A DNA stretch of 64,000 bases from the NCBI RefSeq assembly GCF_009914755.1, contig NC_060928.1; one strand, given 5' to 3'. Shown piece after piece: positions 1 to 64,000 of the stretch (position 1 is the first letter of the stretch; each line of letters starts with the position of its first letter). The stretch comes from the human T2T-CHM13v2.0 reference genome, Homo sapiens. The notes below the pieces were generated by a model. That model was not told the origin of the DNA and made no database searches. It saw only the letters and a list, made by a program, of their open reading frames with translations. The position numbers and the translations under genes were made by a program.

Positions 1-29
1 TCCCACTAAAACAAGCAATGCTTCATCAA

Positions 30-480
30 ACATCATGGTATATATGCTCTCAGGTATATGTGTGGGATATTCTCTAGGATAAATGCCTATAAGTGTAGCT
101 ACTGATACAGGGTATGAGCATCTGCAAATTCCCTAGGTGTTGACAATTGCTCCCCAAGGTGATGTGCCAATTGTCACTCTCAACAGTAGCATGTAAGTCC
201 CTATTTTGCCTCATTCTAAATAGCTCCTGGTATTGTCCAAGAAAAAAAGGGTGATTGTAAATGACATCATATTTGTTTTACTTTCCCCCTGAAATATCAG
301 TGAAGGTTTTGTGTATCATTTATATTACATTAACCCTTACTGTTGATTTTTCATATCAAAGTCCAGTTTTCTATTTCTTTGTTTGGTTCTTTATTTTTAT
401 TTATAGTTGTTTCTATATTTTAATATTGATTATTTTCAATTAAATAAATTTTAACTTTAGTGTAAATATTTTGTAAAAGA
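30..480 (-). mobile_element. Old L1M (L1ME/MD-like) fragment
   Basis: Degenerate antisense L1 ORF2-end motifs (ggataaatgcctataagtg..., aattgtcactctcaacagtagcatgt). Confidence 0.55.
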
Positions 481-779
481 TGTGGCATCCAAAAATTATT
501 GAAGCAATTCAAATCTTTACTTATCCCTTGTGGGGAGAAGTTTCTTAAGTAATTATTTCAGTTTATATTACTAGTACTTTTCATGTATCTCAGTATTAAG
601 TGTTAAGCCACAATTCTTGTAATTTTATAACATTCCATAGAGAAGTAAATAAATATAGGAAAGAGGATTTACTTATGTTGCCTGAGATAAACACGAAGAA
701 AGTAAATAATTTTTTTTCTTGATAATTTGATGGATTTTTAGGGTTTTATTTTTAAACATTTTGAAAGGTTGAATTTTAC

Positions 780-1263
780 TGTACTTGCAGGCCAAGAAAT
801 TAACCTTCCGCAGTTTCATAAATAATGCCAAGAGACATGAGATTCCTGTCTAAGGAAGTGGCACAAGTTTCATGTTTGCTTCAGCTCCCCTGCCCCACTC
901 CCATCACCACCAGGAGGTGACACAGAGGACCTCACTGAGGTGACACAGAGGAGCCCACATGAATGTTGAACACATCACAGATTTGCATTATCGCTGAGGA
1001 ACCCCAGCCTTAGACAACCCCAATCTTTTATAATAAGCAGGAGGAATGACTGCTCTTTGCTTCGAAGGGAGACACTATCTTTATTATATTGGATAGCAAG
1101 CAAACCTGTTCTTTGCTTTGAAGGGAGGCATTATCTCTATCTTCCAAGATCTTCTCTATATAAGCATCCTTGAAAAGCTGGTCATAAACAAAAAAGTAGT
1201 TATGGCCTCTGCTCACAAGATATACAGAAATATGAGAGACCAATGAAGACTAATCTCTCAAAA
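780..1263 (-). mobile_element. LTR40-family ERVL solo LTR
   Basis: Reverse strand reads ...ggtctctcatatttctgtatatcttgtgagcagagg...ttttcaaggatg...ttggaagatagagata, as in the recalled LTR40 consensus. Confidence 0.7.
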
Positions 1264-1534
1264 CTTGTGGCCGGACAAATAAAAATGTTTATATGAGTAA
1301 ATTTAAACGTTTGCTTTACATTGAATTTTGTAAATTACATGCAAACTTTTTAAAACTAAAGCTTTCCATTCAAACTAGTATTTGTACATTTTTCAAAAAT
1401 AATTTAAAAAGGGCTTGAAATACACCCTTTGCCTTCCCTAGTCCCTGCTCCACCCTTTGCCTTCCCTAGTCCCTCTCCTCAGAAGTAAACACTTTGAACT
1501 CTTAGGTTTTAGTTTTCTGATTTGTTATCTCTAA

Positions 1535-2210
1535 CAATGTGCTGGTAAATTAACAGCTGGCTCTCCAGGTTTAGTCCCAATAACAATGTTGGTTGATATA
1601 TTTTGTTTATATAAGATACAAATTAAATGATGAAGTATATGTCTAAATTTGACCATTCATCAGTGATGTGAATTTTTTTTTGCTACAATACATAACAGTT
1701 TTTGAACAGGAAGCATATTTTCTCATTTTTTTGGTGCTATTTATATTTTAGTGGCCACACAAATCACACAGTTTTAAATGGAATCACCGTTATTGACAGT
1801 TTCTCCATGACTTTCCTAAATCCAATCAACAAAGCAATATATCAAGCCCTTATATGCGGTGCAGGATGATCTCTGTGGTGTAAATGTTCTCGATTACAAG
1901 TCGCCAATTTGCCATAGCGGAGCATGCAGTTGGGAGGGGACGTGCAGTAGCATTCCATTGCATAGCATGCTGCCATATGGATGCAATAGGTGTGAATCAT
2001 TCTCAAGAATGTAGATAACAGTAAAAGGTAGTAAAGTAATTTGGAAGTGACAAGTTTGAATATAATTTTTATAATATAAATTTTGTATTTATAAAGTTTT
2101 ACAGTTTGATTTTTAGTCATGGCTATGTTTATTAACCAGCTCACAAAACTTCTGAAAATTTAACATTTGGATCTTGTGAGCTTGTTCAAGCTGGCTCTAT
2201 CACACCACTG
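1535..2210 (-). mobile_element. Arthur1B/MER69-like hAT DNA transposon fossil
   Basis: Reverse strand starts cagtggtgtgatagagccagc...gttaaattttcagaagttttgtgagctggtt; other end aatgtgctggtaaat. Confidence 0.7.
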
Positions 2211-2333
2211 ACTACCTCCATACCTTAAACCAGTATGCAAACCACTACTTTTTGATTTATCAGTTCTATACATTATCTTCTGATTTCCTGCAATAATGAA
2301 AATTTGGCTCATTTATGTTATTTTTTCTCTCCC

Positions 2334-2602
2334 TGTAGTAGCCTGTGTCCAATATGACCCCCAAAGAGCCTTTTTTCCTGGTATTCAGCTCTTTGTGAAG
2401 GCTCCTCCCTCACAAAATGACTGATCTGTGTAACCAATAGGAAACAATTGTATGTGACTTTAGGATGAAAGAGTCATTGTGATTTCGGCCTGACTTTCTT
2501 GAATCACTTGCTTTAGAGGAAGCTAGCTACCAAGTTGTGAGAACACCAAGCAGCCATACAGACAGGTCCATGTGGTGAGGGTCTGAGGCCTTCTGCCAAC
2601 AA
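2334..2602 (+). mobile_element. MLT1E/F-like MaLR LTR fragment
   Basis: ccaatatgacccccaa...cctggtattca...ggaagctagctacc...aggtccatgtggtgagg...ctgaggcc motifs. Confidence 0.65.
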
Positions 2603-2707
2603 ACAGAGCTCCTACCTATTCTGGAGGCATTGCTTCATGTTATTAGCATTTATTGTTGCTAACAAGACCACTAATGCCAACCTGATTCTTATTTCTGTGT
2701 CAGTGAC

Positions 2708-3168
2708 TGTTATGGGTTGAATTGTGTCTCCTCCAAAAAAGATATCTTGAAGTCCTAACAACTGGTATTTCAAAATGTGACTTTATTTGGAAATAGTGTC
2801 CATTCATATCTTAACTAATTACATTAAAATGAGGTCACACTGGAAAGGATGGGCCAGTAATCTAATATGACTGGTGTCCTTGTAAGAAGGACCCACTGAC
2901 GACAGAGACACACAGGGAGGATTTCTTGTGATGAAGAAGGTAGGGATTGGAGTTATGTAGCTGCAAGCCGAGAATGCCAAAGTTTGCCAGCCAACCACCA
3001 AAAGCTAGGAAGAGGCAAGAAAGGGTTCCCCTGCAGGTTTCAGAGGGAATATGGCCCTGACCATACCTTGCTTATGGATTTCCCTCCAGAACTGTGTGAC
3101 AATAAATTTCTGTTTTAAGCCACCCAGTATGTGGTACTTTGTTATAACAGCCCTAGGAAACAAATATA
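2708..3168 (+). mobile_element. MLT1C-like MaLR solo LTR
   Basis: tgttatgggttgaattgtgtc start, tttggaaatag, aataaatttctgttttaagccacccagt, cagccctaggaaac end. Confidence 0.85.
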
Positions 3169-3210
3169 GTGACCTTGTTTCTTTCTCTCAGGAAAAAATT
3201 TTTCTTTATC

Positions 3211-3592
3211 TGTATTAGCTCATTTTCATACAGCTATAAAGAACTGCCTGAGACTGGGTAATTTCTAAAGGGAAGAGGTGTAATTGACTCACAGTTCAGC
3301 ATGGCTGGGGAGGCCTCAGGAAACACAATCATGGTGGAAGGCGAAGGGGAAGCAAGGCACCTTCTTCACAAGGTGGCAGGAAGAAGTGCTGAGCCAAGGG
3401 GGAAAAAACCCTTATAAAACACTCAGATCTTGTGAGATCTCACTCACTATCACAAGAAGAGCATTGGGGAAACCGCCCCCATGATTCAGTTACCTCCACC
3501 TGGTCTTTCCCTTGACAAGTGGGGATTATGGGTATTATGGGGATTATAATTCTGATGAGATTTGGGTGGGAACACAAAGCCTAACCACATCA
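3211..3592 (-). mobile_element. THE1D-like MaLR solo LTR
   Basis: tgtattag...gcatggctggggaggcctcaggaaac...gagatttgggtggg...acatca. Confidence 0.9.
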
Positions 3593-4852
3593 CCTATTTA
3601 TCTTTTGTTGTTTGCAGTTTCCCAAAGGTGTGTCTAACTGCAATTTTCCTTTTTGATTTTTTTGTGCCTTGTGCTGTGTAACTAGTATATTCTAGCACAT
3701 GAAAACTTTTAAATTCTGGAAAATTCTATGACATAATTTGATAACTTCAACCCATTATCTCCTCTCTTTTTTTTTTTTTTTTTAACTTTCTGTAGAAAAA
3801 TGTTGAAGCTCCTAAATTGGCCCACTATGCCCCTTTTCTGTCTGTCTTTCTTTTTCTTAAAGTTCTTTTTTGTCATTCTAGGCTATTACTTTTTTAAAAT
3901 TTTGTTAATCATTTAAAATTTCTTTGGGTTCCTGCTGTTTTATTTCTTTTTAATTTTCAGATGTTCATTTTAATCTTACCTTTAGGGAGCCATATATACT
4001 TGAATCTCTCTGAAGTGCTAATTAGAAGGGGAGGAGTTTTTTTGGTTGTTTTGTGTAAGTGTATTCTGGTTTCTAGATTATTTTCAGTTTTTGGTTCCTT
4101 CTTTGATTTTAAGTTGCTCTTTTTCTCAAATGTCTGATGACACTAGTTCCTCTTTAAAGTGATGCACTACACACTGTTCTCTGATATTTCTATGGGTTTA
4201 CTGACTGGTGGAGAGGTAAGAGGTCCACTATTAAGCTGGAGTCACCTAATGTCCCGAAGATGAAAGAGTTTGTCTTAGGAGCAGTAACATTTATACCTAG
4301 AGCTCTCAGAGGGCTTTCTCTTTGGAGGGAAAATTGAATGGTAAATACCTGGCAGCAACATGGGGAAAGAGATGGGAGTCTTAACTGCCCATATAGATTT
4401 TCATTTAATACTCCAGTGCTTAGGCCCATCTTTTACTTGTACCCTTCTTTATGCCTGGCATTTCCAAGGCCCAAGACTCTCCTTGGGCTTCTCAGAGTAT
4501 ATTGTGGGTCTATCTAATTTATTCTGTTTTGTATTCTTGCAACAATTTTAACAGAATCTCAATAGGGAAAGTAGATAAACAGCGGTTTAAAATCTTGAAC
4601 CAGATATACAGAAATCTTTCTTTTTTCAAAGCACATTTTAATTCAGTTTATTTAAATGATAAAAACATATCCATAAAGGCATAACATATATAATTTAAAA
4701 TTTCTATAGTAAACAAGATAAAAGGTCCAAAATTTCGGTAGATACTACATATGACCAAATGTAAAACAGCATGTCTTCCATTTTGCTTATTTCTAAAACT
4801 TTTTTTTCCCCTTTAAACAATTGTAATTTGTAGCCTCTTAGTCCTTCTACTA

Positions 4853-5147
4853 TTTTTTTTTTCTTTGAGACAGAGTCTCACTCTGTCACCCAGGCTGGAG
4901 CGCAGTGGTGCAATTTTGGCTCCCTGCAACCTCCACCTCCTGGGTACAAGCAACTCTCAGGCATCAGCCTTGAGTAGCTGGGATTACAGGTGCCCGCCAC
5001 CACGCCCGGCTCATTTTTGTATTTTTGGTAGAGATGGGGTTTTGCCATGTTGGCCAGGGTGATCTCGAACTCCTGGCCTCAAGTGATCCACCCATTCTCA
5101 GCCTGCCAAACTGCTAGGATTATAGGCGTGAGCCACTGTTCCCAACC
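4853..5147 (-). mobile_element. Alu (AluS/J)
   Basis: poly-T then gagacagagtctcactctgtcacccaggctggag...gtgagccactg. Confidence 0.95.
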
Positions 5148-5214
5148 TTTAGTAATGGTTTTTATGTGTACATCTTCTTATTTGTGATTTCATCCTGAAA
5201 CTCAACATGACATG

Positions 5215-5392
5215 ACATAAAGTGGAGTAGACCAATGGCCACAGGCTGGGAAAGTCCTGGATTTGCCTAGGAGTTGTGGGATTTGGGGCAAGGTATTTCA
5301 GCTTTCAGAACCTTGAGTTTCTCTATCATGAAGTGAGATATTGAACTGGGTGAAATATTATGTTCTTATCAGACTTTGTGATTCTGTGGTTT
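5215..5392 (+). mobile_element. MIR3-like SINE
   Basis: ttggggcaagg...ccttgagtttctctatc...gattctgtggtt. Confidence 0.5.
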
Positions 5393-5499
5393 AAATAGAA
5401 ATATTTTATTCTTCTAAATATATTTTTGCAAAAATTTTAAGTGTAATTTTTGCCATAGAATAGAACAAAGGATTTTATCCAGATCTACTCTCTTATCTT

Positions 5500-6155
5500 C
5501 TGAATTATTATCTGAATCTTCTCTCCTTCTATTCCACTATTATCTTGGTCCAAGCTATGCAATATTGTATCCTACCCCTCTATAATCCATCTCTGTATAG
5601 CACTGAGAGATAGCATCTTATACTGCAAATCAAATGATATCACTCTACTACTAAAAACTCTTCGGTGATAGCAGTAATAAAGTCCAACTCCTTACCAACA
5701 CCTGTAAGTCCATGTAAGTCCAACACCTATAAGTCCATGATCTAGACCCTGCCTAATTTTCCATCCTTAGCCCTTTGCACTAGTTAAATTTGCTAAAACC
5801 ACCATGGTCATTTTTTTCTTCCCTCATATATGCCAACTTTTCCTGTCCCTGCTGTCTTTCTGCCAAGACTGCTCTCTCTTCTGCATTTCCCAGGGCTATG
5901 TATTTCCCAGGGCTAGTTTCTTCAGAACTTCGCTTAAAATCCATTTCCTCATTTAAAAAGAGAAAAAAAAACTTATTATTATCATTCCCCCTCCTAAATC
6001 CATGGTTTCCTTAATCATACTCTTCACAATTTGTAATGATTTGTTACTTTGGTGAGGGCAAGAAACAAGTTTTTCATTGATCACTTTATCCCTTGTGCCT
6101 GGTATCATTTCTGGGACAAAACAAGTGTGTGATAAATAATTGATGAAAGAGGAAT
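5500..6155 (+). mobile_element. L2 3' fragment
   Basis: tgcaaatcaaatgatatcactc...aaaactcttc...gtgcctgg...aataattgatgaa L2 3' motifs. Confidence 0.6.
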
Positions 6156-6666
6156 AGGCACTAAAATGAATGATTTGTATATAAAACCTAGTATTAAAAT
6201 GAATTTTATTTTAGGAAAAGTGATAACTGGTTATGCAGAGCAAAATCAACTATGGTGCAAAGAAATAAAGAAAAACAAATTGCAAATTATTATGTTTCCT
6301 TCTTAACTTGTGTATTTTTTTATTCAAACTGCATTAAATTAGGCCTGCTTATTTTCAGATTTTTCCAGGCTGACCTTGCTTGAAATTGGAAGCATTTTTA
6401 GAATAATTTATGCATCAAGAAAAGGGTATAATGCTTTAGTGATGCAAGGCCCCCGAGGGCAGAGTATCAAGTAAAACATTCATGAAGCTTAAGTGCAAGA
6501 GACATCAGATTTTCTGTAGTATTTTAACACTGCATTTCTGTACAAGGGAATTGTAAAGTGCAAGAATATGAGAGAAGATAAATATTGAGGACAATAAAGA
6601 GGGCCTGTAAAGTGAGTTCTTGCCTTTCCGATTTTACAGCTATTATTCTCCCAAGTGTGAGGTGAC

Positions 6667-6701
6667 TGTGTGTGTGTGTGTGTGTGTGTGTTTGTGTGTG
6701 T
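6667..6701. repeat. (TG)n microsatellite
   Basis: Directly visible. Confidence 0.95.
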
Positions 6702-7929
6702 ATTGGGTCATATTAGAAGTTATTAGAAGTTCCCTTATAATAATTATAAAATTAAGAAATAATATAATTGGCTATGTGGGTTACCATCTGATTTTCATTC
6801 ACATCTGACTATTTGAATTGGGATGTGTTTTCTTTAATTATTTTGTATGAAAAAGAAAAGATGGGGCATAGTGTCATAGTAGTTGCATACGTTTTGTAAG
6901 AAATTTCAAGTTCTCCCAGATGAAAGATAACCTTTGTTTTTCAACTTGTTTTCCACTTTCAACTGTACGCTTCATAAGACATTCATTATTTCCCAAGATG
7001 TTCAAAAAAGATACAGTGAAAGGGCATTGGGAAATATTTAATATGCAATAATCTTTAGAGTCCTTCATTTTGAAAATGGTCTCTAAAAGTTAAATTAGTG
7101 ATAACATAAAAAGAAATCTTTCCATGTAAATTTGTCTACAGGTATTTATTTATCTTTCTGATGTCATTGATTCCTTTGTTCTGATTATTCATCAAAAAAA
7201 TTTTTTTTAAATGTTTGGTAGATTTGGGGAATCAAATATTATGTTAAAGATAGAAAGCTCTACCTCATCTTGAAGACTTTGGAGAGGATGCTGATCTCTG
7301 ACCTGTGGCTAACCGTCAGATTTTAGGTCATCGTGCAACATACAAAATATTAGATTATAGAATGTGTAAGCTTAGAAATTAGAAATTAGTGCAGTCTACA
7401 ATATCTTCATTTTGTAATATTCTTGAACATTTAATCTGTTTAGAATATAATGGTCTATTAGTATCTCAGATTAATAACATCTTGCTTCATTATCTTTCTT
7501 TTTGAAATGTTTAGACCACATTTTTCTTTCAGAGCAGTAGCCATAACATTGTCTGAAATTTCAAATGAAGACCTTTCCAAAGTAATAGTTATAAGTAAAT
7601 TACACAGTCCTCCTTGATGCATGGAGAAGCCTTATAATTGTTCCAAGTAAATTCAGAAGTAATAGGTAATAGGAAGGTTATATTCACCCTGATAGCCCTT
7701 ACAAGACTGGTCATCAACATTCAGAACCATGTTAATTGCCAACACTGTCATGAATGGGGTATTTATATACCTAATTTTGCTGCATGGCCAAAGATTCCAT
7801 AAAAATAAGACTTTATGGAGGTAGACATGACTGGAACATAGAAACCATAGCATAATTAAGCAGAAAATTCCAATTACATAACATTTATGTATTTATTTAT
7901 GATTCCTCAACTGTGGCCATGGGTGGCTT

Positions 7930-8502
7930 CTTTTTCTTTTTTCCCCCCTCAGCTTTATTAAGGTAAAATTGACAAATAAAAATTGTATGTATTCACAGTA
8001 TACAAGGCAATGTTTTGATATATGTACCTATTGTGAAATGATTAAATCAAGCTAATTAACATCTATTGTTGCACATACTTATATTTTGTGAGAGCATTGG
8101 AGAGCTTAAATCAGCAATTTCTAATTTTTGCAATATATTAAATATATATTTTATATTGTATATATTTAATATATTTACAATATATTTTTATAATATATTA
8201 TTATTAACTATAGTCATATTATACAGTAGATCTCTTGAACTTATTCATCCTGCCTAAGTAAAACTGTATCTTTTAACCAGTATCTCCCCATTTCCACCGC
8301 CAGCCTTCTCTAGCTCCTGGCAACCAGCATTTTACCCTCTACTTGTATGAATTTGATATCTTTTAGATTCCACATATAAGTGAGATCATGTAGTATTTGT
8401 CTTTCTATGCCTAGCTTATTTCACTTAGCAAAAGTTCCTCCAGTTTTATCCATGTTATCAAAAATGACAGCATTTCCTTCTTTTTAAAGGCTGAGTTGTA
8501 TT

Positions 8503-8543
<41 letters not shown>

Positions 8544-9690
8544 CTCACATTTTCTTCATTCAATCATCTGTCAATGAACACTTAGGTTGGCTGATTCCGT
8601 ATCTTGGCTATTGTAAATAATGCTGCTGTGAACACAAAAGTGCAAATATCTCTTTAACATACTGATTTTATTTCTTTTGTATATATACTCAGAAGTAGGA
8701 TTGCTGGATCACATGGTAGTCCAATTTTTAATTTTTTGGGGAAACTTTTTATTGTTTTCTATAATAGCTATACTAATTTAAATTTCCACTAACAGTCTAT
8801 AAGCATTCCCTTTTGTCCACATTCTCACCAATACTTGTTATCTTTAGTAGTAGCCACTCTCTCTGGTGCAAAGTGATGTATCACTGTGGTTTTAATTTGC
8901 ATTCCCTGAATATTAATGATGTTGAGCGTTTTTTCATACCCCTGTTGGCCATTTGCATGTCATCTTCTGAGAAATGTATATTCAGGTCATTTGCCCATTT
9001 TTCAATCAGTTTATTTGTTTTCTTGCTATTGAGTTGTTCAAGTTTCTTATATATTTTGGATATTAATAGTTTGTACGGTTTGCAAGTATTTTTTTCCCAT
9101 TCTGTAGGTTGTCTCTTCACTGTGTTGATTGTTTCCCTTGCTTGAGGAAGCTTTTTGGTTTGATGTAATCCCATTTGTCTGTTTTGTTGCCGTTACCTGT
9201 GCTTTTGTGGTTACAGCCCAAAAAAAATCCTTGCCCAGATCAATGTCAAGAAGCCTTAATTCTATGTTTTCTTCTAGTAGTTTTATAGTTTCAGATCTTA
9301 TGTTTAGGTCTTAAATCCAATTTGAGTTGATTTTTATTTTTAGTGTGAGATAAGGATTCAATTTCATTCATCTGCATGTGGATATTCAGTTTTCCCAATG
9401 CACATTTATTGAAGAGATTGTCCTTTTCCCATTTTGTGTACTTGGCAACTTTTTAAAAAAATCAGTGACTGTATATGCATGGATTTTTTTCTAGGCTATT
9501 TCTTCTGACCCCTTAGTCTATATGTATGTTTTTATGCCAACACCATGCTGTTTTAATTGCTATAGCTTTGTAGTATATATCAAAATCAGGTACTGTGATT
9601 CTCCCAGCTATTTTTTGCCAAAGATTGCTTTGACTATTTGGGTATTTTAGGTCTCCATGCAAATTTTAGGATTATTTTTCTTTTTTCTGT
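7930..9690 (-). mobile_element. L1MA (L1MA8-10-like) 3' ~1.75 kb with internal (GT)n at 8506-8541
   Basis: Antisense L1MA 3' end (gctttattaaggtaaaattgacaaataaaaattgta); minus ORF 8881-9174 gives an L1 ORF2-like peptide ([15 protein letters not shown]...[13 protein letters not shown]). Confidence 0.92.
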
Positions 9691-11109
9691 AGTTACCTTG
9701 AATTAAAATTAGTAGTTTGATTTCAAATGTGAAACTTGTGACTTTTTTATTTATGGCAACAGATTTTTACAATTATATAATGAAAAGCAAAGAGAAAATT
9801 ATATTTGAGGTCGAAATTCCTATTACTATTACATTTTTAGAAATGCCTCATGGTTATATATGTGTGTGGAAATGAGAACAAATAGGACTGGAAGCTTTGA
9901 CTTCCTGCTCCCTCTTCAGCACAATACTCCAAAACAGCATTTCCTCCTTTCTCTCTCACAATTCATCTTCTTTTCCCCCTTCTCTGATCTTGCTACATTT
10001 TTATTTTTATTTTTTGTTCCACACTGATTGTAGCCCAAAGGTGATAAATTTGTGTGGACTAAGTGCAAGAGGAGATTGGGGAAAATTTGTTTCATTGTTG
10101 TGTCATTAAACTCAGTTTTCCCACCAAAGCCTGTTCTAATAATTTAATGGCCATGAAAATTGGTTCTTTTTTAGAGTAAAATATCTTTCCTGGCTCATTT
10201 GAAAGTTGCCACATTCAATGTTGCATTTTTATCTGAAATTCGGAAATAACTGAACTTTCCTAAGCGAATCTCATCTCAACAGATTTTTAGTATAATATCA
10301 ATGTCAGAGAGATTTGAATAGACTGGATTAAGAAAGCCTTGGGTAAATGTTAGAATATTACAAACCTGTCATACCTCTTTATTATTCTGTTTAATAATTC
10401 ATAAATAGGAGTCCTGCTAAGTTTTGATAAATAATATCCCTGTAGGGAGCTTACTGAGCTGTCATTGGTATGCTTGCCTTCCAATTTTCCTGCCCTGCTC
10501 CTATCAGAGACCATCTTCAGGGTTAGTGGTAACCTAGCAGCATCTTTCGGTCTTTCCTTGCCTCACCACTGCGGCGCGGAGCTCCCTGGAGTGGAACTGG
10601 CTTTGCAGACCCTTCACCAGCCTCCACTCAGCTTTCACTCTCACTTTCTGCTTGCTTTCACACCAGGAGTGGGATCTAACTCTCACACTACCATGGGAAG
10701 CTGAATTTATGTTGTACTATTTCAGAATAAATTTCAAGTTGTTAAAAAAAATTAATAACTTTTGAAGTACTTAAATATTATCATTTAGGCATTTTTGCTA
10801 ATTTTTCTTGGTGTTTGGCAATCAACCACCAGGATTAATAATCTGATACACTTTTTTCCTTCAAACACATTTAATTTGTAAGTACATCAAAACATAATTT
10901 TATTACACCTTTTAAAGTTTCATGTCTTTATTAGTAAGTATAAAATAGTTGTTGCAAAAATAAAAAATATAGGAACAGATGATATGTCATACTTTCATTT
11001 TAGACTTGGAGAAAAAGCAGAGATTTCCTATAAGTGGTAGTTGAGAAAAAATTATTCCTTATATGATTTTCATCATAGTGTTTGACGTTACACTTAAACA
11101 CTACACTAA

Positions 11110-11372
11110 GATAATAGTAATCATAACACTCTATTAAGTCTACTGTATGCCAGTTATTCATATAAGCGCTTTCCATATATTTGCTAATGTATTACTTAGT
11201 TAACAACCCTGTAAGGTAATTACTATTTGTTATCTCATTCTACATATGGGGAAACTGAGGTACAATATATTTGTGACTTGTTTAAGGTCATCAAGTTAGT
11301 AAAAGTAGCTAGATTCAGTCCCAGGCAGTTGCACTCCAGAGTACGCAACTTAAACACTACCTTATACTGCAT
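11110..11372 (-). mobile_element. MIR SINE, near full length
   Basis: aacaaccctgtaaggta...ggaaactgagg...aaggtca...cccaggcagt...ctccagag. Confidence 0.85.
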
Positions 11373-14343
11373 CTCTGTTGAAAAAAATGAAAGCTGGTTG
11401 CTGCATTGAACAATATCAAAAATTTATTATTTGGAGAAATTTTCTAATATCTGTGTCTCTAAAATATGGGTCAGTGACGTTTTTGGGGAGCAAAGTTCTT
11501 GGAGATTTAACATGTCATGATAAATCTGGGTCTTTATATACTTGTGAAATGTTTCAATCCATAAACCAGAAAATTGGATACTTACTTTGATTAACATTTC
11601 TGTAATGGCACAAAGATTTGCTAAGAAAGCATCTTTGAAGACTGGCATTTTGGCTGTATTGATGCATAAAATTTTCTAACCATATATCTACTATATTGCT
11701 TATCTTATTTAAGTAAAACTATTCCAAAAGTTATTTTATATAACACAAGGTCAAACTATGCTGACAAAAATCATTACTCACTTCATACACATGTTATTGA
11801 AGGTAATATCTGTTTAATTCTATTCTATATCCTAAGCATTTTGCAAAACACATAGCAATGTATATTTGAACCCAAGCTGAAAGTGAAACATCAGTTTATA
11901 AAGATGAGCTTCCTCAAATTTGTATGTCATAATTACATATTAGAAGTGCAATGAAGTACAAATAAAATGAATAATTTATAGTTAGTGTCAATGCAGTTAA
12001 TGAAAATGTCCGAAGCAAAGTGTTTAAATCATAACTAATCCTGCGGGGCTCATGGCCTTCACCTATGCTTTAGAAAATGGATAAATGCCATCTCCTGGAA
12101 TGGCCTCCTTGGAAATTATTCTTTGGAAGATGAGGCCCCAGACTGTGCTGGGGTTACCTCTAGAATTTGGGGGACATTGGCACTCATAGACTGCTTCCCA
12201 CAGAGGAACTGGAGCATTCATCATTCTACTGGACCTCTGCTTAGCATATTCTGGGTATATATCAGCATGGGTGCAGAAGACCAACTACACGTAGAGGGAA
12301 AACAATCAAATAAAATATAAAAAGATGCTTGGTTTTATAAAGCAGTAAATATAGTCTTCTATTCCTAGTATATGTTTGCAAAAATATTGTTTTAAAAATC
12401 AGATCTACATAGAAAGCTGCACAGAATGGACAATAATGGGTACTCAGCAGACCCAGGCAGGGCCTGCCTTCTTGGCTGGCTATTTATTTATTTATTTATT
12501 AGCTTGGATATTCTTCTCTCTTGCTGCTGAAACTGCCTCTAAAAGCAAATTCCATTCACATCTTCGCTTGATAGATGCAGTCAGAATGGCAGGCGAGAAA
12601 GAACTATCAGAGTTCAAGGAGAATACTAATGCCTCTTCATATATACAGGCACATTTTCACATCATGTGAATATTGTATGAAGATGTCACAAATTATATGT
12701 TCACATGTACATATATTATCATTTTCACATGAAAATGAAATATGTCTTATCTCACACAGGAGAAATGAAAGTCAAATGCGTAGTTTGCCATCTACTCCAT
12801 TACTTGGGGCTTTCTATAAAATGAGCTCTCTAAACCTGTATTTTCAACTGAATAATCTCAAGAGGTAACACAACTGCATACTTTTTTTTCTTTTACCATC
12901 CATGCTGATACTTGAATGAAATGATTAATAATTTGGCTGTATTTTGAATATTTTCTATATTTCTTTTTTCTCTCTCATTCATGGAAATTTTCAGAATATT
13001 CTCAAATAAAGAAAGCATGCTGAAAAAAAGTTACACTAGAATATTGCTCCTTCTAGCCCCATAGAATTTAGCAGAGTTTTGCACATAATAGAAAAGCAAA
13101 ATTTTAAAAATGGAAGAGTCATAGTCTCCTAATTGTATTCCTTCATTTTACACAGGAGAAAATTTAAGCTTATATATAGTATATGACTTTGCTAAAAGTC
13201 ACCTTAATGTAAAGTCACATATTAGAGTGAGCATCCAGCTCTCAGTGTTCCAGGGCAGGATTATTTCTAGTGCAGTTCTTTTTTATTTAAAACCGAAAAC
13301 AAATAAACTAAAAAATCCTAATGGAACAATAACAATAAAAATGCCTTCTCTATGCCTTAAACTCAGATAAGTAGACAAATATTATACCTTAATTATGATA
13401 AAATAAATAAATGTAAGAAAATAATATGTGTGGGATGGGGGTATAAAATGATTTATGTTTCTTTAAAAATATGTGTGGAGTTGATATTCATAATCTGATA
13501 TATGGTGACTTAACAGAAGACCAGGTATCAGTGGCATGTGATACGCACATAGTGTGCTCAGAACATTTTACATCTTGTGCAGAGGAAGGTAGAACCATTT
13601 TGTTTAAAGAAAACCCAGAGGATTTTAGAAAATTACCTAAAGACTGCTGAGCTGTCAGCAAAAATTTAAGGCTTCCAGGAAAAGTCTGTCATTTATCTGT
13701 AAAACACCCATCTACCACTGCCTGCAGCATAAAGGACAAACTTCTTAGCGTTATCCATGCAACCTTCGTTAATCTTTCCCAACATGCCCAGTTGCTTTTC
13801 TCCCCAATCACTTCAACAGAACCTATGCTTTAGCAGTCCTCAAGAACTTTTAGTTCCTAGAAGATACCATTGCACATGTCATTCCTTCTGTTGGCAATAT
13901 CCTTCCAAGACATCAATCATAGATGGTTACAGAAGATATTGCAGAGAATATGAAGAATTGGAAACATAATCAAGTGCAAAATCAGTAAACACTATTCAGG
14001 AGATAAGATGCAGATTGTGATCCAAGCTTTATAATTATTTTGTAGGGGAATCAGCAAAAAGCTTGAGAAGTAGATAGTACAAGGCAGGGAGCTATTTTTT
14101 TTAAAAAAAATCCCTCCCTGCCTGTTTGAGTATCTTCTAGTTAACACATACATACTAGTTGCAGTCACATAACATATAATTTAATTTTCATAATAACCCT
14201 AAGATATAGGGGCTAATAAGTCTTTTTTGAAGACCAGGAAGCCAAGTGTAAAGCATCATACCTAGTAATCAGCAGAACCAGACACCAAATCCCAGTCATT
14301 GTTGAAATAATTGTAACCTTAAAAATTATTTAATGTTTATCAC

Positions 14344-14697
14344 TGTATTAGTCTGTTCTCATGCTGCTAATAAAGACATACCCAAGTCTGGGTTATTTAT
14401 AAAGGAAAGAGTTTTAATGGACTCACAGTTCTACATGGCTGGGGAGGACTCACAATCATGGCAGAAGGCAAAGGAGAAGCAAAGGCACATCTTACATGGA
14501 GGCAGGCAAGAGAGTGTGTGCAGGGGAACTCCCATTTATAAAACCATCAGATCTTATGAGACTTATTCACTACCACAAGAACAGTATGAGATAAACTGCC
14601 CTCATGATTCAATGTTCCACCTGTCCCTGCCCTTGATATGTGGGGATTATTACAATTAAAGGTGAGATTTGGGTGGGGACACAGCCAAACCGTATCA
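14344..14697 (-). mobile_element. THE1B/C MaLR solo LTR with 5-bp TSD
   Basis: tgtattagtctgttctcatgctgctaataaagacatacc...cagccaaaccgtatca; TSD ATCAC at 14339-14343 and 14698-14702. Confidence 0.95.
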
Positions 14698-15139
14698 ATC
14701 ACATTTTTAAAACACAGGTCATGCATTCATGTTAATACGTACAAGTACTTCAAACCTTCTTTTCACAGCAAATAGTTATTTAGTTGGTAGAGAGTTTTAT
14801 AGAAAATTTGGCTCTGCATGCAAACAGGGCCTCACAGAGTGACAGCACACAGACAGTTGTTAGAAAATCCCAGCATCTGATCCACAGCTTTGCAGATTTT
14901 ATGATTGAAATTGGTAATAAAACAAAATGGATTAGCCTTTGAGACTGATCAAGGTTATTGACATTCACAAGTGTCTGATATATACACTTCTGAATTATTC
15001 ATTTACATTTACAATTAGAAATACAACTATCAAGCAGACCAGAAATGTTATGGGCATTATTCTCTACTTGTTCTCTTTGTAGGCAAATCTACAAATTACA
15101 ATCAGAACTTTGTTTCATGAAAATGGAGTTAAGTCAGTG

Positions 15140-15680
15140 ATAATAGGAAGGGCAACTACAATGCTCCATGCATTGTGCTAAGCTGCATATTGCTAAACTC
15201 TATATTTGCATTATTTTATTTAGTTTTTATAATGTTATTATGTGAATATTTTATAGATAAAGAATGGGAGACTCAGAGAGTTTAAGTAATTTGCCTACAT
15301 TTACATAGCCAATAAGGATTAGAGCCAGATTTTAAATCTAAATTTATTTAACTTCAGAGAAATAGATCTTAATCATGACCCAGTGCTGCCTACCAAACAT
15401 GATATAAGCTCCTTGAAGTCAGGGAGAATCATAACAACATTAACAGCTCCCAATGGAGGAGTGTCTCTCATATGCCTTACACTTTCATTCATCCTCTATG
15501 ACTCACTCTAACTCTCATATCAACCCTGTTATATAGATACTCTTATCATCATTTTACAGAAAATAAGACAGAAGCTCGAATATGAAATCTAAGCCCATAT
15601 TGCTGACAAGTAGCAAGATTAGAGAGCACTTAATTCCTGACTTTGAAGCTTGCAGTCATTCTCTTGCTGTATGCTATAAT
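15140..15680 (-). mobile_element. Two adjacent MIR remnants
   Basis: ttttatagataaag...gactcagagagtttaagtaatttgcct and cattttacaga...gacagaag cores. Confidence 0.6.
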
Positions 15681-15842
15681 TCCAAGCCAGGCATTCTTAT
15701 CAGAGGGACAGGTGGAGATCATTGAATCATAATCAAGGTTCATTGTTGTGAACTTTAAAATAGTTAATAACTATATTCAAATATTAACTATTTTAAAGTT
15801 CAAAGTTTGAAGAACTCTAAAATAGTATTATCTATTTTAAAA

Positions 15843-15968
15843 AACCTATTAAAGAAGGAAAAGTACCAGGAATCCTGGAAAAATTAATCTTGTTGCCCTG
15901 CAATCAGAGCCAGCCAGGAAAAGAAGCAGTACACAGAGTCAGAAACAGCTACATGTGAAAAATCACAT
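15843..15968 (+). repeat. 126-bp dispersed direct duplicate of 16797-16922
   Basis: Ungapped, 116/126 identical by manual alignment. Confidence 0.95.
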
Positions 15969-17521
15969 AGTATTAACTATTTTAAAGTTCATAACAATCC
16001 AATCAGTGCACGTCTATAAGTATTCACATTTCCTAGATAGGTAAGCTTAGTGAGAAGTTAAATAATCTGTCCACAGTCTCACAACTAGCAAGTGGTGTCC
16101 CTGTAAAACAGACCAGGCAGTCTGGCTCCAAAGTCCTACACTCTATTGAATGATCTTAATAAGAAATGACAACTAGTTTTATGGCCTGATGCATTCAAAT
16201 TCATTCTAGAAATATTTATCCATGGGCAACAGAATGTCTCCCCAATACAGAGATAAGAAAAATGATGCAAAGTAAATGTATTCCTAAAGAGCAAGACTAT
16301 TTTTGTAGTTGTAGTTGTTGTTGTTGTTGTAGAACATGGTGGGGTACAATGGAGATGCTTGGACCAAAGCTTGACTACCTACCCTAATTTCAGTCTTGCC
16401 TCCTTAAGACTTGATCTCTATCAGTTTGATGGAATTTGAGTATGCATAAAAAAGATGTATTGTGGTCAACAGAAGCAATCAAGAAGGGCAGAAATAAAGC
16501 GGAGTTGTGAAGAGCTACATGTGCAAGTCCTGAAAATATCATTGTGTCTGGGTGAGATTCAAAAAGAAGGAGAACAAAAACAGTTCCCCAATGGGATGTG
16601 CTTTAGAAAGCCAGGTGAGGCTGAAGACATGACTCAGGCATCCTTGTTGTAAAACTGGCTTTGAGGTAACACATAGTAGTGAGCGTGGACTTCCATGGTT
16701 CATACATAAGAAGATTCTGTGGAAACTAGATATTTTAATCAATTCTAAACTTAATAGGAGAGCTGTCACCAGATGTAACTTCTACCAAAAGAGAGGAACC
16801 TATTAAAGAAGGAAAAGTACCAGGAACCCTGGAAAAATTAATCATGTTTCCCCGCAGTCAGAGCTAGCCAGGAAAAGTAACAGTACACAGAATCAGAAAC
16901 AGCTAGATGTGAAAAATCACATTACAGAAAGCTTAGAGAAAGAATGGCTAGGAGATCAGATAACAATAAAATGAAAATGCCACAAAAGAAAAGAGAAACT
17001 GTCAAAATGGACTTCAGACAACACAATCACAGATGGTGCTGATAAAGAAGAAAATGGGCATCCAAAGAGATCAGCACAGCAGCCCAAGGAGCTAGCAATA
17101 AATGTGAGAACATGGAAAATGATGAAAGTAGAGGTATATAAGTAAGAATGATAATGGAAGAATAATATAGACACCTAAAAAAATTGACAGTGAGTTTAAA
17201 GCAAGAATGGAGTTGAGAAAAATTCCAAAGGTGTTTTAAAAATCATGCGTAATACAAGAAAGATAATAAAAAGAGGAAACTCTGCTACTTGGGGCTGAGG
17301 ATGACATATTAACAATGGCCAAGGGAAAGCAGTAGGCACTATTTTACTCCATTTAGCCTCCTCCTTAGACAGCAAAGAAGATAATGTTCACAGTAGCAAG
17401 AAAATGAGCCCCATGTATAAGAGTAGGCACCTACAAACTTTGATAACATCCAGTATTATTGTGAGGACTTGAAATTGACATTGTTGAATTATCGATGGTT
17501 TATTCATGTTATTGAATAAAT

Positions 17522-17563
17522 GTACACACAAGCACACACATGCACACACACACACACACACAT
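17522..17563. repeat. (CA)n-rich microsatellite
   Basis: Directly visible. Confidence 0.9.
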
Positions 17564-18187
17564 ATGCCAGACACTGTATTAAGTAATTTACAATTATTAA
17601 CTTATTTTATTTTTAAAGCAACTCTACAAAGTTGATGATCTTTCTACCATTATGGAGAATAGAAAATAGATATTAAATATGAGGATAACTTTTTTCCCAA
17701 GATCTACTTGTCCAGTAACACTAAGCCTTTTAAATGAGGTTCTTTGGCATAACTTGTTTTCGTTGAATTCATGTTGCATGAAAGAATCTTATTTATTTTT
17801 CATAATTTCTTATAATTTAAATTGCACTAATCAGTTGAATAATCTTATGCTGTTTAGACATTAAACTGACTAATTATTGAGAAATAAAGATTATGTCACA
17901 GAAGCTAAGAATGACAGACTTGTCAAGCTACAGAAAGGACTAAATGTAAGATGAAACAGGAAAGAAGCAAATTTTTTTGAGGGAAAGAATCCCATAATTC
18001 TGGTAGAAAAGATTGAGTGTTCCCTGAGGACAAAGATTATACATTACCAATCCCTGTATCACCATTATCGTATACAGTGACAGTGATTTATAGCTCAAAA
18101 ATTAGGACTTTTAAACACTTAACGTGATTTTAAACTACGCTAAAGTAGGTATAAAGTTCAGATTATTTACTCCCCTGGGGTGGCTCA

Positions 18188-18190
<3 letters not shown>

Positions 18191-18235
<45 letters not shown>

Positions 18236-18360
18236 CTTTATGTATATGTAATATTTATGTATATGTATATGTAGTCTTTATGTATATGTAATATTTATAT
18301 ATGAAGATTTATATATATATTTTATAAATAAGATATATATATATATAATATATATAAAAT
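18191..18360. repeat. (GT)21 followed by TA-rich low-complexity tandem
   Basis: (GT)21 at 18191-18232; tctttatgtatatgtaatatttat repeated. Confidence 0.9.
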
Positions 18361-18671
18361 GTTCAATAAGGCCTGTAAAGTGACCCTAGACATATTGTGT
18401 TGAAGACCTAAATGCCTACTAGATATTTTTGCCTGGTTGCCCCCTGAGTGTGTGAAACTGAGCTTATTTTTAAATTTCCTCCACAACTTATTTCTTCTAG
18501 ATATTCTACATTTATAAATCAGGACAATTATTGTCATTATTATTATTATCATCAACATGTAAAAACCTCAATGATTTAATGCAAGAGAGGTATATTTCTT
18601 GCTCATGCTTATAAGGCTACTCTGGGGAGAGTGTTTTCTCCTCTCCTCAACATTCTTATTCCTGGATCCAG

Positions 18672-19200
18672 ACTGTTTCCATTACTTACTACTGTGGAAC
18701 AAACCACCCCAACACTTGGTGGTTTTGACATAACAGTGCTATTATGACTTCTTATGGTTCTGTGGGAGGAATGGGCTCAGTGAGGGGGGTTTCCACTCCA
18801 TTTGATGTCTGCTGGGATTGCTGTCATCTGACACCTTGGTTGAGCTGGATTGTCCAACATTGGTCACTTGTGTGATTGGCAGTTAATACTGAATGTTGAC
18901 TGGGGGCTCCAGTGGGGCTGTCTGCTGGACAGCCTTCATGGAGTCTGTTTACGTGGATTGGGTTTCTCACAGCACAGCTGAAGAATTTGCAGAGGCCATA
19001 TCTCAAGAGCAAGTGTTCCAAGAGGGAGGAAGTGGAAGATGCCAATACTCTTTAAGACTACACCTGAAATTGGCACAGCATCATTTCTGCTATGTCCTCT
19101 TAGTTAAGCAATCGATCTTGTGATTCACGAACTGGAAAAACAAACTCCACTTCTTTATCAGGAGAAGTAAAAGAATGTGTGGCCACCTTTAGTCCATAGA
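18672..19200 (-). mobile_element. MLT1G/H-like MaLR LTR, probably nested in an older MLT1
   Basis: aacaaaccacccc...ggttctgtggg...tggcacagcatcatttctgc...aaagaatgtgtggccacc. Confidence 0.7.
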
Positions 19201-19849
19201 CTGAAAAAACAGCCACTATCTAGAATTTGCTTGTAATTTTATCAGTTTAAGAAAGAGAGCTCTGCAGGACCTCGCATCAGCAAAAAATATATTTGCCCTG
19301 AAAGTGACACATTTTACTTCAACTCACAATTCCTTGGCCAAAATTGGTCCAATACCTACATGCTACCACAGAATGCAAGAAAGTATGATCCTACTACAGA
19401 TCTTCAGAGAACAGCAAAAGAATGTAACTCCAGTTTGTCTCTTACTCTCAAAATCCGCTGGTGCCCTCATTAATTATTACCCAGAACATCACAAAGACTG
19501 ACTTGTCTCTCTTCCTCTAGCTGAGCTTCTTTCTAATTTATTTTACAAACCTGACCCAGAAAGAAAGAACACTGTAAAATATAAACATTATTGTTTAAAA
19601 ATCACATAAAATCATAAACATATAAAACCCGTATAAATATAAACTTACCTACTTATCATCTTTCACTAACTCACCACATTTGTTGAGCACCTCCAATGGG
19701 TAAGACACTGTGCTACTTCTTGCCATCACAAATTTTACATTTTTAATTTTGTCCCTCTGCCATTGTTATCAAGTATAGAATACTTAATATGATTCATAAA
19801 GTATATAAAAACAAGGGCCCTGGCCTAGTTCTCCAGCTTCATTTTAGGA

Positions 19850-22420
19850 TAAGCAATTTTATTTCTTGCTGTTCTTGTTAATTTAGCTTAGTTCTTTTAT
19901 GATTATTTTTTTCTCAAAGAATAAATTTTTTTTTCAATTATTCATTCTACTTTAAGAACCACTAATTTTTGGTGTCTGCTTTTATTACCATTTGTTTCAT
20001 TTATGGAAAATGCTTTTATGATTTTTTTCTAAGTTACTGAATTGAATGCTTACTTCATGTATTTTTATTCTAACTCTCCTAATCATAAAGGCATTTATAA
20101 AATGAATTAAACAGTTATGAAAACTTTGGCTGCCTCTCATATTTTTATATGTTGTAGATTCATTCTAATTATGTACAAAATTATTTATAGTAGCATTTTA
20201 TTAAAACATAACGTGTAAACAAAAAAAGTTGTACAAGAAAGACAGAAATCACTGAAATTCCATTTCTATAACTTTGATACATATTTTTTCATCAGAATCA
20301 GCTATCTTGTTCATATTTTTGAGTAATATGGGGTCAAACATTTACATTATTTTGCAATTATTTTTATGTACAAGCATTTTGGAACAGTTTTTATGACAAC
20401 AAATATGTGTGTGCTTTGTGTGTCTTTTTATTTCTTTTATTTCTTTATAAGGACAAATGACTATTTGTCTCTAAGGTACTAAGGTTGATTTTAATTTTTT
20501 CACTAATGAAAATAATTTGGAATATCTATATTTAAATTCTTATATGGCCTGTTTTCAATTTTTTTTATGTTTTTATAGCTAGGATTTAGGGATCAAATGA
20601 TATTTAAGTCTGAAGGTTTTTCATATTAAGTAATCATTTTCCCTCTTACAGGTTATAACAATTTACTCTCCCACTAACAAAAAATGAAAATGTCTCTTTT
20701 CTCACCTATCAAACTATATTATCCTGCTTTTTAATTTTTACCAAACTGACAGGTTGAAAAGTATGTACATTTCTTTGATTACTAATGCCACTGATTATTT
20801 TGCCTTAGCTAATTATTTATTTCATTATTTATGCATATTTTTCTTATTAATTCAAGAGGACTCCATGAATTAAAAAATAATTTAATTATTAACTCCATGA
20901 ATTAAAAAATATTCTGTCATATATGTTGAAAATATTTATTCCCAATTTTTTCATTTTTCTTTAAATTTTTCCTATTTTTGGGGGAAGTTTTGAATGTTTT
21001 ATGTTATCAAACTATTAATTTTCCTTTTTATAGTTTCTGCTCTGGCTGTTATATTTAGAAAGGTCTTTCTTTTGGTTTCCAAGTTTATTTTATTTATATT
21101 GCTACAAAATATTTCATTATTTTGCAGCAATATAGTTTATATTAAAATTTATATTGCTACAAAATATTGCTACAAAATATTTTGTTATTTTGCAGCAATA
21201 TAGTTTATATTAAAATGTTTTTCTTTAAATATGTAAAGGATCTTGATTATGTTTGATGTAGGTGTGAAATAGGAATCCAGCTTTATTTTATCTGTCACAA
21301 CTTGGTTGTTCAAAAGTCACTAATTGAGTAATCCATTCCTTCCCACCTTTTTGTATAATAAAAATTTCATTTTGTGTTTGTGCTATATATATTTTGTTTT
21401 ATTGACCTATTTTGATGCAAATCATATAAAGTTTTTACTGCAGAAACTTTGTGATATATTCTAATTACAATTTTGGTAAGGTAAATCCAATATATTTTTC
21501 TTTTTCAAAATATTATTATTCTTTTTTATTTTAAAGGAGCTTTATAATTAATGATGTTTACAAACAAAGTCTTTAAGATAGTTTCATTGGACTTATCAAA
21601 TTTGTAGATCAATTTTGGAGAAAAATGGCATCTTCAAAGTATTTCTTCTTCTAATTTAGAAAGAGGACACTAACCTGGGTATTCCAGATAGGCAATTATA
21701 TCCTCAGTAAGAAATTATGTCTTTAGTTCCTATATTAAATGTTTTGTTTTTATCAAGCTTTATTAGCTATTACTTTAAAAATATTAATTAACAGTAGCAA
21801 AAATGACTCTTTTCTTGTTCCTGATTTTAATGAGAATTGCTTCAGCATAAAATGATCATTTATTTTAAATTGGTACATTTTAATAAGTTAAGAAATTGTA
21901 CTTCTGTTTTTAAGTACTAATTGTTAAACAAATAAACAAATTGTATATACCAAAGAGAACATAGCATATTGGTAAGCATCCATGGAACATTGACCTTTAT
22001 ATTAGTAAATGAAATAACTGTAAATATTCTGAAATTCTGAGCATGTTAGAAAATAGATAAATGGGGAAAATTCACATTATCTGACCATAATGCAATAACT
22101 CTAGAAACTAATAAGAGATTTTAAAAAAGAAACAAAAAAGTGCTGATAAAACATTTAAATAAAGGTCTTGAAATTTTAAGAAAAGATTGGATTACATTGT
22201 ACCAAATTCTACTTCAGCATCTACCCAGATTTTTCTTCTTTGATCTAGTAATGAATCATATCTGGAACAAATAAGACTTAGTTACTACGTTATTTTTAAA
22301 AGTAATACTGAATTAAGTCTGCTACTACTATTAATACAGTTATTTTACATAAGGGAGGTTAATTTTCTGTTTTCTGCTATTTTTGTCAGGTTTTGAAGTC
22401 TGTTTTTATTGGCTGTATTT
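19850..22420 (-). mobile_element. Highly degraded old L1 (L1ME/MC-like) fragments
   Basis: T-rich antisense L1 motifs (aatttactctcccactaaca, ttgtagatcaattttggagaaaa, cttgttcctgattttaatg). Confidence 0.55.
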
Positions 22421-22441
22421 AACAATGGGAAGAAAGTTAAC

Positions 22442-23380
22442 TGTTGCCATGATAATGCTGTGTTCTCCATCACTCAATTAGCAGTTTAAGTAACACCATT
22501 TATTATTTATCATGAGTCTATGGTTGATGGGATGTTCTGCTGAACTGGATCAGGTTTGACTCACCTCAGCTGGGCTTGCTCATCATCTGTGGTCAACTGG
22601 CAAGTCACCTAAGATAGCTGATCTGGGATACCTTCAGCTGAGATAATTCATCCCTCTTTCAAATGTGTCTCTGACATCCTTCTTTCCAACAGGCTAGATC
22701 AGGCACACATCCTCACATGTCGTCAGGGGTCCAATAAAGTTAAACCATGCATGTGTCTTTTGAAACTTGTTTGCAATTTTTTCATTTTTTTTTTCATTTG
22801 AAAGTAATTTTTGTGAGTACATAGTAGGTGTATATATTTATGGGGTACATGAGATGTTTTCATCACAGGCATGCAATGTGAAATCAGCACATCATGGAGA
22901 ATGGGATATCCTTTCCCTCAAGCATTTATCATTTGAGCTACAAACAATCCAATCACATTCTTAGTTATTTTAAAATATGCAATGAAATTATTATTGATTA
23001 TATTCACCCTGTTGTGTTATCAAATAGTAGGTCTTATTCATTTTTTTCTGTAGCCATTAACCATCCCCATCTCTAGCCACCCGCTACTCTTCCCAGCCTC
23101 TGGTAACCATCCTTCTCTCTCTGTGACTATAAGTTCAATTGTTTTGATTTTTAGATCACAAATAAGTGAGAACATGTGATGTTTATCTTTCTGCGCCTGG
23201 CTCATTTCATTCAACATAATGATCTCTGGGCTTGGCTATGGTATTTGCTTAGCAAATGAAACAGTAGCTCCAACATCATGGATAGCGCTACTGTTTCATT
23301 TGCTAAGCGAATACCATAGCCAAGCCCAGAGTCAGTAATGGGAAGGCAGTAGGCATTACAAAAGGGCATAGATAAGGAAG

Positions 23381-23417
<37 letters not shown>

Positions 23418-23442
23418 GGTCAATAATACAATCAAGCCACCA
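22442..23442 (-). mobile_element. MLT1H-like LTR interrupted by an L1MA insertion
   Basis: ctcagctgggcttgctca...tctgtggtcaactgg on the left; gccaagcccagagtcagt...aaagggcat on the right. Confidence 0.7.
22780..23226 (-). mobile_element. 5'-truncated L1MA1-3-like 3' end
   Basis: tttttgtgagtacatagtaggtgtatatatttatggggtacatgagatgtttt is a typical L1MA1-3 3' UTR. Confidence 0.85.
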
Positions 23443-23449
23443 TTTGAAA

Positions 23450-24580
23450 CATCACTTCTTTTATATTCTCTGCAATCTCTTAAATAATATAGGAATTATC
23501 TGTTCCATATTACCTTTGCAAGTCTTCTTAAAGTCTTGACACGTAAATCTTCTTTAAAAATAGCTTTTAAAATTCATTAACAGAATTTCATTCCTAGACA
23601 TTTCTTAATGAGACAACTTCTTTATAGCTGCGATAATATTTTATTTCTACAGTTGTTTATTTTCTACTCTTAACTGGTCTTATAAGAAACTTGTTCATTT
23701 TACCAATGTTTTAAAAGAATCCGTTCTTGGATTTATTTATATTAGTGTTATGTTCCTTTTTTTCTAATGTATTCATTTCTTCCTTTTGCCTTTTGCTTTT
23801 ATGTATTCCATTCTCTATCTTGCGAAATAATGTATTCTAACCTTTCCAGCTTCTTGAATGGAATACTTAGTTCATTTATTTTAATTTTGTTGTGCTCAAT
23901 AATGATATTTTTAATTACTTGAATATTTCATCTGAGATCAATTTGGCTTTACCCCATAGGTCTGATATGTAGTGTCAGTATTTCTATTTTCTAAATATGT
24001 GAGATATCCTTTTTAAATGAATTTATATGGTGAAAATCCTTATTTAAATATTTTATCAGTAGTTTTAAAAATATATATCTGTTATTAATTTCTAGTATTG
24101 CATTGTGGTCAGATAATGTGAACTTTCCTATTTATTTTGTAACATGCTCAGAATTTCAAAATATTTACATGTGTTTTGTTGCAAATATAAGGTCAATGTT
24201 TCATCAATATTTAAGAGCATGCTATATTCTCTTTGGGATATCCAATTTGTTTTATAATTTGTAATTCAATTATATTATTTATGATATTTTTCATATACTT
24301 AATTTTTCACCTGTTATCAGTTATAGATGATTAGTGCCATTTTAAATTTTTTTTACTCCACATGCAATTTTGTCTATATTTTTTCTGTACTTCTCTTTGT
24401 CTATATTTCTTTGTTTTTCTTTGTATTTCTAAGATTTTCACATTGTATATTTGTGCTGCTTTTTTTAGTGTACAAAGTTTTATCAAATGTACTTTTATAA
24501 CATTTTGCATATTGAATAATTTTTCTCCAAATTCTATTTTATCTAATATAACCATTGCTATACTGGCTTCTTTTTTCTTT
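23450..24580 (-). mobile_element. Old L1M fragments
   Basis: attgcattgtggtcaga, tctattttatctaatataaccattgcta antisense ORF2 endonuclease-region motifs. Confidence 0.55.
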
Positions 24581-24589
24581 TTTCATTAC

Positions 24590-24845
24590 AATAGGTAACA
24601 CTTATTGACATCTATAGTGGGACATGCATAATTACTAAATTTTTTTACATGCAATAATTCATTTAGCCCTCAAGAGAACCTTATAAGGTATGATTATCAT
24701 CCCATTTACTGAGGGTTACAGTTGAGTGAAGCAGAGGGAATTTATGTAAGTTGTTCAAAGTCACAAAACTAGTAAGCAACTGAGCTGAAATTTGAACCCA
24801 AGCTCTCTGTCTCCAAACTGAGGTTTTGGCAACTATAGTCTGTTG
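24590..24845 (-). mobile_element. MIR SINE
   Basis: attatcatcccattt...aaagtcacaaaactagtaag...gaaatttgaacccaag. Confidence 0.75.
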
Positions 24846-24980
24846 CTTCTTTATAAATATGCTGCTTGGTCTTGTAAGAAGTAAGCTATTTTTCTCTCTT
24901 GTTAAATTTGCTCAGTCTTTTCAGGGCTGTATGAAGTCTACAAATGAGCCCATCAAAGGCTCTTTTTAAATGTTACTGTG

Positions 24981-25013
<33 letters not shown>

Positions 25014-25336
25014 TGTAGGATTTCCATTTGATTCTATTAGAGCCTATCTCTCTGCTGAAATTTCCTATCTGGTCATGCATGTTGTCCACCTTTTTAATAG
25101 AGCCTTCACTGTATTAATCATGATTCTTTAAAATATCCTGTGTTTTGATTCCAGCATATGGATTATATCTGCATCTAGTTCAGTGATTAATTTATGTCCT
25201 AATAGTGGGTGTTATTTTCTTGCTTTTTTATGTGTCTTATAACATTTGAATGAAAGACAGACACTATGTAAGGACAGCAGAGACTGAGGTAAATAGTATT
25301 AATGTGTGGAAACAGGCATGCCTCTCCTGCTGCTAG

Positions 25337-25533
25337 TTTTTTTTTAGATTATATTTTATTTTAAGTTCCAGGAAACGTGCAGGATGTGCAGGTTGGTTAC
25401 ATAGGTAAACGTGTGCTATGCAGGTTTGCTGCACCTATCAACCCATCACCTAGGTATTAGGCCCCATATGCATTAGCTATTTATCCCGATGCTTTCCTTC
25501 CCCCTTCCCCCACCCCACAGGCCCCAGTGTGTG
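25337..25533 (-). mobile_element. L1PA (PA8-13-like) short 3' end
   Basis: ttttaagttccagg...gtgcaggatgtgcaggtt...acataggtaaacgtgtg...acaggccccagtgtgtg. Confidence 0.9.
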
Positions 25534-26450
25534 TTTTTATTGGAGATGGGCTGTTAAATCAATCCAGTCAACAGTCAATCTTGATTTACACTGCTGTTGC
25601 TTGTTACACTCAGTGCACCACAGGTTTCCAATCTTCTAGTGAAATCTTATGCTTAGGTTAGGTGTTGGGTCACTAAAGAGAATTTGTAACTTTTCTCAAT
25701 ACTAGATTTTCCTGTGAGCCTGTGCCTCAGTGAGTATATTTTTTATACCGTTGCTTCTCTCTCAATGGTAGAATGCCATTACTTGTTATTCACACCACTT
25801 ACTAGTCTGCTTGTGGGTGTGTGGGGAGTTGTTGCCGGGGGACAGGTTGTGGACAGTTCTTAGGCTTAGGCAGGCAGTGTGTCCCTGGATTGGGGATCTG
25901 GCTTTCTTGGTGATCCTACTCATCCTCCTCATGGCAGTCAAACTTTGTCTTAAATGTTTGGCAGGTCTCATGCTTGGGGGAGATTTTACCCCTTTTGGAA
26001 TGGTTGATTTTTTTCTTTTACCTTTTACACAGTTTCATTGAGTTTTCACCTGTTTCCTGAGAAACTATAGCAAAGCTATTAAGCTTTGCTTCCCCTTCCA
26101 TAGTGCCTTAAAGCTTTTGTTCAATAAGCTATGTAGGGAAGAAAAATCTGGGCAAGGGTTTACCCCTTTCTCACAACAGAAATTGCTCCTCTTCTCAGGC
26201 CTGCACCACTGAGAGAAGTTTTCTCTGATCTTTCATTCTGCCTCCAGTCTTCGTTGTAAACACATGGTGAGGTCTGTGAAAGATAGCCTGCAAGTTGGGT
26301 GGAAATTGCCTTTGTGCCTGTGAATCCCAGTAGTTCTCTACTCTTATGAGTGTACTCTTACACCATATACTATCATGCAAGCTCTATACTCATGCAAGCT
26401 CATACTTGGATTAGGCAATTTATTTTAAAAATTAAAATTTCCTTACCTGC

Positions 26451-26745
26451 AGCGGGGCACGGTGGCTCACACCTGTGATCCCAGCACTTTGACAGGCTGA
26501 GGCAGGTTGATTGTTTGAGGCCAGGAGTTCGGGATCAGCCTGGCCAACATGGTGAAACCCTATCTCTACTAAAAATACAAAAATTATCTGGGCATGGTGG
26601 TGCATGTCTGTAATCTCAGGTACTCAGGAGGCTGAGGCAGAAGAATCACTTGATAGGAGATGAAGGTTGCAGTGAGCTGAAATTGCACCACTGCACTCCA
26701 GCCTGGACGACAGAGTGAGACCCTGTCTCAAACAAACAAACAAAA
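26451..26745 (+). mobile_element. Alu (AluS/J) with TSD
   Basis: Dimeric Alu, (CAAA)n tail, TSD aaaatttc(c)ttacct. Confidence 0.95.
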
Positions 26746-27979
26746 ATTTCTTACCTACTTTCATCAGGACCTCAATCTCCTTTCATGCTCTACTCCAGCT
26801 GCATCAGTACACATGTGCCTCTTTGTCCTTGGAGGAGCCTGTCTTTCCTTACATTTCAGGCTATGAGATCTACCTGCAATCCCAGCCCTCGATGTGGTTA
26901 AGAGGAGTGATGATTTTGTCCATTACAGCTTCTTTTTTTCTTGTTGAGAAGGAATTAATGCTCTTTCCAGACATCTACATCCTAAGCAAAGACTGGAAAT
27001 CTAATATATAAAAATCAAACTACCTCTGTTAATGATATATGTGTTTTTTTTCTAATTAATTCTTGTTTTGTTGTTACTGTTGTGTGAGTGCTTGCATGCT
27101 TATGTTCTCTTTCTTGCAATGTATGTATTTACCTTCTTTTGTGACATAGAACATATGAATTTTGTTTTTAATTTCTCTAGTGAATCTGTTTAAGTTGATT
27201 TAACATGTACTTAAATTAATATACCTTAATTATGAAAAACAATACTACAACAATCTGTTTTTCTTTGTGCATGAAAATTAAGGCACCCCTTTACTTCCTC
27301 TTCATATATTCTCTTCCAAAACTATCATAAGAGAAAATATTAGTTAATAGAAAATATATATATATATAGTCATCCAAAATATTATTTTTAGGCCTAGCTT
27401 CATATATGTAATTGCTTCCAACTTCTCTTCCAATCATTTTATACTTTTATATTCTCTATTCTTCAGTTCTGTATTTTTATTCATCTCATAGTCATCTCAG
27501 TTAAATTCTCTTGCCAAAGAGTAAGAAAAATATATATATGTGTGTTGTATTCATTGTAGTTTGAGAATGTTTTCCTATTGCTTTTTCTCATGAATAACAA
27601 TTTGGCATTCTTAGTTTTTTCTTTCTAAAAATCTGAAGACATATATACATTTTCAACTGACATCTGCTGCTAAGGAGAAAAATACTAAAGCTACGTTTTC
27701 ATAAAAATCTGAAACTAGTGCTATTTTTATTTGTTTGTAGGTAATCTGTTTTTGTGCTTAGACACATGTGGAAAAATTTTTATAACTTTGGAATTAAAAA
27801 ATAATCACAAGGTTAGGTCTAAAAATAGGCTTTTTTAAAAAAATCAATTTTGCCTGTGACTTAGTGAGCTCTTTTAATATATAAACTATCATACTTGGGT
27901 TAGAAAATTTTTCTTCCATTATTTCTTTGAGTATTGAATCTATTTTCATTGACCTATTATTTTTTTCTGAAAAATCTTA

Positions 27980-28292
27980 TTTTGTTTTTAAATTATATTT
28001 AGAGACAAGAGTCTTGCTCTGTCACTCAGAGTAGAGTGCAGTGGTGTAATCATAGCTCACCGTAACGTTCAACTCCTGGGCTCAAGCAATCCTCCCACCT
28101 CAGCCTCTAAAATAACTGGGACTACCACCCAGTCAAATGCCACCACATTTGACTAATTTTTATAAATGTTTTGTAGAGATAGGGTTTTGATATGTTGCCC
28201 AAACTAGTCTTGAATTTGGGGCCTCGAGTGATCCTCCCACCTCAACCTCCCAAAGCCATGGGATTCCAGGTGTGAGCCACTGTACCTAACCC
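27980..28292 (-). mobile_element. AluJ inserted in old L1ME sequence
   Basis: aatcatagctcac, aactcctgggctcaagcaatcctcccacctcagcc (J-type); TSD ttctg(a/g)aaaatctta. Confidence 0.92.
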
Positions 28293-29288
28293 TCTTCTGG
28301 AAAATCTTAAGGCCTTAGATTGCATTCCTGTCTTTATAGGTCATATTTCTCATTATTCTCTTCTTTTTGACCTTTTCTTTGCAACTTGAGAGTTTTAAAA
28401 GTTCACTTATTGTGTAACTTATTCATTAGTCCTGATATATCATTTGCATTCTTTACTACTCCCAACTGTTATTTTTATTCTGCAGTAGAAGTTTGTCTTT
28501 ATTCTTTTTTGTTTTCTTTTCTCATATTATCTCATCTTTTATATCATTACCTTCCTTTCAGCCTATTCTCTTTGTTGGTTCTCTACTGATGTTTCACCTA
28601 GATTTTCATTGTTTAAAGGCATTCATCAGATTATATTGCAACATTTTTATTGAATGCAGCCAGAATTTATGTGAGGTATGTACTACCTCTGAGACTTGAG
28701 GGTGATATTCTGATTTGTTTAGGGTGCAATGAGTTTTTGTGTTTGTTTATGTTTCTATAAACCATCCAGGCCCAATCTTTATTTTTGTCAATAGTTAAAG
28801 AAAGTGAAGCATCTTTTGCCTCCTCTACAATCCATTTAGTTAAGTTCAGTTTTTCTTTCTCAGACCTAGAGTTAAAGATCAAATAGATATGTTCAGCATT
28901 TAATCAAATTTACCATGCATAGTAGGTATTCCATGTATAGGTTTTTGACAGAGATTTACTAAAGTTATTTGGTCTAATTATGACAGAGCATTTATTCCAG
29001 ACACTGTCTTGTTTATACTACTTATCACTCAGTGACTAAATCTTCCAAAACAAAAATTATTGTCATCTCACCCTCTCTACTTCCATAACCTTACGGTGGT
29101 TTCTGCTTTGAGTAGTAGTCTCTGGATATTTGTGAAAGAGTGTAACTGAGAAGGCAGCAGGTAGTGAATAAGAGAACAAAGTCTCTGGATACTAATAAAG
29201 ATAGTTCTCATATAGTTCAGGATAGCTTGCTGCTTACTTGGCCATAAAGCTCTTACAGCCTAAAGTTAGGCATAATCAAAGGAAATAT

Positions 29289-30359
29289 TGTTGCGGGAAG
29301 TCAGGGACCCCAAATGGAGGGACTGGCTGAAGCCATGGCAGAAGAACATGGATTGTGAAGATTTCATGGACATTTATTAGTTCCCCAAATTAATACTTTT
29401 ATAATTTCTTATGCCTGTCTTTACTGCAATCTCTAAACATAAATTGTAAAGATTTCATGGACACTAACCACTTCCCCAATCAATACCCTTGTGATTTCCT
29501 ATGCCTGTCTTTACTTTAATCTCTTAATCCTGTCAGCTGAGGAGGATGTATATTGCCTCAGGACCCTGTAATAATTGCATTAACTGCACAAACTGTACAG
29601 CATGTGTGTTTGAGCAATATGAAATGTGGGCACCTTAAAAAAAGAACAGGATAACAGCAATTGTTCAGGGAATAAGAGAGATAACCTTAAACTCTGACTG
29701 CCTGTGAGCCGGGTGGAACAGAGCCATATTTCTCTTCTTTGAAAAGCAAATGGGAGAAATAATGCTGAATTCTTTTTCTCAGCATGGAACATCCCTGAGA
29801 AAGAGAATGCGCACCTGGGGATAGGTCTCTAAACTGGCACCCCTGGGCATGGTCATCTCTTATGGTCGAGACTGCAGAGGTGAGATAGACTCCAGTCTCC
29901 TATAGCACTCCCAGGCTTATTAGGAAGAGGAAATTCCCGCCTAATAAATTTTGGTCGCACTGGTTGATCTCTCAAAACCCTGTCTCCTGATAAGATGTTG
30001 TCAATGACAATGGTGCCTGAAACTTCATTAGCAATTTTAATTTCACCTGGGTCCTGTGGTCTTGTGATCTTGCCCTGCCTCCGCTTGCCTTGTGATAGTC
30101 TATTACCTTGTAAAGTACTTGATGTCTCTGACCCACACCTATTCACACACTCCCTCCCCTTTTGAAAATCCCTAATAAAAACTTACTGGTTTTTGTGGCT
30201 TGTGGGGCATCATAGAACCTACCGACATGTGATGTCTACCCCGGACGCCCGGCTTTAAAATTTCTCTCTTTTGTACTCTGTCCCTTTATTTCTCAAGCTG
30301 GCCGACGCTTAAGGAAAATAGAAAAGAACCTACATGAATATCGGGGCAATTCCCCGATA
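29289..30359 (+). mobile_element. MER11 (MER11C-like, HERV-K11/HML-8) solo LTR
   Basis: Starts tgttgcgggaagtcagggacccc...gaagccatggcagaagaac; 1071 bp; perfect 6-bp TSD AAATAT (29283-29288, 30360-30365). Confidence 0.93.
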
Positions 30360-31099
30360 AAATATATTATATAGGGAGACTCAAAGCATATTTCTACCTT
30401 CCCTGTACTAATTTGAAAAAGAATATATATGGTTGATAAATATATATATATATTTAGAATAAGTATTAAGCCCCAATGTTATGCATACTCAAAGGAATTA
30501 TACAACATAAAGAGAATCAAAGTATATTTCTACTTTCCTTGGACTAATTCGTCCTGTTCTGGTTGTAAGTATGGGATATGAAATACATAGATGAAATGTA
30601 TGCTTTTGAATCTATCCCCAATCTCAATTTAGTTGTTTCAAATTATTTGAGAATTTCTCATTTATCTTTCTCTAACTTGAATTATGGAGCCTGTGGCTTT
30701 ATTTTTTTTTTTTTAAGTTTTTTTTTTTTTTGGTCAGTTGTTGAAATTTTTAAACAGATATTTGGAGGAGGTGTATCAGAGCCAGCTAGTTTTAAGTCTC
30801 AGACTGGTCACTCTTAAAATAATCCCACCCAGTCATGCCATCATCAAATTTAGTTGCCTCTCTCCTTGGCTTAAATTTAATACATTTTTTCCCCAATCTA
30901 TTGGACTCTTTAGAAATGTTTTAAACAAAAATGACTAATTTATTTTTTAAATGTAATTAATTTTGTTGATTGAATAAGAATGTTTAAAAATGAAACATTA
31001 TTGTGAAAATTACCACATCCTTGGTTTAAAATAGCCTGAGAAAGGAAAGCACAGCCATAAGAAATAAATATACGAATAGGTTAATACAGAGGAAATTGT

Positions 31100-31400
31100 G
31101 CCAGACAAAGCTGGTTGCTTTTTTGATAGCTTTACAGCCTTAGTAAATGAACAGAGTGGAGTAGACATAATGCATCTTGACTTCTAGCAAAGTACTGGAG
31201 ACAATGTCGTGTGAAATTTTGATTGCAAAATTAATTTGAGTTGGCTTGAAAAACACTGTTAAAGGAAATATAAGCTGGTTGAAAAGACATACAGAGAAGA
31301 GTGTTGATTAATGTCAGTGAACTAATGAGTTGAGTGATATCTCCAGTTAAATGTCACGATTGTGAGTGTTGGATTGAATTATTTTTGTTATCTGTTGAAA
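31100..31400 (+). mobile_element. CR1/L3 reverse-transcriptase remnant
   Basis: Degenerate translation FFDSFTALVNEQSGVDIMHLDF*...; compare CR1 RT FFDxVTxLVDxGxxVDxxYLDFSKAFD...QRVVING. Confidence 0.7.
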
Positions 31401-31920
31401 AAATAAATAACATAGGGTTGATTAAATTAGAGCAGAAAATTTATCAGGAGACACCAGTGATTACAGAAAATCTATATAAAGACATGAATTCATTTCAGAG
31501 AAAAACCAGTGAAACAATATAATTTTACTTAAAGAGTCCATTTTTTTAATCACAAAATGGAATTCTATGAAGTATCAATGCTTAAAGACCTTCAAACTAC
31601 AGAATTTCTCAAAACTAACTGGAAAACAAAATTAACTATCTCAGTAAGGCTAGAACATCATTTTAATCCAGTTAGTAGCTACATTTTATCCCAACCAATA
31701 AAGTGACAGTTAATTCTTACCTAGAGGATGTGGTTAAATGTATAATTATTATTTACCAGAAATAAAAAAAGTATCTAGAAAATCAGTAACCTCTAGAAAC
31801 TCTTGGGCACAGGAGAGGGAGAAAACTATGGAAGGGGAAGTAATTATGTTCTTAACTATGTTACATTCTTAAGTTACATTCTTAACTATGGGGATATAGT
31901 AAGACTCTAAATAACTAAAG

Positions 31921-32125
31921 TTTTTTTTTTATTATACTTTAAGTTTTAGGGTACATGTGCACAACATGCAGGTTTGTTACATATGTATACATGTGCTATG
32001 TTGGTGTACTGCACCCATTAACTCATCATTTACATTAGATATATGTCCTAATGCTATCTCTCCCCACTCCCACCTCTCCCCACAACAGGCCCCGGTGTGT
32101 GATGTTCCCCTTCCTGTGTCCATGT
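31921..32125 (-). mobile_element. L1PA (PA3-7-like) short 3' end
   Basis: attatactttaagttttagggtacatgtgcacaacatgcaggtttgttacatatgtatacatgtg. Confidence 0.93.
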
Positions 32126-32534
32126 TATTTTTGAAATATCCAGATTAAATGTAGTTAAGTAAAACAATAAACTTTTTCAATGTAGGTTTTTTAATGCTAA
32201 TGAAAAGCTAGTCAGCATGGGGTAAATTAGATTAAATTAGATTAGGTAAATTGGAATAAGAATCAAATGATCACAATCATAAAATGGGATTAGTCTTACT
32301 ATAAGTCACACCTGCAAAAGGAAGAAGATAACCTGGAAAAATTTAAAGAGTCTTCCACTTTACGAAGTCGTAGTGAGTTGGCAAGTTTTAATAATTTAAA
32401 AGAAAACGTTGATTTCATCTAAAAAGAGAGAGAGAAAGTTTTAGTTATTGATTCAACATGTATTTATTGAATACCTTAAATGTGCACTATTTTTGGTTTT
32501 GTGAGCAGTCCCAAACGATTAAAACAGAGTGACT

Positions 32535-32976
32535 TGTTCCCTGACTATCTTAAATTATCGCAAACTGATTGGCTTAAAACAACGGAAATTTATTCTCTCA
32601 CAGTTTTGGAGGCCAAAAGTTCACAAGCAAGGTATCAGCAGGGCTGCACTCCCCCTAAAGGCTTTGGGGGAGAATGATTTTGAGCGTTTCAGCTTCTGTT
32701 AGCTGTCAGCATTCTTTGATTTGTGGCAACATCACTCCAATCTCTGCCTCCATGGCCATGTTGCCTCCTCTTCTGTCTGACAAATCTCCCTCTACCATAG
32801 TCTTAAACAAACAGTTGTCATTGGGTTTAGTGCATATTCATGTAATCTAGAACACTCTCCCCTCTCAATACTTAACATAATTATATCTGCAAAGATCCTT
32901 TTTCCAAATAAAGCAACGTTTGTTTCCAAATTTTAGGATTTAATATCTCTGGGTGACCATGATTTAACCTACTACA
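32535..32976 (-). mobile_element. MLT1B/C/D-like LTR
   Basis: ggcttaaaacaacggaaatttattctctcacagttttggaggcca...atctgcaaagatcctttttccaaataa. Confidence 0.8.
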
Positions 32977-33007
32977 AAAGCATTTTCTAACAAGCAGCTT
33001 AAAATAG

Positions 33008-33303
33008 GTTTCTTTTTTCTTTGAGACAGGGTCTTGCTCTGTTGTCAAGGCTGGAGTGCAGTGGACAGTCATGGCTCACTGCAGCATCACACTCCCAGTT
33101 TCAAGCGATCTTTCCACCTCAGCCTCCCAAGTAGTTTAGAGGACAGGTGCATGCCACCACACACAGCTAATATTTCATTTTTTTGTAGAGACAGGGTCTC
33201 TCTGTGTTGACCAGGCTGGTCTAAAACTCCTGAGATCTAGCAATCCTCCTGCCTTGGCCTCCCAAACTGCTGGGATTACAGGTATAAGCCACTGTGCCAG
33301 GCT
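33008..33303 (-). mobile_element. AluJ
   Basis: gagacagggtcttgctctg...tcatggctcactgcagc; TSD aaaat(t)aggtttct. Confidence 0.93.
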
Positions 33304-33877
33304 CAAAATTAGGTTTCTATTGCTGCATTAATATATACACAGAGCCATCTCTTTCTCTTCTAATTATTTTACAAATATAAAGAGCATCTGTAACACAATG
33401 AAGCTGTTTTCCACTTTAGGAAAAGACAGTTTTGAAAATGTGATTAATTATTTGTTGCAGGTTAGGCTTCATACAGTCATATTCCCAGTGCACATTGTCC
33501 TCAAGATCTCCCCAGTTTGGCACTGAAGCCTTATTGACTCTGTCTCTGAAAGAGGCCTTAAATGATCCCCCTTCCTTCTAATCCTCACTGAAATTCCCTT
33601 AGGTTAAGCCCAATTTATCCAAGGGCTATGGTCTTCTACTTGATGTTCTGTTTTTAATCCTTGATGCTATCCTTCTCCTTCCATACAAACAGTAGATACA
33701 CATATTTTCAAAACACAGACTTTCTTGTGTTCTCTACTTAAAAATCTGTCTAGCTTTCAGATACATAAAGGAAAAGCAACCTGGTTTTAAGAGCATGCAA
33801 TGCTTCTTCTTAAATTTCCGATCCCTGTCCTTGTCTGCAGATTTATCACTTAACATTCCTCTCCTTGCTTCATAATA

Positions 33878-34030
33878 CTACACACACAGACATACACACA
33901 CACAAACACACACAAACACACACACACAAACACACACAAACACGCACACACAGGCACACACACACACGCACACACAAACACGCACACAGAGACACACACA
34001 CACACGCACACACACACACACGCACACACA
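33878..34030. repeat. Compound (CA)n low-complexity tract within L2 remnants (approx. 33560-34425)
   Basis: Directly visible; source of the HT-rich pseudo-ORF 33865-34149. Confidence 0.9.
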
Positions 34031-35251
34031 GTTCCTTGATATTGCAGTCACACAGAATTGTTCACTGTTTCTTGAAAATAATCATAAACTGCATTTGCTC
34101 ATGTTATTTTTTGAGATCAGAGTGTTCTTCCCTCTTTTTTCTGCTTTAAGGTTTTCTTTTTTTTTGCACAGCTATTAAAACTTGGCCAACTATTATATTT
34201 TCTCTATAGTTTTCCCTGATCCTTACACATCTTCATAGCTCCTTACATGTAACTCTATTACTGTGTGCATCATATGCGATCGTGTTTATTTTCCCTGTGT
34301 GATTTGTTTTTTAGACTATGACCACCTTGAAGACAGAACTGGGTCTTATCTATCTTTACATCTCCTAGTTGTTTGCATGGTTCTTGACACATAGCAAATG
34401 CTCATAAACTTCTGATGAACTAAATTACTGTAAATTAAAGTCATTGATACATTTAAATGGCACGATTTACCTATATCTGTTTTATAATCATAGTTAACAA
34501 ATTAAGCAAAATACTTCTAGGACCAGGAACTCAATATGGAGACACTCCATTGTAAGAGAGAAAGATGCATTGAATCGTTTATTCAGAAAGAACTTATTAT
34601 GTCACTGTAGGCACTGCACAAAGGCTAAAAATCCCAAAATAGAATTGTTAAAAAATTAGGGTTTAAGATTAAAGGCAAAGGAAATCATATTTGTTGAGAC
34701 TATTAGGGTTGCTTGAAGTAAACTAATGCCAAGTTTAAGTAAAAAGATTCCTGCTATATGATATAATTGTTAAGCCTAAGAGACCAGCAGGCACCAGGTA
34801 CAGTTACATTCAGATGCTCAAGCAATGCCATTAGGGAACTGCCCATGTTTAGCCATTACTGTGTTCTGTTATTCCTTTTTTTTTTGTTTTGTTTTCCCTC
34901 TCAGGCAGATTCTACTCATGTGGTAACAAGACTATTATTCTAGATACTGTACTCATATTTAACAGTCTCAGGGAAAGAGTGAAGCCTTTTACTCAATCGT
35001 TCCAGAAAATATCTAATGGATGAAGGGAAGGCTCTAACTGGCCTTCGTTGGACCACTTACATTTCTTTGAACCAATTACTCTGGTCAGAAGATGAACATG
35101 TCTGATCTTTCAGGATTAGATTCACATGCAAAATAATGTTACAATTCAAACTAGGAAAAATAAATTATATATTTTTAAGAGACTGGATGAAAATACTCCA
35201 TACATCACATGTGCTTTTCTTTTTCTGTATATTGGTATATACATAATCACT

Positions 35252-35560
35252 ATTTCTTTTTTTTTTTTTTTTTTTTTTTGGAGATGGAGTCTTGCTGTGT
35301 TGCCCAGGCTGGAGCGCAGTGGCATGATCTTGGCTCACTGCAACTTCCGCCTCCAAGGTTCAAGTGATTCTTCTGCCTCAGCCTCCTGAGTAGCTGGGAT
35401 TACAGGCACCCACCACCACACCCGGCTAATTTTTGTATTCTTAGTAGAGACGGGGTTTTACCATGTTGGCCAGGCTGGTCTCAAACTCTTGACCTCATGA
35501 TCTGCCAGCCTCGGCCTCCCAAAGTGCTGGGATTACAGGCGTGAGCCACTGCCCCTGACC
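35252..35560 (-). mobile_element. AluS (Sc/Sg-like)
   Basis: Long poly-T, gacctcatgatc short form; TSD cactatttcttt. Confidence 0.95.
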
Positions 35561-38500
35561 CACCACTATTTCTTTTGTAATTAAAAAGTACATATACACT
35601 TTATATTTTGATGTAGATGTAAGAATAGCCTCTGCTTCAAAGACCTCATTATAATAGTATTAAAGACACACAAGTAAACAAAGGTAACAATAAAATAGTA
35701 ATACATATCAAATATTAAGTATCTCAGGAATAATTATTCCTTCTAAGGAATGGCAAAGAAATTTTTCACACCACAAAGTTAATTTTGAATTGGGTCTTCA
35801 AGGAACATAACAATTTGAAAAGACAGAGAGGACTTTCCAGGAAAATGTAACTACATATGCACAAATGACAGTAGGGATTATAGTAATACACTTTTATTAT
35901 TATTCTACCTCTTCACTCTATTCAATTTCCCTGACTACTACAATGTCCCCATGTTGGTTTCTCCTTTCTTGTATTCCAAGATATTGTGTCCTGCTTTTGC
36001 TTATTATTCTCTACCCCTTAAGCTTCTCATTGCTTCCTCCTTCTTTTCTCTTTTTTCTGGGCCTCCCTCTTTGTTTTTACGATCCCTGGGAGGACTCATT
36101 TAATTGACTCCTAAATGGTTTCTGTGTCTCTAGTGTCTTGTAGACATTAGAGGCACAGAAACCATTTTTCACTGTCTATTTTCCACTCGGCATCCAAACT
36201 AATTTTCCATAAACATTGCTTCCATCATGGATATGTGCTTTAATAGCATTGGAATCAGACAGATCTTAAGCACAATACAATAGTATATATACCAGATACC
36301 AGTTATATGACTGTGAGAAGATAGTAACTTCTGAGAGTCTCACTACTAATGCCCAACTTGTAAGATAATTATGAAAATATGTACAACATATGTATCACTC
36401 TCAGCAGTGCTAGCCACTAGATAGATGTGCAATATATAAGTAGATAATACTTTTGTGGGTATCTATATTACTCCTTTGCCCATAACCAACAGTGAACCAT
36501 CATGTTCCTTTTTAAGCTTGGTGGTGGATACAGGTGTTCACTTTAAAAGTCTCAGTCTCAGATTTCAAGTCTTCAACCCATCTCCTAAGCTGTCAGAGGC
36601 CTTTACAATCTTTACCTACCTCCTTTATTCAGTCTTATTTCCTATCATTTCCCCACAGGAACTATTTGCTGGCCCTTTAATTTCTCCCTTACCTCAGAAC
36701 TTGCTAATATTTATCACTCTTAAATATATGTTTTTGCTTGTGCTGTTCCTCAAACTAGAATTTTTCTGCCATCTTTTGTTATCCTCTCTCTTCTTTTAGT
36801 TTAAATACCTTCTGTTCTCTAAGTTTTTTTTTTCCAGGACAACCTAGAAAAAAATATCTCTTTAGTTTCTACAGTGGCAGAAGGTAATGTGATTTACCAA
36901 TTTAATTACTTCATATTACAATATAGTGACCATTTATATCAGTGTATAGTACAAATATGTATACTGTGGTCTTACTACTGATTATCTTATTCTTATTTAT
37001 TGCCTCTCCAACAAGATGTTATCACCCATAGACAAGAATCATATTTTATATATCTTTATAACCCAAAGTGCCTTTTTAAAATTAATGTATCATGTTTGTT
37101 TTCCTGGAACAGGAACTGAAATAGAGAGTATGAATTCATTTGTAACTGAATCTTTGCTGTAATAGTTATCCCCAGCATCCTTGCTAATACAGAGAATGAA
37201 GCCTTAATACCTAAAGCAGCCACTGTATGTGATTAATTAACTTCTCTCCTATGCATCTTGACAGGTAGTGGCTATGTGCCATTCTTGGGAGAACTGGGAA
37301 AATGGTCACTGAAATCATTTTTGTTGTTTCTAGTTCCAATGAGAAATGCCAGCCGGGAAAGGCTGCTACAGTATGTAGCAAGGTGCTTTTGCTGAAATAA
37401 TAAAAGTATTTGCAAGGAAATACTTGAAATAAGTGCTAAATTTCCAAAGATTGATCTACACTACAGAAGGCTTATTAGGGTATATTGATACTAGTATGTG
37501 TTGTCTTAAGTGGTACATTGTAGTTTCCATGCCAATTCTTGGTTTAAAACGCAGCATGCATCTGTTATATGCCACTTTCCACTTAAATGCCTAAGACAGG
37601 TAGATTGCACTGTCAAGTTAGGTCATTATAACTCCAACAGATGTTGTCATGTAGATGAAGAAAATTCATTTTAAATGATATCATTTATAAAATGTGTTTT
37701 TCTTTGTACCTAAAAAAGGCAATAATATGTCATATTAGCTCTTCAGATTCAGGTTGCAATCAGTATGGCATGTTTTGATTAAACACTTCACAATTTCAAA
37801 ATCAGTGCAGGATAATGATGGAGCACATGTGAGGAAACAGCAATAGCAGGGGTGTTTACAGTATCCCAGTTGTTTCAAGCTTAATAACACTTCATGTTAT
37901 CAATCAGTTACAAAGGAATAATTGGTGGATAGGCTGAGGAAATGGTACAGTAAGAAATTGTACTTATTCTAAACTATAGGGATGGAAGTGCAGCCAGGTC
38001 AATACTTATTTGGTTAGTATATTGTAACTAACCATTTGAGTTTTGCCAGCTGGTATCTTATTTTTGCTTATTTGTTTAACCGCTTTTAAATAAGTATATA
38101 ATTTTAACAATTTAAGTCAGTTGAAATCCCCCCCATAGAGCTCTCCTCCAGATGCATCCCTAGCTACATTCTTCTTTCTGGAGATTAACCAGAAATTGGT
38201 GGTTTCATCCTGTTTATATGAATACATTCCTAGAAGATAAAATCATATTGTAGATATTTGTGACAAAATTTTCCTCACAACTATATGAAAGAGAACGAAG
38301 GAAGGTGTGTGGTTAGGAGTTAGCTGTCATTAAAAGTGTGTAAATTTTGCACGTTCCCTACATTTATTTTCCAGTAAATTTTACTAGTTTCTTTCTAATC
38401 AGTTGGGACTAAAGTCAATCGACCTGTCTCTGCTTCTTTCAATTTCATTTCCCAAAAGAATTTTAGTGCTTCTCTATTATTCTTAACTCTGCCTTGCCCC

Positions 38501-38714
38501 AATACATTAATCAATGCTTTGGGTAACAACATTAGATTTGTACAGGGAAGGACCAGGGAATGGCATTCCAAAGCAACACATGGAAAGGGCAAGAGCTGAA
38601 TTTCATAAACCGTAACCTAATCCATCACTGCAGCTTTCCGTTGCCTCTACCCAGACTGCAGCCAAACATACTCTAAGCTGCCACTTTAGAGTATCTTTAC
38701 CCTCCATGGGAGTT

Positions 38715-39024
38715 TTTCTTTTTTTCCCTTTTTTTTTTTTTTTTTGAGGCAGAATCTCACTCTATCGCCCAGGCTGAAGTGCAGTACAGGATCTTGTCTC
38801 GCTGCAAGCTCTGCCTCCCGGGTTCAAGTGATTCTCCTGCCTCAGCCTCCCGAGTAGCTGGGATTACAGGCACTCACCACCACGCCCGGCTAATTTTTGT
38901 ATTTTTAGTAGAGATGGGGTTTCACCATGTTGGCCAGGCTGGTCTTGAACTCCTGACCTCATAATCTGCCCACTTCATTTTCCCAAAGTGCTGGGATTAC
39001 AGGTGTGAGCCACCGCGCCTGGCC
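38715..39024 (-). mobile_element. AluS (Sc/Sg-like)
   Basis: Full dimer ending gagccaccgcgcctggcc; TSD ggagtttttc. Confidence 0.95.
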
Positions 39025-39359
39025 AGGAGTTTTTCACTGTGATGTTGTGTAGGTCTCTGGAATGTATGTTTCCCTCTGCAGTTTCCCCAGTGTTGATTTT
39101 AAGGGAGGAAGCCAGAGCACTTGCTATTTCACCATCACACTTGTTTGAAGTGTGAGTTACCATGCAATGTTTAAAACATGAGTTACACCTTTTTGGAGGA
39201 TGCTGTAGAATACCGATTTATTTTTTGTGTGAAAACAAACTCTACCTCAGGTTAATCAAATAATTACTGAAGAAAAGGTTTTTCTTTATTCAAATATTTC
39301 AGCACATGAATGAAGAAGAAATGGTAAAAGTAAAACATGAACATTTGGCCATCACTAAT

Positions 39360-39730
39360 TATATTAGTTTGTAGAGGCTACTGTAACAAAATTCCACAGA
39401 CCAAGTGGCTGAAACGACAAAAATTTGACTGGGAGTTCAAAAGCAAGGTGCCAGTGGATTGGGTTTTCCCTGAGGCCTCTCTCTTCAGCTTGCAGATGGC
39501 CAACTTTTCCCTGTGTCCTAACATGGTCTTCTTTGCACCCGATGGCTCTCTTTATGGTCTAATCTCCTCTTCCTGTAACTACAACAGTCTGATTAGTTTT
39601 GGGCCCACCCATATGATCTCACTTAACCATAATTATCTTCTTTAAAGACCCTATCTTCAAATGCATTGTGAGGTACTGGGGGTTAGGGCGTCAACACCTA
39701 AATTTGGGGAAACACAATTCAGCTCATTAA
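39360..39730 (-). mobile_element. MLT1A-like LTR
   Basis: tattagtttgtagaggctactgtaacaaa...ttgcagatggcc...gaggtactgggggttagg. Confidence 0.85.
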
Positions 39731-40790
39731 ATGAATGGAAGTCATACCTGAAATCAATGACGGATCGTATGACTACAAAAAAAGGAGACAAACATTATAC
39801 ACCTGCTGTTTAAAGTATACAACACAAAATTATTGACAAATATTAAGCTGAATTAGGTCAATCTTCTAGATTTACCAATTTGCAAATAATGCAATCCACA
39901 GAGCAAGATGTGGATATGGGGGATTCAGACAGCACAATCTAGCTCGGGAAACTACAGAAAAAAAAAATGACCCATTTTGTGACATATAATTGAAGGAACA
40001 AATGAAGATAGATGAATGGAGAACCCATAAATAAAGCAATTCAAGATACACATGAACTCATAAAACATAGGTCCTAATTTGAGTAAAGAAAGAAAATTTT
40101 AATACTGACTGGTTATTTGATGACACTGAGAAACTATTCTAACTGTGCAGCTATGAAAAGGAATGAGATCATGTCCTTTTCAGGGACGTGGATGAAGCTG
40201 GAAGCCATTATCCTCAGCAAACTAACACAGAAACAGAAAACCAAATGCCACATGTTCTCACTTATAAGTGGGAGCTGAACAACGAGAACACATGGACACA
40301 GAAAGGGGAACAACACACACTGGGGCCTTCCCCGGGGTGGAGTGCAGAGAGGGAGAGCATTAGGAAAAATAACTAATGCATACTGGGCTTAATACCTGGG
40401 TGATGGGTTGATAAGTGCAGCAAAACACCTTTGCACACATTTACCTTTGTAACAAACCTGCACATCCTGCACATGTACCTGCACATGAACTAAAAATAAA
40501 AATAAATTATTCTAAATCTTGGGAAGTATGATAATGGTGTCATGATTATGTTTTAAAGGACTTCTTAACTTTTAGAGATATATACCAGAATAGAAATAAT
40601 ATTGTATAATGTCTGCCATTTGTTTCAAATCAAATCTGACCAAAGTAGGGGCAAGAAAGAGTAGGCGCATAAATAAATAACTCATTGATAATGAGTTGAT
40701 AATTGTTTCAGTAGGATGATGAATATTTGAGTTTATAATTTTATTCTATTTATATATTTGAAAATTTTTATACTGAAAAGTTGAAAAAGC
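39730..40790 (+). mobile_element. L1MC-like 3' end interrupted by an L1PA
   Basis: actgactggttatttgatgac...[L1PA]...tgataatggtgtcatgattatgttt...ttttagagata. Confidence 0.6.
40143..40505 (+). mobile_element. L1PA (PA8-13-like) 3' end, sense
   Basis: aaaggaatgagatcatgtccttt...gttctcacttataagtgggagctgaac...aacaaacctgcacatcctgcacatgtac; TSD aaa(c/t)tattctaa. Confidence 0.92.
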
Positions 40791-43515
40791 TTTATATTGG
40801 TATTTTAAACTTTGTAAATGTTCACTAAAAGAAGATATGTCTTTTTAGTTGTTTTGCCTGAGTTATGATGAGCTTTGATGAGTCAATCAGGCTGCCTCTT
40901 GAGTTTTCCTTGTAAGGTTAATTGGGTGCACTGGAGAGCTAGCTGAGGTTAGGAGAGCAGGCTCTGGTTGAAGGACAGGGTTTCGGCTTGGCAGACTAAC
41001 TACCTTCTCTGATTATTAAACTTTGATGCCACCCACATTAGCACAGTATTCTAGTCACCTGTGATAACCTGTCCAGAAGTTGCTCTGATCGTGTTCAGCT
41101 CAATAAGTTTAGACTTCACACAATAGTGCTTGTCATTTTTTACCCTCTTGTACCAAATATATTTCAAAATATGTCCAATCCAGCTGTTAATTTGACTGAA
41201 TAAAATATTATAATAACACTTCTGAGGATTGAGATGATGTTTGAAGTTTTTCAAGAGTCTTTTCCCTCTGGATTAGAGAACATCTCTGCCAGAATCAAAA
41301 TGAGTCTCAAAATTGACAGTTTTTACTTTACTTGCTACAGTAACCTGGCATTTTAAAAAGCATTCTGGAAAAAAAAAATGAATCTTCTGATTGTGTAATA
41401 AAAGAATAAGAATAGAAACTAAGATAAAATGATTCTACATGTATATCTTGACTTATGTCTATATTTTATAATTTCAACTTTTACGTCAAAAAATTGTAAA
41501 ATGTCACTAATTTTATAAGGTTTAATTTAACAGATCAAAGCTCATAGGACTTTGTTGAAAACAATGAATGCAAATCCTCAGTACAGTTCCAGGTGTGTCA
41601 TGAGCCCTCCAAAAATGATAGTTACAATGACTGTTTCAAAAAATTTATACCTTCAACAAAACTTTAATCCTATTTTTATATGCCTGTCTGCTCTGAAAAT
41701 AATTTAATATGTTTAAATTCCTAGAATAATTCTTACTTTAACCAAATTAATAATTCTTAAACTTAAATTTAGATTTCAATGAATCCCCAAAATGGTTTCC
41801 ACATAAAGTAATGCAGCTAATATCAGCACTGCTAACAGATTACACAGAAAGGTCTATTATAATGATTGAGTAAATATTCCTGGGAAATCAACCTTGTTAA
41901 ATCTATATCCTATAAGGAAAGGTGCATATCTGTTTTTTCTAGTAAAGATTCCGTAATTGTTATTACAAGTTAATCAGCTTCTCCCAGGTTCATTTACTCT
42001 GGATTTTATTAATTTATTACAGGAAATTATTGGGTAAGTAAACCACAATTATAATAAAATCTCATACATTTTATTATATGGTTCACAAACTTTATAAACA
42101 CCTGTGATGGGATTCTGCTATTGATATTTAAGTGGATATTTATTAAGGAACTAGAGATACTTCTCAGTAAGATTAGCTTAGAGAACGGTCCTGTTTTTGA
42201 TCTCTTAAGATTCCAAATTTTTATTCCAAATTTTCTGATATTGCCCAAGTGTCTTTTCTGAATCTATGTCTTTATTATTTGGCTTAAAACCTTTGTGCAT
42301 CTGGTGCTCTATTCTGCTGTGACTTTGGAGAAAGGTTACAGTTTGTTTTTGCTGGGAGGAATAACTTCTTGAATGATGTCCCAACTGAAAATTATTTTTT
42401 CGGTTGGATAGAACATCCCTGTACAAAACTTCCTCTATTATCCCTTGGATAATTCCTGCTGTATATAGAGGTCCAAGATTGATTAATGATTTTATCTTCA
42501 GTAACCTGTGATCTAAATTACTATTGGCAAGACAAGAGTGATACCTGTTTTTTTATTCTCTACATTAATAAAACATGCCTTAAGAAATCTATATACTTCA
42601 TATAGAGGATATGATTTGCCACTAAGCAAACTCTATGAAAAAGAATTGTGTTTTCATAGTAAGGCTTTATTATAAACCAAATATGACCAACTTTCAGCTA
42701 AACTGTATTATCTAATCAAGTTTATTCCGTCACTTTACTTGCTATTATCAATAAGACAAGTAATATATTTAAATATAGAATAAGTAACAAGCAACATGTT
42801 AACTGAATTAATATATTGGTAAAATATAGATTTTAAAAGTTTTTTGAAAATATTTGAGGAGGGTTGCACTTTTGCTCCCTCTGATTTTACTACGTATGTC
42901 TCTGACTGTATGTAATCACACCTAGCTTATGCTGTCCCTTCCATTCTCTACACTTGACTTTAGAAAGTCAAACGTAGACTGGAGCAAAAAGGGGAGAGAT
43001 CTTTTCCTACCATTTAGCAGATTAAAAGGTAGATTGGAAATGCATCTCAGTATCTCAGCCATAAATGTCTAAGGGATAATAATCCCGCTACATATTTATT
43101 AAACTAATTACAACATATTGCGCAAAATAAAATACTTTGAATCAGAATGACTTATGAATGGTCGATTGCATACAAAAGTGCTGGAGATATGGTGATAAAA
43201 AGATGATTCAGCCATCACAAAGCTCAAAATTCTACTGGGAGAAACAGGTAAAGTGACTGAAGCCCAGGATAATATTTCAAATAATAAGTACAGTGAGATA
43301 CTTATTTGAGAGATGCAAACTCAACAACAGTTTGGTAAGTACTTTCTCTATTCTAATTTGAATACATTCTAGTCAATTGAGATACACAAAGCATCAATTC
43401 TCCCCATTGGATTTGGATCCCATAAAACTACCCATTTCCCCAAATAGATAGTGTTTTAACTTAACAGACCTCATAAAAAGCTTGACACTAAAATGAGAAT
43501 TTATAAATTGTGATC

Positions 43516-43981
43516 TGTAGTAAGTTAAATGGTGCCCAACCCTGCGAAAAACAAAAAGTATGTCCATGAACTAATCCCTGGAACATGTAAATGTGATCAA
43601 ATAGGGAAAAGATATCTTTGCAGATATAATTGTAAAGAATTTCAAGATGAGATCGTTATGGAATATCTGAGTGGGCTCCAAATCTAATGGCAAGTATCTT
43701 TATTAGAGAAAGACATACGGGGATTTAAAACAGAAAAGGAAGAGGAGACAGCCATGTGAAAATGGAGACAGAGATTGAAGTTATGCAGCCACAGGTCAAA
43801 GAATGCTTGGAACCAAGAGAAGCTGGAAAAGACAATGAAAGATTTTCCCCTAGAGCCTTTGGATAGAGCCCTGCAAATACTTTGATTTCATATCTGTCCT
43901 CTGGAACTTGGAGAGAATAATTTTTTGATGTTTAAGCAGATGACTTTGGGGCAGTTTGTTATGGCAGCCATTGAAAGCAAG
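43516..43981 (+). mobile_element. MLT1C/D-like LTR
   Basis: ctaatccctggaac...tctttgcagat...gaagctggaaaagacaa...tttgttatggcagcc. Confidence 0.8.
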
Positions 43982-44562
43982 TCGTGATCTAGTTTGCCTT
44001 ATTTTCCAAAGCATAGATAATTTTCAATTTCAATTAGGAAAATTGAAATTCCACAAAATGCAAGTGCATACAGAAATGTCTATCTGAGTTGCAGTTGGGA
44101 AACATTTTGCATTTAAAAAGGAAAAGTTTTAAGATATAAAAGAAAGTCTTGAGAAAACAAGAGAATATCCCTCATATATGTACAACTTCTTACTAATAGA
44201 AGCCTTAGATGTCTGATCAATTTCAGAGGCAAAGGCTACCATTGACTGTTCATTGACCATTGACAAGCCATGTGTTTCAATGATGAAATACCACATAACA
44301 AAATACTCTAAAGCATATTGTCTTAAAACAACTGTTTTATTACTAAGGTTCCTGCGGATCTGATATTCAGGCAGGATTCAGTGGGGATAGCTTACCTCTG
44401 TTCTACATGGCGCTCACTGGGATAGTTCAATTAGGGTAAGAGGATTGAAGATGGTATCATTTGCATGTCTGGGGCTTTGGTCCTGGCTGTTGGCTGAGGT
44501 GCTTTAGTTACCCTTTTCTCTCCACATAGCCTCTAATTACTCAATATTCTACCCCAGCCTTT

Positions 44563-47280
44563 AAAAAAAATTTTATTGTGGTAAAATACACATATAAAAT
44601 ATACCATCTTAAACATTTTAAGTGTACAGTTCAATGATAATAAGTACATTTATATTCCTTTGCATCCATCATCACCCATCTATTTTCAAAACTCCTTTCA
44701 TCATGCAAAACTGAAACTCTATACTTAGTAAACAATGATTCCCCATTTCCCTCTCTGTCCAGCCCGTGGCAACTGCTATTCTTTCTGTTTCTATGATTTT
44801 GACCATTTCAAGAAACTTATGTTAAGTGGAATCATAAGGTATTTGTTATTTTGTGACTGACTCATTTCACTTAGCATAATGTCCTCAAGGTTCATCCATG
44901 TTGTAGTATTTCTATCCTTTGTAAGGCTGACTGATAAGGAGAGACTTACTTCTGTCATTTAAAAACTTGTTTTCTATATGGCTTATAGCATTTTTGTCCC
45001 TTGCTTCCTGCGTGACTGTCTTCTTTTGTGTTTAGTTGATTATTGTAATGAAATGTTTATGTATCTATGTCATTGACTTTTGTATATTTTCTATAGCTAT
45101 TACATTTAACATCCTACAGTTATAACACTCTTATTTAGATTTATGCCAGTTTAACTCCAATAATACACAAAACTCTCTCTTTTACATTTCCATACCCACT
45201 TCTTTTGGTTGCTGATGTCCTAAAACTACACCTTTACACATTGCAGGTCCAAAAACAAAAACTAATAATTTTTAAATATATCAGTTTCTTGAATTAAACC
45301 ATTGTTACAATAATAGTAGCTTTTATAATTGTCCATATACTTACCTTTACTGTGATACTTATTTCTTCGTATATGACTTCAAATTATTGTATAGTGTATT
45401 TTTATTTCCATCTTCAGAACTCACATTAACGTTTCTTCCAGACAAGTCTAGTGTTAACAAACTCCTCTCAACTTTTGTATACCTAGAAATGCCTTAATGT
45501 CTCCCTTAGTTTGAAGGAAATTTTTGCCAGATATAGGATTCTTGCTTGACAGGTTTATTTTCTCTTAGCACTTTGTATATATTGGCCCATTTCTTTATGG
45601 TTTCCAAAATTTCTGATAAGATATATGCTTATAATTTTATCAAAAATCCCTTGTATGTGATTAATCACTTCTCTTTTGATGTTTTTGATATTCTCTTTTT
45701 TGTCTTCATCATTTCAAAGGTTGATAATGTGGATCTCTGAGCTCATTGTATTTAGAGTTTACTGAGCTTCTTAAATGTTTATATTCATATTCTTTGTTAT
45801 ATTTGGGAGTTTTGGCCATTATGGCTTCAAATATCCTCTCTTCTTTTCTCTGTCTTCTTATGGACTCCATAATGCATCTGTTTGTCCACTTGATGGTGTA
45901 CCAATGGTTCCTTATTCTCTGTTCACTTTTCTTTAATCTTTTTTCTTTCTGTTCCTTGGATTGATAATTCCCATGGTCTTCTCTTTACATTTGCTGAGTC
46001 TTTCTTCTGGCTGCTTAAATCTACCTTTGAAAATCTCTGGCAAATTTTTTTCATTTCACTTGTACTTTTTAGCTACAAAATTTCTTTCTACTTTTAAGTT
46101 TTCTATCTCTTTATGGACGTTTATAATTTATTCATGTATTATTTCTTGATTTCCTCTACTTTTCTTTTAGTTCTTTGAGCATCTTTATTACAGTTGTTTT
46201 ATTACAGTTGTCCAGTAGGTCCCCCATCATGTCTTTTTCAGTGACAGTTTCTGTTGGCTTATTTTATTTTATTTTTAAATGAGCCATTCTTTCCTGTTTC
46301 TTTGGATGCCTTATAATTTTTTTTTGTTGAAAATTAGACATGTGACTGTAGTAATGTAGTAACTCCGGCAATCAGATTGTACTTATTTCTCCTAGGTTTT
46401 CCTAGGAGAAATTTCCTAGGTTTTCCCCTTTTGTTCTAAATGTTGTAGACTAGACTGTCTCTGTGCAAAGGATCAATCTGAGATGTACGTAAATTTAAGG
46501 TCTTCTCAAGTCTCTTTTGAGCCTGCACCTTTCCCTGGGCATACACAGCAACTTTCTAATTTCCCGTGTGTATGTGGTTGCTTTTAAATGTCTTAGTATT
46601 TAATGTCTACCTCCAAAAAGAGGAAAAGAGAAAAATGAAGGTGGCAAGCAGGCACTGGCCATTTAAATCCCCTGGAAATTACTTCAGCCAGAGGGGTAGG
46701 GGTGTGCAACAATGGAGGGGAGGTGCAACAACAGTGACTACCTAGCCCTTCGTCTACAAGTCCGTGATTAGAAGCAGCAGTAAGCAATCAGAGCACAGAT
46801 CTCCAATATTTGGATTATAACATTCCTTTTGCCCATGCTGGCTTTTGTGAACTGCATGTAAGTTGCTCCTGAAACATATTCATGGCTGCCTGCCATTGGA
46901 CTAAGGGTCAGGATAGGTAGCTGCTACTGTTTTAAGAGCTTAAATTGATCAAAAGTAACCATAATTTTCCTTATAAGCTTTCCACTGGAAGTTTCAAGCC
47001 TTCAATAGACTCCAGAACTCCAGAATATTTATATCAGATAGATTCTGCCAGTGCAGTTGTTGCCTACATGGGGAGACAGATTTCTGGTGCTTTCTATTTT
47101 GCCAGCTTCCCAAAATCTTCCTTTCTAATCTTGTTTCTCTCCTTGAAAGCTGGGGAGAACCAGCTGTAATTCTAATTTTTGTTGTTAGTGGACTATGGCT
47201 GTGAGAAATGTCCTCTGGATGGGGATGCCACTACCCCCTACACAGCTCACATCTCACTCACAACTTTGGTTTTCCCCTGC
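44563..47280 (-). mobile_element. L1MB-like element lacking almost all of ORF2
   Basis: L1MB 3' end (ttttattgtggtaaaatacacatataaaatataccatc) joined at ~44930 to the ORF2 start region, then ORF1/5' sequence; candidate TSD ccagccttt. Confidence 0.75.
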
Positions 47281-47457
47281 TCTGGACCAGCCTTTTTTTA
47301 TTTCTTTATTTCTTTTTCACTTGATTGGCTTCCAAAAATGAGAAGAGAAAACCTGTGAGATCTCTTAAGATTCATGCCACCAAATCATATGTCATCACTT
47401 CTGCCACATTTTACTGGAGAAAACTCACAGAGCAAACTCAGATTCAAGAAAAGGGGC

Positions 47458-47795
47458 TGTCTTAGACCTTTTGAGCTTCTATAATAAAATACCTTAGTTT
47501 GGGTAATTCATAAATAGTAGTAATTTATTTCTCAGAGTTCTAGAGGCTGAGAAGTCAAGGCATCAGCAGATTCAATACCTGGTGAAGGCTTGCTCTCTGC
47601 TTCGTAGACGGCACATCTTGCAGAAGGGGTGAACAGTATCCTCACATGGCCAAAGGGGAAGGCAACTTCCTTCAGTTCATTTTATAAGGGAGCTAATCCT
47701 ATTCATGAGGGAAGAACCCTCGTGAATTAATCACCTTCTTAAATCTTTAATACAATTGAGTTCCAACATATGAATTTTGGAGCGCAACAATATTA
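47458..47795 (-). mobile_element. MST (MSTB/C/D-like) LTR
   Basis: tgtcttag...aatttatttctcagagttctagaggctgagaagtc...ctaatcctattcatgaggg...caacatatgaattttgg. Confidence 0.85.
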
Positions 47796-49699
47796 GGGAA
47801 GTGGACTCCATCTCTTGAAAGAAGAATGGTATGTGTGCACAGGGATAGGAGGAATTATCTGTGGCCATCTTGCAGGCAGACTACCACACAGTGCTCTGCT
47901 TTTTCTTATCATTTTCTTTGATGACATCTGATCCTTTCTCACAAATATCTCCTTTGTAAAACACTCAGCACTTATTATTTATATCAGTCATTTGGGAATT
48001 AGTCATATGCTGCCTAGTGGAATTTGTTGTCATTAAAAATTTTTTCCTGTTTTGTCATTTCAAAAACAATCACAAACTCTTGGAGGTTAAAGATGATGTT
48101 CTATATTTCCTTGTACCCCGTAAAACCAGCATAGTAGGTATTTAATAAATAACTGTCTTCTTAATTATAAATTTTAAGTGGTGGGAGAATGATGTATTTA
48201 CACTAATGCACGGTGGTTGTATTATTATCCACTAGATTGTTTCTTGCTGCATATCATGCACTGCATTATTTCTTGCTGCATATCAATCACTTAGTACTGA
48301 CCTCCTTTTTAAAATACGCCTGACTTTCTCATGCTTATCTTACATATATGGTTATAGCTAAGAGTTGTGAATGGACACAGATATGGGAAGCATATTTAGG
48401 AGGATTAACAAAAGAGTAATTAGAAGAACACATAAATCCACAAGGAAAAAATGACTCTTTTTGAAGTATGCTAGCATTTTCAACATGCCTGTTGAGTTAA
48501 TGATTTATGGGAGTTTCAATTGTTTAAATGTTTGGAATACTCTGCAATAAAATAAAAATTCTCTTCAAAGTTGATAAAAATACTCAGAGGCATACTTCCT
48601 CATCTGATGATTCATAGTTACCAATGAAACCCAAGAACTCCATGCACATTTTCAGCAAGAGCAAGGCATCTGATAGCAAGAGAGCTGGAAAGGAAGAATC
48701 ATACAGTGACCTAGACAAGTGTCATGTCGGTCTTAGCATCAGATAAACTGATTGCAATGGTTGATTGTACTATCTCTAGCGAGAGTAATTTAGAAAACCT
48801 GAATAAGAAACCCTCTCTTGTTCATCATAGGGATGACTCTTGGTGTGAACCCAATCATATTAAACAATTGTAGAATCACCAAGCTAGACATTTTATGAGA
48901 CTAACTGATTTATTCCTCATCTTGAAATAAAACCTGCATGCCACAAAACTCCTCTATGCTGCTGAGACTTAGTTCTTTCTTTGAGAAAAATAAGAGCCAT
49001 TTATTCATGCAATAAATTTTCATTGTGTGTGAATTGTATACTAGGCCTGTTCCATGTGCTTGCCATACGTCAGTGAATAGAAGAGGCAAAGATCTTTGCC
49101 TATGGAACTTGCAGTCTAGTAGGGGACATAAGTTATTTCGTAAGCTTCCCCTTTATAAATATCATTAATCCTTACTAATAATAATACTTACATCAATGTT
49201 TATATATTTTACATTGGTTTTCTGATAATATAAAAAAAAATTCACAAAATAAACCCAACCACTAATAAGCTGTGAGTTTTGAGTGTAGAATTCTTTTCAT
49301 TAACAAACCATTTCATTTTCAGATCGAGAAACTAAGGTTTTTAAAAAACTGATTTTACTGAAAATAAAATCTAACCACCCATCCTAATGTTCTTTACTTC
49401 TTTATCTGTCTTTCAAAAATATCTTCCTTTCTCTATGTTGAGTTAGATATGTATTCACAAAATCTACCATACTGTCCATATATGTTAGATATAAATTTTT
49501 GAGCTCATGTGAAAGAAACCAAGTTTGAATAGTTGAAGCAAAACAGAAGGGTTTATTATTAAAAAAAAAATGTGTTTTCTCAAGGACCCCAAAACACAAA
49601 GCTGAACTTGAGAAGTGAGCGCTCAAAACTATTAAGGCTGTCTGCATGACCCTTGCTCTAATTCCTCTCTGAAATAGTGTCTCATTGATTGAGGTAAAA

Positions 49700-49955
49700 A
49701 ATGACAGCAGTTTCTAGAGCTACACTGCCTGTGTTCAAATCCTAGCTATGTCATTTGTTAGCTGAGTAGCCTGGAACAGGTAAATTAATCCCTCTAATTC
49801 TCAATTTCCACATCTGTTAAAATTAGCATAATTATAATCATATCAGGATAATTCTGACAGGATTATAGCAAAAAAAGATTAAATAATATCTAATGACTGG
49901 CACAATACCTGCCTCATAAATATAAGTCTTCAGTAAATATAAACCACCATTATTA
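49700..49955 (+). mobile_element. MIR SINE
   Basis: gttcaaatcctagct...tctcaatttccacatctgttaaa. Confidence 0.75.
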
Positions 49956-49964
49956 AATAGGAGA

Positions 49965-50670
49965 TGTTAAGAATTGAGCTGAGCTGGGGAGGGCTGAGCT
50001 GCCAGATGTGGGAGTATTCAGTAAGACAACAAGCCAAAATGAAAGTAACGATTAAGCTTTTATTCCACTTACTGTGATAGTATAATCAAGAGTCCAGAAA
50101 GAAAGTGCCAGCTTCACCTGTGTTTCATTTTCCCTACAAATGGCACCACGCAAGGGTCAGATGCATTAGTACAGTTTTGGATAACTGTCTTACTGCTCAG
50201 GGAACCCCAAACAAAAAGTTCCTATGGTTTTATGGACCTAAGGGCAGGAGAAGAAGCAAGGGGAAGATCTAGGAATGGGAAAGTACCAAGTACTAAGTCA
50301 GAATGGAGAAAAGTGTCCTCCAGGGTACCCACTCCTCCCAACAAGCAGGTCTTGGCAGAGGCTCCTGGAAAGGTTCATCTCAGAGTCCCCAGTAAAGAAG
50401 CCTCTGAATGGAGGCTCCTGGGCTAAGAATGCAAATATGTATAAAACATGGCTGGCCAGGGGTCCTAAGTCCTTGACTGCAACTCCCGTCAGACACTGCA
50501 GCACATTGTCTGTGCAAGTCAGTTTGGGGAGGGAAGCTTTCCTCTGTGAAGGCCTCCCAGGCAAAGCCTTTGTATTGCCTAGGGCAGGGCAAAATCATAC
50601 AGAGGTTTTTGACTTGGAGCTGGATTCCTTGAGAGGATTTCTAGGAGAAATCCTCCCAAAAGTTTCAACA
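49965..50670 (-). mobile_element. ERVL-class solo LTR (LTR41-like; subfamily uncertain)
   Basis: TG...CA termini, GC-richer than flanks, minus-strand AATAAA near 50060. Confidence 0.55.
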
Positions 50671-51015
50671 GTTTATATTTCATTTGTATGTTGGTGGTTC
50701 TCTTTCAAGTGAGATATAATATAGATGAAAAGTATCTAACATAGATTAGGTATTACTCTTATTATTACTATAGCTATGGTTGCTTGTATATAACTGTTCA
50801 GATTATAGCTCCAATAAAACAACTTATTTTATTCTCTCCAGAGTTAGGTAATATCATTATTCCTCATACTGAAGGCTTTTGAAAAATGTTCCTTGGTCTT
50901 TACTATACAGAGTTTAACCTTTCTGCTCTCAGGAAGAAAGACAGTTGGAAATTCACCATCTAAATTTAAAAGGGGGAAAAATCTCAGCTGATAGCTGGTA
51001 ACACAGTGTTGGCTA

Positions 51016-51406
<391 letters not shown>

Positions 51407-51804
51407 TTAAAAATCATCTAAATTTGTTTAGTATCCAATAAAAATTGAAGTCTCACTTTGTGCCAATAATTATGTATTTAATAAATGGGAAGAGGAAACA
51501 AAACAGTAATTTTTCTTGAACACGTGGAAATTTATAGATAATTGCTGCAATAAATATTATCATTCAAAATATATATTTAAAAAACTTAACTACAATATTA
51601 CTGTAAAAGAGAGGAACATGATTCTATATTACAGTGATATGAGGTAGCCTGGGGTGGGGGCAGGAGATCAAGGAGAGTTTACCCCAAACTACAGGTGTTT
51701 ATATTGAGATCTAAAGGATGAGGAAAAATTACTTTACTAATTCATTAAAGAATTGCAGGTGTCTTAAGATTGTTCCAGTCAAGGAAAACTGTATATTCAA
51801 AACC

Positions 51805-51985
51805 ACTGATTCTCACATTTGGCTCTACTTTGGAATCATCTTCATAACTTTACACAATACTGATGCCTAGATTTCATGCCCAGATTCTGATTTCATTGGC
51901 ATGGGGTGTGGCTTTGGTGTCGGGATCTTTTTTTATAACTCCCCTAGCGGTTCTGATAAGCTTTAGTCAGTGCTTTAGAAACAAT
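51805..51985. mobile_element. MER5-family hAT fossil within antisense L2 remnants (approx. 51430-52560)
   Basis: actgattctcacatttggct...ggaatca...cagattctgatttcattgg. Confidence 0.7.
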
Positions 51986-53294
51986 GTTTAAATTTTCAAG
52001 GTAGGAGGGTTATGCCTTACTCAAGAAACCGTAGGAAGACTCATATGATTTGAATTCAAAGAATGAGAGGGAAGGCATTATGACATGAATCGATGAATAT
52101 AAATAATAACAAATCATGCAAATTCTGGTAGGCCACATCCAAAGTTTGGCCTTTATCTTGAGAATACTGGAAAACTATGGAAAGACTTTAAGCAGATGTT
52201 ATAATCTCAGAATTTATGTTTGCAAAGAAAGACTGTAAAGAGAAGCTATGAAATTAGCTTCGGCTAGGATGGTAGGAAGGAACGAGTTAAATAGATTCAG
52301 GAGACATTTTTAAAGAGGTGAAATTGGCAGAGCTGGGCAAAGGATTGGATCTGAGAGGTGGTGAGACTGACAGCTTGATTTTTGGCTAGTGGGACTGAGC
52401 TGATAGTAGGGATAGATAGTGAGCTTAATCTTAGAGATATCTGAGCTCCCTTTGAGGTATCTAAGCAGAGACAGTGAAGTGATAGTGAAATATAAGGAGA
52501 TTGCTGAGCTTGAGATTTTTATTGTTTAGGAGTAAAGATCTAAATTGCAATAGAGATGCTTTACACTAACCTTGTCAGTTTCATAAAAATTACTTTACTG
52601 GTACAAAACATGGTAAAAGGCACTGTAATAGACAGAAAAATGATTCAGATGGTACCCATGACCTTAAGTGGTTAATTATTTAATGGAGGAGATAGGAAAG
52701 ACAGTGAGAATTTAATGTGATTTTAAAATGAACATCTTAAAATGTCTCAAGGTAGAATGGAATAGAAGAGAAGAAAATCCAGCAACTTTTATCAGGTTGT
52801 AATAATTAAATGCTAAAATATTATTAGAAAAAATAATAATATTGTGATCTGATAGAAAAGGAAAGCTAATAGAATTTGAGGGAGGGGAATGACCCCGAAG
52901 AATCATGAAAACTCTCAGGGATACAACATCATATTAGGACACGGTGTCTAGTTGGAAACATTTTGGTTTTTCATTCAGCTTGAACTGGAGAACCAAAAAG
53001 AAAGAAGAATAAAGAGGACAGCAGGAGTTTTAAATCATGGATTTGTTTATTCAAATCTGCCACGTACCAATACAACAATACTATGATAAGAGCTAGGAGT
53101 ACAACTGTGGACAAGGTAGTCATCATTCTGGCACATAGTTTATAGGTTCATATCATATTTATTATAAAAAATAGTTTACTTGAGACAATATCCCTAGTTA
53201 GCTTTCACAAAGGAAACCAGTCAAAATAATGACTTTATTAAAAGAGGTTAAGTAGCCATTCTATGAGTTTGCATTCCCTGTGTGTTGAAGCAAG

Positions 53295-53602
53295 TTTTTT
53301 TTTTTCTTTTTTTTTTCTTTTTTTGAGACAGTCTTGCTCTGTTGCCTAGGCTGGAGTGCAGTGGCACCCTCGGCTCACGGCAACCTCCATCTCCCAGGTT
53401 CAAGCAATTCTCCCGCCTCAGCCCCCCAAGTAGCTGGGATTACAGGCATGTGCCACCACACCTGGCTGATTTTTGTATTTTTAGTAGAGACGGGGTTTCA
53501 CCATGTTGGCCAGGCTGGTCTTGAACTCCTGACCTTAGGTGATCTACCCGCCTTGGCCTCCCAAAGTGTTGGGACTACAGGCGTGAGCCACCGCACCCAG
53601 CC
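53295..53602 (-). mobile_element. AluSx-like
   Basis: Full dimer; TSD tgaagcaagtttt. Confidence 0.96.
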
Positions 53603-53619
53603 TGAAGCAAGTTTTAGGG

Positions 53620-53812
53620 CAGTGGTTTTCAACCTTGGCTATACATTGGAATTACCTGGAAAGGCTTTTAAACTACTGATGCCTTGGTTATACTCCTGGG
53701 GATTCTGACTTAATTGTCCTGGGGTTTGGATGGAGCATCAGAATTTTTTAAAGCTTTCCATTCTAATAGTCAACAAAATATTCTAATAGTCAACAAAAGT
53801 TGAAAGCCACAG
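53620..53812. mobile_element. MER5-family hAT fossil
   Basis: cagtggttttcaaccttggctatacattggaattacctgg...gattctgacttaattg...gttgaaagccacag. Confidence 0.8.
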
Positions 53813-53899
53813 TTTTAAGGGCATGTTTTATCACTCAGACTACTAAGTCACCCGAAAAATGAGACTGAGCAAGGAACAAAAGAATTCTGATTATATAGG

Positions 53900-54145
53900 A
53901 AAAATAATAACAAACATTTCTTTAGTCTCAGTGTGTCATGAACACTTCTAAACACTTAACATATTTTAAATCAGTTAGTGGTCCCAAAAACTGTATGAGG
54001 AAGTCACTTTTACTATTCGCATTTGAGAGATGAGAAAACTGAAACCCAACAGCACACGCAAAGTAAGTGTTAGAACAGGTACTTGAACTCAATCAGTCTT
54101 CTTCTAGAGCTTCTTATCTGAACTGGTATGCTATATTGCCTCTAA
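53900..54145 (-). mobile_element. MIR SINE
   Basis: agatgagaaaactgaaac...cttgaactc core. Confidence 0.7.
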
Positions 54146-54281
54146 ATGTAGTGTAATGGTAATTTTATACCAGAAGAATTATAAAAGAAAGGAAAACCTA
54201 TAAAAATAGGATATCATTAAATCAGTTAAATGCTAGTTGATAATAGAGTGATTATTATGACTGCATAAAACATCTATGGGT

Positions 54282-54387
54282 TATACATATGTGTATATAG
54301 ACATATATATGTATATATTTATTCAAATATGTCTATATATAGATATATGTATACATATTTGTATATATATGTGTGTGTATATATATG
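54282..54387. repeat. TA/TG-rich low-complexity tract
   Basis: Directly visible. Confidence 0.9.
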
Positions 54388-56118
54388 CTGGTTCTCATGT
54401 TTTCTTCATTTGTAGGAATCAGTTAACAAGTTCTTGTTACATAGTATGAAGGTTCTGTTTTCAGTAGTGAAACAGGGAGATAAAAGTGGTTGAACCATGT
54501 GATTTTTTTTCTGACTTTTCAAAGACATTTTCTCCTGAAGGAAGCTCAAGTGCTAAGGCTATTCCACATAATCTCAAGAACGACTACTACTTTATAGTAA
54601 TGACCAAACTGTAGTAATAGAATCTTAGGAGCATATAATCATCCTCTAGGGAACACATTTTACAAATTGAACCTATCTTGCAGGTGGAAATACCATAAAG
54701 AAAATGATCATTGGAGAGATTACTGGCACACTGCATTCATTCACATGTCAAAGTGGAAAACATTCCAATTTACTTCTATAAAACATGTATCTGAGTCAAC
54801 CTGCCATATGTATTTTTTACACTTTCTATCCCCTTACAGAATATCTACCAAATAAATGCTGCACATTTCTAAGTGGCTGGCTTTTAAGCTGCTTTGCCTA
54901 TGGCTTTTTGTTCCCTCTTTTTCTCAGCTGAGAAATCAAGTAAACAAAACATTGTGGCTGGTAGCATAGGTCCTCAGTGCAGTGGATATTTTGTGTCCGG
55001 CAGCTGGAGCATTGGTCGTACAGATGGGCTTCATTTGTTCCATATGAATACAAGTTAATAAATGGAGAGAATTCCATTTGGTATTCAATTAAGATCTCCC
55101 CTGACTCCTGTTATTAAAGCCTACAAACTATTGAGCATAAAATTAAAATCGAGCAGTTCAGCTCTTTTTGACATTATAACACTGCCTGAAAAATAATGTA
55201 AAACCCAAGAGTCACAAGTCATTCCTTACAGCCCATGGCAAATAAGAAGTGGAAACATTGAGGAAGAAAGAGTAAATATTTAAAACTTGATCATTAGTAC
55301 ACATGTTAGGAGCAGGCTACTGTGCTCATGCAAATACATCAATCCAGTTTGTTGAACACAAGATATTACATTAATTTTAACAGAATGTTACAAGATTATT
55401 ATTGCCAAAGCTCCAATGAAGGAAATAATTAAAGCACTAGGCATTTTAAGGTCTTAAAATGACAGAAAATACTATAGGAAATCAATAACCAGAAAATACT
55501 ATAGAAAATCAATATACTGTAATTGAAAGGAAATTGAATTGGGTTTACTTTTTTTATCCCGTCTAAATTTTCTTCAGATTGCCAGACCACTGAAGATAGT
55601 GAATCTTGTTTTGCCATCAGCAGTGTGACTTTCTCTAAGTCTCATGTGCTGCAAGGGCCATCTTTATTGTTTTTTATTTAGGAAGCACTCAGCTGAATAG
55701 ACAGTATGAGATTTTGTGTGTGTGTTCTCTTTACTAGTCTTGGACTCATTGTTAAAAAAAACAGAAACAAAATCAAAGACACAGCAGACAAAAACAACCA
55801 CCTCCACATAACCAGAGAAGTCAAATTAATGAGAATTCAGACATCGAAACCAGAGGACTTGTTAGATAAGCCTCACACTTGAACCTAAGTGAAATTCTTC
55901 TAGTTTTTATCAAACACTATGCCTGTCATTCTTGCTATGCAATAAGAAACATTACCAGTTGCAGATACAAATTCAATTTGAATCTATATGAATCTAACTC
56001 ATTTTCATTGCTTATTATTTTAAAAAGTTATTATAATCAAACAAAAAAGCTTGAAATGAACCTCAGGGAGGTAAGTGGATATGAACAGAAATTAAAGAAT
56101 GTTAAAATGAGAAATCCA

Positions 56119-56200
56119 GACTGGGTGCTGTGGCTTAAACCTATAATCCCAGCATTTTGGGAGGCTGAGGTGGGAGAATCCCTTGAGCCCAGGAGTATAA
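56119..56200 (+). mobile_element. Truncated Alu left arm/FLAM fragment, followed by MIR remnants to ~56530
   Basis: gactgggtgctgtggct...aatcccagcattttgggaggctgaggtgggagaatcccttgagcccaggagt. Confidence 0.85.
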
Positions 56201-58937
56201 AACAAAACACTTAACAATTCTGAGTCTCAATGTCGTTGACTATAAAGTAGAAATATCTTCCCTTCCTACCTTAAATAGATCACATTTATGAAAAAGATTC
56301 ATAAGTTATAAAACAACACCTCAATGAAAAATGCTGTATCTGGACTTTAAAAAGAAGTGAATTAAATACTAATTTTACCTCTTAGTATATATGTGATCTT
56401 AATGAAGTCCTTAGTTTTCTTGTCTGTTAAATAATAATGGTAAGGGCACCTTCTCATATGGTCATTGTGAAGCTTACATGTATAAAAAGCTCAGTACCAT
56501 GGCTGACACATAGAAAGTATTTAACAGTGTTCAAAAACATAATCAATATAGGAAATAAGTATTATTTTATTTCCTTAATAATTTCTTAGTTATACCCCAT
56601 TATCATATGTGATAAGAGAATGTACTTTATTTCTAGTTTTCCAGATAATCTGTATCCTAAACATTCTTTACTCCCAAATTCAGTCTTTGAGCATCCTAAC
56701 TCTTGACATCCACAGCTAATATTTAGGAAACATTAAAATTTGTTTGTACATTTGAAGGAAGAACTAAGTAAATGGAACTTACCAATCCTAAAATCCAGAC
56801 TGCTGTTATTAAGAAGAAGAACAACTGTACAAATGCTGTTATCAAAGGATGTATGAGTCAGGCGGAAAAAAAAGGAGAACACAGAAAGGTGAAAAGTCTT
56901 TGTCAAGCAGAGGAGAGAAATTATTGTCTTGTAATATATATGAGAGAGTCTAGCCAAATATTAAACATTTTTAAAATGAAAAGAAATATTATACATGGTA
57001 TGAATAATATTTAAGTCATTGCCTAGGTTAGAAGATTAGATATATTTACCTATTCTACCTACTTCAAATGCTTTTTTGCTGTCATTGTTTGGAACCTCCA
57101 AATACTAGAATGCTTTAGAATTATAAAACCATTGACCATGTTCAGTTATGTTTAAAAGAAAACATCATTCTGAGGAAACTGGAAATTATATATTTATAAA
57201 TGTTTGTCCATAGCATTGTTGAAACAAATGGCTCAGGTTTCACTGTTAATCCAGTTGCTGATATTTTTGACTACTCAATACACCAAAATGGTACAGTCAA
57301 GTTGGTGCTAATAGATGTCATTTATTTACACAAACTGACAATAGGTTCACCAAAGTTAAGAGACGAATTTAAGGGGGACAGAAAAGAAATTCCTGTGTGT
57401 GCTTTGGCAGCTTAGACATACTTACCACGAACAAGATTATATCTTAAAAGCTATTCGTTAAGCTTAAAATTAAGTTATATGGTTGTAATATGTGGAGATA
57501 GCACATTGGAATAGCTCTTCACTTAATGTTATAGATCACTTTTTCCACCAATATTATTTGGTCTAGGAAAGTAAAATCCTCTTGAGGAAGTAATTAGAAA
57601 AAGCACACATCAGGGAATGTAATTGAAGATAGACTTTTGTTGACCTCAGAAGAGAAAAGCTCAAAAGAAATTTCGTAAAGTTTTAAATATGGCAAGAGGA
57701 CCACAATGTCTTTGATAATTAGACTTTCAACACATTTGGATTTGCTAATTGGATCTAAGTTCTAATTAGGCTTTTTATGTAACTAAGAATGACATATCAT
57801 TGTATGAATTTAATGTGCTTTTACAGTTGAAACTAACAATTAGCAGCCTTTTCCAAATTATTTTAATAAGGAAAAAGCTGGCTCTGCTGTTTATACTGTG
57901 ACATTCCCTTCTCTTAAGATATATTATGTACATTTTCATTTTCTTAATTAAACACCTTTTGGGGAGCTTAAAGGGAAACTTGGGTTTTAATAGGAAGCAC
58001 CTAAATTGTTTATTTGTGGGGGAGACTTGCCAGCCAGTATGTAGATGACTTTGGAAGCTACAGACAAACCGCAATAAAAAGAAATAAATCACAATCATCA
58101 GGAGGAAACAGCACAAATAACCATTTGCCCCTATGACCATTCAGTTAATCAAAACAGTCTCTGAATATGATGAAAGATCTGTTACATTTTTAAGTGTGCA
58201 CATGCGGAATATGTTCCCAAATGTGAAGGCTCATGGATCTGCTTTCAGGATGAATAATAGGAAATTTCTTCTCAAGATGTGCATTACAACATTCTCTCTC
58301 TCTGTAGCCTTGTTCTGTAAACAGTTATCTGCTAATTCAAGTCAAATCATCTCTTTCTTTCTCCATATTTTTGATTGAGAGTCATCAATTTTTATCCCAT
58401 TCAGATATATAGACAGTAATTTAAAAACTGGTAGCCCTCAGATTTGTACATTCCAAGAGATAAGACCTATATAACAGCATAAAATTAAACTACTATTTGG
58501 GTGAGTAAAGAGCAGTGAGTCATTGCAAGACTTTAAGGGAAAGGCTGCTGCCAAAATATTCCAAGCAAATTGATAACACTGCCAAAAAGGCAAATTATAT
58601 TGTTTTATGTGCTATGAATACTTTGAAAACAAAGACATACACATGATTTTTTTCAAATAAAAGCAGTTGCCCTTCTAACCATATTAAAAATAGTGTCTTT
58701 TTTCCCAGTAAAAGCCATATAAGATCAAATTAAAACCATTGAAACTATTAGAGAATCTAACTTACAGTAATTGATATATTAAAAAAGACATTATGTTAGA
58801 GTTATATGTGCTATTATTTTTCCAATTAGTACATTACTGGGACTGAGTGATTGGTGTATACATAAGTCCTCATTAAGTAAAATGTCCTCAATGAGCCTCC
58901 TAAAGCACATTGGGTACTGTCATGTGCCATATAATGA

Positions 58938-59234
<297 letters not shown>

Positions 59235-59838
59235 TGAGCCTCGTGGTTTTGACTTTTGGAGGTTACTTTATCCTATATTTCTTTCTTTATTAACTGATGA
59301 CATAATCTTAAAAGAGATTTTAACAAATTCTAAATACGCTTTCTAAGATTTTTTAATGGTCATATTTCACAGCCTTCAATTTACGTGGATCAGGATCACA
59401 GTTTTGCAGACTTTTAACTACAGTGTATGTGTTAGGAATTTTCTTAGAAATTTTAGGCTCAATTTCCATCCTACAGTTTTCTACACATGACAAAGTAAAG
59501 GTATGTCTCAGGCCTTCTTTCATTAAAACTGTAGTGAACATAGATAGTCAACATATAGTGAACATTGAAACTATAAATGAACATAACCCTGACCATGCCA
59601 AACAATGGTAGATTTGGTAAAATGTACATTCTCTAATAGTGAAATATTAACAAACTAAGAATCTTTTTCTCGTAAGAACCTACTTCAAAGGGAAGCTGTT
59701 GTTTAATAGGCATCTACTGTCGACTGTATTCCAGGCTCAGTGCTGATTACTGAGAACATTGACAAATAAAATGACAGATATAATTCTGTCTTGATAGAAC
59801 TTATCATCTAGTGATTCTGTGAATGTTGAATAGGATTA

Positions 59839-60170
59839 CAGTAGTTTCCCTTTATCTGTGGGGGATGCATTCCAAGACCCCCAGTGGATGCCTGAAACTG
59901 TGGATAGTTTTGTTTTCTTCCAACACAATCACATTGTGTAGGGCTTATAGGTTATAGAGTGTGGATATGCTGGACAAAGGGATGAGTCACATCCAGGGCA
60001 TGTCAGTGGGATGGTGTGAGATTTCATCATGCTACTTAGAACAATGTTAAATTCAAAACTTATAAATTGTTTATTTCTGGAAGTTTTCATTTAATATTTT
60101 TTGGACCATGGCTGATTGAGGAGTAACCGAAACTGGTGAAAGAGCAACCATGGATAAGAAGAGTCTACTG
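59839..60170 (-). mobile_element. MER44A-like Tigger DNA transposon
   Basis: TIRs cagtagtttccctttatc / gataagaagagtctactg flanked by TA target duplications. Confidence 0.85.
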
Positions 60171-61178
60171 TATACCTGGGAAAGATCTGTTACAATTTCA
60201 TTTACTTATTAAAAAGTCAATAAATGGTAACTGTTATAATTCTATACATTATAGTTTTCTTTCCTAATAGATACATACAATAAGATGTTAATAGAAATAT
60301 TCTTAAACAGTAAAATACTCAAATGGGCTCTGTCTAAATAGCCATAAACCACGAAGGCATACATTCTCCTTTGCTATTCCAATGTGTTTAATCATGTGCT
60401 AGTTTATAGCCTGTTTCAAAACGTAATAGTCCATAGTTAGTACTTTATTTTTCTTCAGAAAAGTCTACTTGTTTTTAATTTTGAAAAAGATTTTCCTATG
60501 GGCTAGGTAAATTGCAGAATTAGTAAATAGGAGAGGAAGACTTTTTGATACGTTGATGCTAATTGGATGTTCATCAAATTTTATAACACCAGTTGCTGCC
60601 CTTTGTACATTGTTTACTACAAATTAAATATATGCAATGTAATTTTATTGTCAAAAAAGTGGATTTGTGCATATTTTCTATGAAAGGACATTCAAGTGAG
60701 TGACCTATTCTTCTTTTTTTGTGGCCCATAAATTATTCCTAGTTATTATTTTTAAAAGGGCTTAATTGCTTTTGGTAAATAATTGTAAGTATTTCACAAC
60801 TTAAATGTGAATTCGCTTCTGTATGTACCTAAGGGTATTGATATGCATTTACATTGATGCACTAATATTAAAAAAGACAGATATTTAAAGTACAGCAAAT
60901 TATTAATAGTCTTTCCTCCAGTGATTAGCATGAAAACTCCAGTGATGATTGCAGTGAAAGACGGTATATGTGCTTTGTTTTCCTTTGAGAAAAGAAAGCA
61001 AATCTTTAAGTCCAATTAACCTCAGTCAGTTTTAAGCAAATAGTTATTTCGCAATTACTATATGATAGACTCAGTAATGGATATAAGAGAAATAATATAC
61101 AGACCTTGTCCTCAAAGTATTCATAGAATCTTGTTAGGTTGATGCACATAGAGAAAAACAGCTCAGATTGATTAAATA

Positions 61179-61497
61179 TGGTTGACCCTTGGTGTCTGTG
61201 AGGCATTGGTTCCAGGAAACCCCCACACCAAAATCTGCAAATTCTTAAGTTTCTGATATAAAATGATATAGTATTTGCATATAACCTATGTACCTCCTCT
61301 CATATGCTTTAAAGCATTTTAGATTACTCTTAATACCTAATACAGTGTAAATGCTATGTAAGTAGTGGCTCTACCGAATTATATATTTATTTTTGTTATT
61401 TTTATTGGGTTTTTTTCCTAATATTTTTGAGCCTCAGTTTGTTGAATCTATGGAGTTGAGTCTAGATGCAGAACCTGTGGATATGGAGTGTTAACTG
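61179..61497. mobile_element. MER2-like Tigger DNA transposon
   Basis: gttgacccttggtgtctgtg...attggttccagga...gtatttgcatataaccta...gaacctgtggatatggag...aactgta. Confidence 0.85.
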
Positions 61498-61499
61498 TA

Positions 61500-61945
61500 C
61501 TTACTATGTGCAAGCTACTCTACTAAGTCTTTTGCATGTATTGTCTTATTTTGTCCTCACAATATTCTCAAGAAATAGGTAATATTCTGATCTCAAGAGG
61601 AAACTGAGACATCCAGAAGTTGAAATACATACATGTATGTGTGTGTGTATATATATATATATATATCTTATCATTAAGGGAAGGGGTTAAGGTCTAGAAT
61701 CAGACTTCCTGAATTTGAATCCTAACTCTGCTACTTACTATCTGTATAATGTTCATAAATACATGAACCTAGAAGAAATTGAAGAATAACATGCAAGGAG
61801 CGATTCTACGTGTGGTAACTGCTCTGGTAAGTATTACCTGAGCCTTGTGGTTTTACAGACAGTAAGTAGCAGAGTTAGGATTCAAATTCAGGAAGACAGA
61901 TTCTAGACGTTAACCCCTTCCCTCTTAATGATACATTATACTGTC
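61500..61945 (-). mobile_element. Antisense MIR interrupted at ~61626-61853 by a complex insertion
   Basis: 61500-61625 (...gaggaaactgagac...gaagttgaaa) continues collinearly at ~61855 (acagacagtaagtagcagag...ggattcaaa). Confidence 0.75.
61773..61854 (+). pseudogene. Diverged partial duplicate of the GRID2 exon 3' half (54 nt) plus donor and 28 nt of intron
   Basis: Ungapped match to 59169-59250, 73/82 identical by manual alignment; CTG|GTAAGT retained (GT 61827-61828). Confidence 0.95.
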
Positions 61946-63429
61946 TCCAGTCCTACTGTGATAAGTGTGAGAACTGAGGTGTCTATAGAATTTTGTTTGA
62001 CTTGAGAGTTGAAAATGCTTACGTCTGAATAAGGTGAAAGTGAGTTTTATTGGGAAGGATTGTAGGTACAATCATGTTAAATTCATTTCCAGGCTGAATA
62101 AAACAATTGCTATTTTGTTCATGAAATAGTAGCACTTCACACAGTGTTAACACCTGCATACCCCAGGTTCACCTTCATGACTCTTAATAATCTCTATTTC
62201 CTGCAAGCTTAGCCCTGCACAGATATTGAATATGGTTTTGTGACTGGAGACATGGAAGCAGTGTTTTTTTTTTTTTTTTTCAAGTCTTCTATGATGGACT
62301 TATCAGTTGGGTGCCAGTTGAGTAACAGGTTGTTATACTTATTACATTACTACAATATACAATCATTGTGTTTAATAATTTTGCATGCTTCCTATGTCTT
62401 TCTGTAACTACTCTGAGAATGGAAACCAGTCATTCCCTTCTTATTTATTTTCTACAAGTGCCTTTTCAGGTCTAGCTCTTAGTTATATGGCCTTGCAAGC
62501 TTCTTCTACTCAACACTGAGAACCACTCTCCCCTCACCCCACCCAGCAACTCCCGAATCTTGAGGCTTTACCTCACTAAACCCTGAAACTAGGATTTAAT
62601 CTATACTCAACTTGATGTTGTCACCTAAACGCAACCTCCCACCCCCTTATATTCCAAGTATTTACGTCCAACACTTTCCAGAAGAGAAAAGGGAAAGGAC
62701 CAATGTGTACATGGGAAGAAGCTATTTCCTCCTTTCTTCTATTGAAACTGAAATCTAGTCTTAGCTCTACCCACTCCCTCTTTTCTTAAGAAATTTTATA
62801 TTATCAATTACACCAGGTTAATAAAATGGATTTTTCTTACCAAAATTTTGAAATTCCCATTCTTATGACTGTTGATATTTTATTGACTTGAAAGAAATAA
62901 CTTCATATTTATTTTAAACTACACAATTCAGCACTCTACTGTTTGTGATCCCATGGGCAAATAAGTGGTGCTCTCAAACATTTCATTGAAGAGTTAAATA
63001 GAGGTATTATTGACGAAGATGTAAATAGTGTTAAAGGAATCAACAAGGAGTGTTGAATCACCAGAACCTACCTAGATGACTTACATGAAGACTGATAAGG
63101 CATGGGAGGAAGCATTATTACTAGACAAAGCAATAGAGCCATGGGAGAGAGACCATCACTCATAGTAGTAGTGAGCTACAGTGCAGAAAAAGAAAGAGAA
63201 TCACTGCCAATACCAAAATCAGGCTATGAGGAACTGGGAATAAGGGATACACTGATCTCACTCCTCTTATCTATCTCTTTTCATGGTCTCCAACTGCAAA
63301 TCCAACCAGAAGTCAGAGGTTATGGGAGCCTAAGTAAGGAAGACCATGAAAGTTAGTCTTTCAGGACACAGAGGAAGGCAGTGAAGCCCTCAGTGAATCC
63401 AGAAGAAAAGTAGAGAAAAACCAACACGA

Positions 63430-63665
63430 GCATCTACCATTTGATAGGACCTATTATAAGAAGGTTATATATATTAACTTATTTAATCCTTATAAAATTT
63501 CATATGAGTGGCACTAATTACATTATAAGGATAAAAATAGGGTACATAAGAGTTAACTAAATTTCTGCCTCCATATAGCTAGCAGGAGCCAGACATAAAT
63601 TTCAAGATCAGAGATCCTGGTTCCACAAACCATGTCCTTAGCCACTCTGATAATCTTCCTTCTGA
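63430..63665 (-). mobile_element. MIR SINE
   Basis: atttaatccttataaaa...gagttaactaaatt...gctagcaggagccag...cttagccact. Confidence 0.6.
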
Positions 63666-64000
63666 ATCAGAATGGACTCATGTTAGGTATAAATGAAATT
63701 TGATATAATTATTGAGATGTGAGGATTGCATATGTTGGATTGATAACTTAGGAGAATTTTCCTAAATTTCTTCATATATAGATTTCTTTGTATTCAACCA
63801 TCACCAAAGCCACAGAAATATGTCTTAGAAATGGAGGAAAAGAAAGAATGATAATAAAAGCAGTCTCTACTACTTGGTGTCTCTTCTAATCTCTTTGTTT
63901 CCATAATTTGCCCACTGATCTTTACTTCTTACCAAGTGGTCCAAGTGTATTACTACAAAGGAATTATGAAGATTTTCCCGTTTTTAACTTCCTGAGTTAT

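What the first reader, a model, noticed from the sequence alone, without database searches (positions are those of the whole stretch)
61771..61832. Duplicated half of the GRID2 exon forms a candidate in-frame 54-nt cryptic exon
Seen: 61773-61854 copies 59169-59250 (73/82 identical). The copy starts exactly on a codon boundary (aag aaa ttg), keeps the donor CTG|GTAAGT, and filler DNA puts an AG directly before it (cctag|aag, a NAGNAG). The AG...GT segment 61773-61826 is 54 nt, phase 0/0 and stop-free: KKLKNNMQGAILRVVTAL versus the real [24 protein letters not shown] branch-like motif lies ~47 nt upstream, but the pyrimidine tract is poor. Inference: inclusion would add a tandem 18-aa copy of the ATD-S1 linker without a frameshift. 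Alternatively the copy could act as a decoy or competing 5' splice site. Against function: 5 of the 6 changed codons are non-synonymous, as expected for neutral decay.
Basis: partly seen in the sequence, partly recalled or inferred. Interest (0 to 1): 0.85.

Follow-up and report, generated by a model that had tools for sequence, protein, structure and literature searches.

The report
Exon fragment inside a DNA-repair scar
An old repair accident pasted the end of a GRID2 exon, together with a flipped copy of a neighbouring repeat element, into the next intron; it looks like a small in-frame exon, but it is most likely an unused scar.

Summary
61773-61854 copies 59169-59250 (73 of 82 identical, no gaps). 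That is the last 54 nt of the GRID2 exon plus 28 nt of intron. The human assembly holds only these two places. The 54-nt AG...GT segment is in frame and stop-free.

The context changes the reading. The copy sits at the centre of an inverted repeat made from the 5' part of an old SINE (arms 61662-61749 and 61851-61940). The SINE's 3' part lies at 61497-61621, in the orientation of the right arm. So 61622-61854 is one inserted block: microsatellite, inverted SINE copy, 19 nt of unknown origin, then the exon filler. This is the signature of template-switch repair.

The acceptor is no better than an average AG in the window. The frame, the absence of stops and the intact donor are all expected from neutral decay. 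A published survey of junctions in human brain, cerebellum included, found no alternative GRID2 junction at relevant levels (PMC8257547).

Verdict: most likely an inert scar. Use as an exon is unlikely but was not directly tested.

The parts
59121..59222 (+). Genuine GRID2 coding exon, 102 nt, 34 codons, phase 0/0
   Evidence: Translation is 34 of 34 identical to GluD2 chains, e.g. 6lu9_A residues 393-426. The ATD-only construct 5kc8 ends at exon residue 25. Its acceptor pyrimidine content is 12 of 18.
59169..59250 (+). Template segment: last 54 nt of the exon plus the first 28 nt of the intron
   Evidence: Ungapped 82-nt match to 61773-61854.
61497..61621 (-). 3' part of an old dispersed SINE (model positions 101-235), original DNA
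   Evidence: nhmmer E 3.5e-12 against a 250-position model built from 8 genomic copies. It joins the right arm into a single hit, model 15-235, 79.2 bits.
61622..61668 (.). Compound CA/TG/TA microsatellite at the left edge of the inserted block
   Evidence: Read directly. Its only Rfam match is a sub-threshold mir-297 hit, 27 bits against a gathering score of 90. Origin unresolved.
61669..61753 (+). Left arm: inverted duplicate of the SINE 5' part (model 15-87)
   Evidence: The alignment to the right arm covers 61669-61749 (81 nt, 5 mismatches, one 2-nt indel). blastn extends the arms to 61662-61749 / 61851-61940. nhmmer places 61681-61753 on the model, E 1.2e-19.
61754..61772 (+). 19 nt of unassigned origin carrying the candidate acceptor AG (61771-61772)
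   Evidence: hmmalign does not place it on the SINE model. There are no other matches in the window. It is predicted to form a local hairpin with 61751-61756.
61773..61854 (+). Copy of the exon end plus intron start; templated filler at the centre of the inverted repeat
   Evidence: 73 of 82 identical to 59169-59250. Only 2 places genome-wide. The differences are listed.
61773..61826 (+). Formal pseudo-exon: 54 nt, phase 0/0, stop-free, followed by GTAAGT
   Evidence: Translation. It is one of 17 phase-0/0 stop-free AG..GTRAGT segments in the window.
61851..61940 (-). Right arm: original SINE 5' part (model 15-77), cut at its inner end by the exon copy; holds a second GTAAGT at 61862-61867
   Evidence: nhmmer places 61919-61857 on the model, E 2.9e-14. 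It is colinear with 61497-61621. The second GTAAGT is fully paired in the stem.

Best explanation
This is an inert scar of template-switch DNA repair or replication, of the FoSTeS/MMBIR or synthesis-dependent end-joining type. It lies in the GRID2 intron after the exon at 59121-59222.

An old SINE once lay unbroken on the minus strand. It consisted of today's 61497-61621, about 13-22 nt that are now missing, and today's 61855-61940. A break or stalled fork inside it was mended with copied DNA. One piece is an inverted copy of the SINE's own 5' part (61669-61753). The other is 82 nt copied in direct orientation from the exon-intron boundary 2.6 kb upstream (61773-61854). Synthesis then returned to the original template.

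The pseudo-exon features (frame, no stops, strong donor) were inherited from the template and have since drifted neutrally. In the pre-mRNA the two SINE arms are predicted to form a 78-bp stem with the pseudo-exon in its loop. That stem buries the branch-point region, so the segment is most likely removed with the intron.

Shown: the duplicate, the inverted repeat, the split SINE, the predicted fold, and the average quality of the acceptor.
Inferred: that it arose in a single event, which pathway was used, when it happened, and that it is not spliced in vivo.
For: 1. Both inserted segments have nearby templates. The exon piece is 2,604 nt upstream in direct orientation. The SINE 5' part is adjacent and inverted, with arms differing at 5 of 81 positions plus one indel.

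2. The arm sequence belongs to a dispersed family. It hits 9 other loci on 6 chromosomes at 82-90% identity (a lower bound). A model built from 8 of those 9 loci places three pieces here: left arm plus-strand at model 15-87, right arm minus-strand at 15-77, and 61621-61497 minus-strand at 101-235.

3. Right arm plus 61480-61621, joined in silico, give one continuous hit (model 15-235, 79.2 bits, against 40.9 and 34.6 bits separately). Left arm plus the sequence after 61940 gains nothing (60.0 against 59.8 bits).

4. The left arm carries model positions about 78-87 that the right arm lacks, because the exon copy cuts the right arm there. The exon insertion therefore cannot predate the inverted copy.

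5. The junction between exon copy and right arm overlaps by 4 nt with one mismatch.

6. The literature describes templated insertions as inverted copies of nearby templates flanked by microhomology (PMC8421209, passages). Template switching that creates hairpins in a single event is also described (PMC8794818, abstract).

7. Against splicing: and the RNA-seq survey PMC8257547.
Against: - No outgroup genome was available, so the empty site and the one-step origin are not shown.
- Microhomology is weak or unreadable at 3 of the 4 junctions. There is 0-1 nt at the SINE/exon-copy junction, and the microsatellite obscures the two left junctions.
- The 47-nt microsatellite and the 19 nt at 61754-61772 have no identified template.
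- The exon part of the copy is more diverged (7 of 54) than the arms (5 of 81) or the intron part (2 of 28). This is nominally significant if the real exon is constrained (p = 0.012-0.033). A single event then needs help from gene conversion between the arms, error-prone synthesis, or chance.
- For splicing: the donor is as good as that of a constitutive exon, the exonic sequence derives from a real exon, and by recall GAAGAA-type purine runs (one inside the pseudo-exon at 61781-61786, one straddling the acceptor AG at 61772-61777) act as splicing enhancers.
- The fold is a prediction only.
- The survey's table of rare junctions could not be read.
Confidence: 0.75

Rival explanations
1. The segment is a low-level or cell-type-specific cassette exon. 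61773 (or 61776) to 61826 would be spliced between the GRID2 exon and the next one, adding 18 (or 17) residues that repeat the ATD-LBD linker and the first LBD strand.
For: - The segment is in frame and stop-free.
- The donor is identical to the real one from -4 to +10.
- AG 61771-61772 is the first AG downstream of CTAAC (read).
- The amino-acid changes in the hydrophobic strand are conservative: V>A, V>I, V>A.
- At least some intronic exon homologues in human genes show split-read support (PMC9013439, section 6).
Against: - The acceptor pyrimidine content is average, 9 of 18, 59th percentile, with the longest run only 3.
- The branch region is paired: CTAAC has P(unpaired) 0.00, and 61751-61768 forms a local hairpin with P(unpaired) 0.06.
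- The donor G+1 is paired in a local hairpin that is 5 kcal/mol more stable than at the real exon.
- The substitution pattern is neutral.
- No relevant alternative GRID2 junction was found in human brain, cerebellum included. The thresholds were at least 35 reads with global abundance at least 0.05 or local abundance at least 0.15. [quoted passage not shown]
- Literature searches for GRID2 with 'cryptic exon', 'pseudoexon' or 'novel exon' found nothing on this site.
Confidence: 0.05
2. The origin took two steps. An inverted duplication of the SINE 5' part arose first, by fold-back. Later the palindrome centre broke and was repaired with the exon-derived filler.
For: - The exon copy lies at the centre of the inverted repeat.
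- The structure requires the inverted copy to be at least as old as the exon insertion.
- By recall, palindrome centres are break-prone and are stabilised by central insertions or deletions.
- Fold-back origin of inverted duplications is in print (PMC3907307, search listing only).
Against: - It needs two rare events at one site.
- The divergence figures run the wrong way: the exon copy looks older than the arms.
- The two histories cannot be told apart without outgroups.
Confidence: 0.2
3. The element acts at the RNA level without being an exon. Either it is a decoy U1-binding 5' splice site, or its long intronic double-stranded stem is a substrate for A-to-I editing.
For: - It carries a strong donor motif plus a second GTAAGT at 61862.
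- The stem has 78 pairs and no G-U pairs. Its energy is -141.8 kcal/mol against -63.8 +/- 4.8 for shuffles.
- Long intronic hairpins that induce editing in neuronal transcripts are in print (PMC3479170 and PMC5654063, search listing only).
Against: - The plus strand of the window alone has 32 GTRAGT and 5 GGTAAGT sites, so one more decoy is unremarkable.
- The second GTAAGT is fully paired.
- No edited site is known here. The 8 papers listed by the GRID2/editing/hairpin search (of 690 holding at least 4 of the 5 terms) all showed 0 mentions of GRID2.
- No conservation data are available.
Confidence: 0.1

Closest known systems
Templated insertions from template switching (MMBIR / FoSTeS; short template-switch mutations)
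   Same: The inserted DNA is copied from nearby templates. One piece is an inverted copy of adjacent sequence, which creates a hairpin-capable repeat in one step. There is a small deletion at the site and short overlap at one junction (PMC8421209 passages; PMC8794818 abstract; PMC5453318 and PMC2621351 search listing).
   Different: The pieces are longer (about 85 and 82 nt) than the 10-50-nt insertions those surveys target. One template is 2.6 kb away, whereas the MMBSearch tool of PMC8421209 looks within 100 bp. Microhomology is unclear at most junctions. The event is ancient and fixed, not somatic or de novo.
Unannotated intronic homologues of exons (tandem exon duplications)
   Same: It is an intronic stretch homologous to the neighbouring exon, on the same strand, with the donor retained. 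4,027 intronic targets of this kind were catalogued in human genes (PMC9013439, section 6).
   Different: Only the 3' 54 of 102 exonic nt were copied, and the acceptor was not. The copy was not made by tandem duplication of the region but is filler inside a repair junction. GRID2 is not mentioned in that paper's main text (0 occurrences), and its supplements could not be read.
Pseudoexons silenced by RNA structure (ATM and CFTR cases)
   Same: Splice-site-like sequences in an intron are predicted to lie in or next to stems. PMC1935003 (abstract) shows that unused donors can be masked by stems.
   Different: Here nothing has been tested in vitro. The main stem covers the branch region rather than the donor.
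MIR-type SINE (name by recall)
   Same: The family is dispersed and about 235-250 nt long, with copies on many chromosomes.
   Different: The name was not tested against a curated repeat library, because none was available.

Membership tests
Alternative exon derived from exon duplication | The whole exon is duplicated with both splice sites | tested here: not met
   The homology covers only 59169-59250. The first 48 nt of the exon and its acceptor are absent.
Alternative exon derived from exon duplication | Transcript or junction evidence of inclusion | not testable with these tools
   No RNA-seq was available here. The published survey found no relevant alternative GRID2 junction (PMC8257547). 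Its table of rare events could not be read.
Alternative exon derived from exon duplication | Purifying selection on the coding frame | tested here: not met
   5 of 6 changed codons are non-synonymous, against 0.65 expected per random substitution. Remaining stop-free has P = 0.94 by chance. The sample is small.
Alternative exon derived from exon duplication | A competent 3' splice site (pyrimidine tract and accessible branch point) | tested here: not met
   Pyrimidines are 9 of 18, the 59th percentile of 3936 AGs. The branch candidates are paired in the predicted fold. No MaxEntScan or SpliceAI score was available.
Templated insertion by template switching (MMBIR/FoSTeS-like) | The inserted sequence has an identifiable nearby template | tested here: met
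   The exon piece lies 2,604 nt upstream, and the SINE 5' part is adjacent. 66 of the 233 inserted nt (61622-61668 and 61754-61772) have no template.
Templated insertion by template switching (MMBIR/FoSTeS-like) | At least one piece is in inverted orientation to its template | tested here: met
   The left arm is the reverse complement of the right arm.
Templated insertion by template switching (MMBIR/FoSTeS-like) | Microhomology at the junctions | tested here: inconclusive
   There is a 4-nt overlap with 1 mismatch at 61851-61854. The junction at 61772/61773 has 0-1 nt. The left junctions are hidden in the microsatellite. About 5-13% later divergence blurs all of them.
Templated insertion by template switching (MMBIR/FoSTeS-like) | An ancestral empty site exists | not testable with these tools
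   Only the human assembly was held. The one indirect support is that the SINE model spans the gap in a single hit.
MIR SINE | Many diverged dispersed copies | tested here: met
   9 other loci at 82-90% identity (a lower bound). 8 of them align over about 235 positions.
MIR SINE | Match to the curated family consensus | not tested
   No repeat library was available here. The name is recalled.
Recursive splice site | An acceptor AG immediately followed by a regenerated GTRAGT | tested here: not met
   The AG at 61771-61772 is followed by AAGAAA.
Known structured RNA or miRNA precursor (Rfam) | A score at or above the family's gathering threshold | tested here: not met
   The scan of 58500-63000 gave 2 matches, both far below threshold (27.3 and 21.6 bits against 90), and neither lies on the hairpin arms.

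The most novel reading that the evidence does not exclude
In Purkinje cells the 54-nt segment is included at a low level, below the thresholds of the published survey. That would give a primate-specific GluD2 with a tandem 18-residue repeat of the ATD-LBD linker and first LBD strand. The SINE hairpin would act as a structural switch, through unwinding or editing, that sets the inclusion level.
Probability: 0.04. Interest if true: 0.6.

Novelty: new member of a known kind. Interest (0 to 1): 0.2.

Why it matters
The locus is a clean, fixed example of how template-switch repair can do two things in one small block. It drops a ready-made donor and an in-frame coding fragment into an intron, and it builds a long hairpin around them.

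It matters for annotation and for variant interpretation in GRID2, a gene for recessive and dominant cerebellar ataxias. The segment has a constitutive-strength donor and an open frame, so deep-intronic variants that improve its acceptor or weaken the stem could in principle activate it. Splice predictors may also flag it. For GluD2 biology as it stands, nothing suggests it changes the protein.

Tried and rejected
1. First idea: the SINE lies on the plus strand and continues after the right arm at 61941. This was rejected. nhmmer with a joined left+right query found only one weak hit elsewhere in the window. Pairwise tests against three weak in-window copies never crossed the junction. With the genome-derived model the join gains nothing, 60.0 against 59.8 bits.

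2. A MITE or DNA transposon carrying the exon piece was rejected. The 8 family copies align colinearly over about 235 positions and are not palindromic. I saw no target-site duplication in the flanks.

3. Retrocopy from mRNA was rejected. The copy includes 28 nt of intron and has no poly(A) tail.

4. Rfam found nothing relevant.

5. The two T>C changes that strengthen a hairpin over the copy's donor (-10.1 against -5.1 kcal/mol) might be a selected silencing signal. This is not supported, because the z-scores are only -1.51 and -0.24.

6. Literature. GRID2 with 'cryptic exon' gave 8 papers and with 'pseudoexon' gave 2. Passages read in 2 of them were unrelated. GRID2 with 'novel exon' gave 4 papers, 3 listed, of which one was relevant. 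One broad search was badly designed: all 12 listed papers had 0 mentions of GRID2.

8. No other primate or mammalian genome, RNA-seq data, MaxEntScan/SpliceAI or repeat library was available.

Full report
**1. The observation**

The window shows the GRID2 exon at 59121-59222 behind a pyrimidine-rich acceptor, followed by CTG|GTAAGT. Its 34-codon translation is 34 of 34 identical to GluD2 chains in the PDB, for example 6lu9_A residues 393-426. An ATD-only construct (5kc8) ends at residue 25 of the exon.

The stretch 59169-59250 recurs at 61773-61854 without gaps, 73 of 82 identical. The blastn E-value within the window is 1.6e-22, and no other copy exists there. In the whole 3.1-Gb assembly the 82-mer has exactly two places, itself and the real exon. 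The homology ends abruptly on both sides.

The copy begins on a codon boundary. 61773-61826 reads KKLKNNMQGAILRVVTAL without a stop. The donor region is unchanged from -4 to +10.

**2. What surrounds the copy**

- The repeat finder reports arms 61677-61749 and 61851-61923, 93% complementary.
- A gapped alignment gives 61669-61749 against 61851-61933: 81 aligned positions, 5 mismatches and one 2-nt indel.
- blastn extends the arms to 61662-61749 / 61851-61940.
- The right arm overlaps the last 4 nt of the exon copy, with one mismatch.

The left-arm sequence hits 9 further loci on chromosomes 1, 2, 4, 5, 12, X (three loci) and Y, at 82-90% identity over 40-65 nt (the tool states that such counts are lower bounds). 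It is therefore an interspersed repeat. By recall it looks like a MIR SINE, but no repeat library was available to test the name.

I cut the nine loci, dropped L011 as a duplicate of L010, and aligned the other eight. They are colinear over about 235 positions and are not palindromic. I built a 250-position profile from them. On 61401-62300 the profile finds three pieces:

| Piece | Coordinates | Strand | Model positions | E-value |
|---|---|---|---|---|
| Left arm | 61681-61753 | plus | 15-87 | 1.2e-19 |
| Right arm | 61919-61857 | minus | 15-77 | 2.9e-14 |
| 3' part | 61621-61497 | minus | 101-235 | 3.5e-12 |

**3. Which arm is the original**

My first guess was a plus-strand SINE that continues after the right arm. 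It failed: joining the left arm to 61941 onward adds nothing to the profile score (60.0 against 59.8 bits).

Joining the right arm to 61480-61621 on the minus strand gives one continuous hit, model 15-235 at 79.2 bits, against 40.9 and 34.6 bits for the pieces alone. hmmalign shows a gap of roughly 13-22 model positions at the join.

So the ancestral element lay on the minus strand and consisted of today's right arm and 61497-61621. Everything between them, 61622-61854 (233 nt), is inserted:
- a compound microsatellite (61622-61668);
- the inverted copy of the SINE 5' part (61669-61753);
- 19 nt that I could not assign (61754-61772, including the acceptor AG);
- the 82-nt exon-intron copy.

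The left arm carries model positions about 78-87, which the right arm lacks because the exon copy cuts it there. The exon insertion therefore cannot be older than the inverted duplicate.

**4. Mechanism of origin (inferred)**

The block contains two templated pieces: one inverted and adjacent, one direct from 2.6 kb upstream. A small deletion lies at the site and a short overlap at one junction. This is the pattern described for template switching during replication or break repair.
- PMC8794818 (abstract) shows that one such event can create a perfect hairpin.
- PMC5453318, PMC2621351, PMC3907307 and PMC9199198 were seen only in search listings.

One reading is a three-switch event:
1. Synthesis stalls inside the SINE.
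2. It jumps to the opposite strand and copies the SINE 5' part backwards.
3. It jumps 2.6 kb back and copies 82 nt across the exon-intron boundary.
4. It returns to the proper template a few bases beyond the stall.

A two-step history, with the palindrome first and a centre break filled by the exon piece later, cannot be excluded.

Weak points:
- Microhomology is readable at only one of the four junctions.
- 66 of the 233 inserted nt have no template.
- No outgroup genome was available to show the empty site.

**5. Age, and a discrepancy**

The differences are 7 of 54 in the exon part, 2 of 28 in the intron part and 5 of 81 between the arms. Of the nine changes in the copy, 8 are transitions and 2 are at CpG sites.

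If the real exon is constrained, which its identity to all GluD2 chains suggests, the exon part is more diverged than the rest (likelihood ratio p = 0.012-0.033; p = 0.19 only if the real exon were neutral). Possible causes are gene conversion between the arms, error-prone synthesis of the filler, or chance. I cannot decide among them.

With recalled neutral rates of 1.0-2.2e-9 per site per year, the figures span roughly 15-130 Myr, and the pooled estimate is 22-49 Myr. The block is old and certainly fixed, and it is probably shared with other primates.

**6. Is it an exon?**

None of the exon-like features needs selection.
- The frame and the open reading were inherited. After 7 random substitutions the 54 nt stay stop-free in 94% of 20,000 simulations.
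- The donor 9-mer escapes 9 hits in 82 nt with P = 0.33.
- 5 of 6 changed codons are non-synonymous, against 0.65 expected.
- An AG occurs at 6% of positions (3936 in 64,000), and the copy starts with its own in-frame AAG.
- The plus strand of the window holds 32 GTRAGT sites and 543 AG..GTRAGT pairs spaced 30-300 nt. Of these, 17 are phase-0/0 and stop-free: 7 on the real donor, 3 on the copy's donor and 7 elsewhere.
- The acceptor has 9 pyrimidines in 18, the 59th percentile of all AGs (window mean 8.9). The real exon has 12, the 90th percentile.

As RNA, 61655-61950 folds at -141.8 kcal/mol, against -63.8 +/- 4.8 for 200 shuffles (z = -16.35, 0 shuffles as good). From:
- The stem has 78 pairs, from 61662:61940 to 61746:61854, with no G-U pairs.
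- The remaining upstream stretch, 61751-61768, forms a local hairpin with P(unpaired) = 0.06.

The donor's G+1 pairs in a small hairpin that two T>C changes (61822, 61837) made 5 kcal/mol more stable than at the real exon. Its z-scores are unremarkable. All of this is prediction, not measurement.

Points in favour of use are the constitutive-strength donor, the exonic origin of the sequence, purine-rich GAAGAA runs (one within the pseudo-exon at 61781-61786, one straddling the acceptor AG at 61772-61777; their enhancer role is recalled), and the conservative nature of the strand substitutions.

**7. Print**

PMC8257547 is a de novo survey of splice junctions of all human iGluR genes in brain RNA-seq, including a cerebellum dataset with strong GRID2 expression. 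[quoted passage not shown] Relevance was defined as at least 35 reads with global abundance at least 0.05 or local abundance at least 0.15. It also says that no delta receptor isoforms had been reported (passages). Rare junctions are in its Table S4, which I could not open.

PMC9013439 catalogued 4,027 intronic homologues of exons in human genes and found split-read support for some of them. GRID2 does not occur in its main text, and its supplements were closed.

Searches for GRID2 with 'cryptic exon' (8 papers), 'pseudoexon' (2) and 'novel exon' (4) turned up nothing on this site. I therefore found no description of this locus in the searched library.

**8. Verdict**

The duplicate is real and far beyond chance. 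It is best explained as filler in a compound template-switch insertion that also created an 80-bp hairpin from a neighbouring SINE (confidence 0.75).

The cryptic-exon reading is formally possible but has no support. The acceptor is average, the branch region is predicted to be buried, the sequence has drifted neutrally, and a dedicated RNA-seq survey saw no relevant alternative GRID2 junction. I put appreciable inclusion at about 5%.

The locus is a new member of a known kind, of modest interest: a tidy textbook case, and a site to keep in mind when interpreting deep-intronic GRID2 variants.

Noticed in passing
61824-61843 compared with 59220-59239: Two of the nine substitutions in the copy (T>C at 61822 and 61837) turn G-U pairs into G-C pairs in a small hairpin that pairs the donor's G+1. 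The energy is -10.1 kcal/mol in the copy against -5.1 at the real exon. The z-scores are unremarkable (-1.51 and -0.24), so this may be coincidence.
   Followed up: partly
61862-61867: A second GTAAGT lies 35 nt after the copy's donor. It comes from the antisense SINE arm and is fully paired in the predicted stem.
   Followed up: partly
61622-61668: A compound CA/TG/TA microsatellite sits exactly at the left edge of the inserted block. It gives a sub-threshold Rfam mir-297 match (27.3 bits against a gathering score of 90). Its relation to the rearrangement is unknown.
   Followed up: partly
61662-61746 and 61854-61940: A 78-bp stem without G-U pairs, in the intron of a gene strongly expressed in cerebellum, is a plausible A-to-I editing substrate. 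No editing data were available.
   Followed up: no
49712-49769: A weak further copy of the same SINE family lies in the window (local alignment score 18, against a shuffle maximum of 15.5).
   Followed up: partly
62232-62305: A sub-threshold Rfam match to mir-1270 (21.6 bits against a gathering score of 90, E 0.45). Probably chance.
   Followed up: no
L010 and L011: Two of the SINE family hits, one on contig 24 and one on contig 23, gave identical match coordinates and identity. They look like the same sequence present on both sex chromosomes.
   Followed up: no

What the first reader, a model, noticed from the sequence alone, without database searches (positions are those of the whole stretch)
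61626..61933. The exon copy sits in the loop of a ~78-bp inverted repeat created inside one MIR
Seen: 61669-61746 is the reverse complement of 61854-61933 (4 mismatches plus a 2-nt indel, with a 35-bp perfect core), enclosing a 107-nt loop made of 26 nt of filler (mini-hairpin gttcat/atgaac) and the exon copy. The right arm is the collinear continuation of the antisense MIR at 61500-61625, so the left arm is the new inverted copy. The arms are far more alike than independent MIRs would be. Inference: one repair event with several template switches (fold-back onto the flank, a 2.6-kb jump to the exon, then return), as in MMBIR/FoSTeS or polymerase-theta templated insertion. In pre-mRNA the stem would bury the candidate branch point while exposing the exon copy, giving a possible structure-controlled splicing switch or ADAR substrate.
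Basis: partly seen in the sequence, partly recalled or inferred. Interest (0 to 1): 0.8.

Follow-up and report, generated by a model that had tools for sequence, protein, structure and literature searches.

The report
Template-switch repair scar in GRID2 intron
An old break inside an ancient repeat in a GRID2 intron was patched with a backwards copy of its own flank and a copy of half a nearby exon, leaving a long hairpin that is real but has no shown function.

Summary
Left arm 61669-61749 is the reverse complement of right arm 61851-61933: 81 columns, 5 mismatches, one 2-nt indel and a 35-nt perfect core. The 107-nt loop holds a 26-nt filler and an 82-nt gap-free copy (9 mismatches) of 59169-59250, the last 54 nt of the GRID2 exon plus 28 nt of intron. 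Genome-wide, each arm's best match is the other arm, and the loop copy matches only that exon. The right arm is collinear with the repeat part at 61490-61625, so about 212 nt were inserted into one dispersed repeat.

Best reading: a germline repair scar made by serial template switching (MMBIR or polymerase-theta class), about 0.65 for a single event. A two-step origin is not excluded. The exon copy is more diverged than the arms (P 0.009-0.09), but this fades once CpG sites are removed (P 0.12-0.19).

An AG sits directly before the copy, which stays open for 18 codons in the native frame, and its donor 9-mer is identical to the real one. Branch-point-like motifs are buried in a 74-bp stem. 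No expression, editing or orthologue data could be reached, so function is untested. This is a new member of a known kind.

The parts
59169..59250 (+). Source of the loop copy: last 54 nt of the 102-nt GRID2 coding exon (59121-59222) plus the first 28 nt of the downstream intron
   Evidence: 82 nt, 89% identical to 61773-61854, no gap. The exon translation is identical in 5 of 5 full-length GluD2 chain sequences in the PDB. The paralogous GRID1 exon has the same 102-nt size.
61490..61625 (+). Part A of the interrupted dispersed repeat (MIR by recall, antisense on + by recall)
   Evidence: An nhmmer search with this stretch hits other genomic copies that also carry the right-arm part on the same strand, 25 nt further on (L019, L018). 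Alignment.
61626..61668 (.). TG/TA-rich simple sequence ending in a (TA) microsatellite, lying exactly at the junction between part A and the left arm. It hides that junction.
   Evidence: Sequence. Tandem Repeats Finder: 61648-61666, period 2, 9.5 copies, 100%.
61669..61749 (+). Left arm: the new, inverted copy of the right arm
   Evidence: At the 3 well-polarised differences it keeps the state held by the majority of other copies (7/8, 6/8, 8/8).
61747..61772 (+). 26-nt filler of unresolved origin, with a 6-bp mini-hairpin (61751-61756 / 61763-61768). It ends in the AG at 61771-61772.
   Evidence: No other copy in the window at 3 mismatches or fewer. The longest local exact match is 8 nt, equalled by 952 of 2000 shuffles. 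The best gapped local match is equalled by 127 of 500 shuffles. A 6-bp hairpin appears in 808 of 20000 shuffles.
61773..61854 (+). Exon copy, direct orientation: 54 nt of exon (61773-61826, open for 18 codons in the native frame only) plus 28 nt of intron, with a donor 9-mer identical to the real one
   Evidence: Genome-wide it matches only the GRID2 exon.
61851..61933 (+). Right arm: the original continuation of the repeat, which runs on to about 61945. Its first 4 nt overlap the end of the exon copy (1 nt exact, 3 of 4 loose).
61722..61744 (+). Branch-point-like motifs (61722-61726, 61734-61738) and a pyrimidine-rich stretch inside the left arm. There is no AG between 61703 and 61770.
   Evidence: Pairing probability 0.94-1.00 in the full hairpin, including in a 1-kb context.

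Best explanation
This is a fossil germline repair scar. A break or stalled fork occurred inside an old dispersed repeat (MIR-type) in a GRID2 intron, between part A (ending about 61625) and the right arm (starting about 61855). It was repaired by a 3' end that copied short stretches from several templates before rejoining.

The order that fits best has the bottom-strand 3' end on the right side of the break do all the copying:
1. It copied 82 nt from the exon-intron junction 2.6 kb upstream, which long resection or an open fork would have exposed.
2. It added about 26 nt of filler, including a small snap-back.
3. It folded back on its own flank and copied about 81 nt of it. This is the left arm.
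4. It rejoined part A, with loss of about 17 nt of the repeat.

A replicative version (fork stalling and template switching) yields the same product.

Shown: both duplications, their orientations, their abrupt ends, their exact abutment, and the net insertion of about 212 nt into one repeat. Inferred: that it was one event, the order of the steps, and the enzyme.

The product is a 74-bp stem with a 107-nt loop on the sense strand of GRID2 pre-mRNA. It most likely persists as neutral intronic sequence. The stem is long enough that some ADAR editing in neurons is plausible, but nothing shows an effect on GRID2.

My odds: the duplications are real, 0.99. They arose by template switching, about 0.9. 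It was a single event, about 0.65.
For: - Arm identity. The arms are 73/79 identical, against 51-71% to the nine best other genomic copies. Those copies are 47-74% identical to each other over 35 pairs (the near-identical L018-L019 pair was dropped). Both arms share a non-majority base at 9 of 68 columns that have a clear majority.
- Genome search. With the right arm as query, the hits are itself, the left arm (92% over 79 nt) and one other locus (94% over 36 nt). In one search other repeat copies match the arms at 81-94% over only 36-65 nt.
- Net insertion. In L019 and L018, 25 nt separate the points that lie 237 nt apart in the window. That gives about 212 nt inserted and about 17 nt of the repeat lost.
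- The exon copy crosses the exon-intron boundary, so the template was genomic DNA or pre-mRNA, not mRNA. Homology stops abruptly on both sides.
- Abutment. The exon copy ends at 61854 and the arm homology starts at 61851. These are two of only a handful of local non-simple duplications in 64 kb, and they abut to the base.
- Tract lengths. The two templated tracts are nearly equal, 81 and 82 nt.
- Literature. Multi-template insertions with return to the original template are described for MMBIR-type events, including germline ones (PMC8421209, passages). Reverse-complement inserts from snap-back on the flank and inserts copied from the other end are described for POLQ, with about 1 error per 30 bp (PMC5068794, passages). 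Template switching creates intronic hairpins in primates at scale (PMC10710096, passages).
- GRID2 is the gene listed for common fragile site FRA4F (PMC3472787, Table 1; PMC9164283, passage).
Against: - Clock. The exon part of the copy differs from its constrained source at 7 of 54 sites, with 5 amino-acid changes. The arms differ at 5 of 81 sites while both evolve freely. The excess has P 0.009-0.035 for the exon part and 0.04-0.09 for the whole copy. This suggests the exon copy is older than the arm duplication. After dropping the 3 CpG-associated differences, P is 0.12-0.19.
- Microhomology. It can be read at only one junction (exon copy to right arm): 1 nt exact, 3 of 4 loose. The junction between part A and the left arm is hidden by the microsatellite. 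The other two junctions touch the unexplained filler.
- The filler has no supported template.
- Tracts of 81-82 nt and a 2.6-kb jump are far beyond the POLQ inserts reported in C. elegans, which are under 25 bp with about 85% primed within 10 bp of the break.
- No outgroup sequence was available, so neither the ancestral uninterrupted repeat nor the timing was seen.
Confidence: 0.65

Rival explanations
1. Two steps, exon copy first. A templated insertion of the exon-junction copy (with the filler) into the repeat came first. Later, a short-range template-switch mutation copied the right flank in reverse complement to a point about 107 nt upstream, creating the hairpin around sequence that was already there.
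For: The exon copy looks more diverged than the arms (P 0.009-0.09). A switch-and-return that inserts an inverted copy of nearby sequence is exactly what the four-point model describes (PMC5453318, passages), and such events are frequent in primates. The (TA) microsatellite at the left arm's outer edge could be a recurrent break site in a fragile-site gene.
Against: The clock excess is not significant without CpG sites. The inverted copying would have had to stop within about 4 nt of the older exon-copy boundary by coincidence. Two rare local duplications landing base-to-base in 64 kb is unlikely unless the site is a hotspot.
Confidence: 0.2
2. Two steps, hairpin first. A fold-back copy made the inverted repeat with a short loop (the filler). 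A later break at the loop-stem border was then patched with the exon copy.
For: Hairpin or cruciform tips are break-prone (established knowledge, recalled). The exon copy sits at the inner base of the right arm.
Against: This predicts an exon copy younger than the arms. The divergence points the other way.
Confidence: 0.05
3. Same scar, but RNA-templated. Both inserted tracts are complementary to the sense GRID2 pre-mRNA when read on the strand that each break end would extend. The two 3' ends could therefore have reverse-transcribed two parts of one nascent transcript.
For: The geometry fits. The left arm on the top strand and the complement of the exon copy on the bottom strand are both antisense to the transcript (gene strand from the hub's table). 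The copy contains intron, as pre-mRNA would.
Against: It needs GRID2 transcription in the germline, which is not known to me. The DNA-only model explains the same product. Nothing here tells RNA and DNA templates apart.
Confidence: 0.08
4. Not a local duplication at all. Either two independent repeat insertions lie head to head, or the arms are the terminal inverted repeats of a DNA transposon that captured an exon fragment.
For: Dispersed repeats of this family are common, and inverted pairs do occur.
Against: The arms are 92% alike, against at most 74% between other copies and at most 71% between an arm and another copy, with 9 shared private states. The right arm is collinear with part A within one element. 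No other genomic copy of the arm-loop-arm unit exists. No target-site duplication is visible at the outer ends.
Confidence: 0.01
5. Function on top of the origin. The hairpin gates a proto-exon. When the stem forms, the branch point and pyrimidine tract are hidden and the 54-nt in-frame exon copy is skipped. If the stem is opened or heavily edited by ADAR, the copy could be spliced in, adding 18 residues to the GluD2 linker between the amino-terminal and ligand-binding domains.
For: An AG lies directly before the copy. The 54 nt are open only in the native frame. The donor 9-mer is identical to the real one. It is the first AG downstream of two branch-point-like motifs. Those motifs have pairing probability 1.00, while the AG is at 0.27 and the exon copy at 0.50.
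Against: The pyrimidine content at -20..-3 is 9 of 18, against 12 of 18 for the real exon. The features are post-hoc and individually likely by chance. Arm differences break pairs rather than compensate. No paper holds all of GRID2, A-to-I, intronic and hairpin (0 papers). The two papers with GRID2 and pseudoexon do not concern this site (passages of one read, the other seen in the listing only). No Rfam family matches.
Confidence: 0.04

Closest known systems
Short template-switch mutations (four-point model; Loytynoja & Goldman 2017, PMC5453318; hairpin and miRNA birth, PMC10710096, PMC8794818)
   Same: A reverse-complement copy of nearby sequence is inserted in one step. [quoted passage not shown]
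   Different: The stem is 74-81 bp, while the miRNA-like class in that work was set at 30-55 bases. The change also includes a direct copy from 2.6 kb away and a filler. The model explicitly leaves out long-range and multiple successive switches.
MMBIR / FoSTeS templated insertions (MMB-TI; Osia et al. 2021, PMC8421209)
   Same: The insertion is assembled from several templates, some inverted, with return to the original template. It is described as accumulating as germline variants. The setting is a large fragile-site gene.
   Different: Microhomology, which defines the class (2-12 bp at 80% of junctions there), can be read at only one junction here, and it is 1 nt exact. This event is ancient and fixed rather than observed de novo.
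Polymerase-theta end joining with templated inserts (PMC5068794; PMC4912351, seen as the abstract start in a search listing only)
   Same: A mix of a copy from the other side of the break, a snap-back copy of the end's own flank in reverse complement, short unexplained filler, single-base priming and error-prone copying.
   Different: The reported inserts are mostly under 25 bp and primed within 10 bp of the break. Here the tracts are 81-82 nt and one template lies 2.6 kb away.
Alternative exons born by exon duplication (recalled: Kondrashov & Koonin 2001; Letunic et al. 2002; not read here)
   Same: A duplicated exon piece downstream of its parent that keeps the frame and the donor site.
   Different: Only half the exon was copied. 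The acceptor is accidental and weak. No use of the copy is shown.
Inverted Alu pairs as ADAR substrates (recalled; not read here)
   Same: A long intramolecular dsRNA formed by inverted repeat copies in a pre-mRNA intron.
   Different: The arms come from one old non-Alu repeat through a local inverted copy, not from two insertions. No editing data were seen.

Membership tests
MIR-type dispersed repeat | Part A and the right arm align collinearly, on one strand, to single copies of a dispersed repeat elsewhere in the genome | tested here: met
   (L019, L018, L016, L020 and L014 carry both parts); alignment.
MIR-type dispersed repeat | Match to the curated family consensus (Dfam/Repbase), including orientation | not testable with these tools
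   No repeat library is held. The name MIR and the antisense orientation rest on my recall.
Short template-switch mutation (four-point model) | A fragment copied in reverse complement from nearby sequence | tested here: met
   81 columns, 5 mismatches, one 2-nt indel.
Short template-switch mutation (four-point model) | One switch-and-return explains the whole change | tested here: not met
   The loop also holds a direct 82-nt copy from 2.6 kb upstream and a 26-nt filler with no template. The model excludes such cases.
Short template-switch mutation (four-point model) | Absent from the ancestral or outgroup sequence | not testable with these tools
   No other eukaryotic genome is held (one search states that the genome has no relatives here).
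MMBIR / FoSTeS templated insertion | Insert copied from one or more nearby templates, with return to the original template | tested here: met
MMBIR / FoSTeS templated insertion | Microhomology at the switch junctions | tested here: inconclusive
   Exon copy to right arm: 1 nt exact, 3 of 4 loose. Part A to left arm: hidden by the microsatellite. The other two junctions border the unexplained filler.
Polymerase-theta templated insert | Reverse-complement copy of the end's own flank and/or a copy from the opposite end | tested here: met
   The pattern matches the two modes described.
Polymerase-theta templated insert | Small insert (under 25 bp) with its template within about 10 bp of the break | tested here: not met
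   Tracts of 81 and 82 nt, and a template 2.6 kb away.
ADAR substrate | Long, near-perfect duplex on the transcribed strand | tested here: met
   74 arm-to-arm pairs in the minimum-energy fold. The left arm pairs with the right arm at mean probability 0.91, also in a 1-kb context. GRID2 is on the + strand (hub table). This is a prediction only.
ADAR substrate | Observed A-to-I editing | not testable with these tools
   No editing database is held. The literature search found 0 papers.
Cassette or poison exon | AG acceptor, GT donor and an open frame | tested here: met
   AG at 61771-61772, 54 nt open in the native frame only, donor 9-mer identical to the real one.
Cassette or poison exon | Polypyrimidine tract before the AG | tested here: inconclusive
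   9 of 18 pyrimidines at -20..-3, against 12 of 18 for the real exon. A pyrimidine-rich stretch lies further upstream, inside the stem. No splice-site scoring model was available.
Cassette or poison exon | Splice junctions seen in RNA | not testable with these tools
   No RNA-seq data or full transcript table. Only 1 of the 19 RefSeq transcripts is listed by the hub.

The most novel reading that the evidence does not exclude
One repair event created a ready-made, structure-locked proto-exon. It is an in-frame 18-codon partial duplicate of the GluD2 linker between the amino-terminal and ligand-binding domains. It has an accidental AG acceptor and the parent's exact donor site, and its branch point and pyrimidine tract are sequestered in a 74-bp stem. 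Inclusion would then depend on stem opening or ADAR hyper-editing in Purkinje cells.
Probability: 0.04. Interest if true: 0.7.

Novelty: new member of a known kind. Interest (0 to 1): 0.35.

Why it matters
This is a clean, readable natural example of a multi-template repair scar. It combines an inverted copy of the flank with a distant direct copy, and it is fixed in the germline inside the gene listed for fragile site FRA4F. It links the short-range template-switch class that makes hairpins with the longer-range MMBIR class. It also shows how one such event can deliver a long intronic dsRNA and a splice-competent exon fragment together.

If orthologues date all parts to one branch, it becomes a textbook case. 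If the proto-exon or editing proves real, it would show repair scars seeding regulated exons in a neuronal receptor gene. As things stand it is most likely neutral.

Tried and rejected
- Template for the 26-nt filler. No second copy exists in the window at 3 mismatches or fewer. There is no exact match of 9 nt or more within 58900-62400, nor of 12 nt or more in the window. The longest local match is 8 nt, equalled by 952 of 2000 shuffles. The best gapped local match is equalled by 127 of 500 shuffles.
- A tempting 15-of-17 match between the reverse complement of 61741-61775 and the outer end of the right arm is therefore not supported.
- Filler as an inverted continuation of the repeat into part A: rejected by eye on the alignment, where identity is near random beyond 4 nt.
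- 'All arm differences are derived in the right arm': only 3 of the 5 substitutions are safely polarised. The remaining ones and the indel lie where the alignment is unreliable.
- Rfam, whole window, gathering thresholds: 0 matches.
- Collecting more repeat copies with part A as query found only the query itself.
- Polarising exon-copy changes with GRID1: the paralogue is too distant (44% identity) and informs one site only.
- Fetching PDB chain sequences to tell species apart failed.
- Literature. GRID2 + A-to-I + intronic + hairpin gave 0 papers. GRID2 + pseudoexon gave 2 papers, neither about this site.
- The supplement list of PMC10710096 showed only small files and no genome-wide event list. 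None was opened. One file was too large to read, and the store gave no answer, so a list there could still bear on timing.
- A relic of a larger 2.6-kb tandem duplication, and a retrocopy from mRNA: both rejected, because homology ends abruptly and the copy contains intron.

Full report
**1. What is in the sequence**

The finding is accurate almost to the base.

- The repeat finder reports arms 61677-61749 and 61851-61923 (73 nt, 93% complementary, 101 nt apart), with a further 17-nt pair just outside them.
- A gapped alignment joins these into left arm 61669-61749 against right arm 61851-61933. That is 81 aligned columns with 5 mismatches and one 2-nt indel.
The 35-nt perfect core is alignment columns 11-45.
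- Between the arms lie 107 nt. The first 26 nt (61747-61772) are filler containing a 6-bp mini-hairpin.
- The rest is an 82-nt ungapped copy (9 mismatches, 89%) of 59169-59250. That source is the last 54 nt of the 102-nt GRID2 exon plus the first 28 nt of its intron.

**2. Is it more than chance?**

- In the whole 64-kb window this is the longest of 19 inverted pairs of 30 nt or more within 1 kb. Most of the others are CA/TG or AT-rich simple sequence.
- As RNA, 61640-61960 folds at -149.5 kcal/mol, against -70.7 +/- 5.8 for 100 shuffles (z -13.7, none as good). As DNA, z is -15.4.
- The stem has 74 arm-to-arm pairs. It forms with mean probability 0.91, unchanged in a 1-kb context.

**3. The arms are one local duplication, not two repeat insertions**

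The assembly itself is searchable.

- With 61600-61960 as query, the only long hits are the locus, its own reverse complement, and the GRID2 exon. The other hits are microsatellites, or repeat copies matching an arm at 81-94% over only 36-65 nt.
- With the right arm alone, the hits are itself, the left arm (92% over 79 nt) and one 36-nt match elsewhere. That tool scores only the best candidates, so counts are lower bounds.
- I fetched ten of those best-matching copies and aligned nine with the three window pieces. The arms are 73/79 identical, against 51-71% between an arm and any other copy.
- Between the other copies, identity is 47-74% (mean 62%) over 35 pairs. The near-identical L018/L019 pair was dropped.
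- The arms share a non-majority base at 9 of the 68 columns that have a clear majority. Because the comparison copies were chosen for similarity to the arms, this control is conservative.

**4. Which arm is original, and how much was inserted**

- nhmmer with 61490-61625 (part A) and with the right arm hits the same copies elsewhere on the same strand.
- In L019 and L018 the two matches are 25 nt apart. The corresponding points in the window are 237 nt apart.
- So part A and the right arm are the two halves of one element, about 212 nt were added between them, and about 17 nt of the element were lost. The left arm is the new, inverted piece.
No repeat library is held here.

**5. The exon copy**

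- The exon translates to a peptide identical in all 5 full-length GluD2 chain sequences in the PDB.
- The paralogue GRID1 has an exon of the same 102-nt size. The exon is therefore the source and the loop piece is the copy.
- The copy crosses the exon-intron boundary, so it did not come from mature mRNA.
- Homology stops abruptly at both ends. No other fragment of the 8 kb around it is duplicated. This argues against a decayed larger duplication.
- Genome-wide, the peptide is found only at the exon, at GRID1 (44% identity) and at the copy.

**6. Junctions and filler**

- The exon copy ends at 61854 and arm homology begins at 61851. The overlap is 1 nt of exact identity, or 3 of 4 loosely.
- The outer junction of the left arm is buried in TG/TA-rich simple sequence ending in a (TA)9.5 microsatellite.
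- The filler has no supported template. Its 6-bp hairpin occurs in 808 of 20000 shuffles, which is suggestive of a snap-back but no more.
- Microhomology, the hallmark of the proposed pathways, is therefore readable at only one of four junctions.

**7. One event or two?**

For one event:
- The two duplications abut to the base.
- They are two of only a handful of local non-simple duplications in 64 kb.
- The two tracts are nearly the same length.
- Multi-template insertions with return to the original template are documented (PMC8421209, passages).

Against one event:
- The exon part of the copy differs from its constrained source at 7 of 54 sites, with 5 amino-acid changes, so most changes lie on the copy.
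- The two freely evolving arms differ at only 5 of 81 sites.
- Conditional binomial tests give P 0.009-0.035 for the exon part and 0.04-0.09 for the whole copy.
- Three of the nine differences are CpG-associated. Without them P is 0.12-0.19.
- Error-prone copying (about 1 error in 30 bp for POLQ) or homogenisation of the arms could blur the clock further.

I put a single event at about 0.65, 'exon copy first, inverted copy later' at about 0.2, and the reverse order at about 0.05.

Pairwise divergence is 6% for the arms (95% CI 2-14%) and 11% for the copy (5-20%). With recalled primate neutral rates this suggests an age of tens of millions of years. That is inference only.

**8. Mechanism**

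- The simplest path has one 3' end make all the new DNA. It copies from the exposed upstream strand (the exon copy), adds a short filler with a snap-back, folds back on its own flank (the left arm), and rejoins part A. A replicative fork-stalling version gives the same product.
- The pattern matches the modes described for POLQ: a copy from the opposite break end, a snap-back copy of the end's own flank, and (from the PMC4912351 abstract start in the listing) non-templated extension (PMC5068794 passages).
- The 81-82-nt tracts and the 2.6-kb jump exceed the sizes reported there. I therefore assign the scar to the wider MMBIR/template-switch class, not to one enzyme.
- The short-range four-point model covers the inverted arm only, and explicitly excludes long-range and multiple switches.
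- GRID2 is the gene listed for fragile site FRA4F and is named among large fragile-site genes, which fits a replication-stress origin.

**9. Function**

- An AG (61771-61772) directly precedes the copy.
- The 54 nt are open only in the native frame.
- The donor 9-mer equals the real one.
- Two branch-point-like motifs and a pyrimidine stretch lie in the left arm, with no AG between them and that acceptor. They are paired with probability 0.94-1.00, while the AG (0.27) and the exon copy (0.50) are more open.

Against it:
- The tract next to the AG is weak: 9 of 18 pyrimidines, against 12 of 18 for the real exon.
- These features were noticed after the fact.
- The arm differences break pairs rather than compensate.
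- No Rfam family matches.
- No paper connects GRID2 with such an exon or with editing at this site.
- No RNA-seq, editing or orthologue data can be reached with these tools.

I rate a real splicing gate at about 0.04. Some ADAR editing of a 74-bp neuronal duplex is plausible but untested.

**10. Verdict**

The template-switch origin is supported. The single-event claim is favoured but open. Function is untested.

This is a new member of a known kind of mutation. It is a tidy specimen rather than a surprise.

Noticed in passing
window 23224-23268 / 23287-23331: A second, tighter hairpin in the same GRID2 intron: 45-nt arms, 98% complementary, 18-nt loop. It folds at -90.3 kcal/mol. It is unique in the genome apart from its own reverse complement, while the sequence just upstream hits many loci. 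A poly-A run follows near 23386. There is no Rfam match. It looks like a younger template-switch hairpin of miRNA-like size.
   Followed up: partly
window 61896 and 61898 (right arm): Two T-to-A changes 2 nt apart, both derived in the right arm relative to 6/8 and 8/8 other repeat copies. This may be a single multinucleotide mutation.
   Followed up: partly
window 61669-61749 and 61773-61854: The two templated tracts are almost the same length (81 and 82 nt). This could reflect the processivity of the copying polymerase, or it could be chance.
   Followed up: no
window 15843-15968 / 16797-16922: A 126-nt direct repeat pair, 92% identical, 954 nt apart. It is either another local duplication or the two ends of an element.
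   Followed up: no
window 21096-21148 / 21164-21216: A 53-nt near-tandem pair, 96% identical, spacing 68.
   Followed up: no
window 29384-29437 / 29474-29527: A 54-nt direct pair, 81% identical, spacing 90, at the edge of the RefSeq enhancer 29484-30297.
   Followed up: no
window 54286-54387: An AT-rich quasi-palindromic simple repeat of about 100 nt (pairs I3 and I5). This kind of sequence is often linked to fragility.
   Followed up: no
window 61420-61470: Just upstream of part A, a short stretch that by eye resembles the same repeat family in the opposite orientation. No tool call tested this.
   Followed up: no
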